A stretch of DNA of 64,000 nt, from contig CAWELD010000003.1 in NCBI GenBank assembly GCA_963809895.1, forward strand, positions 1,760,001 through 1,824,000, written 5' to 3'. Made by a program: the position numbers and the translations under genes. Shown one piece after another: positions 1 to 64,000 of the stretch (position 1 is its first letter; each line of letters starts with the position of its first letter). The stretch is from an uncultured Gemmatimonadales bacterium (lineage in GTDB: Bacteria > Gemmatimonadota > Gemmatimonadetes > Longimicrobiales > Gaopeijiaceae). Under the pieces are notes generated by a model. It was given only the letters and a program-made list of their open reading frames with translations, had not been told where the DNA came from and did not search any database.

Positions 1-332
1 TGCTGCTCCGCCTCCCAGCGTATGACGTTGCGGGCATCGGCCTCTTTCATCCGGTCCATCTCGATGGGCTTGATGATCACGTCGTGACCGCCCACGCCCG
101 TGATCACGTCACGGCCCTGGAGTCCCAGGTCGGAGAAGAGGCTGCGAACCGTGTCGGAGACCACTCCGTAATCCATGATCTCGCCTTCCACGATCGTATC
201 GGGGAGGAGCGGTCTCATGGCGACCCGCCGGACTTCCGGCTGATCTCCCGAGTGGTCCACCTCGACGACTTTGACGAAGCCGCTGCCGATGTCGAGGCCG
301 ACCGAGGTCTTCTTGCGTCCGAAGAGAGGCAT
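1..332 (-). CDS. pilM: Type IV pilus assembly ATPase-like protein PilM (5' part; runs off the window edge)
   Basis: Manual translation from ATG at 332, absent from the ORF track: MPLFGRKKTSVGLDIGSGFVKVVEV...IVEGEIMD...VIIKPIEM...IRWEAEQ. VGLDIGS actin-fold motif and IRWEAEQ are typical of PilM; lies downstream of the pilin genes. Confidence 0.93.
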   Translation of the reverse strand, partial: MPLFGRKKTSVGLDIGSGFVKVVEVDHSGDQPEVRRVAMRPLLPDTIVEGEIMDYGVVSDTVRSLFSDLGLQGRDVITGVGGHDVIIKPIEMDRMKEADARNVIRWEAEQ

Positions 333-390
333 GCGCGCCCTCGCTACGCGGCGGGTGAGGAGTGGAGATTTTCTCCAGAATACGGCGACG

Positions 391-420
391 ACGGTAATGC
401 CGAAAGACTAGTCACGTCAA
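391..420 (-). promoter_or_regulatory. Putative sigma-70 promoter for pilM (TTGACG-N18-TACCGT)
   Basis: Hexamers read in the AT-richer intergenic gap upstream of pilM; spacing 18. Confidence 0.4.
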
Positions 421-525
421 GAAATATCTCGGAACTGCCCGATGCGCAAGAATTGGTAAACATTTGACGCAAAACAGACTTCATCTGACGTCTCGCGACC
501 TCGGCTCGAATCCCTTGGAGGAGCA

Positions 526-1699
526 TCAGTTGCCCAGGTTCGACAGGTCCACCCACGAGCGCTCGCTGAGCGTGCGCAGCCGGGTGAGGTTGCCGTTCAG
601 CAGCAGGGCCCGCGTGATGGCGCAGCTCGAGTTCTGGACGATCGAGGTACCCACCAGGCGCTCACGATCGAGCGAGGCGTTGGAGGCCAACACGCCTCCG
701 TAGATCCGCTGACCGCTGCCCTGGGTCTCGAAAGTGCCCCTGGGTGATGATGATGCCGTGGTAGATGAAGTCACCCCGCAGATCGGCGTTTCCGTCGATG
801 AGGAGGATGCCCTGGCCCACCGCCGCCGACTGATTGTTGGCGTCGCCGTTGATGTAGATGATGGGGAAATACGACCCGCACGACGAGGTGGGATCGATGG
901 GATCGCCCCAGTTGTTCGGATCCGCGTAGTTGCAGCTCCCGTCCGCGTTGAAGCTGGGAGACATGCCGTTGAAATTCCCACTCGAAAACTGCCAGTTGGA
1001 CAGGTCGATGAGATCCTGCCAGGACAGGTCTCCGAACTGGGTGAAGGTCGAGTCGGCGATGGACGCGTCGGTGCCCGTGGGCGGATCCCCGCTCACGGCG
1101 CCGCCGCCGCTGGTACTCACGGTCCCGCTGGGGTCGGTGAGCACGCCGGTCTTGTCGTTGTCGGCAGTCGGGCAGGACGACCAACCGGGTGGGTTCGTGT
1201 CGTAGCCCGACACCTCGGCGCCACCGCGGATGCTTACCGAGCCGCGCGTGGTGAGCGCGGCGGGCGGATCGATGTTGGCCGTGGAAAGCTTGGCGATGAG
1301 GCCCATCTCGCGGGTCGCGCCAGAGAGCAACTCGCCGCCCCGGGTGATGGTGCCCGTGCCGTCGAGCATGTAGTTCCAGTCCGACATCTTGGTGGCGGTC
1401 ACCGTCCAGATGCCTTCGTCGAGGGTGTCGGCGTAGGTCCTGGTGCTCCAATCGGACACACCGCTCCAGGAGCTGGCATCCCAGTTCTCCATGACCTCAC
1501 TGACGCCCCGCTCGGCGAGGTAGAACGCCCGCGTGGACTGGCGGCTCGCGATGCCGATGCGAGTCTCCTGGCGGGCGATGTAGAACCCGCCTGTCACCAA
1601 CACGCCCACCACCACCAACCCGAAGATGGCGGCCGGGAGCGCGAAGCCCCCTCGCCTTCGGGTGGCCGGGGCGGTAGTACGGATCATGGCAGGGTTCAT
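526..1699 (-). CDS. PilX/ComZ-like large minor pilin (cassette 1), with one +1 frameshift at ~737-740
   Basis: RRRGG|FALPAAIFGLVVVGVLV prepilin-like N-terminus lacking E5 (PilX trait); AGGAGG RBS before ATG 1699. Frame of ORF 662..1726 joins frame of ORF 526..981 (...IIITQG/TFETQGSGQRIYGGVLA...) if one G is removed from the GGGG run. Confidence 0.8.
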
Positions 1700-1729
1700 G
1701 GTTCCTCCTGGAAGGGCCGGAATCACCGG

Positions 1730-2551
1730 TCAGTTCCTGGTATAGATGGCGGCGGTGAGGGAGTCCGCGACTTGCCTCCCCGAGGTGGGGTTCTTGGCTT
1801 CCGAGCGTGCCCGGACCGTGACCCGGATCTCGCGAACGTCCGTGGCGACGGTGGCCGTCGCCCCGTTCTCATCGAAGTACGAGAAGACGAGTCCCGGCGT
1901 CGATGAGTCGTAGGAGACCAGCGGCCCCACCAGAGGAACGGCGTCCTGCCCCGGCGCCTTGCGCCCGAGATACGCCTGACCGTTCTCCTCGTAGAGGCCG
2001 TACGTGTAGGTCCCATAGGCTCGGATGGGCGCACCCATCCGTACCGAGTCGTTGGTGAAGTCGGCGTTGTATCCCGCGAAGGTCAGATCCTGCGCCGCGT
2101 CGCCGTTCGAGCAGGTCACCGAATTGTCTGCGGCCGAGACCACCGCGGAGATCCAGGCGTCGTCCGACGACTTGGCCTCCTCGTTGTCGGCGTACACGAA
2201 GACGGAGTCGCCGACGACGAAGCTGTCGGCACCCGCCGGGCGCACGCGAAGCGTCGGCGTCGTGGTCCAGTCCGGATCGCAGGTGACGCCGAAGGCCCGC
2301 ATGACGTGAACGGTGAGGGAGTCCTCGCTGAAGGACAGGATGTCCCCGCCCCGGCTACTCACCTCCCGGAGCTCGTTGAAGAGAACGTCCATGGCCGCGC
2401 GCGTGGACTGCTGCGCACGAACGTGCTCGTTCTGGACGGTGTAGGTGCGCTGGTTGACGACCAGTACCTGATAGGTCGCGAGAACCAGGAGTACGCCGAC
2501 CACAGCGACCACCAGCAACTCGACCAGCGTGAATCCGCGTCGTGTGCGCAT
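1730..2551 (-). CDS. PilW-like minor pilin (cassette 1)
   Basis: MRTRRG|FTLVELLVV class III signal with E5; QQSTRAAMDVLFNELR helix; C-terminal IYTRN; start overlaps the upstream stop. Confidence 0.85.
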   Translation of the reverse strand: MRTRRGFTLVELLVVAVVGVLLVLATYQVLVVNQRTYTVQNEHVRAQQSTRAAMDVLFNELREVSSRGGDILSFSEDSLTVHVMRAFGVTCDPDWTTTPTLRVRPAGADSFVVGDSVFVYADNEEAKSSDDAWISAVVSAADNSVTCSNGDAAQDLTFAGYNADFTNDSVRMGAPIRAYGTYTYGLYEENGQAYLGRKAPGQDAVPLVGPLVSYDSSTPGLVFSYFDENGATATVATDVREIRVTVRARSEAKNPTSGRQVADSLTAAIYTRN

Positions 2552-2937
2552 CACGGCCTCACGATCCGGTAGTCGAAGGTGTCGGCGACCTGGCCCTTGA
2601 GGCCGGGCATGCCCGAGCCGGAGCTGAGTCCGGGTCCCACGGTCACGATATGCACGGTCACCGACCGCTGACCCGCGGTCACGGTCCACTTGGCCGCGAA
2701 GTTCCCGATGGAGTCGGCGCCGGCCGTGATGCTGTCGTAGTCCATGCTGCGCAGCCGTTCGATGACGGATTGCAGCGCGGCAGAGCGTTCCGTGGTGACG
2801 CCCGACAGGGTGACCTGCCGTACCGCGAGCGCCGTGGTGCCCGCGAGGCCCAACACCCCCACGGTGAGGATGATGAGGGCCACCAGGACCTCCACGAGCG
2901 TGAAACCGCCCTCCCGGATCCGCCGACGGGTCGTCAC
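2551..2937 (-). CDS. PilV-like minor pilin (cassette 1)
   Basis: REGG|FTLVEVLVALIILTVGVLGLAG, a PilV-type N-terminus; GTGA overlap with the upstream gene. Confidence 0.85.
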   Translation of the reverse strand: MTTRRRIREGGFTLVEVLVALIILTVGVLGLAGTTALAVRQVTLSGVTTERSAALQSVIERLRSMDYDSITAGADSIGNFAAKWTVTAGQRSVTVHIVTVGPGLSSGSGMPGLKGQVADTFDYRIVRP

Positions 2938-3386
2938 CGGACGATCTGGCCGAGGGGAAGCATGTGGAGCGAGACCGTGTCGGCGCCCGCTCCGAAATAG
3001 ATGTTGATCACCGAATTGAAGGACATGCAGCTCTGGTCCCCGTAGCCGCGGGCGTTCATGCACACCGTGATCGGGTTGGACGATGCGTTGCTCCACACGT
3101 CCACCCCCAGCTCACTCCGGAAGTGGATGGTCTCGAGAACGCGCCCGGCCAGCACGACCGACGCGCTGTCGCCCTCGGTGTCCAGGACCAGATCCACCTC
3201 TGTGCCTCGCTCGATGGCGTGTGCGCGAGTGCGGGCCTGGAGGGCTTCGAAGGTCTTCATCGCCTGCTGAGCGGCCAGGCGACGCTGAACGTCGCCCAGG
3301 GCCCTGCCCACCAGGGAGAGGATGAGCCCGGCGACGACGATCGTCACCGTGAGCTCGATGAGAGTGAAGCCGGCCCGCCGGGTCAT
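2934..3386 (-). CDS. FimT/FimU (GspH-like) minor pilin (cassette 1)
   Basis: MTRRAG|FTLIELTVTIV; LQARTRAHAIERG matches the FimT helix motif; C-terminal LPLGQI. Confidence 0.85.
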   Translation of the reverse strand: MTRRAGFTLIELTVTIVVAGLILSLVGRALGDVQRRLAAQQAMKTFEALQARTRAHAIERGTEVDLVLDTEGDSASVVLAGRVLETIHFRSELGVDVWSNASSNPITVCMNARGYGDQSCMSFNSVINIYFGAGADTVSLHMLPLGQIVR

Positions 3387-3435
3387 GGATGTCCCATCGA
3401 AGGGAGGAGCGCACACGAAACCGGCCCCCCAGGAG

Positions 3436-3451
3436 TGCCAGTTCCATGCCA
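3436..3451 (-). promoter_or_regulatory. Sigma-54 -24/-12 promoter of minor-pilin cassette 1 (TGGCATGGAACTGGCA)
   Basis: TGGCA start with exact GG-N10-GC spacing, ~50 bp upstream of the fimT-like ATG. Confidence 0.65.
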
Positions 3452-3562
3452 TGCCACGGGCTGCATTATTACGCCCTCACGGTGCCCCCCGAAACCCCCC
3501 GGGTGGTCACTTTCTGCCGGGTAGTGGCAAACATTGCCGGTCCGGTGGCGTCGACTCCATCG

Positions 3563-4588
3563 TCAGGGGAGGCTCCATCCCGGGCGCGGCAGCACCACCG
3601 GGCGCCGCAGGGTCGAGTCGGCAACCAGCGCCGTGTACGCCGCGCACGGCCCGGCCACCCAACCCCCGTCGGCGACGACGAACGACCCTCCGACACGGGC
3701 GACGCCCTCGATCCGCGCCCCCGCGTCCACCCGCAGGTCTCCCGCCACGAGCACCATCCCCCGGAACGTCACGCCCGAAAGCACCAGGTCGCCGTCCACG
3801 ACCAGAAGTCCCTGCCCCACCCCACCACGCACCTCGAGATCGCCGGCTCGGGCCAGTCCGACGAACCGTTGCGCGCACGGGGACTCCGGATCGAGGGGAT
3901 CGCCCCAGTTCCAGGGTGCCGCCGCACAGGCTCCGTCCGAGACCGCCGGCGCGGGCGTGCCCCATGCCCCGCTCAGCGGCTCGAGCCTCGCGAGAACGGT
4001 ATCCGCCGACAGGTACCCGAGCGCGAGCGGCTCCGACGCCCCGGGACCGCTCCCCGCTCGAACCCCGACCAGGGGACGCGATCCCACCGGAGGCAACAGG
4101 CCCGACGGGCAAGCCGTCGTCTCACCCTCGCCTACCGCCGCCCGGGTGGCGGGATCGGTGACCATGCCGGTCTCCACGGCCCGGGGCAGCGCCGCCAGAC
4201 GCGCCACGGGATCCAGGGCCCACGCCAGGGCCCCGGCCTCGGACCCGACGCCGGCCGAGTCCACCCTCCCCGAGACGAGCGCCAGCTCCGGTGACAGCCG
4301 TCGCGACCACGTCAGCGCCCGCCCTCCCGGAATCACCACCGTAGTGGTGTCCAGCGACAGGGAGTCCGGCAAGCTGTCCAACGCCCGTGCGCCGGCAGCG
4401 GCGAGGGAGGTGGCGCCCCACTGGCGCGCGCGCACCGCCCCGACCACCGCTCCGGTGCGCCGGTGCATCCGCAACAGCACGAGAGAGGCATGGGCCAGCC
4501 CGGTGAAGGCGAGCAGGAGCAGCAGCACCAGAACCAGCACGAACCCTCGCCGTGCCGGCCCGGACCGGCTGAAGGTCAGGGCACCCAT
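3563..4588 (-). CDS. PilX-like minor pilin (cassette 2), paralog of 526..1699
   Basis: ARRG|FVLVLVLLLLL, no E5; shares WGDP.DP.S.C and GQG.L..DG motifs with the cassette 1 PilX. Confidence 0.7.
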   Translation of the reverse strand: MGALTFSRSGPARRGFVLVLVLLLLLAFTGLAHASLVLLRMHRRTGAVVGAVRARQWGATSLAAAGARALDSLPDSLSLDTTTVVIPGGRALTWSRRLSPELALVSGRVDSAGVGSEAGALAWALDPVARLAALPRAVETGMVTDPATRAAVGEGETTACPSGLLPPVGSRPLVGVRAGSGPGASEPLALGYLSADTVLARLEPLSGAWGTPAPAVSDGACAAAPWNWGDPLDPESPCAQRFVGLARAGDLEVRGGVGQGLLVVDGDLVLSGVTFRGMVLVAGDLRVDAGARIEGVARVGGSFVVADGGWVAGPCAAYTALVADSTLRRPVVLPRPGWSLP

Positions 4589-5241
4589 CGTCGTCTCCGC
4601 TCGTTGGTCGACCAGGGCACGGCCAGCACGAGCTCCACCGCACCCGCCCGCACGTCGAGGCGGGTGCGTGCCGGGTCCAGGACCGCAGCTGTGAGCGGCT
4701 GTCGGCCGGCCGCGCCGCGCCGATACCGGAAGGCGTCGTTCGCCGCGTACAGTCCGGCCTCGAACAGGCGCACGAACACGGGAGTCTCTCCGTCGGTGTC
4801 GTCGCCGTTCCAACGCAGCCGCAACGGACGCCCCCCGGACGGACATACCACGCCCGACGGCGGCGGCTCCACCGCCGCGAGAGCCACCACGGACCGCCTA
4901 CCATCGGCCGAGACCAGCTCCAGCGAGTCCTTGGCGGGGTCCGGTTGCCGTAGCCCGCGGTAGCGCACCGTGGCGCCCGGCGACGCCCCCCCACAGGCGA
5001 ATCCCCATCCCCGGAAGACGCGAAGCGCGACCCCGGCGGGGTCGGTCCGCCAATCTTCTCCGGCTCGGCCACCGGCCAGCTCGCGGTCCAGGATTCCACT
5101 GGCGAGGCGGCTCGCCTCCAGCGCCGCGGCCTCGTCCATGAGCATGCGCGAGGCGCGCACGCCCCGCTCCGCCACCGTCCACGCGCCGCGCACGACGAGG
5201 AGCCCGAGCAAGAGGGCCATCAGGACTTCCGTGAGCCTCAT
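4576..5241 (-). CDS. PilW-like minor pilin (cassette 2)
   Basis: MRLTEVLMALLLGLLVV (E5 plus hydrophobic helix), ILDRELAG, later YRRGAAGRQPL; position between PilV- and PilX-like genes. Confidence 0.65.
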   Translation of the reverse strand: MRLTEVLMALLLGLLVVRGAWTVAERGVRASRMLMDEAAALEASRLASGILDRELAGGRAGEDWRTDPAGVALRVFRGWGFACGGASPGATVRYRGLRQPDPAKDSLELVSADGRRSVVALAAVEPPPSGVVCPSGGRPLRLRWNGDDTDGETPVFVRLFEAGLYAANDAFRYRRGAAGRQPLTAAVLDPARTRLDVRAGAVELVLAVPWSTNERRRRWVP

Positions 5242-5633
5242 GGCGGCGACTCCGTCCAGGCGGGGCCCGCCACCCAGATCCTTGTCATGGGTGCGACGTC
5301 CGCGGAAGGGTCACGCACTCCCTCCACCAGGACACCGGGACCCACCGCCGCCCAACGCAGCGTGCCCCAGCTCTCGTCGCGGGCCCCCCCGGCAGCGACG
5401 CGGCCCGCCACCAACGAGTCCGCCATCGCCGAGGCGGCCCACTGCGCGGCTTCCACGCGTCGGGCCACCGCGAGCTCCGCCACGGCGAGGCGCATGATCC
5501 CGGCGACCCCCAGCAGCCCGATCTGGAGGACGACCAGCGCGACCAGGACTTCGACCAGGGAGAACCCGTGGGCCCCGGCCCGTGTCTCGATCCCCGGCGT
5601 TCCGCCCCCGGGCTCAGCGCGCCACGCGGCCAT
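5238..5633 (-). CDS. PilV-like minor pilin (cassette 2)
   Basis: AHG|FSLVEVLVALVVLQIGLLGVAG; start codon uncertain. Confidence 0.75.
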   Translation of the reverse strand: MAAWRAEPGGGTPGIETRAGAHGFSLVEVLVALVVLQIGLLGVAGIMRLAVAELAVARRVEAAQWAASAMADSLVAGRVAAGGARDESWGTLRWAAVGPGVLVEGVRDPSADVAPMTRIWVAGPAWTESPP

Positions 5634-6096
5634 AGGACGAGATGCGGAGAGTCGTGGTGGCCTCACCCCTGACGAGTCGAATGGTCCGGCTGGCGACCTG
5701 TCCCAGGCCCAGCGGTCCGTAGGCCACCGGTGCGATGTCGCGACCCGGATCCAGGCGAACGGTCCAGAGGGAGTCCAGGGCCAGCGTGGCCAACTGGGAA
5801 TCCGCCGCCTCGAGGCGTACCACCGAAGAGGGGACGTCGAAGGTGACGCGCGAGCCGCCCCAGCGGGGTGCTTCAGCACGGGCGCGAGCCAGGACCGACA
5901 CGAGCGCCTCGCGCGCGGAGCGGACGGCCCAGCGGTCCCGAAGACCCGCGGCGGCCGGCGCTGCCATGGACAGTGCCATGGAGAGCAGGAGCAAGACCGT
6001 GGCCAGCTCCAGCAACGTCGCGCCCGACGGAGGGCGTGCCGCGTGAGAAGGGCCTGCCCCGTGACCGGGGCTCCGGAAGAAGAACGGCGTCGTCAT
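5614..6096 (-). CDS. FimT/GspH-like minor pilin (cassette 2)
   Basis: SG|ATLLELATVLLLL...AAP; LARARAEA motif; C-terminal ISSYGRV. Confidence 0.75.
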   Translation of the reverse strand: MTTPFFFRSPGHGAGPSHAARPPSGATLLELATVLLLLSMALSMAAPAAAGLRDRWAVRSAREALVSVLARARAEAPRWGGSRVTFDVPSSVVRLEAADSQLATLALDSLWTVRLDPGRDIAPVAYGPLGLGQVASRTIRLVRGEATTTLRISSYGRVAR

Positions 6097-6147
6097 GAAC
6101 CAAGCTGCCCCCAGGCGCGGGGCGCGAGCATGGCTCGATGGGCCGAT

Positions 6148-7509
6148 CTACTTCAGGCCGTAGTCCTGGATCTTGTAGCGGAGCGCGCGCGGGCTCAGCT
6201 CCAGGAGCTCCGCGGCCTGTGTGCGGTTTCCGCCGGTCCGCTCCAGCGCCCGCTCGATGAGGTGCTTCTCCAGCGCGGCAAGCCTCCGTTTCACGGACAG
6301 GTCACCGTTGTCGGACGCCTCCATGCCCGCACCGGCCGGTGTGGGAACTCGCACGTGCTCCGGGAGATCGGTCAGGGCGATGTGGTCTCCGTCGGCCAGC
6401 ACCAGCGCACGCTCGAGAACGTTCTCCAGCTCGCGCACGTTGCCGGGCCACGAATAGTCCAGCAGCGCCTGCATGGCCTCGGGCGTGATACTGTCCACCC
6501 GCACATCCAGACGACGCTGGTGCCGCTCCAGAAGGTGCACGGCCAAGTCGGGAATCTCCTCCTGCCGCCTGACCAGGGGTGGGAGCTGGATGGGCACGAC
6601 GGCGAGGCGGTAGAACAGATCCTCCCGGAATTCCCCGCTCCCCACCGCCTCCTCCAGGTCCCGGTTGGTGGCGGCGATGATGCGCGTATCGACGCGCGTG
6701 GTCTCGGAGCCACCCACAGGCCGGATCTCGCCTTCCTGGAGTGCGCGCAGGAGCTTCACCTGAAGTGGCGGTGGCAGCTCCCCCACCTCGTCCAGGAAGA
6801 GCGTCCCCCCGTGCGCGGCGGTGAAGAGTCCCATTCGATCCCGCTCGGCGCCCGTGAAGGCTCCCCGAACGTGGCCGAAGAACTCGCTCTCCAGAAGATT
6901 CTCGGGAATGGCGCCGCAGTTCACCGGAACGAAGGGGCCCGAGTGCCGGCCGCTCTCGCGGTGGATGAGGCGAGCGACCAGCTCCTTTCCGGTGCCGCTG
7001 GCCCCGGACAGGAGCACCGGGGAGTCGTGAGGCGCCACGCGCGTCGCCACCTCCAGCGCCCGCACCATGGCGGGCGAGCGGGCGACGAGATCGCCGAAGC
7101 GGGCGTCGGCCCGCACTTCCTGACGCAGGCGCCCCACCTCCTGACGCAACTCCTTGCGCTCCTCGGCCATCTGCACCTTGAGGAGCACCTCATCGGCCCC
7201 GAACGGCTTGGCGAGGTAGTCGTCCGCGCCACGGCGGACCGCCTCCACGGCGAGCTCGGGCGACCCGTAGGCCGTCATGACGAGGACGATCCCTTGACCC
7301 CCCTCGTCACGATAGCGCTCGAGGAAGGTGAGCCCGTCGATCCTGGGCATGCGTACGTCACACAGGATCATGGCCGGGGACTCCGCCAGGGCGCGCTCCA
7401 GTCCCTCCTCGCCATCCTGGGCATGGAGGACCTCGTAGCCGGCGTCCTCGAGGATGAGGGTGAGCGACCTCCGAAGCCCCTTGTCGTCATCGATCACGAG
7501 GATCTTCAC
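6148..7509 (-). CDS. Sigma-54-dependent response regulator (NtrC/PilR family)
   Basis: REC domain (ILVIDDD, CDVRMP, MTAYG, AKPF), AAA+ (GASGTGKE, GAFTGA, FLDEVGE), Fis-type HTH. Confidence 0.95.
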   Translation of the reverse strand: MKILVIDDDKGLRRSLTLILEDAGYEVLHAQDGEEGLERALAESPAMILCDVRMPRIDGLTFLERYRDEGGQGIVLVMTAYGSPELAVEAVRRGADDYLAKPFGADEVLLKVQMAEERKELRQEVGRLRQEVRADARFGDLVARSPAMVRALEVATRVAPHDSPVLLSGASGTGKELVARLIHRESGRHSGPFVPVNCGAIPENLLESEFFGHVRGAFTGAERDRMGLFTAAHGGTLFLDEVGELPPPLQVKLLRALQEGEIRPVGGSETTRVDTRIIAATNRDLEEAVGSGEFREDLFYRLAVVPIQLPPLVRRQEEIPDLAVHLLERHQRRLDVRVDSITPEAMQALLDYSWPGNVRELENVLERALVLADGDHIALTDLPEHVRVPTPAGAGMEASDNGDLSVKRRLAALEKHLIERALERTGGNRTQAAELLELSPRALRYKIQDYGLK

Positions 7510-8762
7510 GCGTCGTCTCCCTCGTCGTTGGTGCCCGGAAGCCTGATCACGAACTCGGCGCCGCCGCCCTCGGCTTCATCCACGTGCAGTCGTCCTCCCA
7601 TTCCTTCCACGAAACGAGCCGAGATGTAGAGTCCCAACCCCGTCCCCTTCCCCGGCTCCTTGGTCGTGAAGAAGGGGTCGAAAACCCGCTCGCGGTCCGC
7701 GGCAGGGATGCCCGGGCCGTTGTCACGGATGCGAATCACCACGACGCGGGAGGCGGTGAAGAGGGTGTCCACACCACCGGGAGCCCGGTCGCGCGACACG
7801 CGCCGCCGATGCATGTAGTTGATTCCCGGTGGATCGTCCTGACGTCGTGCCGGCAAGGCCTGGACCGCACCCGCCTGCGCCTCCAGGGTGATGCGGATCC
7901 GCGGCGCGGGATGGTCCGAGAGGGCGTCCAACGCGTTGAGGAGCAGGTTCACCATCACCTGCTCCAGGCGGGCCGGCTCCATGACCACGGGCGGGAGCTG
8001 CGTCTTCGGATCGGGCCAACTCGCGTCCACCCCGTCCAGGCGGCCCTGGCGCTCGAGGAGCGTGTGTACCCTGTCCACGACCTCCGGCACGCGAGCCGCG
8101 CGCGCCACCTCGTCCTTGTGGCGGGCGAAGTCCAGCAGACTCCGCACCAACAGGTCGATGCGCTCGGCCTCGGCACGGATCGAGTCCAGCAACTCGGTGT
8201 CACCGCCGTCACGCCGAGCACGGCCGCGCGCGACATCGGTGAACGCCACGATGGCGCCCAGCGGATTCCCGACCTCGTGGGCGATCCCCGCCGCCAGCGT
8301 TCCCACCGACGCGAGACGCGCCGCCTGAACCACCTGATCCCGGGCCTCGACGAGCTCCCGGTTGGTGCGATCCAGGGATACCACGTTCTCGGTGAGGAGC
8401 TCCTGATTGTGGACGAGTCGGTCCGCCATGGTGTTCACACCCTCGCGGATCACGTCGAACTCGGCGGTCTGGACCGGGGCGATGCGGTGATGGTAGTCCC
8501 CGTCGGAGATGCGCTGCACGTCGGCGACCAGGCGGTCGACGGGATCCATGAGGCGGGTCTTGAGGATCCGGTGGCCGAACAGCGCCAATACGGTGAGATC
8601 GCCCAACACCATGAGCAGCAGGTACACCGTCACCTGCGCCGCGCTGTCCAGGAGCGGAAGAACCGCCGCCAGGGCGACCCCGGTGACGATCACCGCCCCC
8701 ACCAGGAGGACGGCGAAACTACCGAGAAGCTCGCGTCTCAGGGGAACCGAAGCTCGACGCAT
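7506..8762 (-). CDS. Membrane sensor histidine kinase with HAMP domain (PilS2-like)
   Basis: Two TM helices, HAMP, H-box AHEVGNPL, N-box [26 protein letters not shown]; start could extend to 8870. Confidence 0.93.
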
Positions 8763-8880
8763 GGCGCGGTTGAGGATCCGGAGGAGCAGGGCCCTCCCCC
8801 GTGGACGGCCCGGGTTCAGGATGGGACGGCGGACGGCCAGCGGCAACGCTCGCGCTACACCGTCACCCATGGGATCCGAC

Positions 8881-9285
8881 TCAGAACGTGCAGGTCACCA
8901 GGCCGGGCCGGTCCGCGGGATCACCGCCGGAGGGATCTGCTTTGCCCTGATAGATCCCGCAGTGCTCGTCTGGAAGGCCCACGTGTTCGGCGGTGGCGGC
9001 CCATCCCTCGTTGTTCGCCGAGTTGATGGTGACGGTGACGCCCTCGCTGACCTCGGCTTCGAGCTCGGAGAGGTCGGCGCTGTACCGGGTCGCGTCGCGA
9101 TAGAAGAGCTCCTGCTGGTTGGCCAGGTTCTTCAGATCGGACTTGATGGTCGCCTGGAACGCCTTCTCCTTGGCGCTGCGGAAGCGGGGAATGGCGATGA
9201 GGGCCAGGATGCTGATCACGATCATGGCGATCATCAACTCCACCAGGGTGAAGCCGCCTCTCTGCCGGTGCCGCGTCGACGTCAT
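8881..9285 (-). CDS. Type IVa pilin, second copy (PilA2/PilE-like)
   Basis: QRGG|FTLVELMIAMIVISILALIAIP; KSDLKNLA; C-terminal Cys pair. Confidence 0.9.
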   Translation of the reverse strand: MTSTRHRQRGGFTLVELMIAMIVISILALIAIPRFRSAKEKAFQATIKSDLKNLANQQELFYRDATRYSADLSELEAEVSEGVTVTINSANNEGWAATAEHVGLPDEHCGIYQGKADPSGGDPADRPGLVTCTF

Positions 9286-9316
9286 GACCGGACTCTCCAG
9301 GTTGGACAGTGGTGGC

Positions 9317-9362
9317 AAAAAAAGGCGAGGAGCGTGGCCCGGAGGCCGGGCCACGCTCCTCG
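9317..9362 (-). terminator. Rho-independent terminator after the major pilin gene
   Basis: Perfect 17-bp stem (9326-9342 / 9346-9362) with a 3-nt loop, followed by a T7 run on the minus strand. Confidence 0.9.
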
Positions 9363-9399
9363 AGCGTCCGGCCGGTGTGCCGGACTTGCTAGCCAGCGA

Positions 9400-9793
9400 T
9401 CAGGTGCCGGTCTCGTTGCTGCAGAGGACCACGCCGGCGGCGGTGGCGGGGCTGGCCGCGGCCACGTCGCCGTAGTACAGCCCGCAGGTCACGCTCGTGC
9501 CGCTGTGCGCGGAGGTGGCGTTCCAGCCGTCCGTGGAGGCGGCGCCAGGCGTGATGGTCACGTTCTTGGACTCGGAGAACTCGAGAGCCGGACTTGTCGG
9601 TCGAGTAGACGAAGTTGTCCGCGTAATAGAGCTCTTCCTGCGTGGCCAGGTTCTTCAGGTCCGACTTCATGGCCGAGATGAAGGCCTTCTCACGGGCCTC
9701 GGAGAACTTCGGAATGGCGATGGCCGCCAGGATTCCGATGATCACCACGACGATGAGGAGCTCGATCAGCGTGAAGCCCTTGTTGTTGCGCAT
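9400..9793 (-). CDS. pilA: Major type IVa pilin PilA, with a +1 frameshift at ~9590
   Basis: MRNNKG|FTLIELLIVVVIIGILAAIAIPKF. Removing one base at ~9590 restores ...STDKSALEFSESKNVTITPG...CGLYYG...VVLCSNETGT*, collinear with the paralog at 8881. Own promoter and terminator. Confidence 0.88.
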
Positions 9794-9847
9794 GGATGGG
9801 ACTCCTGTGGAATGGGGTAAGGGGCTGCCGCTCGGCCGGAAGGAAGG

Positions 9848-9862
9848 GCAAGGACGGTTCCA
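9848..9862 (-). promoter_or_regulatory. Sigma-54 promoter of pilA (TGGAACCGTCCTTGC)
   Basis: GG-N10-GC with TTGC -12 element; PilR-type activator encoded nearby. Confidence 0.8.
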
Positions 9863-9880
9863 CATGTGCCACAGCCATCG

Positions 9881-9893
9881 TAATACGTTGATA
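9881..9893 (-). promoter_or_regulatory. IHF-binding site upstream of the pilA sigma-54 promoter
   Basis: TATCAACGTATTA is an exact WATCAANNNNTTR match in an AT-rich patch just upstream of -24. Confidence 0.7.
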
Positions 9894-9978
9894 TACAGTC
9901 ACTTAGAATACCTCTGCCTTCGCGTCCACCGCATCTGCGCCTACCCCCGCGTCTTGGATTCTGCAAGATACGGGAGAT

Positions 9979-11856
9979 TTACAACGCCCCCCCTCCACCG
10001 GGGATCGCGGCCCTGAGGCTGTCCACGGTTCGGCGCTCTTCCGGGCCCGGCGCGCGGGCACGAGCCGAGTCCAGAGCGTCCCTCGCCCCGTCCGGGTCGC
10101 CGGAACGGGCGCGGGCCTGGGCGAGCCAGTACCACTGGAGCCAGGCGTCGCGCTCTCCACGCTGCAGGAGAGCCTCGCGAGCCGCCCGGGCCTCGGGCCA
10201 CCGCCCCTCCTCGCCGAGTGCGGTGGCCAGGAGGTGCCAGGCCGGCACGGACGCGTCATCGGCGCGGATCGCCGCCCGAGCCCACCGCTCGACCTCGGCC
10301 CAGCGCTCCTCCGCGGCAGCCTGCACCGCCAGGAGCAGCGGAGCATCGCGCTGACCCGGATCCAGCTCCCACGCGCGAACCAGGAAGGGCCGTGCGTGAC
10401 GGGGCAGCCCGGCGTCCAGGAGCTTGCGCCCGGACTCGAGGTTGAAGACACGCGACGAGCCCAGAAGCGGGACCGCGGCCCGGTAGGCACGAAGTGCCTC
10501 GGCCTGCCGTCCCTCGCGCAGGAGCAGATCGGCCCTGGCCCAGCGGCTGCGCCCCGACTCGGGAGCCTGGTCCAGCAGGTAGCCGATGAGGGTGGCCTGA
10601 TCCCGCCAGACCGGGACGTAGATCAGGGTCCGTAGCGCGAGCCCGCCTGCGAGCACGAGCGCAATCACGCGGACGCTCGCCCGGGGGCGCCCCCGTCGCG
10701 GCAACAAGGCGGCGGCTCCGACCCCGATGGCGGCGGCGAAGCCCACCGACGGCAGATAGAGCGTGCGCTCGGCCAACAAGACGCCGGCGAGGAACAGGAG
10801 GTTGCTCACCGGAAGGATCGCGGTGGCGAACCAGAGCACCCCGAAGGGCAAACCGGCCAGCGGCGCCCAACGCGCACCCGTGCGCCGCGCCGCGGCCAGG
10901 GCGACTCCCAGGATCGCCAGCACCGCCAGGGCGCCGGCTACCCCTACCGGACTCCAGGTGGTGCGCACCGCGACGACCGCAGGGCTGTAGTCCGGGAGCA
11001 GCCGCGCGGGCCACACGAGGAGACGCAGGTATTCGAGCCACACCGGCGCCATGGTCCAGATGCGGGGAATGTCGGTGAGAAGCGCGGCCCCGAGCGGGGG
11101 CTCGGCGTGGGGTGCGAAGCTGCCCAGGACCCGCCAGCGAGCAAGGAAGAAGGCCACGAGGACCACCGCCATCCCCACGAAGAGCGGGGCCCGCCGCCGG
11201 AGGTAGGGGCGCAAGCCAGCCACGGTCAGGCGCCGGCGCACCGCGTCCACGAGCACGACCAGCGCCGGAAGCACCACCGCCACCTCCTTGGCCAGCAGCC
11301 CCGTGGCGAAGAGCCCCAGGATGGCCAGCGTTCGCGGAGCGTCTGGCGCTGCGTCGCCAGGGGCCGGGTGAGCACCCGGAGTCCGCGCCACCAGAACACA
11401 CGCTCCCAGAACGGGCACCGCCGCCAGGAGCTCGGCCTGCCCCACCACGTTGGCCACCGCCTCCACATGCACCGGGTGAAGGGCGAACACGACGCCGGCC
11501 GCGATCCCCGCCGCCAGGGAGAACAGCTCCGACACCAGCAGGACGACCAGGGCCGACGCCAGGGCGTGCAGAACCAGGTTGGTCAGGTGGAAAATCCAGG
11601 GTGCACCGCCGCCCACCGCCCAGGTCAGGGCCAGCGCCAGCGAGGTCGCCGGTCGCCACAGCCCCAGCTCCCGACCGCTGGACACGGGCCACCACGGGGA
11701 GCCCAGGAGCTCGGGCAGGCGCCTCAGGTCGTGGAGCGCCGGATTGTTCGCCACCACCGTCAGGTCGTCCAGCGCGAAGCCATTGGCCAGGCTCGGAAGG
11801 AACACCACGCCGGCCAACAGGGCCACTGCCAGGGTGGCGCGCCGGAGCGGAGTCAT
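9979..11856 (-). CDS. TMTC-like GT-C glycosyltransferase (protein O-mannosyltransferase family) with C-terminal TPRs
   Basis: FALDD loop, [50 protein letters not shown]; multiple TM helices; TPR-like helical tail. ATGA overlap with the upstream GT2. Confidence 0.85.
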
Positions 11857-12707
11857 CCGGCTTCTCGGTCCCCCTCCGTCAACGCCTCGCCGCCGAAGTC
11901 CCGTTCCACGCGCGTCTTCCATGCCGGCTGTTCCGGTGCGGCCCAGCGATCGGCATGTGGGCCCAGGACGTTGTAGCGCAGGATGGACCAGAGCGCCGAC
12001 ACGCCGTCCTTCCAGCCGATCTTCTTTCCCTCGGCGTAGGAGCGGCCGTGATAGCTGATGGGCAGCTCGTAGATGCGGGCGCCGGCCTGCGCCAGCCGTG
12101 CCGTGAGCTCGGGCTCGATCCCGAAGCGGTCCGCCGTCAGCGGGAGCGTCTGGAGCAGCTCACGGCGGACCATCTTGTAGCAGGTCTCCATGTCCGTGAG
12201 GTTCAGGTCGGTGAACATGTTGCTGAGCAGCGTGAGCAGGCGGTTCCCCACGCTGTGCCAGAAGAGGAGCACCCGGTGGGGTCCTCCGAGAAAGCGCGAG
12301 CCGAAGACGGCGTCGGCCTGGCCCTGGAGGATGGGCTCCAGGAGGAGCGGGAGCTCGAGGGGATCGTACTCCAGGTCCGCATCCTGGACCACCACCACGT
12401 CGCCGGTGGCGTGCTGGAATCCCGTCCTCAGCGCAGCGCCCTTGCCGCGATTCCGCTCGTGGAGCACGAGAACGTCGATGAGACCCTCTTCGTCCAGTCC
12501 GGGAAGAAGATCACGCGTGCCGTCGGTGGAGCCGTCGTCCACCACGACGATCTCGACCTGCAGCGGCACCCCGCGCACCCGCTCGAGAAGCGCGCGCACC
12601 GTGCCGATCTCGTTGTAGACCGGCACCACCACGGAAAGGCGCACCACGTCCCAGGGCAGGGACGGATCCACGTCGAGCCGTTCGAAGCGTCGCGGCGAAG
12701 AAGCCAC
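11853..12707 (-). CDS. GT2 glycosyltransferase, dolichol/polyprenol-phosphate mannose synthase-like
   Basis: [60 protein letters not shown]. Confidence 0.93.
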
Positions 12708-12717
12708 GTGCGCGCCC

Positions 12718-14088
12718 TCAGGCCTCGATGCCGTATCGGTTCAGCTTCCGATACAGCGTCGACGGATCGATGCCCAACACCTCGGCCGCCCGGGTCTTGT
12801 TGCCCCCCTCGGCCTGCAGCACCCACTGGATGTAGGCGCGCTCGATGACCTCCATAGACGGATTCGGCGGTGGCGCCTCGGAGATCAGTCGCGGTGTGGG
12901 GGCCTCCCGGACGCGCTCCGGGAGATGACCCGGCTCGATGGTCTTGCCGCCGGCCACCACCGCGGCCCGCTCCAGCGCGTTCTCCAGCTCCCGCACATTG
13001 CCCGGCCAGTCGTACTCGCCCAGCACTTCGAGGGTGTCCTCACTGAGCTCGGGCGCGGCCTCTTCGCCACTCTCCGCCGCCAGCTTGGCCAGGAAGTGGC
13101 GCGCCAGCAGAGGGATGTCGTCGCGACGGTCCCGCAGGGGAGGCAGATGCAGCGCGATGACGTTCAGGCGGTAGTAGAGATCGCTGCGGAAGTTGCCGCG
13201 CCGGATCTCGTCCTCCAGGTCGCGGTTGGTGGCCGCCACGAGGCGCACGTCCACCGAGACCGGCTCGGTCGCGCCCACCGGGATCACCTCGCGCTCCTGG
13301 AGCGCCCGCAGGAGCTTGACCTGGGTCGCCGGGCTCATCTCGCCGATCTCGTCCAGAAAGAGCGTCCCGCCGTGGGCGGCCTCCAGAAGGCCGGTCTTGT
13401 CCCGGACGGCGCCCGTAAAGGACCCCTTCACATGGCCGAACAGCTCGCTCTCCAGAAGGCTCTCGGGCAGGGCGCCGCAGTTGATGGAGTTGAAGGCGCG
13501 CTCCGAGCGCTCGGACAGCGCATGCAGGTAGCGCGCGACGACCTCCTTTCCGGTGCCGCTCTCACCGCTGATGAGGACGGTGGAATCGGTAGGAGCCACC
13601 GTCTCCGTGAGTTTGAGCACGTCGGTGAAGCTCCGCGCCTTGCCGATGGGCCGCTCGGCGGCACGCCGGTCCCGGCGACGGATCTCCTTCTTGAGCGCCT
13701 TGTTCTCCACCTTGAGCTCACGAGCCTCCGCGGCACGCCGGCAGATGGCCAGGAGCTCGTCGTTGGCGAAGGGCTTCTGGAGGTAGTAGTAGGCCCCTTC
13801 GTTCACGGCCCGCACCGCCGATTGCAGCGACGCCTGTGCGGTCATGAGAATGACCGCCATCTCGGGATCCACTTCGCGCGCCCGGGCCAGAAGCTCGAGG
13901 CCTGAGGTCCCGGGCATGCGGATGTCGGTGAGGATGATGTCCGGGCGATCCCCCTCCAGCAGCGCCAGGGCTTCCTTGCCCGACAACGCCGCCGACACGT
14001 CGTAGCCCTCGCCCTTGAACAGGATCTTGAGGGAATCGAGAATCCCCGTCTCGTCGTCCACAAGGAGAATCTTCACTCGCTCGCTCAC
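12718..14088 (-). CDS. pilR: Sigma-54-dependent response regulator, PilR-like
   Basis: [45 protein letters not shown] overlap with the pilS-like kinase, upstream of pilA. Confidence 0.85.
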
Positions 14089-15746
14089 GTCGCCACGGCC
14101 CCACCCCGGACCGGATCGCCGGGAAGAAAGAGAATGAACTCGGCTCCACCACCCGGGGCGTCCTCCACCAGCAGCGCGCCCTGGTGGGCCTCCACCGCGC
14201 GGTGCACCACCGCCAGCCCCAACCCGCTCCCACCCTTTCTGGTGGTAAAGAAGGGCTGGAATATGCGCTCCACCTCGCCCGCGGGCACCCCTGGTCCCGC
14301 ATCGCGCACCCGCAAGCACACCGGGTTCGCCATGGAAACCGGGAGCCGCTCCTCGCCCCGGAGATCCTGCAGCTCCACCTCGACCATCCCCCCCGGATCC
14401 GAGAACTGGATCGCGTTCAGCACCATGTTGAACACGGCGCGGTGCAGGAGGTCGGCGTCACCCGGAAGGCGAGGGGACACCTCGGGTCCGATGACGCTCA
14501 CCTCCACCCCGTCTTTGGCATCCGGATGGTGTCGGGCCACGCTCACCGCCCCCCGCACCACCTCGCCGAAGTCCACGCTCTCGCTCCGTCCCATGCGCAG
14601 TCCCGAGAACTCCAGGAACTCGCTCAGCAGGCGGGACAGACGGTCCGACTCGGCCAGGACCAGGTGCTCCAGGGTGGCCCGATCGCCGTCGTCCAGATTC
14701 TTGTGCGTGAGCTGCTCCACCGCGCTCCGAATCGACGCCAGCGGGTTCTTGATCTCGTGGGCCAGCGAGGCGCTGAGCTCGGCCACCGCCTCCAGGCGGT
14801 CGTTGCGGCGGTTCAGGAGCTCGAGCCGCTCCTCCCGGGTGATGTCCTGGAAGATGGCGGTGGCAGAGGGGGCTTCGTCGCCCTGTCGGTCCAGGATGGT
14901 GGTGCTGATCCCCAGCGTGACGTCCTCGCCCTCGCGCCGTGCGGTGGCCTTGGCACGGGCCAGCGGTACGCGGTCCTCCACGGACTTCCGGAGCACGGTA
15001 CCCATCCCCGGCGCGACCTCCTCCAGCACCCCCACCACCGGGGCGCCGATCCACTGCCCGCGGTCCAGTCCGAGGAGCAGGGCGCCGGCGGGATTCAGAT
15101 ACGCCAGACGTCCGCTGCCGTCCACGGTGAGCACGCCGGTCTGAAGGCTGTCCAGGATGTCCGAGGTGTCGAGCCGGAGCTGCTCGAGCTCCGACTCCAC
15201 GGCTCCCAGCCGCATGCCGGTGCGCCGGAAGCGATCGCCCAGGACACCCGTGACGGTGGCCACCAGGGCGAACAGCCCGATCTGGAGTGCCACCTGCCCG
15301 CCGTTGATGGCTCCCGCGTGCAGCCAGACGATGTCGGCGAAATAGAGGACGATGGCCAGCGCGCCCATGAAGACCCCGCCCGGAAGGGGCAGGAGGAGCG
15401 CGCCCTCGGCGATGACCAGGATGTAGAGGGGCGCGAAATCGCTGGCCGCACCCCCGGTGATGTGGACGATGGCGGTGACCATGACCGCGTCCATGACCAC
15501 CTGTCCGTACAGGAAGGCCCTGCCGGGCTCCATCCCCCGAACGTGCGTCCACCAGAAGGATGCCGCGGTGGCGGTGACCCCCACCAGGAAGACCACGAGC
15601 GCGACCAGCGTCTGCGCCTGATCTCCGCGCAGGACGAGCTCGGGGGATTCCCGGCCGGCGAAGAAGGCGCCGAGCAGGATCCCGGATACCAGCGTGACCC
15701 GACCCAGGTAGAGCCAGCGCAGAAGCTCACTTCGGGCCAGGACCAA
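14085..15746 (-). CDS. pilS: Sensor histidine kinase, PilS-like (multi-TM, PAS, HisKA, HATPase)
   Basis: WLYLGRV N-terminus, VHITGG..SDF..LY PilS-type membrane motif, PAS, AHEIKNPL, GSGLGL. Confidence 0.85.
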   Translation of the reverse strand: MVLARSELLRWLYLGRVTLVSGILLGAFFAGRESPELVLRGDQAQTLVALVVFLVGVTATAASFWWTHVRGMEPGRAFLYGQVVMDAVMVTAIVHITGGAASDFAPLYILVIAEGALLLPLPGGVFMGALAIVLYFADIVWLHAGAINGGQVALQIGLFALVATVTGVLGDRFRRTGMRLGAVESELEQLRLDTSDILDSLQTGVLTVDGSGRLAYLNPAGALLLGLDRGQWIGAPVVGVLEEVAPGMGTVLRKSVEDRVPLARAKATARREGEDVTLGISTTILDRQGDEAPSATAIFQDITREERLELLNRRNDRLEAVAELSASLAHEIKNPLASIRSAVEQLTHKNLDDGDRATLEHLVLAESDRLSRLLSEFLEFSGLRMGRSESVDFGEVVRGAVSVARHHPDAKDGVEVSVIGPEVSPRLPGDADLLHRAVFNMVLNAIQFSDPGGMVEVELQDLRGEERLPVSMANPVCLRVRDAGPGVPAGEVERIFQPFFTTRKGGSGLGLAVVHRAVEAHQGALLVEDAPGGGAEFILFLPGDPVRGGAVAT

Positions 15747-15809
15747 CGACCCGGCCGCAGGCGCACGAGCCAGAGGGACCTCCTGAGGGGACGGATTCAG
15801 AACCGAGCT

Positions 15810-15838
15810 ACAGTATCCGCGACCTCCCGCAGGTGCAA
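15810..15838 (-). promoter_or_regulatory. Putative sigma-70 promoter for pilS-pilR (TTGCAC-N17-TACTGT)
   Basis: Good hexamers with 17-bp spacing, ~65 bp upstream of the pilS start. Confidence 0.55.
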
Positions 15839-15887
15839 CGACCTGAGGGAGAGCCCCACGAGCAGATGGAGGGTGGCCCCGGGGGTG

Positions 15888-16673
15888 CTAGCGTCGGGCG
15901 ACGGGCACCTGAAGGACCTGGCCCGCATAGATGCGGCTTCCCCTGAGGTCGTTCCGGTCCCGGAGGTCGTCCACGGAGATTCCGTACGCGCGAGCGATGG
16001 TCCACAGGGAATCCCCACGGCGCACCTCGTACTCCACGTCGTCGGCGGCCTGCACACTCTGCTCGGCCGAGCGTGTGTCGTCGGCGCTGGCTCGCCGATC
16101 CACGTAGTCGGCGTACTCCTGGGTGAAGAGCGCCACGTGGTAGTGGGGAGGGTAGTGCTCGCGGGTGGCCTCGAGCAGGTCCGAGCCCTCCAGGTCCAGC
16201 AGCACCGACTCGAGCCATCTCCGGCAGGAGGCTTTGCTGCTGCGCCGCAGGTCCATGGCCATGCCCGTGGGATGGACCGAACGCGACGAAGCGTTGGCGG
16301 GCTGACGGTTCTCGGGGCGCGTCAGCGAGGTGATGACCAGCTTCTCTCCACACGCCGCCCGGTACTGTGAGGCCAGCCGGCGGGCGAAGAGGGCCACCTC
16401 CGGGCGGGCGTAGGGAAAGGACACGTCATGGAGCTCGAAGTCGGCGTTTCCACGGACCGGGACCAGATAGCCCGCGTCCACGAACCTGCGCACCTGCGAC
16501 GCCGTGCGAATGAACGTGTAGTCGTGCGCGTGCGCCATCCTGTTCTGGATGTCCATGGACGCCGGAGAGCCCCTCAGGCTCTGTGCGCTCAGCGGCGGGA
16601 CGAATCCGAAACCGGACGCGACGAGGAGGGCCAGGAAGACGGCCAGGCGAACACGGTTCGGCACGTGCTTCAT
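15888..16673 (-). CDS. Secreted DUF5715-like (M15/LAS-type Zn peptidase motif) protein with C-terminal LysM
   Basis: Signal peptide; ITSLTR, SVHPTGMAMD (H-x6-D), PPHYHV (HxH); LysM YEVRRGDSLWTIARAYGISVDDLRDRN. Confidence 0.8.
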   Translation of the reverse strand: MKHVPNRVRLAVFLALLVASGFGFVPPLSAQSLRGSPASMDIQNRMAHAHDYTFIRTASQVRRFVDAGYLVPVRGNADFELHDVSFPYARPEVALFARRLASQYRAACGEKLVITSLTRPENRQPANASSRSVHPTGMAMDLRRSSKASCRRWLESVLLDLEGSDLLEATREHYPPHYHVALFTQEYADYVDRRASADDTRSAEQSVQAADDVEYEVRRGDSLWTIARAYGISVDDLRDRNDLRGSRIYAGQVLQVPVARR

Positions 16674-16894
16674 GACGATCGGGTCAGCTGGAGGGTGCGC
16701 GCTCGGGCCGGGACAGCCTCCCGGCCCCTGTCATGAAATACGTAAACATCTGTCGCCCGACGCACAAGCACTTTATGGCAACCTCGATCCACCCACCCCG
16801 GAGCGGGGCGGCCGACGGGGGGTGGACCCGGACGGCCCACCCCCGCGGATCTCGGCATCGGGGACGCCCCTTTTCATGAGCGCGCCGTCGCGGA

Positions 16895-17533
16895 TCAGGT
16901 CGTGTGGACCCAGCCGTCCTTCGCCGCCGCGTAGCGGCTCGCCACACGATCCCAGTTGATGACGTTCCAGATCGCCTGGAGATAGTCGGGCCGCCGGTTC
17001 TGATAGTTCAGATAGTAGGCGTGCTCCCAGACGTCGACGCCCAGAACCGGCGTGTAGCCGTTCATCAGCGGGCTGTCCTGATTGGCCGTGGCCATGATCT
17101 CCAGGGCACCGAAGGGAGAGACCGCGAGCCAGCCCCAACCGGAGCCGAACTGACCCCCGGCCGCGGCGGAGAACTTCTGCTTGAAGCTGTCGAAGGAGCC
17201 GAACGCAGCGTTCACGGCCTGGGCCAGGTCGCCGCCCGGGGCACCGGCGCCGCCCGGGGTGAGGACGTCCCAGAAGAGGCTGTGGTTGTGGTAGCCACCG
17301 CCGTTGTTGCGGACGGCACCACGGATGTCCGACGGAAGACCGTCGATGCCACGCAGAAGCTGCTCGGCGGAGTAGCCGTGGAATCCAGCGTGTCCCTCCA
17401 GGGCCGCGTTGAGCTTCTTGGTGTAGCCCGCATGGTGCTTGTCGTGGTGAATCTCCATGGTGCGAGCGTCGATATGCGGCTCGAGGGCGTCGAAGGCGAA
17501 GCCCAGTTCAGGGAGCTCGAAGGGATAGGGCAT
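16895..17533 (-). CDS. sodA: Fe/Mn superoxide dismutase
   Basis: [40 protein letters not shown] and NQD point to the Mn type. Confidence 0.95.
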
Positions 17534-17647
17534 GCGCGTTCCTCCCGGTTCTTGAGATTGCGGTGATCGGGTCGAGGTCCAGACTTTTGAGGACCCCGGG
17601 GCTCCGTCACGGTTCCGCCGGACGGCGACAATGCATAGTCTGATTCC

Positions 17648-18910
17648 ATGTCCGCCTCGCCGAGCCCGCCCCGTCGTGTCCTGCTCGTGGATTGCGACGC
17701 GTTCTTCGTCCAGGTCGCGCGCCTGGAAGACCCCGAGGGCGCCGGTCGGGAACCGCTCCTCATCGTGGGCGGCTCGCCCACCGGCCGCGGCGTCGTCACC
17801 TCGGCATCCTACGAGTGCCGCAGCTACGGCGTGCGCTCCGCCATGCCCACGGCGCAGGCGCTCCGGCTGTGCCCCGCAGCCAAGGTCGTGCCGGTGCCCC
17901 GTGGGGCCTGCAGCGCCCGCAGCCGCGACGTGCGGGCCGCGCTGGAGGAGCTGGCGCCGGTGGTGCAGGCCGCTTCCATCGACGAGTTCTACCTGGACCT
18001 GAGCGGCACCGAGCGTCTCTTCGGCCACGAGACGCTGGCCGAGACGGGCTGGCGCCTCCGCACCGTCGTCCAGGAGAGGAGCGGGATCAGCGTGTCCGTG
18101 GGCGGAGGAACGAACCGACTCGTCGCCAAGCTCGCCGTCTCGCGCGCCAAGCCGGCCGGAGTGTACATCGTCGCCCCCGGCGAGGAGGCCGCCTTCGTGC
18201 GTACGCTGGAGCTACGTGATCTGCCCGGCGTGGGTCCCGCCTTGCTGCGCACGTTGGAGGACAAGGGCCTGCGCACGGTGGAGGAGGCGTTGGCGGTGGA
18301 TGTCGAGTGGCTGGAGCGCTGGTTGGGTGAAGGCCGGGCGCGCTGGCTGTCAGCGCGCATGCGAGGCCGTGACGAGACGCCCGTGGACACGTCGGATCCG
18401 CGCAAATCGGTGAGCACCGAGCGCACCTTCGCCACCGACCTGTACCAGGACGAGCGCCTGGAGCGGGAGCTGCTCCGGCTGGTGGTGTCCGTGGCGGGAG
18501 CATTACGCGGCAAGGGTCTTCGGGCCCGGACCCTCACCGTGAAGCTGCGAGACGCCGACTTCACCACGCGCCAACGGGCGCGCAGCTTTCCCGAGGCGGT
18601 GGAGTCCGAGGCCGCGCTGTTCCCGGAGGCCCGGATCCTGATGCGAGAGCTTCGCGCCAAACGCCGGGGCGGCGTCCGTCTCCTGGGCGTTGCGCTCACC
18701 AACCTGGTGGACCGCGAGGCCCCCCGGCAGCTCCCGCTCTTCGAAGAGGCGGGACGCAGCGAGACCGAGCGCGACCGCACCGTCGCCCGGCTGGCGGATC
18801 GTGTCCGCAAGCGCTACGGTCGCGATGCCCTCCTCCCCGGCCGGATCATCCCGCGGGAGCCGTATCGTGAGCCCGGGGACGAGGCCGACGACGAGCCTTC
18901 GGACGAGTAG
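17648..18910 (+). CDS. dinB: DNA polymerase IV (Y family)
   Basis: [40 protein letters not shown]. Confidence 0.95.
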
Positions 18911-18916
18911 AGTCCC

Positions 18917-19741
18917 ATGCAGGAGTCCCCACGCACCGACCGCGTCTCCATCGACTGGCGGTGTCCGAAGCCGCTCGTGGGCATGGTGCACCTCCTCCCG
19001 CTGCCCGGCGCCCCCGGATGGACCGGAGACCTGGAGACGGTCCTGCGCAGGGCCCGCGACGACGCCCACATCCTGGTGGAAGGGGGGCTGGACGGCCTCC
19101 TGGTGGAGAACTTCCTGGACGCGCCCTTCCACCCCGATGCCGTGCCGCCGGAGACCGTGGCCGCCCTCACCCGTGCGGTGCTCGAGGTCCGCGAAGTGGC
19201 TCCGAGCATTCCCGTGGGTGTCAACGTGCTCAGGAACGACGCCCGGGGGGCGCTGGCGGTGGCGGCGGCCACGGGGGCCGCCTTCGTGCGCGTGAACGTG
19301 CACACCGGGACCATGTGGGCGGATCAGGGGCCGCTGGTGGGACGGGCCCACGAGACGCTTCGCATCCGATCGGCGCTTCGGTTGTCCTGCGCGGTGTGGG
19401 CCGACGTGCACGTGAAGCACGCCACTCCGGTTCCGGGATCGACGTTGGAGGACGCGGCGCGAGACACCTGGGAGCGGGGGCTGGCCGACGCCCTCGTCAT
19501 CTCCGGCATGCGTACCGGTGAGGCCACGGAGCCGGAGCGGGTGGCGGCGGTGCGGGGGGTCGTGCCCGACGCCACGGTCTGGGTGGGCAGCGGGGCCACC
19601 CCCGAGACGGTGGCCGCGCTCATGGTCGTGGCCGACGGCATCATCGTGGGCTCGGCGCTGGAGCGCGGAGGCCGGGCCGGTTCCGGCGTGGATCCCACCC
19701 GGGTCGCCCGCTTCGTGGCGGCTGCCGACGCCGCCCGCTGA
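18917..19741 (+). CDS. BtpA/SgcQ family TIM-barrel protein
   Basis: GMVHLLPLPGAP, VENFLDAPF, GVNVLRND, ADVHVKHA, ADGIIVGS. Confidence 0.92.
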   Translation: MQESPRTDRVSIDWRCPKPLVGMVHLLPLPGAPGWTGDLETVLRRARDDAHILVEGGLDGLLVENFLDAPFHPDAVPPETVAALTRAVLEVREVAPSIPVGVNVLRNDARGALAVAAATGAAFVRVNVHTGTMWADQGPLVGRAHETLRIRSALRLSCAVWADVHVKHATPVPGSTLEDAARDTWERGLADALVISGMRTGEATEPERVAAVRGVVPDATVWVGSGATPETVAALMVVADGIIVGSALERGGRAGSGVDPTRVARFVAAADAAR

Positions 19742-19758
19742 CCGGGGCGGCGCCGACC

Positions 19759-20475
19759 TCAGACCGAGAGCGAAGCCAGGTAGCGCCCGCGTGCGTCCCG
19801 GCGCAGGACCGCGACCGCCAGCCCCAGGGCGTCGGCCTCGCGGGCGAGCAGCGCCTCGGGCACGAAGAGCTGGGGAAAGGGCGGACCCGTGAGGTCCTCG
19901 AAGCGGAGTTGGTAGTGGAGCTCGCCGGCGAAGCGCCCGTCGGCCATGCGGTCGTCGGGGTGGCACAGCTCCGTGGAATCCAGGAGGATGTGGCCCCCGG
20001 GGGCCGTCCACTGCTTCAGGCGTGCCAGCAGGGCCGGCAATCGACCCAGCGTCCCCGCCAGCGCCGTTCCGTTCATCAGCGCCATGACGGTATCCCAGCG
20101 ACGCGGGGTGCGCAGCGACCAGAGAGACTCCCGAATGACCTCGACGCCCCGCCCGGAGAGTGCCGACACGGCGGTCGGCAGGACCTCCAGGGCGGTCACC
20201 CGGTGGCCCGCCGCGGTCAGGGCATTCGCCAGCGGTCCAGTACCCGCGCCCACGTCGAGGACGGCCCCCCGGACCCCGCGAAGGGCGGCGCGGTCGAAGG
20301 CCGTCAGGTGTCGGCCCTTGCGGAAGAAGTGGGCCACCGGCAGATCGGGCTCCGGGTCTCCCTCGACGCACACGCCGAGAACCGCGTCTCGCCGCCCGGC
20401 CATCCAGGCCGCGAGTGCCCGCTCCAGCGGCTCCAGCGCCGCGGGATAGTCCTCGTCCTCACCGCCGTTCGACAC
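19759..20475 (-). CDS. Class I SAM-dependent methyltransferase
   Basis: VLDVGAGTG motif I; LMNG; PGGHILLDS. Confidence 0.85.
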   Translation of the reverse strand: MSNGGEDEDYPAALEPLERALAAWMAGRRDAVLGVCVEGDPEPDLPVAHFFRKGRHLTAFDRAALRGVRGAVLDVGAGTGPLANALTAAGHRVTALEVLPTAVSALSGRGVEVIRESLWSLRTPRRWDTVMALMNGTALAGTLGRLPALLARLKQWTAPGGHILLDSTELCHPDDRMADGRFAGELHYQLRFEDLTGPPFPQLFVPEALLAREADALGLAVAVLRRDARGRYLASLSV

Positions 20476-20514
20476 CCGGTTCTCCTGGGGCCTCGGGCCC
20501 GGTAGATTGCGGCC

Positions 20515-20964
20515 ATGCCAGCCTCATCTCCCGATCCCGTCCAGCTCGATCCGGGCCGGGCGGCGACCCACGTCTGGCGCGCACTGCGCCTGCGCTGCCC
20601 CAACTGCGGGGGTGGACCGCTCTTCTCCCGTTGGGTGGTCATGGCCCACGCATGCCCGTCATGCCATCTCATCCTGGACCGGGGCGAGGCCGACTACTTC
20701 ATCGGGGGCTACATCGTCAACTTCGTCACCGCGGAGCTCACCATCGCGTTGGGAGCGCTGACCGCCATCATCGGGACCTGGCCCGACGTGCCCTGGAACA
20801 CCATCAAGTGGACGCTCCTGGGACTCATGATCCCGCTGCCGGTGCTGACGTACCCCTTCTCCAAGACCCTGTGGCTGGCCATCGACCTCACCCTGAGGCC
20901 GGTGACGCTGGCCGACATGGAGGGTCACGGCGAGAACGAGCCCGCCGAGGACCCCGTCTCGTGA
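20515..20964 (+). CDS. DUF983 family membrane protein
   Basis: RCPNCGGGPLF...CPSC zinc-ribbon followed by two TM helices and SKTLWLAID. Confidence 0.85.
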   Translation: MPASSPDPVQLDPGRAATHVWRALRLRCPNCGGGPLFSRWVVMAHACPSCHLILDRGEADYFIGGYIVNFVTAELTIALGALTAIIGTWPDVPWNTIKWTLLGLMIPLPVLTYPFSKTLWLAIDLTLRPVTLADMEGHGENEPAEDPVS

Positions 20965-22698
20965 TCAGCCCCGCTCCTGCTTCTTGCGGCGGTGCACCTC
21001 GGCGTTCTCGATCCAGGGCTTCCGCTCGAAGTAGCTGCGCGTCATCTCCCTGACCTTGCCGGACAGGAGGAGGAGCGCGATCAGGTTCGGCACGATGACG
21101 ATGGCCAGTGCCACGTCACCCAACGACCAGATCACGGCCAGCGGAACCACCGCACCCACGAAGTGCATGGCCACGAAGACCATCTTGTAGGGCAGGATGG
21201 CTCCCTTGCCGAACAGGTAGTTGGCGCAGCGGTCGCCGTAGTAGCTCCACGAGATGGCCGTGGAAATGGCGAACAGGAGGACGGAGACGATGACGATCCA
21301 GTCTCCCCATTGTCCCGGGAGGCCGGCTTCGAAGCCCAGCATGGTCAGCGGCGCGCCACTCTCCACCGCCGGCCCGTAGAGGCTCTCGTACGTCGTCCCG
21401 TCCGTGCCTACGGCCTCGCCCCGGTTCGGATAGATCGTGCCCGTGAACGGGATCGTCTGGTCCGGATCCACGTAGAGCTGCTCGACCGCGACCTCGTGCC
21501 AGGCCAACAACGGCACGCCGACCTGGGACACGTCCTGGCGGCCGCCCTGGATCTGAAGCTGATCGGGAGCCGAGATCCCCCGGGAGTGTCCGCCCTCGGT
21601 GGTCTGCACCCAGGAAAGGTCGCCACCCAGGAGCTCGATCTCGGTGGGATGCTGATCGTCCCACACACCGGTCATGATGATCACCAGCGCCGTCATCGTG
21701 CAGATGACGATGGTGTCGATGAAGGGCTCCAGAAGCGCCACCACGCCCTCGGAGACCGGCTCGTCGGTCTTGGCTGCGGCGTGGGCGATAGGCGCTGATC
21801 CCTGCCCAGCCTCGTTGGAGAACAGACCTCGCCGCACACCCCACATGAGCGTCACCAGGAAGGCCCCGACCCCGGTGCCGGCGATCCCGGCAGAGGGCTG
21901 GAAGGCCTCGTGGAAGATGAGCATGAAGGTCGGAATGACGTCTCCGGCGTGGGCGAGGATGATGAAGAGGGCTCCGGAGACGTAGACCGCCGCCATCACG
22001 GGGGCCAGAATCGAGGTCACGCGCCCGATGCGGCTGATGCCGCCCAGGATCACCAGCGCCACCACCGCCGCCGTGACCAGGCCCGTGATCCAGGGCGTCA
22101 GGCCGAAGGTGGTCTGCATGGCGTCGGCCACGGTGTTGGCCTGCACCGCGTTGCCGGTGAGGAAGGCCGTGAAGCCCAGGAGGAGGGCGAAAAAGACCGC
22201 CATGGGCTTCCAGGCCGGTCCGAGCCCCCGCTCGATGTAATACATGGGCCCACCGGACACCGAGCCTTCCCAGCGGGTCGGGTCGTGATCCTCCGCCACG
22301 TCCCGGTAGCGCTGCGCCAGCGTCACCTCGGAGTACTTGGTCGCCATCCCCACGGCCGCGGTGACCCACATCCAGAAGAGCGCGCCCGGCCCGCCCCAGT
22401 GGATGGCGATGGCCACGCCGGCGATGTTGCCGATCCCCACCGTCGCCGACAGCGCCGTGGTGAGCGCCTGGAAGTGCGAGACGTCGCCCGGCTCGTCGGG
22501 GTCGTCGTACTTGCCGCTGGCCACCGCGAAGCCGTGACCGAGCCGGCGGATCTGTACGAATCCCGTGCGAATGGTGAGCAGCAGGCCCGTGCCGATGAGC
22601 AGCAGCACCATGAAGGGGATGTTCTCGTCCCCGACCGGGATGCCGATCTCCACGACATAGGTGTTGAGGAAATCGACGACTCTCTGGACGAATTCCAT
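20965..22698 (-). CDS. Alanine/glycine:cation symporter (AGCS family)
   Basis: ATVGIGNIAGVA, GGPGALFWMW, GGPMYYIERGL, RGLFSNEAGQGSAPIAHA, PFIDTIVICTMT. Confidence 0.95.
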   Translation of the reverse strand: MEFVQRVVDFLNTYVVEIGIPVGDENIPFMVLLLIGTGLLLTIRTGFVQIRRLGHGFAVASGKYDDPDEPGDVSHFQALTTALSATVGIGNIAGVAIAIHWGGPGALFWMWVTAAVGMATKYSEVTLAQRYRDVAEDHDPTRWEGSVSGGPMYYIERGLGPAWKPMAVFFALLLGFTAFLTGNAVQANTVADAMQTTFGLTPWITGLVTAAVVALVILGGISRIGRVTSILAPVMAAVYVSGALFIILAHAGDVIPTFMLIFHEAFQPSAGIAGTGVGAFLVTLMWGVRRGLFSNEAGQGSAPIAHAAAKTDEPVSEGVVALLEPFIDTIVICTMTALVIIMTGVWDDQHPTEIELLGGDLSWVQTTEGGHSRGISAPDQLQIQGGRQDVSQVGVPLLAWHEVAVEQLYVDPDQTIPFTGTIYPNRGEAVGTDGTTYESLYGPAVESGAPLTMLGFEAGLPGQWGDWIVIVSVLLFAISTAISWSYYGDRCANYLFGKGAILPYKMVFVAMHFVGAVVPLAVIWSLGDVALAIVIVPNLIALLLLSGKVREMTRSYFERKPWIENAEVHRRKKQERG

Positions 22699-22823
22699 GC
22701 GGCCGTTCCTTGGCAGGCTGGGTGGCGGTAGAGACGTGCCGCCGGTGGCGGGCAAAGACCCGCTAGAATGCCCCCGGCAGGGCGCCGGTGCAAGAAGGTG
22801 ACGCTGAAGTTCCCTTCAGAACG

Positions 22824-24017
22824 TCAGCCCGCGGGCTCCGGAAGGGGCTCGAGCAGGTGGGCCGACAGCGCCTCGAGAATGAGCTCCCGGGCGCGCTCCA
22901 CGACTTCGTCCAACGACGGCGTTTCGGGGAGCATCTCCCGGGCGCGCGCTTCCAGCTCTTCCAACGAAGGCAGGTGCGGCAGGGACAGGTCCTCGAGGCG
23001 CGACTCGGCCTCGGCGCGGGCCCTGCGAGCTGCGCTGCGCAGGTCGTCGAGCACGTGGCTTCGGGCCCAGCGAGCCTTCAACTCACTGGCGATGTTCTCC
23101 ACCGGAACCGTGGCCGCCACCTGGACGGCCACCTTCTCGAGCACCTTGCGCCCCAGGGGCTGTTCGCCCCGCACGACCTTTTCGGGCGGCGCGCGCAGGT
23201 CCCACACGAGACCCATCCAGGAGAGGCCCTTGAGGACGTAGTACGAGATGTCGATCTCGTACCAGCGCCAACCCTGCGCCGTGGCGCTCTGGTAGAAATG
23301 GTGATTGTTGTGCCACCCCTCACCCAGCGTGATGAGGGCCAGCCACCAGTTGTTGCGCGAGTCGTCACCGGTGACGTAGCGCTGCTTTCCCACGACGTGG
23401 GCCAGCGAGTTGATGAAGAAGACGCAGTGGTAGAGCACCACGGTGGACCAGAAGAAGCCCACGATGAGCATGGGCCATCCACCGAGCAGGAAGCAGCCCA
23501 CCCCCAGCAGGAAGGCCGGGAAGTAGGGGTGCTTGTCCAACCAGACCAACTCGGGGAACCGCGTCAGATCCGGCACGCTGGAGTAGTCCGCGCTGAACCT
23601 CTTCGGATTGAAGATCCAACCCACGTGGGAATGGAAGAAGCCCATGTGCCGGGGCGAATGCGTGTCATCTTCCGTGTCGGAGTGCAGGTGATGGTGGCGA
23701 TGGATGGCCGACCACCAGATCACGCCCCGCTGCGCCGAGGTCTGCCCGAGAAAGGCGAGGAAGAACTGGAAGGCCCGACTGGTCTTGTAGGACCGGTGCG
23801 AGAAATACCGGTGGTAGCCGGCGGTCACGGCCCACATGCGCACCAGATACAGGACGACGGCGACGATCACGGCGGACAGGGGGACGCCCGTCCAGATGGC
23901 ACCCAGGCAGGTCAGGTGAACCAGGACGAACGGAATCGCACTTGGATAGATGATGTCGTCGTGGGGCTCGGGCTCCACGTGAGCCGCGGAGCGGACTGCC
24001 GGATGGTCGGGATGCAC
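22824..24017 (-). CDS. Delta-9-like membrane fatty acid desaturase with C-terminal helical extension
   Basis: His boxes HRYFSH, HRHHH, EGWHNNHH. Confidence 0.93.
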   Translation of the reverse strand: MHPDHPAVRSAAHVEPEPHDDIIYPSAIPFVLVHLTCLGAIWTGVPLSAVIVAVVLYLVRMWAVTAGYHRYFSHRSYKTSRAFQFFLAFLGQTSAQRGVIWWSAIHRHHHLHSDTEDDTHSPRHMGFFHSHVGWIFNPKRFSADYSSVPDLTRFPELVWLDKHPYFPAFLLGVGCFLLGGWPMLIVGFFWSTVVLYHCVFFINSLAHVVGKQRYVTGDDSRNNWWLALITLGEGWHNNHHFYQSATAQGWRWYEIDISYYVLKGLSWMGLVWDLRAPPEKVVRGEQPLGRKVLEKVAVQVAATVPVENIASELKARWARSHVLDDLRSAARRARAEAESRLEDLSLPHLPSLEELEARAREMLPETPSLDEVVERARELILEALSAHLLEPLPEPAG

Positions 24018-24128
24018 GGTGTCAACACCTCGCCCAGCGGGGGCGGCACAGGATGGTCTGGACGTGAGACACGTTGTGGACTCGGGGGGCCTGCGGTCAA
24101 CCGGAACGCTACGGCGGCCGGAATCGGC

Positions 24129-24392
24129 TCAGGCGGGAGCGGGCATGGCCTGGATGGCCTCGAGGATCTTCTCTTCGAGCGCCGCCTGGCCACCCGTGAT
24201 CTTGACGTCGTGGGTCCAGCCGGAGCGGAAGCTGCGGCGGAAGGGCACGTCCCGCGTCACGTTCTCGGTGATGACGTACAGCACCTTGGCCGGATAGTGC
24301 TTGAAGGCCACCGGGCGGCCGTGGTAGAAGAGGATCTCCACCGGGCCGAGATCGACGGCGCTGACGTGGTTGTCGAGGGAGTACAGGCGCAT
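24129..24392 (-). CDS. Small hypothetical protein
   Basis: MRLYSLDNHVSAVDLGPVEILFYHGRPVAF...; coding-like codon usage and balanced composition. Confidence 0.6.
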   Translation of the reverse strand: MRLYSLDNHVSAVDLGPVEILFYHGRPVAFKHYPAKVLYVITENVTRDVPFRRSFRSGWTHDVKITGGQAALEEKILEAIQAMPAPA

Positions 24393-24557
24393 GAGCTCGT
24401 TTCGTTGGTCTCGAAAAAGAAGGTGCTGCCGGGTCGAGGCAGAAGCAGCTAATCCACCCCGCAAGGCCGAAAAGGTTCACCCGGCGACGACCGCAGACCG
24501 GTGGGGGGCGTCGGGCGCCCGGCCGGGCCTTGACGTGCGAGGGATCATTGATCTTTT

Positions 24558-24575
24558 TATCCGTATAGATGAATA
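24558..24575. promoter_or_regulatory. Putative SahR operator (imperfect palindrome TATCCG-N6-TGAATA) overlapping the start codon
   Basis: AT-rich imperfect palindrome at the start of the ArsR-methyltransferase gene, TTGACG -35-like element at 24530. Confidence 0.45.
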
Positions 24576-25522
24576 CATCCGCCGCAGTCCTCGATCGTCT
24601 GGGCACGCTGGGTGACATGACCCGGTGCCGGCTCCTCGCTCTCCTGGAGGGCGAGGAGTTCACGGTGTCGGAGCTCTGTCAGGTCCTGCAGCTTCCCCAG
24701 CCCACCGTGAGCCGCCATCTGAAGGTCCTGGCGGACGACGGGTGGGTGGTTGCGCGCGCGGAAGGCACGAGTCGCTGGTATCGGACTCGCGAGGCGTTGC
24801 CCGACGGCGCCGGCGCGCTCTGGCGACTGGTGCGCTCGGAGCTGGAAGACACCGAGACCGCGCGGTTGGATCGCGAACGGGCACGAAGCGTCCTCATGCG
24901 ACGCGAGGACCGGGCGCGGGCGTTCGTGTCCGCCTCGGCGGCGCGCTGGGACGAGCTGCGGGCCGAGCTGTATGGAGCCCGCGCCGACCTCGTGCCACTG
25001 CTCGGACTCCTGGAGCCGCACTGGACCGCCGCCGATCTGGGCACCGGCTCAGGCGCCCTGCCGGCGATGCTGGCTCCGTTCGTGGAGCGGGTGATCGGTG
25101 TGGACCGATCCCCCGAGATGCTGGAAGCGGCGGCCCGCAGGACCGGTCACCTGGACAACGTGACGCTTCGCCAGGGCGACCTGGAGGCGCTGCCGCTGGA
25201 GGACGCCAGCGTGGATCTCGCCTTCCTGTCGCTGGTGCTCCATTTCGTGCCGCGGCCCGGCCGCGTTCTGGCGGAGGCGCATCGCATCCTGCGCCCCGGC
25301 GGACGACTGGTGATCGTGGACCTGCGCGAGCACGGGCGCGCCGAATATCGCGAGGAGATGGGGCACCAGTGGCCCGGCTTCTCGCCCGAGCTCCTGGCGG
25401 GATGGCTGGAGGACGCGGGCCTCGATCCCGCGCCACACCAGATGCTGTCCCCCGACCCCGACGCCCGCGGCCCGGCGCTCTTCGTGCGCACCGCTCGCCG
25501 ACCGGCACCGACCGAAACCTGA
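24569..25522 (+). CDS. sahR: ArsR-family HTH + SAM-binding methyltransferase-domain regulator (SahR)
   Basis: [37 protein letters not shown] motif; directly upstream of ahcY. Confidence 0.85.
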
Positions 25523-25554
25523 ACCGACCCTCCCATTCCCGGAGACCACGCCCG

Positions 25555-27042
25555 ATGGATACCGCTGTCATGAAGGACACCCAGCCCGGAAGCGCCACCG
25601 ATCCCCGCCCTCCGTTCAAGGTCCGCGACCTGAGCCTGGCCGAGTGGGGGCGAAAGGAGATCCGTCTGGCCGAGCAGGAGATGCCGGGGCTGATGAGCGC
25701 CCGTGAGGAATACGGGGCCGAGCGCCCCCTCGAGGGCCTCAAGGTCATGGGGTCGCTCCACATGACGATCCAGACCGCCGTCCTCATCGAGACGCTCACC
25801 GAGCTGGGCGCCGACGTGCGCTGGGTGTCGTGCAACATCTTCTCCACCCAGGACCACGCAGCGGCGGCGGTGGCGGTGGGCCCCGACGGCACGCCGGACG
25901 ATCCCCGCGGGGTGGCGGTCTTCGCCTGGAAGGGCGAGACGCTGGAGGAGTACTGGTGGTGCACGGATCAGGCGCTCACCTGGCCCGACGGATCGGGACC
26001 CGATCTCATCGTCGACGACGGCGGTGACGCCACCCTGCTGCTCCACAAGGGCGTGGAGTTCGAGAAAGCCGGCGCGATCCCCGATTTCGATGCCGACAGC
26101 GAGCCCGAGGAGTGGGGCGTGATTCTCGAGCTGCTGCGTCGGGTGCGCCACGAGGACCCCGCCAAGTGGCAGCGACTGGTGCAGTCGATCCGGGGCGTGT
26201 CGGAAGAGACCACCACCGGCGTGCACCGGCTCTACGAGATGGAGCGCAACGGCACCCTGCTCTTCCCGGCCATCAACGTCAACGACTCGGTGACCAAGTC
26301 GAAGTTCGACAACATCTACGGGTGTCGGCACTCGGTCATCGACGGGCTCAACCGGGCCAGCGACGTGATGATCTCGGGCAAGCTGGCCGTGGTGTGCGGC
26401 TACGGGGAGGTGGGCAAGGGCTGCGCCCAGGCGCTCAAGGGTCAGGGCGCTCGAGTGGTGGTGACCGAGATCGACCCCATCTGCGCGCTTCAGGCGGCCA
26501 TGGAGGGCTTCCAGGTGAAACGCCTGGCCGACGTGCTGGGCGAAGCGGACATCTTCATCACCGCCACCGGCAACCGTGACGTCATCACGGCCGCGCACAT
26601 GTCGGCCATGAAGGACAAGGCCATCGTCGGGAACATCGGCCACTTCGACAACGAGATCGACATGGCCGGGCTCAAGAGGATCCCGGGCATCCGCCGGGAG
26701 AACATCAAACCCCAGTACGACGAATGGGTCTTCCCCGACGGGCACTCGGTGTTGATCCTGGCCGAGGGGCGTCTCCTCAATCTGGGATGCGCCACCGGCC
26801 ATCCGTCGTTCGTCATGAGCGCGAGCTTCACCAACCAGGTCATGGCTCAGGTGGAGCTGGCCCGCAACGCCGGTCAGTACGAGACCAAGGTCTACGTGCT
26901 GCCCAAGCGTCTCGACGAGAAGGTGGCGCGGCTCCATCTGGACAAGCTGGGCGCCCACCTGACCGAGCTCACGGATGAGCAGGCGGGGTACATCGGCGTG
27001 CCGAAGGACGGGCCCTACAAGCCCGAGCACTATCGCTACTGA
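25555..27042 (+). CDS. ahcY: Adenosylhomocysteinase
   Basis: [53 protein letters not shown]. Confidence 0.98.
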
Positions 27043-28094
27043 CGGGATCCCCCCGGGGGCGGGCGCAACTCCGCCAATGCCTGGCGCAGCGCCTGCTCCC
27101 GGAACTCGTCGAAGGCCGCCTCGTCGATCCCCATGTCGCCGAAGAAGGCCCGGGAAGCGCTCAGGTCCGCACCCCTCACCACCTCGTCGTCCGAGCGCCC
27201 CCGGGCCAGGCCTTCGCGGACCGCCGACACCAGGTCGCGAAAGAAGTCCGCATCGCCCTCCAGCAGTCGCCCATCGCGCTGCACGCCCCCGTGCGCGGGG
27301 AGCACGACGGATGCGTGGAGGGCCTTCAAACGCTCCAGGGCATCGGCCCACCCGCTGATGTCGGCCCCTTCGAGCCAGGGTGTGCCCACCTCCACCAGGT
27401 CTCCGGCGGCCACGATTCCGAGATCCGGTAGCCACACCACGACATCGCCGCGCGTGTGGGCCGGCCCCAGATGGATGACCTCCACACGGCGCCCACCCAG
27501 CTCCAGCGTCACGCGATCCCGGAAGGTGACGTCGGGCAGCACCTGCCGCACCCGGCGCAGGTCCTCCAGGTAGCTCCTGCGCAGGCGCAGGCTGTAGGAC
27601 ACCGCCTCCCGGTCCTCGGCGGTGAGCGAGTCGCCGCCGGGTCCGGTACCGGAGGCGAGCCACCCCTCCCGTTCCCGGATGCTGGGCGGGATGATCTCGA
27701 GCTGCTCCCGGAGCTGATCGCGCCCCAGTGTGAGCAGGTCTTCGCGGGTCGTCTCGTGCGCGACGAAGTGGGCCCCGGGATAGGCCTCGGCCCAGGACTG
27801 GTTGCCGTAGACGTGGTCGGCGTGCCAGTGCGTGTTCACCACCCAGCGCACCGGCACGTCGGTCATGGCCCGCACGCGCCGCACCAGCACCGACGCGGCG
27901 GTGGGCGACTGCTGGGTATCGACCACCAGCGCCCCGTCGTCACCCACCACCACCAGCGAGTTCGCGAAGGCGTAGGCGTCGGGCCGGGACAGCACCAGCG
28001 CCGCGTATACGCCCGGGGCCAGCGTGTCGACGCGGAAGACCTCCAGGGAGTCGGACCGCGGCGTGAGCAGGACGGCGGCGACCAGCGCGAGCAT
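27036..28094 (-). CDS. MBL-fold metallo-hydrolase (cyclase-like), probably exported
   Basis: [27 protein letters not shown]; hydrophobic N-terminus. Confidence 0.9.
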
Positions 28095-28249
28095 GGCATC
28101 TCCCGGGATCGTGCGGTGCGAGCGTGGGCCGAAGCCCGTGACACGTTCATGTACGTGCCGGGGATCCTCCGGCTCCACGGCCCGGGACGAGCCGGCCTGC
28201 CGTAGGGCCGGCCGCGTTGCGCCGTGGCGGCCCGCGCCCGCCGTCGCGG

Positions 28250-29047
28250 TCAGAAGCTCGAGCGCAGCAGGTGATCCCGGTAGTGCCGGCTGACCCGGAG
28301 CTCCTCACCACCCTTCAGGATCGCGACGTAGTCTCCGGAGAACCACGGCTGTACCTCGTCCAGGTAGTCCACGTTGAGGGCCGTGGAGCGGTGGACGCGG
28401 ACGAAGCGTCGGGGGTCCAGGACCGCCAGCAGGTCCTTGAGGGTGTGGCGGATGCGGACCGTCTCGTCGCCGAGGTGGAGAAGGAGATGGTTGCCGTCGG
28501 TCTCCACGTAACGGAGATCGGCCACGTCCACGAAGCGGATGCGGTCGTCCTCGCGCACCTGGATGCGGGTGTGCCACCCGCCGGCCGGGGGTCCCGGCTC
28601 GCCGGCCCCGGAGGGGCGCCCGCCCCGGAGGAGGTCTTCCAGGCGATCGGCCAGTTGCCCGGCGTGCCGCTGGCGCCGGCGCTCGCGGATCCGCCCGACC
28701 GCTTCTTCCAGGCGCTGGTCGTCGAAGGGCTTCACCAGGTAGTCCAGGGCGTGCACCTCGAAGGCCCGCACCGCGTGGTCGTCGAAGGCGGTGACGAAGA
28801 CCACGTCGGGGCGTTCGTCCGGCTCCAGCGCGTCCAGGACGCCGAACCCGTCCAGCCCGGGCATGCGCACGTCCAGGAAAGCCACGTCCGGCGCACGCTC
28901 CCGGATCAGGCGCACCGCGGCGGGGCCATCGGCGGCTTCGCCCACCACGTCCACCCCGGCCATCTCCGAGAGCCCGGCGCGGAGGGCGTCCCGGGCCAGG
29001 GGCTCGTCGTCCACGATGACCGCCCGCAGGCGGGTCGGCGCCGTCAC
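28250..29047 (-). CDS. LytTR-family response regulator
   Basis: VDDEPLAR, LDVRMP, ALDYLVKPF, FVRVHRS. Confidence 0.95.
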   Translation of the reverse strand: MTAPTRLRAVIVDDEPLARDALRAGLSEMAGVDVVGEAADGPAAVRLIRERAPDVAFLDVRMPGLDGFGVLDALEPDERPDVVFVTAFDDHAVRAFEVHALDYLVKPFDDQRLEEAVGRIRERRRQRHAGQLADRLEDLLRGGRPSGAGEPGPPAGGWHTRIQVREDDRIRFVDVADLRYVETDGNHLLLHLGDETVRIRHTLKDLLAVLDPRRFVRVHRSTALNVDYLDEVQPWFSGDYVAILKGGEELRVSRHYRDHLLRSSF

Positions 29048-30222
29048 GAGGCGCGCCCCGAGGGAATCCAGACGGTGGCGCGGCATCCTCCGCCGGCGGG
29101 CGCGTCCAGATGAAAGCGCGCACCCTGTCCGTACTGCTCGGCCAGTCGCGCCCGCACGTTACCCAGGCCGGTGCCCTCGACATGGCCCGGCGCCGGACCC
29201 GGACCCGAGTCGCAGATCTGGATGCACACGCCACCGTCCTGCCGGCGGCTGCTGACGCTGAGCCGCACCGGACCCGGCTGAGCGGCGACGCCGTGACGGA
29301 CGGCGTTCTCCACCAGCGGTTGCAGGAGGAGCGGCGGCACCCGGATCTCCAGCGTGTCGGGTGCGGCGTCGACCTCCACCAGCAGCCGGTCACCCAGGCG
29401 GATCTTCTCGATGTCCAGGTAGCGGCCTACGAGCTCGAGCTCCCGGCCCAACGACACCGGCCCGGAACGCCCGTAGCGCAAGGTGATCCGGAACAGCTCT
29501 CCGAGCCTGGCGAGCATCTCCGTGGCGCGCCGTCGGTCGCCGCCCCGCACCAGCCCCGACACGGCGTTCAGGGCGTTGAAGAGGAAGTGGGGATCCAGCT
29601 CCATGCGCAGGGCACGCAAGCGCGCGTCGGCCGCCGAAGCCTCGGAGCGGGCGGCGCGGGCCAGCGCCTCCGCCTCGCGCACCCGTCCTTCCAGGAGACG
29701 GCGATGGTAGAGGAGCGCGTAGTAGGTGCCGACGATCATCCAGTAGACGAAGATCTCCAGCACCAGGTAGCCCTCCGCCAGCGCCCGGAACTGGCCCTCG
29801 AAGGAGGGATCGGTCAACTCGCCCGCGCGCCCCAGCGTGGCTACCGCGATGAAGGCGATGGTGGCCGAATGCAGGAGCGCGGCGACGATGGAAGCCGCGA
29901 CGTGCAGGGCGATGGACCGCGCCCGCCGGGGTCCCTCCAGGGGCGCGGCCCGGGCCAGCGCGACCACCACCGGCGTGGCCAGCGCCCAGTAGAGCCAGAA
30001 CGGCACGTTGATGAGCGCCACCGAGTCCAGCGTGCGGGGGGACCCGCGCATCCGCCAGCTGGCCCATTCCTTGGCGGTCTCGAGCAGGGCCAGGGTGAGC
30101 CAGAAGCCCAGGACCAGCAGGCGCGTGCGTAGACGCTCCAGACCCTCCGGGGGCACCACCAGGGGTCGGGTCCACCGCTCCAGGAGCGCGGCGGACGATC
30201 GGGACGAGGCAGGACGCGCCAT
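29044..30222 (-). CDS. LytS/YehU-family sensor histidine kinase
   Basis: TM helices; LDPHFLFNALN; LQPLVENAVRHG; GTGLGNVRARL. Confidence 0.95.
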   Translation of the reverse strand: MARPASSRSSAALLERWTRPLVVPPEGLERLRTRLLVLGFWLTLALLETAKEWASWRMRGSPRTLDSVALINVPFWLYWALATPVVVALARAAPLEGPRRARSIALHVAASIVAALLHSATIAFIAVATLGRAGELTDPSFEGQFRALAEGYLVLEIFVYWMIVGTYYALLYHRRLLEGRVREAEALARAARSEASAADARLRALRMELDPHFLFNALNAVSGLVRGGDRRRATEMLARLGELFRITLRYGRSGPVSLGRELELVGRYLDIEKIRLGDRLLVEVDAAPDTLEIRVPPLLLQPLVENAVRHGVAAQPGPVRLSVSSRRQDGGVCIQICDSGPGPAPGHVEGTGLGNVRARLAEQYGQGARFHLDAPAGGGCRATVWIPSGRAS

Positions 30223-30412
30223 GCCACCATGGTAGGCGCTGGGCGCGGGTGCGGTCCACCCGGTCGTGCGGCTCCACGGGCCGGCGCCGTCCAGCGCCCC
30301 TCACCTCACGGCAGCGCGACTCACCCCAGGGGCCGCCGGTCCGCGCCGGCGCCGTCGTAAGAAGAGGGTGAAGGCTCCATCCTGGCCGCCACCTGCATCC
30401 CCGAGACGTTTC

Positions 30413-31180
30413 ATGATGCGCCATCACCGTTGCCTGCCTCGCGGCAGCCTGCTCCTGCTCGCGGCCTTCACCCCGGCCTGCAACCACGCCACCGGACCCG
30501 CGCTGCCCGAGGCCGACGTGCGCATCCTGTTCGTCGGGAATTCGCTCACGTACGTCAACGACATGCCCGCCATGGTGGCCACGGTGGCCGACGTGGCGGG
30601 CCTGGACGTGGCCGTGGAGACCATCGCCCGACCGGACTTCAGCCTCGAGGACCACTGGCGCGCCGGCATCGCCGCCGACATCCGGGCGCTGAGCCCCGAC
30701 ATCCTGGTGATGCAGCAGGGCCCCTCGTCGCTTCCGGAGAACCAGCTCCACTTGCGTCAGTGGAGCGATTCCCTGGCCCGGGTCGCGCGCGAGGTGGGCG
30801 CCGAGCCGGCGCTGCTCATGGTGTGGCCCTCCAGCGACCGGGAGTTCGCCTTCGACGACGTGCGCGAGAGCTATCGGGCTGCCGCCGAGCACGTGGGCGG
30901 GGTTTTCATTCCCGCCGGTGAAGCGTGGCGGGCGGTGTGGGCGCGGGAGCCGCAGCTCATCCTGTGGGGACCGGACGGCTTCCATCCGGCGCCGCTGGGC
31001 TCGGTGGTGACGGCGCTCACCGTGGCCCGCACGCTACTGGAGGTTCCGCTGTCGTCGCTTCCGGGCAACCTGGAGCCCTCCGACCCGGACCTGCCACCGC
31101 TGCTCATGGGCACCACCCTGGCCACCCTGGTCTACGCCGCCGTCGAGGAGACGGTGTCGACCTGGGGAGTGCGCCAGTAG
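30413..31180 (+). CDS. SGNH/GDSL-like hydrolase lipoprotein
   Basis: Lipobox-like TPAC; ILFVGNSLT; DGFHP. Confidence 0.8.
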   Translation: MMRHHRCLPRGSLLLLAAFTPACNHATGPALPEADVRILFVGNSLTYVNDMPAMVATVADVAGLDVAVETIARPDFSLEDHWRAGIAADIRALSPDILVMQQGPSSLPENQLHLRQWSDSLARVAREVGAEPALLMVWPSSDREFAFDDVRESYRAAAEHVGGVFIPAGEAWRAVWAREPQLILWGPDGFHPAPLGSVVTALTVARTLLEVPLSSLPGNLEPSDPDLPPLLMGTTLATLVYAAVEETVSTWGVRQ

Positions 31181-31225
31181 CCGCGGCCAGAGCCACGGGC
31201 CAGGGGCCGACTGCCAGGGGGCGCC

Positions 31226-33860
31226 TCACTCCGCACGCAGGGTGCGGGCAGGATCCAGGCGCGTGCCCCGCCACGCAGGCACCCAGCTCGCCAGCCAGGC
31301 CGCGGCGGCCAGGAGCGCCGCGCCCCCGAGCAGCGCCCAGGGATCCGCGGGCCCCACTTCGAAGAGCAGGCTCCGCGCACTGCGGGCGAGCACCGCCGCC
31401 AGGGCGAGTCCCACCAGGATTCCGACCGCCACCACGGTCAGGGCTTCCCGCTGCACGCCACCGCGGACCTGCCGCGGGCGCGCCCCCAGAGCCAGCCGGA
31501 TGCCCATCTCACGCGTGCGTCGCGCCACCGTGTACCCGACCACGCCGTACACCCCCGCGGCGGAGAGGAGAAGCGCCAGCAGCGCGAATCCCCCGAGGAC
31601 GAAGGCGGTGAAGCGCCGATCGCCGGCGGAGCTCGCGATGCGCCGCTCCAGCGTAGCGGTCTCGACCGGAACGTCCGGGGCCATCTGGCGAACCCGCGTG
31701 CGCATCAGGTCGGCCAGGGCCGCCGCGTCGTCACCCTTCACCACCAGACTCATGCCGAAGATGACCAGGAACGCCGGCCGCTGACGGTACGAGACGTAGA
31801 AGGTCGGGTCGGCGCCCGCGGGCCGGCTCCAGTCACGCACGTCTCCCACCACCCCCACCACCGTGAGCCACTCGTCGGGATAGGGGTCCATGCCCCGTGG
31901 GTTGAAACGCTTGCCCAGAGGGTCCTCGCCGGGCCACAGGCGCCGCGCCGTGCTCTCGTCCACCAAGGCGGCGTGGGGCGCCTCGGGACCGTCCTGTTCG
32001 CCGAACCAACGGCCTTCCACCAGCGGCACGCCCAGGGTACGGAAGTACCCCGCGTCGGCCACCCGGTACTGGAGGACGGCCTCGCTCCGTGTCCCGTCGT
32101 CCAGGAGGACCGGTGATCCCAGCGAGCCCGGCGCCGCGCACGGGCAGGAGCAATCCCAGCCCCGCGTCCTGCACCCCGGGCCGGCCCCGGAGCGAGCCGG
32201 TCAACTCGTCGAGAAAGGACACCCCCTCGGCGGCCGTCGCGAACTTGCCTCCCGGAAAGTCGAGGCGCGCGGTCACGACCCCGGCGGGATCGAAGCCCAC
32301 GTCCTGGTCCAGGATGGCGCCCAGGCTCCGGACCAGGAGGCCTGCCCCCGACAGGAGGGCGACCGCCATGGCCACCTCGCCGGCCATGATGAGACGCCAC
32401 CCGCGTCGGACGCGTCGTTCGTCGCCCCCTCCCCTGCCGCCCCGAGCCGAGGCGGCCAGGTCACCCATGGTCAGGCGCAGCGCCGGCAGCACACCGAACA
32501 GCAGTCCCGTAACCAGGGCGGTGGCCGCCGTAAAGAGCAGCACGCTCCCGTCCAGGCCCACCTCGGCCAGTCGTGGCACCGCGCCCGCCGCCAGGAGCCT
32601 CGTGCTCCTCAGGATGCTCGCGGCGAGCCCCAGCGCCGCCACGGCCCCCAGGCCCGCGAGCACCAGGCTCTCCACCAGGAGCTGACGCACCAGACGCCCC
32701 CTGCCGGCCCCCAGCGAAGCCCGCAGCGCCAACTCGCGGCGCCGGCCCGCGCCACGCGCCAGGAGAGCGCTGGCGACGTTGGCGCAGGCCACCAGGAGGA
32801 GGAATCCCGCAGAGACCAGCAGAAGGAGGAGCGGTGTCCGTGACGACCCCACCATCTCGTCCTGGAGCCGCTGGACTCGCACACCCACGGTCTCCACCTC
32901 GGGATAGCGCCCGTGGATCCCCGCCTGCACCCGCTCCAGTTCGGCGCGCGCACGGGAGAGCTCTGCGCCCGCGGTCATCCGTCCCACCACCCGCACCACG
33001 TGGTTGCCACGCACGGTCCACGGCACCTGGCGTTCCAGGGGCAGCCACAGCTCGGCCCCCGCGGGGAGGTCGAAGCTCGCAGGCATGACACCCACCACGC
33101 TCCAGGGCTCGCCCCGGAGGTCCACGGTAGCACCGGCCAGATCCGTGGGCCCCCCAAGCACGTCGCGCCAGAACGCGTGGCTCACCACCACCACGGGTGG
33201 CCCCCCGGGCCGATTCTCGCCGGGCCCCGTGACCCGTCCCAGCGCCGCGGCCACGCCGACGACCCGGAAGAAGTCGGCCGAGACCGCCGTCACCCGGGCT
33301 CGCACGCCTCCTGAAGGGCCCAGCACGGTCTCCGGAGACGGCGGCGTGTAGGCGGCCAGTGCCTCCAACGCCGGGGAGTCCTCTCGCCAGTCGGCGAAGT
33401 TGGTGTACGACGCCAGGGTGGAGCTCCCGTCGGCGGTGCGCTCGGCCACCGTGATCAGCCGCCCCGACGCCGGATAGGGCAACCCCTGCAGCAGCACGCC
33501 CCGCACCAGGCTGAACATGGCCGTGGTGGCGCCGATCCCCAGCGCCAGCGTGAGCACCGCCATCAGGCTGAACCCCGGTGCCCGGCGCAGCGTGCGGCCG
33601 GCGTAGCGGACATCGCGCGCGACGTCGTCCACCCAGCCCGTTCCCCTTTCGTCTCTCGTGCGCTCCTTCATCCGCTCCACCCCTCCGAATCGCCGGTACG
33701 CTTCACGCCGCGCCGCCTCGGCGTTCCAACCCTGCCGCAGCAGCTTCGACGTCTCTTCCTCGATGTGGAACCGGATCTCCTCTTCCAGCTCCGCTTCCTC
33801 CCGCCCGCGCAGGACGAGACTCCGCAGGCGCGTCGCCATCCCCCGGAGCCACCCGCTCAC
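31226..33860 (-). CDS. Duplicated MacB/FtsX-type ABC permease (ADOP-like), +1 frameshift at ~32127-32129
   Basis: ELEEEIRFHI, DVRYAGRTLRRAPGF, LLVACANVA, RRTREMGIRLALGA. Two ORFs join (GAG/SLGSPVLLDDG...YRVADAGYF) if one G is removed. Confidence 0.88.
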
Positions 33861-33908
33861 GACCGCGCTCCCGGAGGGCCCACCACACGACGCCACTCCC
33901 TGCGCCGC

Positions 33909-34259
33909 TCACGCACGGGACTCGTCCGCCAGCGCCCAGGTGAGGATGCGCTCCACGGCACCGCTGCTGCGCCGCCATTCCCGGACGGCGCGCTCCAGCT
34001 CGCCACGCCCCGCGGCGGTGAGGGCGTAGTAGCGCGCCCTGCGGTTGTTCTCCGTGCGCCGCCATTCGGCGCGGATCCACCCCTTGCGACGCATCCGCTG
34101 AAGCGCCGGATAGAGGGACCCCTGATTGACCTGGAAGACGTCGTCCGACATCTCCTGGATGCGCTCCCCGATGCCCCATCCGTGCATGGGCTCCAGCGTC
34201 AGCACCCGGAGCACCAGCAGGTCGAGGGTCCCCTGCAGCAGATCGCTCTTGTCACCCAC
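33909..34259 (-). CDS. PadR-family transcriptional regulator (acidobacterial type)
   Basis: LLQGTLDLLVL, HGWGI, GSLYPALQR, NNRRARYY; adjacent to the duplicated permease. Confidence 0.93.
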   Translation of the reverse strand: MGDKSDLLQGTLDLLVLRVLTLEPMHGWGIGERIQEMSDDVFQVNQGSLYPALQRMRRKGWIRAEWRRTENNRRARYYALTAAGRGELERAVREWRRSSGAVERILTWALADESRA

Positions 34260-34313
34260 GTTCGCCGCTCCCTTCGTCGTGCGGGCCCATCAGGAGCTCC
34301 ACGACAGGAGCCC

Positions 34314-34353
34314 TTCTAGACCGTCTACAGAACATCCCACTCTTCTGTAGACG
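34314..34353. promoter_or_regulatory. Putative PadR operator: CGTCTACAGAA-N10-TTCTGTAGACG inverted repeat with an overlapping TAGAC-N2-GTCTA palindrome
   Basis: Perfect 11-bp inverted repeat at 34322-34332 / 34343-34353, directly upstream of padR. Confidence 0.6.
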
Positions 34354-34393
34354 CTCAAAAGGACCGAAGGGTTTCACCGGGACGGCGGCGCGG

Positions 34394-36145
34394 TCAGTCC
34401 CGGCCCGCCTCCTGGAGGTCGACGCCCGGCGAGGGCCAGGGCTGAAAGAGCGGAAGCTCGGGGGGATCGGAGGGCGGCTCGGCGAGGTCGAGCATCACGC
34501 GCCCGCCGCCGCCGTCGGGAAGCCCGAGCGCGTGGAAGCCCACCGACAGGTCGACGGTCTGGCCAGGCGCCACCGCGGCGCCGTCGACGAGGAGTCGGGC
34601 CCCCGTGTCTTCGGGCCACCAGCGGTAGCGGCCCTGGACCACCGCGTCGAACCCCCCGACCGACCCGGAGCGGGTCTCCTGGACGCTGGTGCCCGGGACC
34701 CATATGTGGTGGGCGTAGTGCGTGTAGTGCGTGAGCCAGAAATTCCGCAGCGCGGAGGGTATGAACTGCGACGACGCGGGCAGGGTCAGGAAGGACACCG
34801 GCCTGGACCGGAATCCCCGGATCATGGCTTCGGTCCTCGCCTCGCCCTCCGGTCCCCCGAAATAGACGTCCAGGATCCGGTAGTTCAGGAACTGGAACGC
34901 CTCGGGGTCGTGGCGGCACATGAAGAGCGAGTAGGACTGGAACCCGTGGGCGCTGGCGGAGAAGTTCCGCTCCACGAACGCCAGCGCCTCTCGTTGGGGA
35001 CGCTGGGTGTCTCGAAGGAGATCGGGCACGTGGTAGAGCGCCACCGCCGCCAGGGGGACCCAGAGGACGCCCAACAGGAGGGAGCGCTCCCGCGGGGTCT
35101 CGAGCCGACGGAGCACGGGACCGAGCACGAGCCCCCCCGCCGTGGCGGGAAAGAGCCCCACGACCAGGTAGAAGTAGGGCGCGCGGGTGGCGTGGAAGAG
35201 GAACACGGCCACGCCGAAGCCCACGACCCCCCAGGCCGTGGCGATGCGAGCGCCGTCCTGTCCCCGCGTGCGCAGCCAGTCGACGGAGACGACGGCGACC
35301 AGCCCCAGGGCGACCACCTGCGGAAGGAGCGTCGGCAGCATCCACACGAAGTAGCGGTACCCGAACACGCTCCGGTAGAAGGCGCGGGAGTCCAGGTTGC
35401 CCGAGAGCGCGACCAGCGCCGGCGCCTCTCCCCCGGCGGCGGCGACGACGCGGTAGCCGAGCAGGACTCCGGCCGCTCCCACAAGGAGGAGCACGGCCCG
35501 GATCGCCTCCCGGGGCACGTCGAGGTCCCGGTCCACGGCCAGGCGACCCAGCGTCAGCACGCCCATCAGCCCGCCCACGTAGGCCGCCTTCTGGCTGAAG
35601 AGGAAGCCGAGGCCGAACAGGGCGCCGGCCACCAGCGCCCAGCCCCGGCGCCGCTGGGACGCCAACAGCGCCACGCCGCACCAGAGTCCGAGACAGATCG
35701 CCGCCTCGTCGGTGCGCACCTGTACCGAATACTCGAGGAAGGCCGGCGCGAGGATCCAGAGCCCCAGCGCGGTGAGGATCGCCGTGAAGCGGTGCCGGTC
35801 CGCAGGCAGGAACTGCCGCAGGAGGATCACGAAAGCCACCGCGGCGCCCACCACGAACACGGTCCAGAACAGCCGGGCCTGGACCACGGCCCGCACGGCA
35901 TCGGCGCAGTTCCGGGCGAAGGGCACCAGCGCCAACGTGCCGAGACCCGGCCGGCCGCCGCCCTGGACCTCGCCGGTGGAGCTCGTGACCAGCGCCCGGT
36001 TCAGGAGCCCCAGCTCGTCGCCGTTCACGTTCTCCGTGAACGCGACGGCCAGGTGCAGCGCGACCAGCAGGAGCGCGCCCACGCCGACGGCCGTCCGACG
36101 GCGCGCGCGCGGGCCCGGGCCCGGCCCCGCGCCTACGAGGTCCAC
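34394..36145 (-). CDS. Multi-TM GT-C-like (ArnT/PMT-type) glycosyltransferase
   Basis: NGDE loop after the first TM, QVRTD, FSQKAAY, ~10 TM helices and a soluble C-terminal domain; start uncertain. Confidence 0.65.
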   Translation of the reverse strand: MDLVGAGPGPGPRARRRTAVGVGALLLVALHLAVAFTENVNGDELGLLNRALVTSSTGEVQGGGRPGLGTLALVPFARNCADAVRAVVQARLFWTVFVVGAAVAFVILLRQFLPADRHRFTAILTALGLWILAPAFLEYSVQVRTDEAAICLGLWCGVALLASQRRRGWALVAGALFGLGFLFSQKAAYVGGLMGVLTLGRLAVDRDLDVPREAIRAVLLLVGAAGVLLGYRVVAAAGGEAPALVALSGNLDSRAFYRSVFGYRYFVWMLPTLLPQVVALGLVAVVSVDWLRTRGQDGARIATAWGVVGFGVAVFLFHATRAPYFYLVVGLFPATAGGLVLGPVLRRLETPRERSLLLGVLWVPLAAVALYHVPDLLRDTQRPQREALAFVERNFSASAHGFQSYSLFMCRHDPEAFQFLNYRILDVYFGGPEGEARTEAMIRGFRSRPVSFLTLPASSQFIPSALRNFWLTHYTHYAHHIWVPGTSVQETRSGSVGGFDAVVQGRYRWWPEDTGARLLVDGAAVAPGQTVDLSVGFHALGLPDGGGGRVMLDLAEPPSDPPELPLFQPWPSPGVDLQEAGRD

Positions 36146-36876
36146 AGGAGTCGGATGGCGAACAGGATCACGGCGACGGTCACCACCTTGCGGACCCATG
36201 TCTGACCCTTGACAGCGGTCAGGTGCACCCCGATCTGGCCACCCAGCAGATTCCCGACGGCCAGAACCAGCCCGAAGGGCCAATCCACCAGACCGGCCCG
36301 GGCGAAGAGCACGAGCGAGATCGGCGTGAACGCCAGGACCAACGTCACCTTGAGGGCGTTGCCCCGCACCAGGTCGAGACCCGCCGCCGACGCCACGGCC
36401 AGGAGGACGAAGCCCACCCCGGCCTGGATGAAGCCTCCGAAGAGGCCGACTCCGAACCAGGCCACCAAGAGCGCGAGGCGGCGACCGCGGCCCGTGGGCG
36501 GTGCGTCGGCGCCCGTTCCGGCGGGCAGCGGGCGCCAGAGCATGAGGAGCGCCACCGCCACCATCACGCCTGCGAGCACGCGCTGGAAGGCGAGATCGCC
36601 CATCTTCGTCGCCCCCCAGGTGCCCAGGGCGGCTCCGACCACCACCGGTACGATGGCATCCCGCAGCCACGCACCGGCCAACAGCTTGCGTCGCCGGAAT
36701 CCCCAGACCGCCCCCACGTTCTGCACCAGGATGGCCACCCGATTCGTTCCGTTGGCCACGGTGGGCGGCAGCCCCAGGAAGATGAGCAGCGGGAGCGTGA
36801 GCAGGGAGCCACCGCCGGCGATCACGTTGAGCGTGCCGGCCGCCAGTCCGGCGGCGAAGAGGGCGGCCCAGGTCAA
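36133..36876 (-). CDS. Sulfite exporter TauE/SafE family permease
   Basis: AGGGSLLTLP, ANGTNR, FGGFIQAGVG. Confidence 0.9.
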   Translation of the reverse strand: MTWAALFAAGLAAGTLNVIAGGGSLLTLPLLIFLGLPPTVANGTNRVAILVQNVGAVWGFRRRKLLAGAWLRDAIVPVVVGAALGTWGATKMGDLAFQRVLAGVMVAVALLMLWRPLPAGTGADAPPTGRGRRLALLVAWFGVGLFGGFIQAGVGFVLLAVASAAGLDLVRGNALKVTLVLAFTPISLVLFARAGLVDWPFGLVLAVGNLLGGQIGVHLTAVKGQTWVRKVVTVAVILFAIRLLWTS

Positions 36877-37982
36877 GATGCGAGCCAGGCCTCGAAGCGC
36901 TCCAGGCCCTGCTGAAACGACGCCCGCCCGAAGCCCAGGCGCACCTGGCGCGACTCCTCGTCGAACACCGTGCCGGGGACCACGAGCACGCCGGCGTCTT
37001 CCCGCAGCCTGCGAGCGAAATCGTCGGGATCCTCGTGGCGGAGCGTCGGAAAGGTCACCGGTCCCGCCTGCGGTGGCACCCAGTCGAAGCGGTCGCTGTG
37101 AGCGTTCATCACCGACCGCAGCAGACCCAGGTTACGGCAGATCAACCTGCGGTTTCGATCCAGGAGTTGCTCGGCGTGGCGGAGCCCCAGGGCAGCCAGA
37201 TACTCGGCCGGCGCCACCGAGCAGATGGACGAGTAGTCCTTGGCTTCGGCCACGGCCTTGCGCAGGGCGGGGTTGCGCGTGGCCAGCCACCCCAGGCGAA
37301 GCCCGGGAAGGCCCAGGCCCTTGGACATCACGCCCACCGCTCCGGCCCACGGCGACACCTCCGCGGCCGACGGGAGCTTGCGGCCCGCCTCGTATTCGGT
37401 GCCCCGGTACGCCTCGTCCACCAGCACCAGGACGCCGCGCGCCTCGGCCAGGCGGAGCACCGTCCGGAAGGTGGCTTCATCGAAGTGGAATCCCGTGGGA
37501 TTGTGCGGGGATGTGATCACCAGCAGGCGGGTGCGGGGGCGCGCCAGCAGCCGCGGCAGCTCCTCCATGTCGGGCGCCCAGCCGAGCTCCGGGCGGGCAC
37601 GCCACAGGCTCACCCGGGCACCGGCGATTCCGGCGGCCGTGCGTTGCGCCTGATACCCCGGGTGGTGCACCACCGCGTGGTCCCCGGTCCGGAGGACGGC
37701 CAGTGCCACCGTGAGCAGGACCTCCACCGCCGCGTTGTGGACCAGAATGTCGTCGGGGTTCAGCCCGGTGTACGTGGCGGCGATGGCCTGGCGCAGCTCC
37801 GGTGACCCCTCGCTCTCGGTGTAGCCCAGCCTCAGCGACCGCAGGCCTTCGTCCGCCCCGGGCTCCAGGGCGAGGAGCTCCTCCACACGGAGGGTCTCGC
37901 AGTCGGAGACCCCGAGAAGGTGCGGCGTCGTGAATTCGTGCCGCGCGAAGAAGCGCTCGATGAGAAACGGCTCGACCGGCAA
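36873..37982 (-). CDS. PLP-dependent class I/II aminotransferase
   Basis: YTESEGSPELR, PHNPTG, DEAYRG, MSKGLGLPGLRLGW. Confidence 0.92.
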   Translation of the reverse strand: MPVEPFLIERFFARHEFTTPHLLGVSDCETLRVEELLALEPGADEGLRSLRLGYTESEGSPELRQAIAATYTGLNPDDILVHNAAVEVLLTVALAVLRTGDHAVVHHPGYQAQRTAAGIAGARVSLWRARPELGWAPDMEELPRLLARPRTRLLVITSPHNPTGFHFDEATFRTVLRLAEARGVLVLVDEAYRGTEYEAGRKLPSAAEVSPWAGAVGVMSKGLGLPGLRLGWLATRNPALRKAVAEAKDYSSICSVAPAEYLAALGLRHAEQLLDRNRRLICRNLGLLRSVMNAHSDRFDWVPPQAGPVTFPTLRHEDPDDFARRLREDAGVLVVPGTVFDEESRQVRLGFGRASFQQGLERFEAWLAS

Positions 37983-38175
37983 TTCGATCCTCCGGGAAGA
38001 AGCTTTGGCTCCTGGCCCGGGGCCCAGGCCCGAGGGGACGCGCAGAGTCGCGACAACTTACGTCGTATCACAGGCCGCGCCAGCACCGGTCCCGGGATCT
38101 TCCGGCTACGAGCCTGGTATCTGACCTCGCTCATCCCCGTGAGGAGGACGAATAGGCACCGATACGCAGGAGAAG

Positions 38176-39414
38176 ATGGGGTTCAACGCCACCTGGTCCA
38201 TGGCCGTGGGCGGCATGGTGGGTGGCGGGATCTTCTCGGTTCTGGGTGTCGTCATCCAGGTGTCGGGAAGGTGGGCCTGGTTGTCCTTCGTGGTGGCCGG
38301 CCTCATCGCACTGGCCTCCGCGCACAGCTACGCGCGGCTCGCGCACAAGTTCGGAGAGAGTGGGGGGGCGTTCACCTTCCTCAGGGAGATGGACTACCAG
38401 GGCTTCGCCGGAAGCCTGTCCTGGGTCCTCATCGCCGGCTACGTCCTCACCATCTCCGTCTACGCCTTCACCTTCGGCCACTACCTGGCCAACGCCCTCG
38501 GCATGGGCGCCTGGCTGCCCAGAGTGTCCGCCCTGGCCGTGATCGCGGTTCTCACCTGGGTGAACCTCCGGGGAGTGGGCGACTCCTCGGCCGTGGAGAT
38601 CGTCACCGTATGGGGAAAGCTGGCGGTGCTCCTGGGCCTGGCCCTGCTCGGCCTCTGGCGCTGGGCGCCGGACCAGCTCACCGCCGGCGTCGAGCCTCAC
38701 GGGATCGTGGCGGCCTTCACCGGGGCCGCCGCCATCTTCATGGCGTACGAGGGATTCCAGCTCCTCACCTACGACTACGACGACATCCGCGACGCGGATC
38801 GCACCCTGCCCAGGGCCATCGTGAGCGCCGTGGTGGCCGTGATCTTCATCTACGTGGTGGTGACCCTCGGGGCCAGCATGCTGGTCGGGGCCGGCACGCT
38901 GGTGGAGAAGAAGGAGGTCGCGCTGGCGGTGGCCGGGCAGCAGGCCATGGGCCTGTGGGGCATGATCCTGGTGACCGTGGCCGCCGCGTTCTCCACGGCG
39001 TCGGCCATCAACGCAACGCTTTTCGCCACGGCCCGGCTCATGCGCGACGTGGCTCAGCGGAAGGAGCTGCCCGACGTGCTCTCCCACGAGAACGACCAGC
39101 ACGTCCCCGACCACGCGGTGCTGGTCATCGGCGCCGGTGGCGCGGCGCTGGCGGCGGTGGGGTCGCTGGACACGTTGGTGTCGGCCGCCAGCCTCACCTT
39201 CCTGTTCACCTTCGCCACCGTGAACGTGTTGGCGGTGCGGCAGAAGGTCCGGGGGCGCTGGATCAGCGCCCTGGGGGCAGGCGGTGCCACCGCGGCCGGG
39301 CTGGCCTCGGTGGTGCGACTCGCCCAGGACGACCCCTGGGCCCTCGTCTCCCTGGGGGTCATGGTCCTGCTGGCGACAGTGGGCCGGCCCCGGATACTCC
39401 GGAGCCGGCCCTGA
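38176..39414 (+). CDS. APC-family amino acid permease
   Basis: GGMVGGGIFS, FMAYEGFQLL, STASAINATLF; ~12 TM helices. Confidence 0.92.
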   Translation: MGFNATWSMAVGGMVGGGIFSVLGVVIQVSGRWAWLSFVVAGLIALASAHSYARLAHKFGESGGAFTFLREMDYQGFAGSLSWVLIAGYVLTISVYAFTFGHYLANALGMGAWLPRVSALAVIAVLTWVNLRGVGDSSAVEIVTVWGKLAVLLGLALLGLWRWAPDQLTAGVEPHGIVAAFTGAAAIFMAYEGFQLLTYDYDDIRDADRTLPRAIVSAVVAVIFIYVVVTLGASMLVGAGTLVEKKEVALAVAGQQAMGLWGMILVTVAAAFSTASAINATLFATARLMRDVAQRKELPDVLSHENDQHVPDHAVLVIGAGGAALAAVGSLDTLVSAASLTFLFTFATVNVLAVRQKVRGRWISALGAGGATAAGLASVVRLAQDDPWALVSLGVMVLLATVGRPRILRSRP

Positions 39415-39455
39415 GCGAACGCCCGCAGGCGCTCGGATTCGTCGTCAGCAGGACC

Positions 39456-40703
39456 CTACAGCCCGCCCCCTCCGCCGCCCCGCCGCTTGGCGGTACGACC
39501 GGTGGAGCTGCCGCTGCGCCCGCTGGACGCCGGCGGGCTCGAGGAAGCCTTGCCGGCCTGGCCCTGACTGGTCGACCGGGGCGTGCTCCCGCGCGGCGTG
39601 GCGCTTCGGCCCGTGGAGCCGCTGGTGCCGCTCCGGGTGTAGCCCCGTCCCCAGATGGCCCGACCACCGGCGTCGTCGCGGGGCTCCACGATCACCACCG
39701 TGGGTCGATAGCCGCCGTAGTAGCCGCCGCCGTAATAGCCGCCGCCGTAGTAGCCGCCGTACCCGCCGTAGCCGTACCCGTAGGGGCTGTAGCCGTAGCC
39801 GTACAGCGAGTAGAAGGGGTCCCAGAAGAAGGGATTGAGCCCACGGTAGCGGGAGCGCGTGCCGTAGTAGTCGTCACCCACGCCGAGCACGCCCCGGCGC
39901 ACGCCCGAGCGCGACCGCATGCCCACGTCGGCGTCGGTGCCGATGTCGAACTTGTCGGGGTAGGTCACCGCCACCATGACGTCGATGACGTCCGGTGACA
40001 CGCCGCCGTCGGCCAGGCGGATCAACTGATGGGAGTCCAGATCGAAGGGCTCGTTGGCCTCCGCGACCCAGGTCTTCACGGCTTCGGGGTCGACCGAGGC
40101 CGACGCCTCGATGACGGATTCGACGTCGGGCGCCCTGGCCGCGGACACGCGGGCCGAGCGCACGGCGAGATCACGGCCACCGGTCAGGTCGCCGAGGTCG
40201 AGGTCCGCCAGCCGCGCCGCCGGGGCCGTACGATATCCCCGGACCCATCCCATCTTCTCGCCGGCGACGTCGACCGACTTCACGTCGAGCCACTGGTCGG
40301 GGGAAATCATGGCGATGATGCCCGAGGCCGAGCGCTCCGTCCCCCCTTCGCACGCCTGATTCGAGTGCAGGTAGATGCGACGGGAGTCCGACGAGAACGC
40401 GACGGTCTCTTCTCCGCTGCATCCCTCCTCCTCCACCGCCCGTCCGACGCCGTCGGCCCGCAGCGTCTCGCGCGTCGAGACCGCTCCGTCCTCGATGGTC
40501 AGGAGCTCCACCCCCGCCCCCTGGGGCCGGAAGCAGAGCAGCGTCTCGTCGGCCGGCGCCTGATCCGACTCCCAACAACCGAGCCAGGGCATCCAGCGGG
40601 CGTCGAACTGCTCCTGCGCCCGGGCCGGGGACGGAGCAAAGGCCACCAGGGCCAGTCCCGCCGTCAGGAGGGTCGTTGCGATGCGTTCGCGCACGTTCTT
40701 CAT
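39456..40703 (-). CDS. Secreted hypothetical protein with Tyr/Gly-rich and Ser/Gly/Arg-rich low-complexity C-terminus
   Basis: Signal peptide ending ARA|Q; globular Cys-containing N-domain; YGYGYSPYGYGYGGYGGYYGGGYYGGGYYGGY; AGGAGA RBS. Confidence 0.8.
   Translation of the reverse strand: MKNVRERIATTLLTAGLALVAFAPSPARAQEQFDARWMPWLGCWESDQAPADETLLCFRPQGAGVELLTIEDGAVSTRETLRADGVGRAVEEEGCSGEETVAFSSDSRRIYLHSNQACEGGTERSASGIIAMISPDQWLDVKSVDVAGEKMGWVRGYRTAPAARLADLDLGDLTGGRDLAVRSARVSAARAPDVESVIEASASVDPEAVKTWVAEANEPFDLDSHQLIRLADGGVSPDVIDVMVAVTYPDKFDIGTDADVGMRSRSGVRRGVLGVGDDYYGTRSRYRGLNPFFWDPFYSLYGYGYSPYGYGYGGYGGYYGGGYYGGGYYGGYRPTVVIVEPRDDAGGRAIWGRGYTRSGTSGSTGRSATPRGSTPRSTSQGQAGKASSSPPASSGRSGSSTGRTAKRRGGGGGGL
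39708..39803 (-). repeat. Coding low-complexity repeat (YYGGG/YG units)
   Basis: Repeated gccgccgtag/tagccgccgcc units encoding Tyr-Gly repeats. Confidence 0.75.
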
Positions 40704-40720
40704 GGTTGTCTCCTGTCGGG

Positions 40721-41446
40721 TCAGAACCGAACCGAGAGTCCCGCGGTGACCGCGAAACCACCGAGGTCGATTTTTCCGAATTTACCGAAGTCGCCGCCCA
40801 GGTCGGCACGGCTCCAGGCGTAGCGCGCTTCGCCGCTGAGCACGAAGCGCGGTCCCACCGAGACGTCGGCGCCCGCGAACAGCTGCCCCAGGGGCGCGCT
40901 GCCGCTGGCGCGCAGGTCGTCGGTGAAGATGTCGTGTGGGGGGTTGTAGTCCACCCAATCGCCGTTCTGCTCGAATGAATACCACATGACGCCCAGTCCC
41001 GCTCCCACATAGGGCGCCACGGCCGCGGGAACCCAGGCGAAGCGGCTCACCGCACGGCCCGGCGCCGTCAGATACTGCTTCGCGCTCACCGAGAAGGACC
41101 GTCGGAAGAAGGTGGTCTCCTGCTCGATGGGGAGATCGTTGGTGTCGACCCAGTAGCGGAACTCGGACTGCGTCGTGCTGCGGTCCAGGTCGAGGTTCAC
41201 GGCCACATCGAGGCGGTCCGTGGCCCGGACACCGAGCACCAGACCCCACGAGGCCGTGTTGAAGTCACCCCGGCTCAACGTGAGCGAATCCGTCACGAAG
41301 TCGAAGATGCGACCGTCGGCCTTCGGCATGGCGTAACCGAGCCGCACCCCAAGCGACACCCGGGGCTCGCGGAACAGGAAATCGGGATCCTGCTGGGCCG
41401 CCAGACCTGCGGGAAGCAGGGGAAGCACCAGGGCAGCGATAGCCAT
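40721..41446 (-). CDS. Outer-membrane beta-barrel protein
   Basis: Signal-peptide-like start, PYVGAGLG, alternating beta pattern, C-terminal GLSVRF. True start may be ATG 41478 (GGAGG RBS) if a G is missing at 41447-41450. Confidence 0.85.
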   Translation of the reverse strand: MAIAALVLPLLPAGLAAQQDPDFLFREPRVSLGVRLGYAMPKADGRIFDFVTDSLTLSRGDFNTASWGLVLGVRATDRLDVAVNLDLDRSTTQSEFRYWVDTNDLPIEQETTFFRRSFSVSAKQYLTAPGRAVSRFAWVPAAVAPYVGAGLGVMWYSFEQNGDWVDYNPPHDIFTDDLRASGSAPLGQLFAGADVSVGPRFVLSGEARYAWSRADLGGDFGKFGKIDLGGFAVTAGLSVRF

Positions 41447-41562
41447 CCCCGAAGCAGGGAGCCGTCGTGGCGATTCATGCGGCCTCCGGACTCCGACACG
41501 TACAGGCGCGCCCCGGCTGGCCGCGCCCGGGTCCAGTGGACCCTTCTGTACTACGCCTCAGC

Positions 41563-41577
41563 GCAAGCGGTGTGCCA
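41563..41577 (-). promoter_or_regulatory. Sigma-54 promoter (TGGCACACCGCTTGC) of the barrel + YG-rich protein operon
   Basis: Exact TGGCAC-N5-TTGC consensus. Confidence 0.85.
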
Positions 41578-41696
41578 GGCGCCTCGGCCCCTGAGGACGC
41601 CGCGTAGCGCGTCGTCCGGGCCCCTCCAGTCCCGCGTGCCGGACAAGGCGTGTCCCCGTGAGGTGACACGGGCCGGCAGCGCATGTGGACGCGGGT

Positions 41697-42446
41697 CTAC
41701 CCGGGCCTGCGCCCCAGCAGGAGGTGCGAGGAGCCCACGGGATTCCGCCATCCGCGGCGCAGCCAGTGGCGCTCCAGGGCGAAGACGCCTTCCAGGACGC
41801 GGTTCAGCGGCGCCGGCGGCACGCGTACCTGCAACGTGTCGGCGCCTTCGGGCCGGAGGCGGCGCCGCACCTTGCGGTCGAGGACGAACAGGGGGAGCAG
41901 GAGCGCGTTCAGGGGCGACGAGAACACGACGTCGAAGCCCACCTCTCCGACCCGGGCCTCCAGGTCGGCGACGCGGTAGCGGCGGCAGTGGCCGTTGGCC
42001 TCGTCCCACTCGCTCCACAGGCCGGGGTGTGCCGGCACCGTGACCAGCAGATGGCCGCCAGGCGCGCACGCGCGCGCCAGGCTCGCCAGCGCGGAGCGGT
42101 CGTCGGAGATGTGCTCCAGAACGTCCAGCGCGGTGATGACATGGTAATGGGCCTCGGGCAGGTCCGCGTCCGCGACCTCACCCTCCAGCACCCGCAACGC
42201 CGGATCGTCCCGCAACCACCGCAGCGCCTCGGGCGCAGACTCCAGGGCGTCCACCCGTCCGAAGCGGGTGAGGGCGTGGGTCATGAAGCCGGTGCCCGCA
42301 CCGACGTCCAGGACACGACGACCCCCGGGATGTTCGGCCTCCCCGAGCCGAGCCTCCAGAACGGCGGTGACGATGCGCCGGCGTGCCCGGAACCACCAGT
42401 GCCTGGATTCGACGTCCGCGAGGTTCCGGTAGAGGTCCGGCCTCAA
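41697..42446 (-). CDS. Class I SAM-dependent methyltransferase (type associated with glycosylation loci)
   Basis: ESRHWWFRARR, VLDVGAGTG, LDVLEHISDD, LVTVPA..LWS..DEANGHCRRY; TTG start overlapping the GT2 stop. Confidence 0.88.
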   Translation of the reverse strand: MRPDLYRNLADVESRHWWFRARRRIVTAVLEARLGEAEHPGGRRVLDVGAGTGFMTHALTRFGRVDALESAPEALRWLRDDPALRVLEGEVADADLPEAHYHVITALDVLEHISDDRSALASLARACAPGGHLLVTVPAHPGLWSEWDEANGHCRRYRVADLEARVGEVGFDVVFSSPLNALLLPLFVLDRKVRRRLRPEGADTLQVRVPPAPLNRVLEGVFALERHWLRRGWRNPVGSSHLLLGRRPG

Positions 42447-43381
42447 TCCCCACGCTCCGGAGCCTCGTCCACCCCCATGCCTCCGCTGGCCTGGATCAGG
42501 TAGAGCGGCCGCTGCTGGGTCTCGGTGTAGATGCGTCCCACGTACTCGCCGATGCTCCCCAGCATGAGGATCTGCACGCCGCCCAGGAAGAACATCCCGG
42601 TCACGAGAAAGGCGTATCCCGGAATCGGAATCCCCAGAAAGAGCTTCTGGAAGACCACCACGGCGATGGCGAGGACGCTGAACCCGGTCACCGCCAGGCC
42701 GGCCAGGGAGACCACACGGAGCGGGAAGGCGCTGAACGCCGTGACGGCATCGACGGCCAGCACGGTGAGCCTCCACACGCCGTAGTTCGTCTCGCCGGCG
42801 TTGCGGGCATCACGATCGTATTCCACCGCCGTAGCGGGAAAGCCGGTCCACGCCACCATCCCCCGCACGAAGCGGTTGCGCTCCGGCATGTGGAGCAGGG
42901 CGTCCACCACGCTGCGCGCCATGAGCCGGAAGTCGCCCGTGTCGGTGGGGAACGGGAAGCTCACCAGCCGGGACATGAGCCGATAGAAGAGGGCGCTGGT
43001 GGCCCGTTTGAAGACGGGCTCCCCGGCCCGGCGGCGACGCCGGCCGTAGACGATGTCGTACCCCGCGCGCCAGAGCTCCACCATGGCCGGCAGCACCTCC
43101 GGTGGATCCTGCAGGTCGGCGTCCATGAGCACCACCGCCTGCCCCCGGGCGTGGGCCAGGCCCGCGGTGCTGGCGGCCTCGTGCCCGAAGTTCCGCGAGA
43201 ACGCCAGGAAGCGCACGCGGGGATCATGGCGTCGGGCGGCCCGGATCCGCTCCAGGGTGCGGTCGGTGCTGCCATCGTCCACCAGGACCACCTCGACCTC
43301 GGGCGCGAGCTCCTCCAGTACCGGCAGCAGGCGCTGGAGAAGCGGGTCGATGTTGTCCTCTTCGTTGTGGCACGGCACCAC
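42443..43381 (-). CDS. GT2 polyprenol-phosphate glycosyltransferase (GtrB/ArnC-like) with two C-terminal TM helices
   Basis: VVPCHNEE, VDDGSTD, FSRNFGHE, MDADLQDPP, TGDFRLM, IGEYVGRIY; start uncertain. Confidence 0.93.
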   Translation of the reverse strand: MVPCHNEEDNIDPLLQRLLPVLEELAPEVEVVLVDDGSTDRTLERIRAARRHDPRVRFLAFSRNFGHEAASTAGLAHARGQAVVLMDADLQDPPEVLPAMVELWRAGYDIVYGRRRRRAGEPVFKRATSALFYRLMSRLVSFPFPTDTGDFRLMARSVVDALLHMPERNRFVRGMVAWTGFPATAVEYDRDARNAGETNYGVWRLTVLAVDAVTAFSAFPLRVVSLAGLAVTGFSVLAIAVVVFQKLFLGIPIPGYAFLVTGMFFLGGVQILMLGSIGEYVGRIYTETQQRPLYLIQASGGMGVDEAPERGD

Positions 43382-43584
43382 GACCGAGAGGCTGGCCAGA
43401 GGCTCGCCCCGTGGCGAGACGTCCGGTTGCGCGCTGCTGGAGTCGATGGGTGGCCTCCGCGACGGTGGGTCGGCTCGACGCGGGCCAAGGTAGCGCGCCG
43501 GTTGCGGGTCGGGTAGACTCGCTCCGTCCGTGTGCCCCTACCCCGAGGTCGCCCATCTCCACGCCGCCGGATCGCCGCCAGAGG

Positions 43585-45684
43585 GTGGCTCGGATCGCCG
43601 CCTGGGTCCTGCCCGCGCTGCTCGCCCTCTTCTTCGTCTGGATCCTGAACCCGGTCCTGCTCACCCTGCGGACCACTCCCACGGGCTACGATCTGGGCGC
43701 CCATCTGGTGCCGCTCCGGGAAGCCATCACCCGCCTCCTGCCCACGGGACGGCTCCACGGCTGGAGCCACGGGTGGTTCGCCGGCTACCCGCTCTACTAC
43801 TTCTACTTCCCCCTGCCGGCGCTCCTCACGGGCCTGCTGAGCACGGTCCTCTCCTTCGAGGTGGCGACGAAGCTCATGTCGGTCGCGGGCATCGTGCTGT
43901 TGCCCTTCGGCGCCCTCGCGCTCGCTCGTGGACTGGGGCTGGCCGGGTGGAAGGCGGGGCTGCTGGCCGTGGCCACCGCCGCCATGGGGCTCATGCAGAG
44001 CAACCTGCACCTGGGCGGAAATCTCACCTCCACGCTGGCCGGCGAGTTCAGCTACGGTCTGTCGTTCACCCTGTCGCTGGTCTACCTGGGGCTCGTGCTG
44101 CGCGCGGCCGACCGGGAGCGGGCACCCAGCCGCGGGGTCCTCGCCGGCATCGTGCTGGCGCTGGTGGCGCTGTCGCACGTCATCACGACCTTTGCCGTGG
44201 TGGTGGCCAGCGCACCCCTGCTCGCGCAGCGGCGAGCGCGGCGTCCCGTGCTGGTGTCCTGGGGATTGGGGTTCGCCCTGGCCGGCTGGTGGACGGTGCC
44301 CTTCCTGCTCCGCTGGCCCTACCTCCCGCACTACGTGTGGGACTTTCCCCGGTCGCTGGCCGAGGTGGTGCCGCTCGAGCTGCTCCCGCTCTTTCCGGTG
44401 GCGGGCGTGGGGGCGTGGCTGCTCGCCCGGCGCCGCCCCTGGGCGCTGGCGGTGCTGGCCGGGGCGATGGTGGCGGCGCTGGGCTTCTACCTGCACCCCG
44501 TGTCCAGCGCGTTTCCGGGCCGGGTCCTGCCCTACTGGTTCCTCGCGGTCCACGTGCTGGCCGGATGGGCTGGAATCGTGGCGCTGGAGACCTGGCTCAC
44601 GCATCGCCACACACCCCGCCGGGCGCTGGTGGGCCTGGTCGGCGCCGGCGCCGTGGCGGTGGCGTTCGCGCTGGTGGAAGGGGCTCGCGACACCCGTCCG
44701 CTCCGGGAGTGGGCCCAGTGGAACTACTCGGGGTTCGAGGCCAAGGAGGCGCCCTGGGACCTGGTGCGCTCCCTGGGTGAGCTGCCCCCGGGCCGGATCG
44801 ACTGGGAGGACAATGCCGCGCTCCTCTCCTACGGCACCCCGCACGCCTTCACCCTGCTCCCCTACTGGACCTCCCACGCCGTGCTCGGAGGACTGCTCAT
44901 CGAGTCCAGCCTGACCGGACCCTTCTACCTGCGTATCCGGGACGAGACCAGCCCCGGGCGCGCCACGCGTCGCGAGCTCGTGCTGCCGACGCCCCATCCC
45001 ACGGACTACGCGAGGGGGTTCCGGCACCTGGCCCTGTTCGGCGTGCCCTGGTACGTGGCGATCTCGCCCGAAGCCAGGACCGGAGCGCGCGCCGTGCCGG
45101 GGGTGGAGGAGGTGCTCGACCTGCCGACGGCCTCCGTCTTCCACATCCCGGATGCGGAGCTGGTCACCGTGGCCGCGCGTGAGCCCGTGGTGCTCGAGAG
45201 CGGGGACTTCATGGAGGAGGCCATCGCCTGGTTCGACGGTGGCGGGCGCGAAGGGGGGCCGCTCCTGGCTCGCGACGGGCCGTCCGAGTGGGTCCGGGTG
45301 GCCAACGCCGACGAGGCGCTGGCTCGATCCGAGACCGCCACACCGGGGGGCTCCGTGCCCGGCGGCGCGGTCTCGGCCGTCACGCTGGGCCCGGAGGCGG
45401 TGAGCTTCCACACCACGGCGGTGGGGCGCCCCCACCTGGTGAAGGTCTCGTACTTCCCCAACTGGCGGGCCGAGGGCGCGGACGGCCCCTGGTGGGTCGC
45501 GCCCTCGCTCATGCTGGTGGTGCCCACGAGCGAAGACGTCCGCCTCGTGTTCCGGCCCACCTGGGTGGAGCGGTTGGGTCTGGGACTGACGGTGGCGGGC
45601 GTTCTGGTGTTGGCGGGTGCCGGGACCCTCGCCCTCCGTGCAGGGGGGCGAGGGCCGAGACGGCGGTCTACATACCCTTCATGA
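43585..45684 (+). CDS. Multi-TM GT-C-like protein (PTPS-related membrane domain family)
   Basis: TPTGYDLGAH, GWSHGWFAGYPLYYFYFPLP, TLAGEFSY, WNYSGFE, VKVSYFPNW; start uncertain (ORF opens at 43411). Confidence 0.8.
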   Translation: MARIAAWVLPALLALFFVWILNPVLLTLRTTPTGYDLGAHLVPLREAITRLLPTGRLHGWSHGWFAGYPLYYFYFPLPALLTGLLSTVLSFEVATKLMSVAGIVLLPFGALALARGLGLAGWKAGLLAVATAAMGLMQSNLHLGGNLTSTLAGEFSYGLSFTLSLVYLGLVLRAADRERAPSRGVLAGIVLALVALSHVITTFAVVVASAPLLAQRRARRPVLVSWGLGFALAGWWTVPFLLRWPYLPHYVWDFPRSLAEVVPLELLPLFPVAGVGAWLLARRRPWALAVLAGAMVAALGFYLHPVSSAFPGRVLPYWFLAVHVLAGWAGIVALETWLTHRHTPRRALVGLVGAGAVAVAFALVEGARDTRPLREWAQWNYSGFEAKEAPWDLVRSLGELPPGRIDWEDNAALLSYGTPHAFTLLPYWTSHAVLGGLLIESSLTGPFYLRIRDETSPGRATRRELVLPTPHPTDYARGFRHLALFGVPWYVAISPEARTGARAVPGVEEVLDLPTASVFHIPDAELVTVAAREPVVLESGDFMEEAIAWFDGGGREGGPLLARDGPSEWVRVANADEALARSETATPGGSVPGGAVSAVTLGPEAVSFHTTAVGRPHLVKVSYFPNWRAEGADGPWWVAPSLMLVVPTSEDVRLVFRPTWVERLGLGLTVAGVLVLAGAGTLALRAGGRGPRRRSTYPS

Positions 45685-46114
45685 GTTGTCCTCGTACCGC
45701 TCCGCCCGGGAACGCCGCGTTGTGCACGTTCACGTAGAACAGCTGCGGGCTCTGCCGGAGTTCCTTGATGAGTTCCGCATCCGCGTCGACGCAGCCGTCC
45801 GCGGTGCCACCCACCGGCGCCGACAGCGCTACCACGGGTGGGCCGTCCTGACCCTCTGAGCCGCGATGGATGTGGGCGGCGGTGGGTGACTCCACCCCGG
45901 TCACTTCGAGGTCGTAGCACACCTGGTTCTGGCCCTGATTGAGGCGGATTGTGGCCGTGCCGCTGGCCCCCTGGGCACCGCCCTGGGTCTCGGCCTCACC
46001 GGTGAGTTGGGCCATGAGCGGGCGTCCGCTGTCGTCCTGAGCCCGCACCGGACTCGCAACCGCGAGCGCACCGGTCAGGAGGAGAGTGGCGACGCCGATT
46101 GGGAGGGTCTTCAT
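45668..46114 (-). CDS. Secreted CHRD-domain protein
   Basis: Signal peptide; AAHIHRG, YVNVHNAAFPGGAVRGQL. Confidence 0.92.
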   Translation of the reverse strand: MKTLPIGVATLLLTGALAVASPVRAQDDSGRPLMAQLTGEAETQGGAQGASGTATIRLNQGQNQVCYDLEVTGVESPTAAHIHRGSEGQDGPPVVALSAPVGGTADGCVDADAELIKELRQSPQLFYVNVHNAAFPGGAVRGQLMKGM

Positions 46115-46192
46115 CTCTGTCTCTCCATGTCTGGGGGGATCTGTGTGCCGCAGCGTTCCGGCAACGGTCGGGACGCCACTTCCACCATCGCA

Positions 46193-46208
46193 TGCAAGGT
46201 CGGGGCCG
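46193..46208 (-). promoter_or_regulatory. Putative sigma-54 promoter (CGGCCCCGACCTTGCA) for the CHRD gene
   Basis: GG-N10-GC with TTGCA -12 element. Confidence 0.55.
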
Positions 46209-46273
46209 GGACATTCCGGGCGCCCCGGGCGTATGAACGAGCGAAGATCCCCACGCCCTGCTCCGGAGGCCTC

Positions 46274-46651
46274 ATGTCGCACGAACCCTACCCCACGGCC
46301 AGTCGCGAAGAGGACAAGTACTTCCACCGCAAGGAGGTGGAGCGGCGCATGGAGCGCGCACGCAAGCGCGAGGCGCGGCGTGACGACGAGGAGCGCAAGC
46401 ACCTGAGAGAGCTCCATCACGACCACTGCCCGGAGTGCGGCGCCGGGCTGGAGCGCCTCACCGTACAGGAGGGCGAGGTGCGTCAGTGTCCGGTGTGCCG
46501 CGGCGTGTGGATGGACGAAGAGCTGTTCGGACATCTCACCCATCCGGAACAGGAGAAGGTCGGGTACCTGACCCGGATTTTCCGCCAGCTCATCCTGGAG
46601 TGGACGCTGGGGGATCTTCCCGACGAGACCGCCCCCGGCAAGGGACGCTGA
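46274..46651 (+). CDS. Small charged-helix + zinc-ribbon (zf-TFIIB-like) protein
   Basis: GGAGG RBS; EEDKYF helix; CPECG...CPVCRGVWMDEE. Confidence 0.85.
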   Translation: MSHEPYPTASREEDKYFHRKEVERRMERARKREARRDDEERKHLRELHHDHCPECGAGLERLTVQEGEVRQCPVCRGVWMDEELFGHLTHPEQEKVGYLTRIFRQLILEWTLGDLPDETAPGKGR

Positions 46652-46658
46652 GCGGATC

Positions 46659-49307
46659 TCAGCCGCCCGCCGCTTCCTGCTCGGCCCGGAAGTGGGCGGC
46701 CTGGTCCGGCTCCCCGAGAGCCTCGTAGACCTCCACGAGGTCGGTGCGAGCCGACGTGAGCCAGCTCACCGAGGGGGTGGATTGGGCCGCGACGATGTCG
46801 TATCCCGCCCGGGATTCGGCCTCCGCCTCGCGGTAGCGGCCCTGGCGTAGCAGCACGCGGCCCAGCTTGATGCGGGCGATCCCGGCATGGAGGCTGTTGG
46901 CCGGAAGCGTCGCGGCGAACTGCTCGAGGGCCTGACGGAAGAGCGGCTCGGCGGCGCGGTAGTCCTCGGCCTGCAGATACGTGCTGGCCAGGTTCGCCAG
47001 CGCGATGCCGATGAGGTAGTGGTGCTCACCGTAGACCTGACGGTAGATGGCGAGCATGCGCTGGAAGTCGGCCCGCGCCGTCTCGATGTCGTCAGCCTGA
47101 AGCGCCGTCACCGCCAGATCGTTCAGCGTGGAGGCCACCGCCGGATGCACCGGGCCGTAGACGCGCTCCTGGATCGCCAGGCTCCGCCTGAGCAGGCCCG
47201 CCGCCTCGTCCGTGCGGCCCTGGTAGGCGAGGGCACGACCCAGCATGGTCAGGTTCGACGCGGTCTGATAGTGGTCCGATCCGAAGTAGGGCTCGATGAT
47301 GGCCAGCGCCTGGCGGTAGAGCCTCTCGGCCTCGTCGTAGCGGCCGCGCTGAAACTGGATCGCGCCGAGGTTGATGAGGATGTCGGCGACGAAGGGATGG
47401 CCTTCGCCGTAGGTGCGGCGGTCCATGGCCAACACCATGCGGTTCAGGGTGTCCGACGCCTCGTAGTCCCCGGCGTTGAACTGCGTGTTGGCCAGCTCCG
47501 TGAGTGCCGACGACAGGTCCGGGCCGTCGGGATCCAGCAGCCGCTGGGCCGCCACGGCCTCTTCCAGCGTGCGGACGGCGGCATCGTACTCCCCCCGCTC
47601 GCTCTGGACGTGGCCGAGGGCGATCTGAGCACGGATCAGGTCCTGGCTGCCGGCCGGGAACACGCGCCGTCCGAGCGCCAGTCCCGCGCGCACCAGGCTG
47701 TCCGCCTCGTCGAGGCGTGCCTCGTCGGCGCGCAGCAGCGCGAGGTCCACGAGGCTCCGCGCCACGTCCGGGTGTTCCGGTCCCTGCGCACGGCGCTGCG
47801 CCAACGCCGTCTCGAGAAGGGAGTCGGCCCGCGGAAAGTTGCCCAGCTTCTGATAGATCCCGCCCAGCGTGCCGTAGAGCTCGGCCTGGGTCTCGGGCTC
47901 GCGGTCCAGCAACCTGGCCTGGCGCACACCGCGGTCCACCAACGTCACCACCCGCAGGCTGTCGGCGGGCCCGGCATCGTCGGCACCGCCGTCGAAGAGG
48001 CTCAACGTGAAGTCCTGGATGCGGCGGGTGCGGGCGGCTTCGGCCACGGCGGCGTCGCGCGCCGCCGCCAGGCGGATCGTGTAGAACGTCACCAGCGTCA
48101 CCAGCGCCACCAGGGCCGCCGTGGCCGCCGACAGCGTCACCCAGTGTCTGCGAACGAACTTCCCCACCCGGTACCCGACGCTGTCCGGACGCGCCTCCAG
48201 GGGCTCGCCGGCCAGGAAGTGGTCCAGATCGCGAATCAGCGCGTCGACGGTGACGTAGCGGCGGGCCGGCTCCTTGTGCATGGCCGTCAGGCACAGCACG
48301 TCCAGGTCCGCCCACGCCGCGCGCCCCACCCGGCCCAGGCGGTGCACGCCTTCGTGCGGCGCCCCCTCGTGGCGGGCCAGCGCCGAGGGTCGGGGAGGCT
48401 CCCGGTCCAGGATCATGGCTTCCATCTGGCCCGGCGTCCGCCGCGACAGGTCGAAGGGCAGGCGGTCGGTGAGGAGCTCGTAGAGGATGACGCCCAGCGA
48501 GTAGATGTCCGTGTAGACGCCCACGGGATCTCCCCGCACCAGCTCCGGCGCCGCGTATGCCGGCGTCATGAGGCGGAGCGCCGTGCGCGTCTGATCGGCG
48601 GGATCCTCGAGCTCCTCCATCTGCTTGGCGATGCCGAAGTCCAGGAGCTTCACCGCGCCGCTGGGAGTCACCAGGATGTTCGACGGCTTCAGGTCGCGGT
48701 GGACCACGGCCTCGGCGTGGGCGAAGCGCGCGGCCTCGCACACGGTACGGAAGAGCTGGAGACGGTCCCGCAACGACAGGTCCCGCTCCCGACAGTACTC
48801 CGTGAGCGGCTCGCCCTCCACGTATTCCATGACGAAGTAGGGCGTCCCGTCCGGCATGGTGTCCGCGTCGTAGAGACGGCCGATGGCGGGATGCGACAGC
48901 TGCGCCAGCGTGCGTTGCTCGGCGGCGAAGCGTTCACGCCGCGCCGGCGACAGCGACGCGTCGCGGAGCATCTTGATGGCGACCCGTTGACCGAGATCGT
49001 CGCGCACAGCCAGGTAGACGATCCCCATGCCGCCCTCACCGAGTACGCGCAGGACGCGATACGGTCCGACCCGCACCGGGCTGGGCAGGGGGACGTCCAG
49101 CACTTCCCGCGCGACGACGGCCAGATCCTGGTCCACCACGGACTCCCCCCCGGCATCCTCCTCCAGCAGAGCCATGACCTGCTCGCCCAGCTCGGGGTCG
49201 GCCCCGCAGCGGTCGGCGATGAAGTCGGCCCGCTCGCTCTCCGGCCGCTCCAGCGCCGCATGGAAGAGGGCCTGGATGCGCACCCAGCGCTGGGCATCCA
49301 GGTTCAC
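46659..49307 (-). CDS. Membrane Ser/Thr protein kinase with extracytoplasmic TPR repeats
   Basis: LGEGGMGIVY, VAIK, HRDLKPSN, DFG, YAAPE; single TM helix; many TPRs. Confidence 0.95.
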   Translation of the reverse strand: MNLDAQRWVRIQALFHAALERPESERADFIADRCGADPELGEQVMALLEEDAGGESVVDQDLAVVAREVLDVPLPSPVRVGPYRVLRVLGEGGMGIVYLAVRDDLGQRVAIKMLRDASLSPARRERFAAEQRTLAQLSHPAIGRLYDADTMPDGTPYFVMEYVEGEPLTEYCRERDLSLRDRLQLFRTVCEAARFAHAEAVVHRDLKPSNILVTPSGAVKLLDFGIAKQMEELEDPADQTRTALRLMTPAYAAPELVRGDPVGVYTDIYSLGVILYELLTDRLPFDLSRRTPGQMEAMILDREPPRPSALARHEGAPHEGVHRLGRVGRAAWADLDVLCLTAMHKEPARRYVTVDALIRDLDHFLAGEPLEARPDSVGYRVGKFVRRHWVTLSAATAALVALVTLVTFYTIRLAAARDAAVAEAARTRRIQDFTLSLFDGGADDAGPADSLRVVTLVDRGVRQARLLDREPETQAELYGTLGGIYQKLGNFPRADSLLETALAQRRAQGPEHPDVARSLVDLALLRADEARLDEADSLVRAGLALGRRVFPAGSQDLIRAQIALGHVQSERGEYDAAVRTLEEAVAAQRLLDPDGPDLSSALTELANTQFNAGDYEASDTLNRMVLAMDRRTYGEGHPFVADILINLGAIQFQRGRYDEAERLYRQALAIIEPYFGSDHYQTASNLTMLGRALAYQGRTDEAAGLLRRSLAIQERVYGPVHPAVASTLNDLAVTALQADDIETARADFQRMLAIYRQVYGEHHYLIGIALANLASTYLQAEDYRAAEPLFRQALEQFAATLPANSLHAGIARIKLGRVLLRQGRYREAEAESRAGYDIVAAQSTPSVSWLTSARTDLVEVYEALGEPDQAAHFRAEQEAAGG

Positions 49308-49308
49308 C

Positions 49309-49833
49309 TCATCCCCCCCGGGGCCGGAGCCTCAGCGCGAGCCAGGCTCGGGCCGCTCGCCAGTCCCGCAGCAGCGTGGACTCGGATACGTCCAGGAGCT
49401 CGGCGGTCTCGGCCAGGCTCAATCCCCCGAAGAACCGGTACTCCACCATGCGTGCCTGTCTCGGATCGAGCTCGGACAGCTCGGCCAGGGCGGCGTCCAA
49501 CGCCAGGAGCTCCTCGGAGCCGTCCACCACGGCGTCCAACGACTCGTCCAGCGTGACCAGCGGCACGCCTCCCCCACGCTTGGAGGCGTTCCGGCGGCGG
49601 GCCGCCTCCACCAGGACCTGACGCATGGCACGGGCCGCGATGCGCTTGAAATGGAGCCGCGATGCGGGCGCCATGCGCAGCGACCCCGCCAGCTTGAGAT
49701 AGGCTTCGTTGACGAGCGCCGTGGGATTCAGCGTCTCGCTGGGGTCGCCACGGCCGACGGACGAGGCGAGCCGGCGCAACTCCTCGTACGTGCTGCTGAA
49801 GAGCTGGTCGAGCTCCGCCTGATCGAGGTCCAT
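49309..49833 (-). CDS. ECF sigma factor of the Ser/Thr-kinase-associated type
   Basis: YEELRRLA, TLNPTALVNEAYLKL, AMRQVLVEAARRR, RFFGGLS, RDWRAARAWL; start uncertain. Confidence 0.92.
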   Translation of the reverse strand: MDLDQAELDQLFSSTYEELRRLASSVGRGDPSETLNPTALVNEAYLKLAGSLRMAPASRLHFKRIAARAMRQVLVEAARRRNASKRGGGVPLVTLDESLDAVVDGSEELLALDAALAELSELDPRQARMVEYRFFGGLSLAETAELLDVSESTLLRDWRAARAWLALRLRPRGG

Positions 49834-50067
49834 GGGGGTCGCCTTGCCCATGCCGTGGGGAGGGATGGCAGAACGGGCCCAATCTCCCATGGGAGCGAAC
49901 CGCGGGCAAGAAGATCATGCCGGACCGGGACAAGGGAATCGTGGCGTCGGTGACCCCGACCCACTCGTCTGCAATGCGCAGAGTGCACCGCCCACCCGTC
50001 ACGCACAGGGGGGACGGGCTGGTTCCGCCCGCCCCCCCTTCCCTACCGGACCCACGACGCTGCCAGG

Positions 50068-50799
50068 TCAGTCGCGTCCGCCGTGGTCGTCCTCGCGGGT
50101 CTCGGCCTTCAGGGTCGCGGCCAGGATGAGCGCGTCGGCGCGCAGCAGTCCCTCGCCCTCCACCCGCGTCGTGGTGCCGGCGCGGAGCGCCCGACCCAGC
50201 TCGGCGAAGGTGGTCAGGTCGCCCCGCGGGTCGAACTCCGTGCGATGCTCGAAGACGTCGACCAGGACGCGCCGACCGTGGCGCGCCACCGCCAGCTGCA
50301 TGATCCGCATGGGCGCCTCACCGGTGACGGAGAGGATGCGCGCTTCGCCGGCGAACTCGTGATGATGTCCCCGCGTGTCGGCCGTCACCGACACGCCGTC
50401 GACGTCCAGGGTCACGTCGACCTGGACCATGCCACCGGCCTGGACACCCTGCAGGTCGATGTCGGCGTCCAGCGCTCCCCGGCGAAAACGCAGACGGATG
50501 CGCCCGTTCCGGGCCCGGGTCTCCAGCCTGAAGCGGCCGCTGGCGTCGGTGACGTCGGACGCGGCGTCGCCCTCGGCCGCCACGGTGATGCCGCCCAGCT
50601 CCGGCGAGGAGGTCGTGGCGGCCGCGGCGGCCTGGCCGCCGGCGGGCGAGGCGAACAGCTGCCCGGCCACGACCACTGGGGCGTCGGCAGCCGACTCCGG
50701 CACGGCGGGGTCTCCGGACGCGTCGCAGGCCGCCAACGACGCGAGGACCGCGAGGCCCAGAGCGGGGAGCACCCGACGCGAGGTCGTGAAGGTGTTCAT
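50068..50799 (-). CDS. Hypothetical lipoprotein (beta-rich, DUF5666-like C-terminal part)
   Basis: Lipobox LAAC; DVTDASGRF; C-terminal RVEGEG...ILAATLKAE; GGAGG RBS. Confidence 0.7.
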   Translation of the reverse strand: MNTFTTSRRVLPALGLAVLASLAACDASGDPAVPESAADAPVVVAGQLFASPAGGQAAAAATTSSPELGGITVAAEGDAASDVTDASGRFRLETRARNGRIRLRFRRGALDADIDLQGVQAGGMVQVDVTLDVDGVSVTADTRGHHHEFAGEARILSVTGEAPMRIMQLAVARHGRRVLVDVFEHRTEFDPRGDLTTFAELGRALRAGTTTRVEGEGLLRADALILAATLKAETREDDHGGRD

Positions 50800-50853
50800 G
50801 ATTCCCTCCGAGTGATGGAATGAGGTCCTGCGCGCTTCCGTTCCATCACCCTG

Positions 50854-50868
50854 GCAACCCATGTGCCC
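50854..50868 (-). promoter_or_regulatory. Putative sigma-54 promoter (GGGCACATGGGTTGC)
   Basis: GGCAC-N5-TTGC, 55 bp upstream of the lipoprotein ATG. Confidence 0.65.
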
Positions 50869-51005
50869 TTGAGTGGCCAGCGCCGGGATTGCCGCATCCC
50901 GCCGCGCCATTCATGCCCTGTCACGCCCCCGATGGGACACTCGCCGCTGAACTGTGTGACCCGAAAACATGCACCCATGTATGGGGTAGGCACCAGAAAC
51001 GGGCG

Positions 51006-51683
51006 TCAGCGCACCACCACCGTCACCGCGTCGCGGAAGATCGCCTGCGCCACGCGCCGGAGATCGGGATCGGCGCTCCTGAGCCAGGTTTCGGTGTTGA
51101 GGTCCACCAGGAGCTCGACGCTGCCGCCTTCCGCCACGTCCAGGTCGATAGCCTTGTCCACGGTGATGGACGCGTTCTCCAGCTCCACGCGCACCTCGCC
51201 CACCACCGGGACGCCGTCGATGATGAGGCCCGAGTCCACCTCGGCCTTGATCTCGGTGAAGATGATGCGGAGCGCGTCGTAGTGGACCGCAGGGACGCTC
51301 CGGCGGACCACGTCGGCCTCCTGGCGCCCCCGGACGTCGACCCGCACCCGCACCTCGTCGTCGGACAGCGATACCACCCGGTCGTTGGGGCCCACCAGAT
51401 AGAGCCGAAACGCCACCTCGACCTCGCCGTCGGGCTCCTCACCGCCGTCGTCGGCCCTCGCCGCGGGAGTCAGGACGGCGGGTAGGGCCGCGGACGGAAG
51501 CCCCTGAACGGCGGCCGGCGCGCCGGGCGCATCACCGGAGACGACCACGGCGGCCTCGCCGTCCTCTCCACCTGCGGTGAGGTTCCCGCACCCCCACGCC
51601 ATCATGGTCAGCAGGATCGTACCCACGACGCGCCAGCGGACGCCCCGTGTCCCGAACCGTACGCGAGCTTCACGCGTCTCCAT
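51006..51683 (-). CDS. Hypothetical lipoprotein (DUF4382-like)
   Basis: Lipobox-like AWGC; VPAVHYDALRIIF and ELLVDLN resemble DUF4382; GGAGGAG RBS. Confidence 0.65.
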   Translation of the reverse strand: METREARVRFGTRGVRWRVVGTILLTMMAWGCGNLTAGGEDGEAAVVVSGDAPGAPAAVQGLPSAALPAVLTPAARADDGGEEPDGEVEVAFRLYLVGPNDRVVSLSDDEVRVRVDVRGRQEADVVRRSVPAVHYDALRIIFTEIKAEVDSGLIIDGVPVVGEVRVELENASITVDKAIDLDVAEGGSVELLVDLNTETWLRSADPDLRRVAQAIFRDAVTVVVR

Positions 51684-52989
51684 CGTCTTCTCCTCCGGCG
51701 TGGGCTCCGGGGTCCGTGTCGGGATCCGGGCCGTGGTAGTCCATCCAGGCGTGGCGCATGTGGGTGATGCCGAGCTCCTCGAAGCGCCCCCGGGCCAGTC
51801 GGGCCAGCTCGGCGGCGGCGTCCTCCTCGCCCCGGCGCCGCTCGGCCTCCGCATACGCCTGTAGCGTCAGGGCCTCCTCCAGCGCCGGCAGCCCCCGCTG
51901 ACGCACGATCTCGAGGGCCTTCTCGAACAGCACCAGGGCATCGGGATTCCCCTCCGCCGCCGCGATGCGACCCAGCAGGCGGTAGACCTCCGGCAGCTTG
52001 CCGATCAAGCCGGCGGTCACCGCTTCCCGCTCGGCCTCACGGACACACTGGGCAGCCTCGAGGGCCCGGTCCCGAGCCAGGAGCGCCTCGGCCAGATTGA
52101 GCCGTATGGTCACGGTGGCCCGGGCCCCACGAGCGGCCTCCAACGCGCGCCGCAGGTGGGCCTCGGCGATGGCGAACTGCCCCCGCCCCATCTCCAGCTG
52201 ACCCCTCGCGTTGGCCAGGAACGGCTCGGCCGCGTCGTCGCCCAGCTCTCGGGCGGCCTCCTCGGCCCGGTCGAGCCAGGGCAGGCTCTCGTCGAGGGCA
52301 CCACGCGAGCGCAGTGCGATGTGGAGGTTGAGTAGCGCCTGCCACCGCTCGGGCCCCGGCTCCATCCCGGCCTCCAGGATCTCCAGCGCCACGCGGTACC
52401 AATGCTCGGCCTCGCTCCAGCGGCCCTGCTCCTCGAGAACGTTGCCTGCACCCACCGCCGCCTCGGCGGCGCCGCGAGGGTCGTCCAGCACCCGCGCCCG
52501 CCGGCAGGCCTCAGCGTAGCGCTGGCGCGCCCTGTCGAGCTGGCCCCGACGCCAGGCCGCGCGGGCGGAGCGACGAAGCGCCAAGGCGTGGGTGGGTCCG
52601 TGGGGGCCGTCCGCCACGGCCCTCACCGCGGCATCGGCCCACGCCTCCGCTCGAGCAGGCCGGTCTCGAGCTTCCTCCAGCGCGGCGGCTTGCAGGAAGA
52701 CCTCGGCGGCCCCGGCGCGGTCGCCCTTTTCCAATCGCGCCAGCGCTTCGCCCACCAGGCCGTAGAGCCGCACCAGGTGCAGCCGTTGATCCTCCACCAG
52801 CTCCGCCGCGGAATCCCGGAACACCGCGCCGGCGACGAAACGCTGTCCGACCGTGTCCAGGGCCCCGGACCCGGCCCAGACGCGATCGGGATCCGGCTCC
52901 GAGTGGGCCAGGAGCAGGTCGAGAACGGGACGGAGCTCCTCAAGGTCCGGGAGCACCTCCCGAAGCGCATCGAACTTCAGGTGCGTCAT
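51670..52989 (-). CDS. Cytoplasmic tetratricopeptide-repeat protein
   Basis: Repeated TPR helices (AGNVLEEQGRWSEAEHWYRVALE and similar); no signal peptide. Confidence 0.85.
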   Translation of the reverse strand: MTHLKFDALREVLPDLEELRPVLDLLLAHSEPDPDRVWAGSGALDTVGQRFVAGAVFRDSAAELVEDQRLHLVRLYGLVGEALARLEKGDRAGAAEVFLQAAALEEARDRPARAEAWADAAVRAVADGPHGPTHALALRRSARAAWRRGQLDRARQRYAEACRRARVLDDPRGAAEAAVGAGNVLEEQGRWSEAEHWYRVALEILEAGMEPGPERWQALLNLHIALRSRGALDESLPWLDRAEEAARELGDDAAEPFLANARGQLEMGRGQFAIAEAHLRRALEAARGARATVTIRLNLAEALLARDRALEAAQCVREAEREAVTAGLIGKLPEVYRLLGRIAAAEGNPDALVLFEKALEIVRQRGLPALEEALTLQAYAEAERRRGEEDAAAELARLARGRFEELGITHMRHAWMDYHGPDPDTDPGAHAGGEDDGDA

Positions 52990-53200
52990 CGCGTCGCAGG
53001 GGCGAGGGGGAGCCCCACCGAGGTGGTGTGCGGCCTCGGGTGGTGCACGTCGCGTGCTCGCGCCCGGCCCCCCGGGCCGGTGGCCGGAATGCCGCACGGC
53101 GTGGCGCGATCCGGCCCGGAGGCCCCGGCGTGGCGACACGGGCCACCAGCACTCTTTCCGTGCAGCCGGGGGGTGGGTTCACCAGGAACGTGCCAACGCC

Positions 53201-54610
53201 TCACGAGCCACCCGCCTCGATACCGTAGTCCTGGACCTTGCGGGTCAGCGTGTTGCGGTGGATGCCCAGCACGGCGGCGGCATTGCCCATGTGGCCGCCC
53301 ACGTCGTCCAGGACGCGTCGGATGTGATCCGACTCCACCTCCTCCAGCGACAGGGTGGGCGGATACCCGCTCCCCGTCGCGGACTGGAGCGGGGACATGC
53401 GAGGCGTACCGGCGCCGAGACGCAGATCCCCCGAGCGGATGGTGCCGCCGTTGGCCAGCAGCACGGCCCGGTCCATGACGTTGCGCAGCTCGCGCACGTT
53501 CCCCGGCCAGGGGTGGGCTCGCAGCCTCCGGAGCGCTTCGACGGTGACCGACCGGACGGGTCGCTGGTAGCGACGCGCGAACCGGGCCGCGAAGTGCAGC
53601 GCCAGCTCGCGGACGTCCTCGTTGCGCTCGCGCAGGGGCGGCAGGACCAGCTCCACCACCGCCAGCCGATGGTAGAGGTCCTCGCGGAACTCCCCCTCGG
53701 CGATGCGCTCGTCCAGGAGCTGGTTGGTGGCGGCCACGATGCGCGCATCCACGGTCAGCGTTTCTTCGCCTCCCACGCGCTCGATGGTGCGCTCCTCCAG
53801 CGCTCTCAGGACCTTGGCCTGCAACACGGGACTCATGTCGCCGATCTCGTCCAGGAAGAGCGTGCCCCCTCGTGCTCGTTCGAAGCGGCCCACCCGACGG
53901 GCCACCGCCCCGGTGAAGGCCCCCTTCTCGTGCCCGAAGAGCTCCGACTCCAGGAGCTGCTCGGGGATGGCGGCACAGTTCACCGCCACGAAGGGGCCGT
54001 CGGCGCGATCACTGGCCCAGTGGAGGGCCCGCGCCATGAGCTCCTTGCCCGTCCCCGACTCGCCCGTGATGAGCACGGTGGCCGACGTGGGCGCGACCCG
54101 GGCGAGAACCTGGAGGCTCTCGGACAATCCCGGGCTGGAGCCGATCAGCGTGGGCGCACCCTCCCCGTCGTCGGCGATCTGTGGGAGCGCGACCTCGGGC
54201 CCTTCGGCGAGGACGCCCTGGAGACGGGACGCCAACTCCTCCTCGCGGAGCGGCTCGTGCAGGAGGGCCACGGCGCCCGCGCGTTCCATGAGGACCGCCC
54301 GTTCCAGCGAGATGCCCGGCGCCGACAGCATGAGTGCCCCGCAATGCTCCTCTTCCCCGACCCGCCGCGCCACGGACTCGTCGACCAGGTCCCGGGCCAG
54401 CGACAGCACCACGGCCACCCACGGATCGGCCCGCAGGCGCTCGAACAGAGCCCCCAGGGTGCCGACCTGTTCCACGGCGAGCCCGAGGGACTCGGCCACG
54501 CGGGCCAGTGCGTCGGACGGACCCGCGGGCGAGAAGGCGAGCACGCCGGGCGACGATGGAGCGCCGGGCGACGGACGAGCGGCGTGTGACGGACGAGAAG
54601 GCGGTGACAT
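53201..54610 (-). CDS. Sigma-54 enhancer-binding protein with a degenerate (pseudo-)receiver domain
   Basis: Intact [29 protein letters not shown] and Fis HTH; N-terminal REC-like region lacks the acidic pair, phospho-Asp and Lys. Confidence 0.92.
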
Positions 54611-54831
54611 ACCGTAAATGTGCAACGACGCGCGCCGCCTGCAAAGAATCGGGGCAACGGCGTCTCCGGGGACCGCAGCCTGCGCGGGACGAAGCCGGCG
54701 CCCCGCAGGAGGGGCGGCCAGCACACACCGGCCTTGAGTTCGCGGCAGGATTCGCGAGACTAGTGTGTGTTGCTGAAGGCCCGGTACCCTCCGCCGAGCA
54801 ATCCCACGACTCAGGCGCTGGACGGCGCTCC

Positions 54832-56214
54832 ATGGACCAGGCGCTCTTCTACCACCGGTTCCACTTCGCCTTCACGGTCTCGTACCACTACCTGTTTCCG
54901 CAGCTCACCATGGGGCTGGCGCTCCTCATCGTGATCCTGCAGGGGATGGGCCTGAAGACCGGAGACCGGCGCTACGACGAGGCGGCGGTCTTCTGGGCGA
55001 AGATCTTCGGACTCTCCTTCGTCATGGGGGTCGTGACGGGGATCCCCATGGAGTTCCAGTTCGGGACCAACTGGGCTCGGTTCTCGGAAGCCACCGGCGG
55101 GGTCATCGGTCAGACCCTCGCCATGGAAGGGGTGTTCGCCTTCTTCCTTGAGTCCTCGTTCCTCGCCCTCTTCCTGTTCGGGCGCAAACGCCTGGGCCCC
55201 AGGAGGCATTTCGCCTCGGCGGTGGCCGTCTTCGTGGGCTCCTGGGTGTCGGGCTTCTTCATCGTGGCCACCAACGCCTTCATGCAGCATCCCCAGGGAT
55301 TCGAGATCGACGCCCAGGGGAACATGGTCCTGACCAGCCTGTGGGGCCTGATCGGCAATCCGTGGCTCGTGTGGCAGTATCCGCACACCATGGCCGGTGC
55401 CGTGGTCACCGGCTCCTTCGTCGTGGCGGCGGTAGGCGCCTACTACGTGCTGGTGGACGGGGGCGAGAGCGACGGATCCTCGGAGGATGGGTCGCCGGCG
55501 GACGAGTCCGGGGCCCACGTGTCACGGGCGGAATACGGACGGGTCTTCCTGCGGCTCGCCGTGCCCTTGGGCCTGGTGGCGGCAGTGTTCATGGCGTTTC
55601 CCAGCGGCGACCGGCAGGCCGCGGCGGTGGCCGAGCACCAGCCACCGAGCTTCGCCGGCATGGAAGGCCTGTTCCACGGCGACGAGGGGGCGCCCCTGGC
55701 CCTGATCGGGCAGCCCGACATGGACCAGCTCCGGCTGGACAATCCCATCGAGCTCCCCGGGGTGCTCAGCTTCCTCACGCACCGCCGCTGGGACGCGCGC
55801 ATCGACGGCCTGACGGCGTTTCCGCGCGAGCAGTGGCCCGACAACGTGCCCCTGCTGTACTACGCCTATCACATCATGGTGGGACTCGGGACCATCTTCA
55901 TCGCCGTCATGGCACTGGCGGCGCTTCTGCTCTGGCGCCGCAGGCTCTTCGACAGTCGCCCCGTGCTCTGGCTCGTGATGCTGCTCGCGCCCTTCCCGTT
56001 CATCGCCAACACGACGGGATGGATGACGGCCGAGCTGGGGCGGCAGCCGTGGGTGGTCTACGGGCTGCTCCGCACCAGCGAGGGCTACTCGCGGACGGTG
56101 ACGCCGGGCAACACCCTCTTCACCCTCATCGGCTTCATGGGCCTCTATCTCGTGCTGGGGGTCCTCTTCCTCTTCCTGGCGCAGCGGGAGATCAGCCACG
56201 GACCGGAGGCCTGA
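54832..56214 (+). CDS. cydA: Cytochrome bd ubiquinol oxidase subunit I
   Basis: [34 protein letters not shown]. Confidence 0.97.
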
Positions 56215-56215
56215 C

Positions 56216-57259
56216 ATGGAAACCATCTGGTTCTGGCTCGTCGCGGCGCTTCTCACCATGTACGTCGTGCTGGACGGCTTCGACCTCGGAGCCGGCGCCA
56301 TCTACCTCCTGGTGGCGCGCGAAGATGCCGAGCGACGTTCGGTGCTCAAGAGCATCGGGCCCGTGTGGGATGCCAACGAGGTGTGGCTGCTGGCGGCGGG
56401 GGGATCGCTGGTGCTGGCCTTCCCCAAGCTCTACGCCTCGAGCTTCAGCGGATTCTACCTGCCGCTCATGATGGTGCTCTGGCTCCTGATCCTGCGTGCC
56501 ATCGCCATCGAGTTCCGGAATCACCTCGAGGACCCGGTGTGGCGCCCCTTCTGGGACGTGACCTTCTGCGCTGCCAGCCTCCTGCTGACGATCTTCCTGG
56601 GCGCGGCGCTCGGGAACGTGGTGCGAGGCGTGCCGCTGGCCGCCGACGGCTATTTCTTCTCGCCCCTGTGGACGACCTTCACCACGAGCGGCGACCGCAT
56701 GGGGATCCTGGACTGGTTCACCGTGAGCGTGGGCGTCACGAGTCTCCTCGCGCTGGCACACCACGGCGCGCTGTGGGTGGCCCTGAAGACGCACGATCCC
56801 GTGAGCGCGCGTGCGAAGGCGGTGGCCGGATGGACGTGGCCGCTCCTGCTGGTGGCGGTGATCGTCGTGACGGCCTTCACCTTCCGCGTACAGACCCACG
56901 TGCCCGGACGACTGGAGTCCCAGCCCCTGGGCTACGCCTTCCCGATCCTGGCGCTGGGCGGGCTGGGAGCGAGCTTCTGGATGCGGCGCGCGGGCCGCGA
57001 GCGGGCGGCGTTCATCGGGTCGATCGTGTTCCTGGTCGGCATGCTCCTGTCGGTGTCGTTCGGGTTGTATCCCATCGTGTTGCCGGCCACCAACGACCCC
57101 AACCTGTCGCTCACCGTGTTCAACTCCGGAGGTGGGCATCACGGGCGTTGGATCGCGCTGTTCTGGTGGATCCCGGGCATGATGCTGGTGGCCGGGTACA
57201 CGGCTTTCATCTATCGACGCTCCGCGGGCAAGGTGTCGCTGGAGGACGGCGGATACTGA
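56216..57259 (+). CDS. cydB: Cytochrome bd ubiquinol oxidase subunit II
   Basis: LDGFDLGAG, IGPVWDANEVWL, RAIAIEFR. Confidence 0.97.
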   Translation: METIWFWLVAALLTMYVVLDGFDLGAGAIYLLVAREDAERRSVLKSIGPVWDANEVWLLAAGGSLVLAFPKLYASSFSGFYLPLMMVLWLLILRAIAIEFRNHLEDPVWRPFWDVTFCAASLLLTIFLGAALGNVVRGVPLAADGYFFSPLWTTFTTSGDRMGILDWFTVSVGVTSLLALAHHGALWVALKTHDPVSARAKAVAGWTWPLLLVAVIVVTAFTFRVQTHVPGRLESQPLGYAFPILALGGLGASFWMRRAGRERAAFIGSIVFLVGMLLSVSFGLYPIVLPATNDPNLSLTVFNSGGGHHGRWIALFWWIPGMMLVAGYTAFIYRRSAGKVSLEDGGY

Positions 57260-57762
57260 GGACCTCGGGACGCGCTCCCGGCGCCGGGAGCGTCGCTGCG
57301 TTTCAGCTGAAACGTCGCGGGGTCGTAGCTGCCCGGCTCGGTGCGGAAGGTCACCGCCAGGCGGTTCCAACCGTTGATGACGATCACGGCCATGGTGAGG
57401 TCGACGAGCTCGGCCTCGTCGAAGTGGGCGCTGGCCTCGTCGAAGAGGACGTCGGGCACGCCGTCCTCGCCCATCTCGGTGACGGCTTCGGTCCAGGCCA
57501 GCGCCGCGCGCTCCCGGGCCGAGAAGAACGGCGTCTCCCGCCACACGGGAACGGCGTACAGGCGTTGCTCCGTCTCGCCGGCCAGCCGGGCGTCCTTCGT
57601 GTGCATGTCCACGCAGTAGGCGCAGCCGTTCATGTAGGATGCCCGTAGCTTCACGAGGTGCAGCAGCGCGTGCGGAAGGCCACTGCGGCGAACGTAGCGC
57701 TCCACGCCGGCCATGACCTTCACGGCTTCGGGGGCGGCGGTAGCATAGTCGATGCGTTTCAT
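57211..57762 (-). CDS. Carboxymuconolactone decarboxylase / AhpD-like protein
   Basis: LRASYMNGCAYCVDMH, WRETPFFS, INGWNRL. Confidence 0.93.
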   Translation of the reverse strand: MKRIDYATAAPEAVKVMAGVERYVRRSGLPHALLHLVKLRASYMNGCAYCVDMHTKDARLAGETEQRLYAVPVWRETPFFSARERAALAWTEAVTEMGEDGVPDVLFDEASAHFDEAELVDLTMAVIVINGWNRLAVTFRTEPGSYDPATFQLKRSDAPGAGSASRGPQYPPSSSDTLPAERR

Positions 57763-57811
57763 GGGTCTCGGCTCCGGATCGGAGGATTCGGCATTGTCGT
57801 CCACCCTCTCA

Positions 57812-57837
57812 GACGGACGGGCGGACGCCGCGTGACA
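57812..57837 (-). promoter_or_regulatory. ECF41-type promoter for the AhpD-like gene (TGTCACG-N15-CGTC)
   Basis: Matches the ECF41 TGTCACA/CGTC motif; ECF41 sigma gene is adjacent. Confidence 0.7.
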
Positions 57838-57880
57838 GGGGGCGCCGGCGAGGGGGGATTCGACTCCGGCCGAGGTGGTC

Positions 57881-57907
57881 GGTCACAGAGACGGGCCCTC
57901 GCCCGTC
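57881..57907 (+). promoter_or_regulatory. ECF41-type autoregulatory promoter (GGTCACA-N16-CGTC)
   Basis: Same motif on the opposite strand, upstream of the sigma gene. Confidence 0.65.
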
Positions 57908-57957
57908 CCTGATGGTGACGACAGCATCCACCACGTCCCGACACGGGAGCGACCAGG

Positions 57958-58927
57958 GTGAACAGTCGATCCGAGCGCAGCGAGATCTTCGAGAGGCACC
58001 GGCCGCGCCTCATGGGCATCGCCTACCGCATGCTCGCCTCCGCCGAGGACGCCGAGGACCTCGTGCAGGAGACCTACGTGCGCTGGCATGGCGCCGATCG
58101 TGGGCGAGATCCAGACCCCCGAGGCCTGGCTGGTGGCCGTGGTGACCCGGCTCTCCATCGACCGGCTGCGGCGGGCCTCCACCGAGCGGGAGACCTACGA
58201 CGGCCCCTGGCTCCCCGAGCCGCTCACCCGCGACCCCTTTCCGCCCGCCGACCGCAGAGCCGAGATGGCCTCGGATCTCTCCATGGCCTTCCTGGTCATG
58301 CTGGAACGCCTCGCACCGGAAGAGCGGGCGGCCTTCCTGCTCCGTGAGGTGTTCGGCGAGGACTACGGCACCCTGGCCCGGGTCCTGGACCGGAGCGAGG
58401 TGGCGTGCCGGAAGATGGTGCAGCGGGCCCGGGAGCGGGTGCGCCGGGATCGGCCGCGCTTCGGGGTCCCCACCGAGGCTCGGGAGCGTCTCGTCGACCA
58501 GTTCCTCGAGGCCCTGGAACGGCAGGACGAAGCGGCTCTCCTCGCGCTGGTCGCCCCCGACGTCAGCTTCACCAGCGACGGCGGGGGGCGGGTTGCGGCG
58601 GCGCGCAACGTCATCCGGGGGGAGTCGCGCATCGTGCGCTTCCTCCTGGGACTGCAGTCCAAATGGATGGACCGCGTGCGCCACGAGAAGGCCTGGGTCA
58701 ACGGCGAGCCCGCCGTGCTCACCTTCGCCGCCGGCAGGCTCTTCGCCGTCACCACCATCGACACCGACGGCGAGCGGGTGCGGGCGTTCTACCGGGTGCT
58801 GAACCCCGACAAGCTGGGGCGGTTGGGGGGCGGTACCGGAGCGCTCCATCGTCGGCCGCCACCTGACGCTCGTGCTTCGCTGCGACCCGGCGGCGGCAGA
58901 CGTGGGACTTCCGCCGCTCACCTCTGA
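57958..58927 (+). CDS. ECF41 (SigJ-like) sigma factor with SnoaL-like C-terminal extension, +1 frameshift at ~58102-58104
   Basis: FERHRPRLMGIAYRML..AEDLVQE joins PEAWL...YDGPWLPEP, SDGGG, VNGEP, LNPDKL if one G is removed. Confidence 0.9.
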
Positions 58928-59528
58928 GGCCCGTGCGTCGGCCTACTGGGGATGGAATCTCCCAGGAACAGAAGGCGAGGAAGACCGCGAACAGGATGGT
59001 GGGTGGCAGGAGCACATCCAGCTCGGGAGCAGCCGTTCCCAGTGTGAGGGTTCCCCGCCAGCGGAGCGCGCCGCCCTCGTTCCGGGCCGTGAGGATCACG
59101 GGCCCGCCGGGGTGCGACAGCTTGTAGTGGGCGCCGCGGAACCCCGCCTGTCGCCAGTCCAGGAGCACACCGGACGGCATGCGGACGCGACGTCGGCGAA
59201 AGGCGACCTTGTCGCCGATGAACATGGGCACCCGCGTGCTCTCCACCCCGAATGCGCGGCACCGCTTCCGGCCCCATCCCTCGGCGACGAAGGTCCAGCG
59301 AGCGCGGGTGGTCGAGGCCTCGACGGTGCGACCGAGGAACCCCTGCGGAAGGAGGCGGCCGAGGACGGCATCGCCGTCAGCGACCTCGATGGGGATCTGG
59401 CCGATCCCCCGGGGCCTGCGTCGCCACTGAAGCTCGACGCCGGCCTTCAGGCGACCGGGCTTCCAATCGGCGAGGGCGATGACCGAAGCATCTGTTCGTC
59501 GGCGCGCGACGGGCGGAAGAAACAGCAT
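58749..59528 (-). CDS. Hypothetical protein (beta-rich with one C-terminal hydrophobic helix)
   Basis: Plausible protein filling the gap; its 3' end overlaps the sigma gene by ~180 nt, so the boundaries are doubtful. Confidence 0.4.
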   Translation of the reverse strand: MLFLPPVARRRTDASVIALADWKPGRLKAGVELQWRRRPRGIGQIPIEVADGDAVLGRLLPQGFLGRTVEASTTRARWTFVAEGWGRKRCRAFGVESTRVPMFIGDKVAFRRRRVRMPSGVLLDWRQAGFRGAHYKLSHPGGPVILTARNEGGALRWRGTLTLGTAAPELDVLLPPTILFAVFLAFCSWEIPSPVGRRTGLRGERRKSHVCRRRVAAKHERQVAADDGALRYRPPTAPACRGSAPGRTPAPARRRCRWW

Positions 59529-59568
59529 GCCGACCAACGTGCCGCACGGCACCGGCGTCGGTCAAACG

Positions 59569-60183
59569 TCAGACGCCCCCGATCGGACCCGTCTCTCGCG
59601 CTCCCGGTCGCGTCACAGCGGCGACCTCCACGGTCACCGAGTCGCCGAGGAAGTTCGGTATGACCGTATGCCGCCAGTCCGTGCCCAGGTCGAAGTCCTT
59701 CCGGTTCAGGACGACGCGGGCGTGGATACCGACCACCGGACGTCCCTCGACTTCCGTCGTGCCAGTCAGGGTGAAGGGGAGGTCGATGTTTCGGGTGATC
59801 CCCTTGATCGTAAGAGGCCCTTCCGCCGTGTAGCCGGAGTCGGTCCGTTCGATTCGCTCGCTCCGGAAGGTGGCGACGGGCATCCGGGTCACGTCGAAGA
59901 AGGTCGCCCCACGCAGGTCCTCGTCTCGATCGTCGTTGTGTGTGTCGATACTGGCCACCCGCACGGTGACATCGAGGTGGGAGCTCGTGATGTCCGCGTC
60001 GTCGTAGGCGATCTCGACATCGTAGTCGGAGAAGGTGCCACGAACCTGGGACAGTCCGCCGATGATCGGCACGGTGAAGCCGAGTTCGGAGTGGTTGCGG
60101 TCCACCTGCAGGGTCCACCGGGAGGAGGAACCGGACCAGACGGCGGACACACCAAAGGTCAGGAGAAGGATTGCAGATCTCAT
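59569..60183 (-). CDS. YceI-family exported protein
   Basis: VDRNHSELGF, SIDTHNDDRDEDLR, LTIKGITR, LNRKDF. Confidence 0.93.
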   Translation of the reverse strand: MRSAILLLTFGVSAVWSGSSSRWTLQVDRNHSELGFTVPIIGGLSQVRGTFSDYDVEIAYDDADITSSHLDVTVRVASIDTHNDDRDEDLRGATFFDVTRMPVATFRSERIERTDSGYTAEGPLTIKGITRNIDLPFTLTGTTEVEGRPVVGIHARVVLNRKDFDLGTDWRHTVIPNFLGDSVTVEVAAVTRPGARETGPIGGV

Positions 60184-60325
60184 CGTGGATCCCCCCGGCA
60201 TGGACAAACGCTGACGTCGCATCCGAACGCTACTCGGGGCGCGATCCCCGACTCAACGGGGCGGGGGTCAATTTCCGGTCAAGATCCTGCAAACCTCGGT
60301 GACAGACCCGCAAAACCCAGGTCGT

Positions 60326-60841
60326 TCACAGCCTCAGCGCCATCTCGTCCAGATCCGGATAGATCGGCCCACCCGCCTCGGGGCGCTCCTGGCCCTTGAG
60401 GAGGCGAATCACCCGGTCCCGGGGGATCTCGAAGGCCTCGGCGATGGAGTCGAGGATGCCGGGCTCCTCGACGTAGGTTGCGCGCAGCTCCACTACATCG
60501 GCATCGGTGAAGCCGTCGGAGGCCGGCTCGCCCCCGTCGGCGGGAGGTGGAGCGGGCTGTGCCGTCACGGGGGGCCCGGGAGCGGCCGGCGGCATCTTTC
60601 GTACGGGCTCCTCCGGCAGTCCGAAGAGCTCCATGAGCGAGCCCCGACGCACCTCGCGCGGCTTGCCCGGCCGCGCCCAGTCCGGAACCTCGTCGGTGGC
60701 GAAGATGCGCCAGTGGGCCAGGCCCTCGACCTCGTCGGGTGCGATGCCGTAGCGACGCGCGATGGCGACCGTCGACTCTTCGGTCGTCCAATACGCCTTG
60801 CGAACGGCCATGCGGCCGGAGCGTGACAGATCTCTCAGCAT
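60326..60841 (-). CDS. Hypothetical protein with two HTH-like segments
   Basis: TVAIARRYGIAPDEV and LDSIAEAFEIPRDRVIRLL separated by a Pro-rich linker. Confidence 0.6.
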   Translation of the reverse strand: MLRDLSRSGRMAVRKAYWTTEESTVAIARRYGIAPDEVEGLAHWRIFATDEVPDWARPGKPREVRRGSLMELFGLPEEPVRKMPPAAPGPPVTAQPAPPPADGGEPASDGFTDADVVELRATYVEEPGILDSIAEAFEIPRDRVIRLLKGQERPEAGGPIYPDLDEMALRL

Positions 60842-60959
60842 CGGGGGGCTGGTGCCGGGAAACGTCGAGAGGTGCGGCGGGCGGCGGGATACCGCGCCAT
60901 GCGCTGAATGGCAGATAATGAAATGCCACCGCGGGCGAGGATCAAGACGCCGCCCTGGA

Positions 60960-61502
60960 TCAGGCGGACATGCCCGCCAGGTCGTCGGCGAGGCTCAGGG
61001 TGAATTCAGCCAACGCCTGGAGCTGCTCCACGCTCTCGATTTCATCGTTGCGCCCGGCCAGCGAGGCCGCGAGCCGGCGACCCCGCACCTGAACGTCCAC
61101 GTCGTACCCCAGGGACGGGGGCCGATGACGCGACCGATCCGGCCTGGCGAGATCACTGCCGGCGCTCACGATGCACACGGTCCACTGACGAGCGTCTCCC
61201 TCGGTGGTTCGTGTACCCTGGAGGAAGAGACAGATTCGGCGGCGTCCGGCCTCGCCCGACACGACACTGGACGGGAGCCGGGGGGCTCCCGAGGCGTAGC
61301 GGAAGCGCGCGAACCCTTCGAAGCCCTCCGCCAGCGATTGGGCCGTCCCGTCGTCCTCGGCCAGATACCGCCATCCGCGCCTCTCGGCCAGCTCCTGGAA
61401 CGGTCGTGCCCGCTCCCGCTGCTGTTTTCGCGCAGCGACCACGAAGGCCACCACCAGGAGGACCAGCCCCAACAAGCCGAGCGGCGCCAGAACGTCGATC
61501 AC
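60960..61502 (-). CDS. Hypothetical membrane-anchored protein
   Basis: N-terminal TM helix, then QELAERRGWRY; GTGA overlap with the upstream gene. Confidence 0.65.
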   Translation of the reverse strand: MIDVLAPLGLLGLVLLVVAFVVAARKQQRERARPFQELAERRGWRYLAEDDGTAQSLAEGFEGFARFRYASGAPRLPSSVVSGEAGRRRICLFLQGTRTTEGDARQWTVCIVSAGSDLARPDRSRHRPPSLGYDVDVQVRGRRLAASLAGRNDEIESVEQLQALAEFTLSLADDLAGMSA

Positions 61503-62020
61503 GGCGAGATGTGCAAGCCCAACAACGCGTCGTTGCCGAGTATGGGTCGATCGATACGGATCAGCGTAGGATCGCTCAGTCCGGCGCCCACGCCGGCGAT
61601 CTCCACCACGTGCGCCCGATCATCCCGCTCGGCCTCGCGGTGGTGGCCGAAGACGAGGTGAAGGCTCACGCCCACCGCGTGGTGGAGCTCGTGCTCCCCG
61701 GGCACGTGCAGGCGTTTCACCTTCCAGTCCGGCGAGGCGTCGAGCATCCCGTCGTGGGCCACCAGTCGATTCTCGCCGTCGTAGACGTGTACGGCGGCGA
61801 TCCAGGCGTCACTGGCCCCGGTGCGGTAGCGGACCTGCACGTCCTCCAGCTTCACGGTCTGGCCCAGAATCTCCAGCGGCGTGCCCACGGCGTAGTGGAC
61901 CCACGCGGAACGTCCACTCCTGCCCGCGAATCGCGCGAAGAAACCGGCCCGCCAGGTGGCGCGAAGCGCGTCCTCGTTCTCGATGCGGGCGTCGTGCCCG
62001 TGGATCCAGTAGCAGCTCAT
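61499..62020 (-). CDS. Hypothetical protein, DUF6623-like
   Basis: WIHGH..RIE, WVHYAVGTP, AVHVYDGE resemble DUF6623 (from recall, not searched); ATGA overlap with the hydrolase gene. Confidence 0.6.
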   Translation of the reverse strand: MSCYWIHGHDARIENEDALRATWRAGFFARFAGRSGRSAWVHYAVGTPLEILGQTVKLEDVQVRYRTGASDAWIAAVHVYDGENRLVAHDGMLDASPDWKVKRLHVPGEHELHHAVGVSLHLVFGHHREAERDDRAHVVEIAGVGAGLSDPTLIRIDRPILGNDALLGLHISP

Positions 62021-63810
62021 GGGCTGGTGGGGGTGTCGGTGACGAAATCGACGATCTGGGTGCCCAGAAAGCGCGGTCGCTCCACGTGAATCGAATGTCC
62101 AGTGTGCTCCAGGAACACCCCGCGGCCCGGAAGCGCGGAAAGATCTCGCGCCATGTCACGGCTGCGGTCGAAAATGTGGGCGAAATCGTAGCTGTCGTGC
62201 TTGCCGCTCAGGAGGAGCAGCGGGCGGTCCATCCTGGAATAGAGCGCACCGCTACCGCCGGGAACGGTGTCGCGGTGACTGAACAGCAGCTGCTCGAACG
62301 CCACCCGCCAGTGCCAGCGCCGGTACTGCTCGCAGTAGACCTCGGCGATGTCCCGCACGCCGCCCTGGATGGCCACGGCCTTGCATCCCCACTCGTCGCT
62401 GTACCAGGTCTCCGAAGGGGCGGGGAGGTTGAAGTCGCTGAAGGTCACCACCTCCATGACGTCGTTGAGGGCGCCTCCGGGCTTCGCGAAGAAGACCTCG
62501 TCGAAGAACTTGCGGCGATCCTCCGGCACCTCCGCCGCCCGCGAATTGTCCCGGGTCTGGCGGATGGACTCGTCCTTGAAGAAGTCGTTCCCAACCCCGA
62601 ACGATGCCCACACGCTGGCCGGTGACCACGCGACATGCCGCCGAATCCAGCGATTGAGGGGCCTGGTGGCTCCGGACAGGTTCCCACGAAGGACGGGGTT
62701 GTCCAGGCGCAGTGAGAGGTTCCCCCCGAGGCTTCCCCCCACGACGGTGACATCGTCCAGCGGGCGCCCGACCTGCCGCGACAGCTCTTCGAGGAAGGCC
62801 CCCAGAAATTCCTCGTAGAATTCGAGGATGGGATAGCGTAGCCCCGGAGGGCGATGGGGCACGCGGTGACCGAAGGTGCTCGGAAACGGGGCCACGGTTT
62901 CGTGGTCGAGCATGGAAGAGTAACCGCGGCAGGGCAGGTCCATGGACACCACCGCGATGCGCTCCCCTCTCTCCTCCGCCACACGGTGAATCCAGGGAAC
63001 GAGCTCCGCCGCCTCCTCGGCGCGGGAGCCGTGGCCGTGGATGAACAGCACCACCCGGTCCTCCTCCGGTAGCCACGGACCCGGATCTTCCGGCACGGAT
63101 CTCCGACCGCCGTCGGCCCAGCGAGAACCCTGCGGAGCCGACTCGCTGGCGGCGATGAAGTACCGGCACACGAGCGTCGTGCCGTTCACCGTCACCGTCA
63201 TGTCGTGTTGTGGCCAACGGGCGGAGGGCACGTTGACCGGCCGGTGCGGGGAGTCCGCTTCGCTGCAGGTGGCCACCCAGCCCAACTCGCCCCGGAGACT
63301 CCGGCGGTCCGCCGGGCCACCGCGAATCGCCCACGCGGTGCGGTAGGCGAGGTCCAGGACGTAGCGCACGCTCCGTTCCAGCTCCGGCCCGTCCACCTCC
63401 CCGTCCAACTCGTCCCGCAGGCGCTCACGCGTGCGTCCGATCAGGTCGTCGTCCTGGGGTTCGCGCACCGAGAATTCGGTGTAGGCGCGCCTTCCGGTCA
63501 CCGCCAGCTGCGCCATGGCGTCGGCCGACGTGGCGGTGACGTCGTCGTGCTCGTCTTCGGTGACCACCCTGTATCGCCGGGCCGCGGCGCGTTCGAGCAT
63601 CTCGCGCACGGGGAGCTCGGCCAGCTCGCGGAACTCGGGCAGCAGACGCCACCCGCTCGGAGGGTGATGGACCGTGGGCGTACCGACGCCGCCGCTCACA
63701 ACGTAGCGGTTCAGCGTCAGCTCGATGGGCGGCGTCCGGAAGTCGGGCGCGAGCTCGTCCTGCTCGCAGTCCTCGTCGAAGGGAGGCTGCAGCTCGTCGA
63801 AGATCAGCAT
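62017..63810 (-). CDS. Alpha/beta-fold hydrolase with a large uncharacterised N-terminal region
   Basis: LFIHGHGS, MDLPCRGYS, GGSLGG nucleophile elbow, SGKHD, TGHSIHVERP. Confidence 0.85.
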   Translation of the reverse strand: MLIFDELQPPFDEDCEQDELAPDFRTPPIELTLNRYVVSGGVGTPTVHHPPSGWRLLPEFRELAELPVREMLERAAARRYRVVTEDEHDDVTATSADAMAQLAVTGRRAYTEFSVREPQDDDLIGRTRERLRDELDGEVDGPELERSVRYVLDLAYRTAWAIRGGPADRRSLRGELGWVATCSEADSPHRPVNVPSARWPQHDMTVTVNGTTLVCRYFIAASESAPQGSRWADGGRRSVPEDPGPWLPEEDRVVLFIHGHGSRAEEAAELVPWIHRVAEERGERIAVVSMDLPCRGYSSMLDHETVAPFPSTFGHRVPHRPPGLRYPILEFYEEFLGAFLEELSRQVGRPLDDVTVVGGSLGGNLSLRLDNPVLRGNLSGATRPLNRWIRRHVAWSPASVWASFGVGNDFFKDESIRQTRDNSRAAEVPEDRRKFFDEVFFAKPGGALNDVMEVVTFSDFNLPAPSETWYSDEWGCKAVAIQGGVRDIAEVYCEQYRRWHWRVAFEQLLFSHRDTVPGGSGALYSRMDRPLLLLSGKHDSYDFAHIFDRSRDMARDLSALPGRGVFLEHTGHSIHVERPRFLGTQIVDFVTDTPTSP

Positions 63811-64000
63811 GGCCGGCCTCTCAGCGCGTGAAGATGCAGCGCACGGCCGAAATCTGCGTGCGGAATCGTCCCTCGTGCCCGGGCTCGGCATGCCCCCACT
63901 GCAGGTTCAGCGATACGCCGACGCCATGCTGTACGGGATGCTCACCCGACACGTCGAAGCGTACGTCGGTCCAATCCCCCGGCCTGTGATGCACCCGGTC

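Follow-up and report, generated by a model that had tools for sequence, protein, structure and literature searches.

A candidate TfpW-type pilin O-glycosylation cassette between pilSR and pilA in a Gemmatimonadota genome

Gene order at the pilin locus

Within the window (the whole 64-kb stretch of DNA that was analysed), open reading frame calls placed pilS, pilR, a GT2 gene, a gene for a 625-amino-acid transferase, and two pilin genes, pilA1 and pilA2, all on the minus strand. The sensor histidine kinase is of the pilS type (14085..15746; Pfam 6TM_PilS, PAS, HisKA, and HATPase_c), and the sigma54-dependent response regulator (12718..14088; Response_reg, Sigma54_activat, and HTH_8) is named PilR from its place after pilS. 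The GT2 (11853..12707; PF00535, 121.6 bits) is a predicted polyprenyl-phosphate sugar synthase. The transferase (9979..11856) is assigned to the TMTC/TfpW family of GT-C membrane glycosyltransferases with C-terminal TPRs on the basis of its predicted fold, a profile match, and Pfam hits to TPRs. The second type IV pilin, pilA2 (8881..9285), was recognised from its N_methyl domain and composition. Also on the minus strand are a second pair of histidine kinase and sigma54 regulator (6148..8870), which relatives keep downstream of their pilins, and a minor-pilin-like cluster (2551..6096), in which N_methyl was matched in three of the six reading frames scanned and whose order is conserved in relatives.

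The original prediction described pilS, pilR, the GT2, and the transferase as tightly coupled and directly preceding pilA. For the first four genes this stands, as the pilS TGA and the pilR GTG (at 14088) share 4 nucleotides (GTGA), only 10 bp separate pilR from the GT2, and the GT2 TGA and the transferase ATG again share 4 nucleotides (ATGA). It fails for pilA1, which follows the transferase after 185 bp that contain a predicted sigma54 −24/−12 promoter of its own (TGG-N8-TTGC; 9848..9862, minus strand). Of 34 pilins at such loci, 26 had the same pattern upstream, compared to 0.8% of shuffles.

The major type IV pilin gene pilA1 (9400..9793; N_methyl) encodes the candidate acceptor, and its frame is broken by one extra base near 9586-9590. 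Since two near-identical contigs from other runs are each one base shorter at that site (one contig each, depth below 5), the extra base probably reflects an error in the assembly. With the frame break read as X, pilA1 contains about 24% Ser/Thr past mature residue 28, while pilA2 contains 14%. Transferase-linked pilins had a Ser/Thr fraction of 0.24 (n=34) and unlinked pilins one of 0.20 (n=5; p=0.07) once L060, which is not a major pilin, and G063, whose pilin appears to be frameshifted, were dropped; with all rows included (35 versus 6), p was 0.028. Because p rose to 0.068 after this removal, and because the genomes are kin, this weak enrichment was not counted as support.

The transferase and its relatives

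All motifs quoted for the transferase in the original prediction were found: DD at residues 30-31, the stretch HP.H.E.V..VVG.AELL at 127-144, AERTLYLPS at 362-370, and a TPR tail at approximately 430-605. The predicted catalytic pair D30-D31 (11764..11769, minus strand) lies in the first external loop, corresponds to motif M1 of TMTC and to the DDX of TfpW, and aligns with the DD of TfpW. Residues D30, D31, R68, P69, F124, H127, H130, E132, K190, E191, E363, and R364 were invariant in 120 homologues whose mean column identity was 39%; therefore, these motifs are not attributable to chance.

An AlphaFold model of the transferase had a pLDDT of 94 over the full length and 88 in the membrane domain. 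When this predicted model was compared with 48,161 chains by VIA-align, the top 20 matches all had the GT-C fold (Z 9.3-20.5), the best being AglB (Z 20.5; rmsd 5.2, 342 aligned), Pmt2 (19.5), Pmt4 (18.9), and ArnT (18.3), and the next unrelated chain had a Z of 7.3. Foldseek returned the same GT-C families with E values no better than 3e-3; the full-length model retrieved only TPR-type and other helical-repeat proteins. Judged from the model, the transferase is a GT-C-fold protein with an acidic motif in its first external loop. TMTC proteins have an 11-TM domain with TPRs after it on the external side; a simple hydropathy scan gave 10 segments in the transferase and 11 in TfpW, with TPRs present. 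A sequence search of the PDB yielded TPR matches only, the membrane-domain profile matched nothing there, and a close solved structure was not found. At an E value of 0.01, Pfam and NCBIfam returned no family for the membrane domain, including TMTC_DUF1736 and PMT_2. The family comprises 125,754 clusters (about 126,000) at E≤0.001, most named matches being labelled as TPR or hypothetical proteins; one match named by NCBI as a Gaopeijia maritima protein (P0009) is 47% identical, and a plasmid collection gave no match.

One relative with a reported function is TfpW. PA7 TfpW (ABR86283; P0265), identified by cluster membership in P. paraeruginosa PA7, scored 91.6 bits against the membrane-domain profile A2, and a 99%-identical allele (P0262) aligned at profile positions 7-401 of 404. 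None of the controls exceeded 14.6 bits; these were 22 further membrane proteins, cassette-encoded or ArnT-like, and 9 further proteins encoded downstream of pilA. By BLASTP, the transferase and TfpW were 23% identical over 450 amino acids (E 2e-8). TfpW is predicted to contain 11 transmembrane segments, bears a periplasmic TPR, and O-links D-Araf to Ser/Thr of the pilin from a lipid-phosphate sugar, and mutation of its DDX abolishes glycosylation (bioRxiv 10.1101/2020.04.19.049825). The accessible part of PMC12369383 also treats TfpW, in Pseudomonas aeruginosa group IV / P. paraeruginosa.

The two proteins share a sequence family, a similar length (639-646 amino acids for TfpW), the DD, RP, HP..VE, KE, and ER motifs, and C-terminal TPRs. 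Both genes adjoin pilA, tfpW of PA7 lying between pilA and TfpX, and the polyprenyl-phosphate monosaccharide used by TfpW is the type of donor predicted here. They differ in the position of the gene, which in the window belongs to the pilSR operon and sits upstream of pilA, whereas tfpW lies downstream of pilA and is co-transcribed with it, and in the donor, whose predicted source is the adjacent GT2 rather than an unlinked DPPR synthase/DprE pathway. TfpX is absent from the window locus, as is YX6PFX7P from the window transferase, a motif present in PA7-type TfpW and in the protein of genome G181. In a FastTree phylogeny with long branches, TfpW and the pilA-linked group from Gemmatimonadota were not sisters; pilin use may therefore have arisen more than once. 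The locus had been put forward as a new system, a claim that finds no support, given that PA7 TfpW shares its family, architecture, and pilA adjacency. Instead, the cassette is likely a variant of a known system, TfpW-type with a GT2-made donor.

TfpO/PglL resemble this arrangement in that pilin is O-glycosylated by a membrane enzyme sometimes encoded beside pilA, but they belong to an unrelated, O-antigen-ligase-like sequence family and transfer a pre-built oligosaccharide from Und-PP (bioRxiv 10.1101/2020.04.19.049825, introduction). Other pilA-downstream membrane proteins of Pseudomonadales, several of them ligase-like by eye, gave no score with the profile.

The animal TMTC proteins are also related. 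TMTC1-4 are Dol-P-Man protein O-mannosyltransferases of cadherins, according to the accessible part of PMC7801869, and are assigned to CAZy GT105 (PMC8724618). The TMTC-like identity proposed for the transferase was borne out: its best DUF1736 match (10927-11067), at 16.1 bits, fell short of the 27-bit cut-off, yet it was the best in the whole genome and is accompanied by most TMTC motifs and a predicted GT-C fold. Weak DUF1736 matches (14.4-20.8 bits) occurred at the expected loop in 10 of 25 homologues, and one more distant family member scored 30.1 bits in the genome search and 26.5 by hmmscan. In the ESM Atlas, a eukaryotic DUF1736 cluster stood at rank 22 with a value of 0.92. Matched by motif and order to the list in Table 4 of PMC7801869 (accessible part), rather than by alignment to an animal sequence, the transferase keeps M1 (DD; D30 D31), M4 (KE; K190 E191), M5 (D(W); D289 Y290), and M7 (ERxxY; E363 R364 Y367) in the TMTC order, together with a membrane domain followed by TPRs. 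Unlike TMTC, it has a shorter TPR tail, its M2 (SHKSYRP in TMTC) reads RELGLWRP, so that RP alone is kept and SHKS is gone, and its M3 (RxD) reads QAE, which is RAE in several relatives and RFD in TfpW. M2 and M3 residues are modelled mannose contacts in the same source. The link to TMTC is drawn from these motifs, the low DUF1736 scores, and a single row of the ESM Atlas.

Linkage to pilA and the likely acceptor

Of 24 close relatives examined, 17 carry a family gene at the pilin locus, and 2 more have one in the pilR-GT2 slot at a contig end. Among chosen genomes of the class, 19 of 21 carry it beside pilA, including five loci where it is inverted, and the adjacency outlasts loss of pilSR or of the GT2. 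The window protein falls within a 14-row subclade whose members are all pilA-linked (FastTree support, 99). Across 80 pilB loci, mostly from Pseudomonadales, all seven profile matches came directly after pilA, with a GT2 next in five of the seven compared to 3 of the 73 other loci; the Pseudomonadales pairing uses a different GT2. In keeping with the linkage, one copy that had been scored as unlinked comes after pilB-pilT-pilC, and eight same-family genomes without a match also lack pilS, although these are kin rather than independent cases. The expected conserved synteny with pilA was thus recovered, and together with the homology to TfpW, a bacterial family member with pilin as its reported substrate, it points to pilin as the most likely acceptor.

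The linkage has exceptions. Family copies were scored as unlinked at 11 of 31 class-level loci, and none was linked in five genomes of other classes. A second copy in the window genome adjoins rpsP/rimM/trmD-like genes. In four genomes (G030, G063, G071, and G074), pilR is directly followed by pilA with no family match, which indicates that pilins do not need the transferase and, since some genomes keep pilA with an empty slot, that the cassette is accessory.

These exceptions bear on whether the transferase is a broader O-glycosyltransferase of periplasmic or surface proteins, kept in place by co-regulation with pilSR. Pilin would then be one substrate at best, and minor pilins or further secreted proteins could serve as acceptors. 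Such a role would fit the coupling to pilSR rather than to pilA, the large number of unlinked paralogues, of which some branch within linked groups of the tree, and the tandem family copies (two to three per locus), which suggest multiple acceptors or steps. Against it, pilA adjacency outlasts inversion and the loss of neighbouring genes and recurs in another phylum, and the one characterised bacterial member is reported to act on pilin. We consider it unlikely.

The GT2 and the donor sugar

The GT2 contains DDGS and DADL motifs and has the GT2 fold. Its closest solved relatives are a Pyrococcus DPM synthase (5mlz; E 1.2e-17) and ArnC (E 4e-17), and AglJ was its best NCBIfam model, below cut-off. 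These matches agree with the polyprenol-phosphate sugar synthase type first proposed for it. The DPM synthase, ArnC, AglJ, PpgS, and GtrB GT2s share its fold and motifs and supply all its best PDB and NCBIfam matches; unlike them, the window GT2 has no predicted transmembrane segment (zero hydrophobic segments) and falls below every NCBIfam equivalog cut-off. As it is about equally near DPM synthase and ArnC, the match does not single out GDP-mannose. Related cassettes hold genes for other sugars; with SHKS also missing, mannose cannot be assumed, and the hexose (+162 Da) anticipated in the original prediction is no longer the expected modification.

D-Araf was rejected as the donor at this locus, as no DPPR synthase was found in the window genome (95% complete) with NF008977 and two UbiA-type queries; the adjacent GT2 is consequently the obvious donor source. 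A PF04138 search of the same genome for a GtrA flippase gave no match. The genome does encode a ManC-like nucleotidyltransferase domain, below cut-off, and a UDP-xylose-synthase-like gene. One GT2 relative (locus L113) is 60% identical to the window GT2 and neighbours a putative UDP-glucuronate-decarboxylase-like gene and a putative GtrA-like gene. A decarboxylase-like gene of this kind was near GT2 relatives at only 5 of 80 further loci and at none of the Gemmatimonadota loci examined; xylose is therefore only hinted at.

Whether the two genes form a dedicated pair was also considered, as the transferase might glycosylate pilin while the GT2 serves as a general donor synthase for other GT-C enzymes. 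Close GT2 relatives had a TMTC-like neighbour at 3 of 80 loci and a pilin at 2 of 80 (metagenomic loci, many of them short), and, judged from these loci, the GT2 subfamily is not reserved for TMTC-like partners. Two genomes (G004 and G009) retain the GT2 in the slot without the transferase, another (G066) pairs it with a different GT-C family, and the window genome has five PMT_2 matches elsewhere as well as further GT2 paralogues. Against this, the GT2 overlaps the transferase by 4 nucleotides, its orthologue (56-79% identity) occurs in 32 loci retrieved from Gemmatimonadota, almost always at the pil locus, the pair stays together away from pilins in G080, and the pairing recurs in Pseudomonadales with another kind of GT2. 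A purely general GT2 thus appears very unlikely.

The two enzymes might instead act like ArnC/ArnT or GtrB/GtrC and decorate a lipid or polysaccharide rather than a protein. The proximity of the GT2 to ArnC would allow this, as would the ArnT match (Z 18.3), which is close to those of the protein transferases (18.7-20.5). An ArnT-like protein of the window genome, however, gave no score with the family profile, both characterised branches, TMTC and TfpW, are protein O-glycosyltransferases, and the TPR tail and pilA linkage would be left without a role, so we regard a lipid or polysaccharide target as highly improbable. A non-catalytic, TfpY/TfpZ-like role in pilin chaperoning or assembly would suit an accessory position beside pilA and the replaced M3 Arg but is scarcely credible for a protein whose DD, KE, and ER are invariant in 120 homologues and whose gene is coupled to one of donor-synthase type.

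Proposed mechanism and wider meaning

Overall, we favour, at a probability of roughly two in three, the reading that the GT2 and the transferase constitute an accessory TfpW-type cassette for pilin O-glycosylation between pilSR and pilA. From the gene order, coupling, and sigma54-type site, both enzymes would be made together with PilS and PilR, while PilR would switch on pilA separately. The soluble GT2, by its homology to DPM synthase, ArnC, and AglJ, would make a polyprenyl-phosphate monosaccharide at the inner membrane face. Outside the cytoplasm, the transferase would move this sugar to Ser/Thr of the pilin at a periplasmic active site predicted, from the fold, conserved residues, and the TMTC model, to include D30/D31, R68, H127/H130/E132, K190/E191, D289, and E363/R364/Y367, while the TPR tail would hold the folded head of the still membrane-anchored pilin. 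By analogy with TfpW, the resulting coat may protect the pilus against phages or make the pilin more stable. Relatives carry an extra GT-C, a methyltransferase, and other genes in the slot, which might vary the glycan.

Glycosylation of pilin from a lipid-phosphate sugar by a pilA-linked GT-C enzyme was already known. In the literature searched, TfpW is handled as an oddity weakly similar to Emb or ArnT, prokaryotic TMTC homologues are noted without a function, and no paper naming both TfpW and TMTC was found; a review of bacterial O-glycoproteomics contained no occurrence of TfpW, TMTC, or GT-C. For a very large unannotated bacterial family, the locus supplies candidates for the donor gene and the acceptor, along with a relative that has been studied by experiment. 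Since a close solved structure was not found, a compact family member from bacteria whose substrate is small and rich in Ser/Thr would make a tractable model. Glycosylation that depends on TfpW blocks pilus phages (bioRxiv 10.1101/150227, accessible part), and a variable cassette may for this reason be a common receptor-masking defence.

More tentatively, TfpW and TMTC1-4 may be branches of one ancient, TPR-guided family of protein O-glycosyltransferases that recognise folds, in which pilin use is widespread and repeatedly recruited and donors are swappable (D-Araf in P. paraeruginosa, the GT2-made sugar here, and a ManNAc-type sugar in some Pseudomonas). The pilR-pilA slot of Gemmatimonadota might then hold an anti-phage glycan cassette found throughout the phylum, which would also be the simplest two-gene model of TMTC chemistry, possibly with a sugar other than mannose, such as xylose.

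Layout of the pilin locus

In the source genome (G000; 5.33 Mb in 11 contigs, 95% complete), the minus strand of the window carries, in order, pilS (14085-15746), pilR (12718-14088), GT2 (11853-12707), a 625-aa membrane/TPR protein, the putative transferase (9979-11856), pilA1 (9400-9793) and pilA2 (8881-9285), followed by a second kinase/regulator pair and then minor pilins; close homologues with names are mainly from Longimicrobiales or Gemmatimonadota. The original prediction described tight coupling directly before pilA. This holds from pilS to the transferase, with 4-nt overlaps at pilS/pilR and GT2/transferase and 10 bp between pilR and GT2, but not for pilA1, which follows a 185-bp gap holding a sigma54-type site (9848-9862, minus strand). 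Of the 34 pilins compared at these loci, 26 have such a pattern upstream, versus 0.8% of shuffles, and we infer that GT2 and the transferase are co-expressed with pilSR and that pilA has a separate PilR-dependent promoter. The second pair, a HAMP histidine kinase and a sigma54 regulator (6148-8870), is kept between major and minor pilins class-wide.

The frame of the major pilin gene pilA1 is broken near 9586-9590 by one extra base, probably an assembly error, since two contigs of other runs (each 97-98% identical) do not contain it and the equivalent pilins of relatives have open frames. Read with X at the break, PilA1 is ~24% Ser/Thr after mature residue 28 (PilA2, 14%), and this part includes the loop region where TfpW, the pilin D-arabinofuranosyltransferase of P. 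aeruginosa group IV / P. paraeruginosa, modifies Thr64/Thr66 of its own pilin. The Ser/Thr fraction was 0.24 in pilins with the enzyme (n=34) versus 0.20 in genomes without it (n=5), a weak difference (p=0.07) that was not counted as support.

The transferase and its family

TPRs were the sole named Pfam domains in the transferase. A GT-C fold is predicted from its AlphaFold model (residues 1-430, pLDDT 88): among 48,161 chains, the top 20 structural matches all had this fold, led by AglB (Z 20.5), Pmt2 (19.5), Pmt4 (18.9) and ArnT (18.3), with the next unrelated chain at 7.3. Foldseek returned the same GT-C families with weak E-values.

TMTC motifs M1-M7 and modelled mannose contacts are described in PMC7801869. 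Residues invariant in 120 homologues match, in order, M1 (DD), the RP end of M2, M4 (KE) and M7 (ERxxY), and the near-invariant D289 corresponds to M5. Homology to TMTC by DUF1736 was borne out in position and not in score: the best place in the genome is the expected loop of the transferase, at 16.1 bits under a cut-off of 27. Because the motifs match while the SHKS residues modelled there against mannose are missing, the M3 Arg is substituted and DUF1736 falls below its cut-off, the protein is TMTC-like, yet is not classed as a TMTC mannosyltransferase. DUF1736 was weakly matched by 10 of 25 homologues, 7 of the 25 matched PMT_2 (3 over cut-off), and one more distant member gave DUF1736 scores in the cut-off region (30.1 bits in one search, 26.5 in another). 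The ESM Atlas listing includes a eukaryotic DUF1736 cluster (0.92, rank 22 of 30), and the family comprises 125,754 clusters at E<=0.001.

The GT-C protein TfpW has 646 aa, 11 predicted TM segments, a periplasmic TPR and a required DDX motif; its gene lies directly 3' of pilA, and it attaches D-Araf to Ser/Thr of the pilin by O-linkage (bioRxiv 10.1101/2020.04.19.049825). Homology was tested with a profile of the Gemmatimonadota membrane domain on pilB loci taken with a published primer from named genomes, mainly Pseudomonadales (80 full loci of >119 matches); 7 ORFs matched, each immediately 3' of pilA. In 34 genomes searched from a single Pseudomonas genus, we found a pilA-gene-TfpX cassette, the gene product bearing a YX6PFX7P motif, whose proteins cluster with ABR83954, ABR86283 and ABR85415, all of one record; the cassette of P. 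paraeruginosa PA7 is pilA-tfpW-tfpX according to PMC12369383. PA7-type TfpW scored 91.6 bits against the profile, versus at most 14.6 for 22 other cassette or ArnT-like membrane proteins and 9 other pilA-downstream proteins. Its DD, RP, HP..VE, KE and ER motifs align with the family, at 23% pairwise identity to the transferase over 450 aa; this is the PA7 allele, most TfpW experiments concerning the Pa5196 allele. The match thus establishes a common family and stops short of orthology, as a FastTree tree (long branches, no root) does not make TfpW sister of the Gemmatimonadota group. Our literature search, mostly outside subscription journals, found no paper linking the TfpW and TMTC families or describing the locus.

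Synteny and the pilR-pilA slot

Synteny with pilA proved to be conserved among relatives, in counts that are not independent events because the genomes are kin. In a first set (41 genomes searched with the transferase, 27 matched, loci fetched from 24 of the 26 others with two TPR-only matches omitted), the family gene adjoins pilA in 17/24, occupies the pilR-GT2 slot where the contig ends in 2 and is unlinked or cut off in 5. A phylum-wide search matched 72 of 121 genomes, from which 26 were chosen, contiguous assemblies preferred: 19/21 of the same class were linked (in one case to a minor-pilin-like gene and in another across two intervening genes) and 0/5 of other classes. Counted by locus, 20/31 in the class were linked; the gene is inverted but still beside pilA in five, and comes after pilB-pilT-pilC in one of the 11 scored unlinked. 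The window transferase falls in a 14-row subclade in which every row is pilA-linked. A second G000 copy (39% identity, shorter TPR tail; L032:10360-12000 = G000 C3:2033359-2034999) belongs to a different subclade and sits beside ribosomal and tRNA-modification genes. A broader protein-glycosylation role of the transferase is unlikely, though the best placed of the alternatives.

The second copy is divergent from rpsP/rimM/trmD-like genes and just upstream of them. About 2-6 kb from it are genes for an ArnT-like PMT_2 protein and an asparagine-synthase-like amidotransferase. In another class (L087, L091, L093), family genes form tandem triplets with TPR tails up to ~390 aa and no pilin nearby.

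The slot between pilR and pilA is variable and the cassette accessory, which resembles the situation in P. aeruginosa, where pilin accessory cassettes are exchangeable (bioRxiv 10.1101/2020.04.19.049825). Forty-nine other proteins in or beside it include PMT_2 (11), methyltransferases (6), GT2 (4), GT4 (2), a UbiA/HAD pair and DUF2304. Among 20 pilS loci of genomes that have no linked copy, pilR is followed directly by pilA in 6 (four of these genomes without any family match), and GT2 alone, a different GT-C family or a spermidine-synthase-like membrane protein occurs in 2 each; in the remainder pilA is absent there or the contig breaks. Eight genomes of the source's family lack both transferase and pilS.

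Other slot contents were also recorded. In L045:4673-8299, a TMTC/TfpW-family domain is fused to a different GT-C-type domain in one 1208-aa protein, and two further family genes come after it. A mostly unnamed ~500-aa membrane family (26-53% mutual identity, some weak PMT_2 matches; L059:11378-12943, L060, L065, L068, L076, L077, L078, L079, L081, L097, L246, L249), also fills the slot, in genomes G066 and G076 without any TMTC-like gene, and is possibly an alternative or elongating pilin glycosyltransferase. A membrane protein of ~1030 aa that has a spermidine-synthase-like domain lies in or beside the slot (L248:10922-14017, L252:4864-7968, L074:10345-13374); two of the genomes concerned lack a TMTC-like gene. 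In G073 (L063:2420-4089), pilA and two family genes have HAD phosphatase and UbiA prenyltransferase genes nearby, which recall the way the D-Araf donor pathway begins, here inside Gemmatimonadota. In a sister family (L238, L240, L241), the gene after pilS-pilR encodes a peptidase M54, and a pilin gene is absent there.

Sugar donor and proposed pathway

The prediction that GT2 is of the polyprenyl-phosphate-sugar-synthase type is supported: its closest solved structures are DPM synthase and ArnC, and its closest NCBIfam model is AglJ, under cut-off. Each of these loads a sugar, differing among them, onto polyprenyl phosphate. No hydrophobic segments were detected in GT2, nor DPPR synthase or GtrA in the 95% complete G000, which has a ManC-like domain, scoring under cut-off, and a gene that we take, from motifs, to resemble UDP-xylose synthase.

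At the pilB loci, a GT2 (28-31% identity) comes next after 5/7 of the family genes linked to pilA, versus 3/73 other loci, and three such cassettes go on with UDP-GlcNAc 2-epimerase. Of 80 metagenomic loci whose GT2s are 48-66% identical to that of the window (36 loci <5 kb), only 3 have a TMTC-like neighbour and 2 a pilin. The latter sample speaks against a dedicated pairing. As an overall reading, we consider a GT2 that is not dedicated to the transferase improbable. Five of the 80 have a gene resembling UDP-xylose synthase. Pseudomonas cassettes of pilA, TMTC-like gene, GT2, UDP-GlcNAc 2-epimerase and an unnamed 270-280-aa gene (L233:4578-9778, L234, L163) are candidates for ManNAc-type pilin glycosylation in culturable hosts, e.g., P. 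delhiensis. In Sedimenticolaceae (L113:7223-9230), a GT2 sharing 60% identity with that of the window is located just upstream of pilB, between genes we take to be UDP-glucuronate-decarboxylase-like and GtrA-like, possibly hinting at a xylose donor.

The order of the genes, their motifs, the shared family and the synteny are observed and the fold is predicted; we infer every catalytic step of the pathway to which we assign a probability of about two in three. GT2 would make a polyprenyl-phosphate monosaccharide, which would be flipped, and the TMTC/TfpW-family enzyme, guided by its TPRs, would transfer the sugar to pilin Ser/Thr in the periplasm. A lipid acceptor is less probable still than an undedicated GT2, and a non-catalytic accessory role for the transferase is scarcely credible. 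If the pilin is the acceptor, the sugar coat would mask the pilus, in analogy to the TfpW glycan, which blocks pilus phages according to bioRxiv 10.1101/150227.
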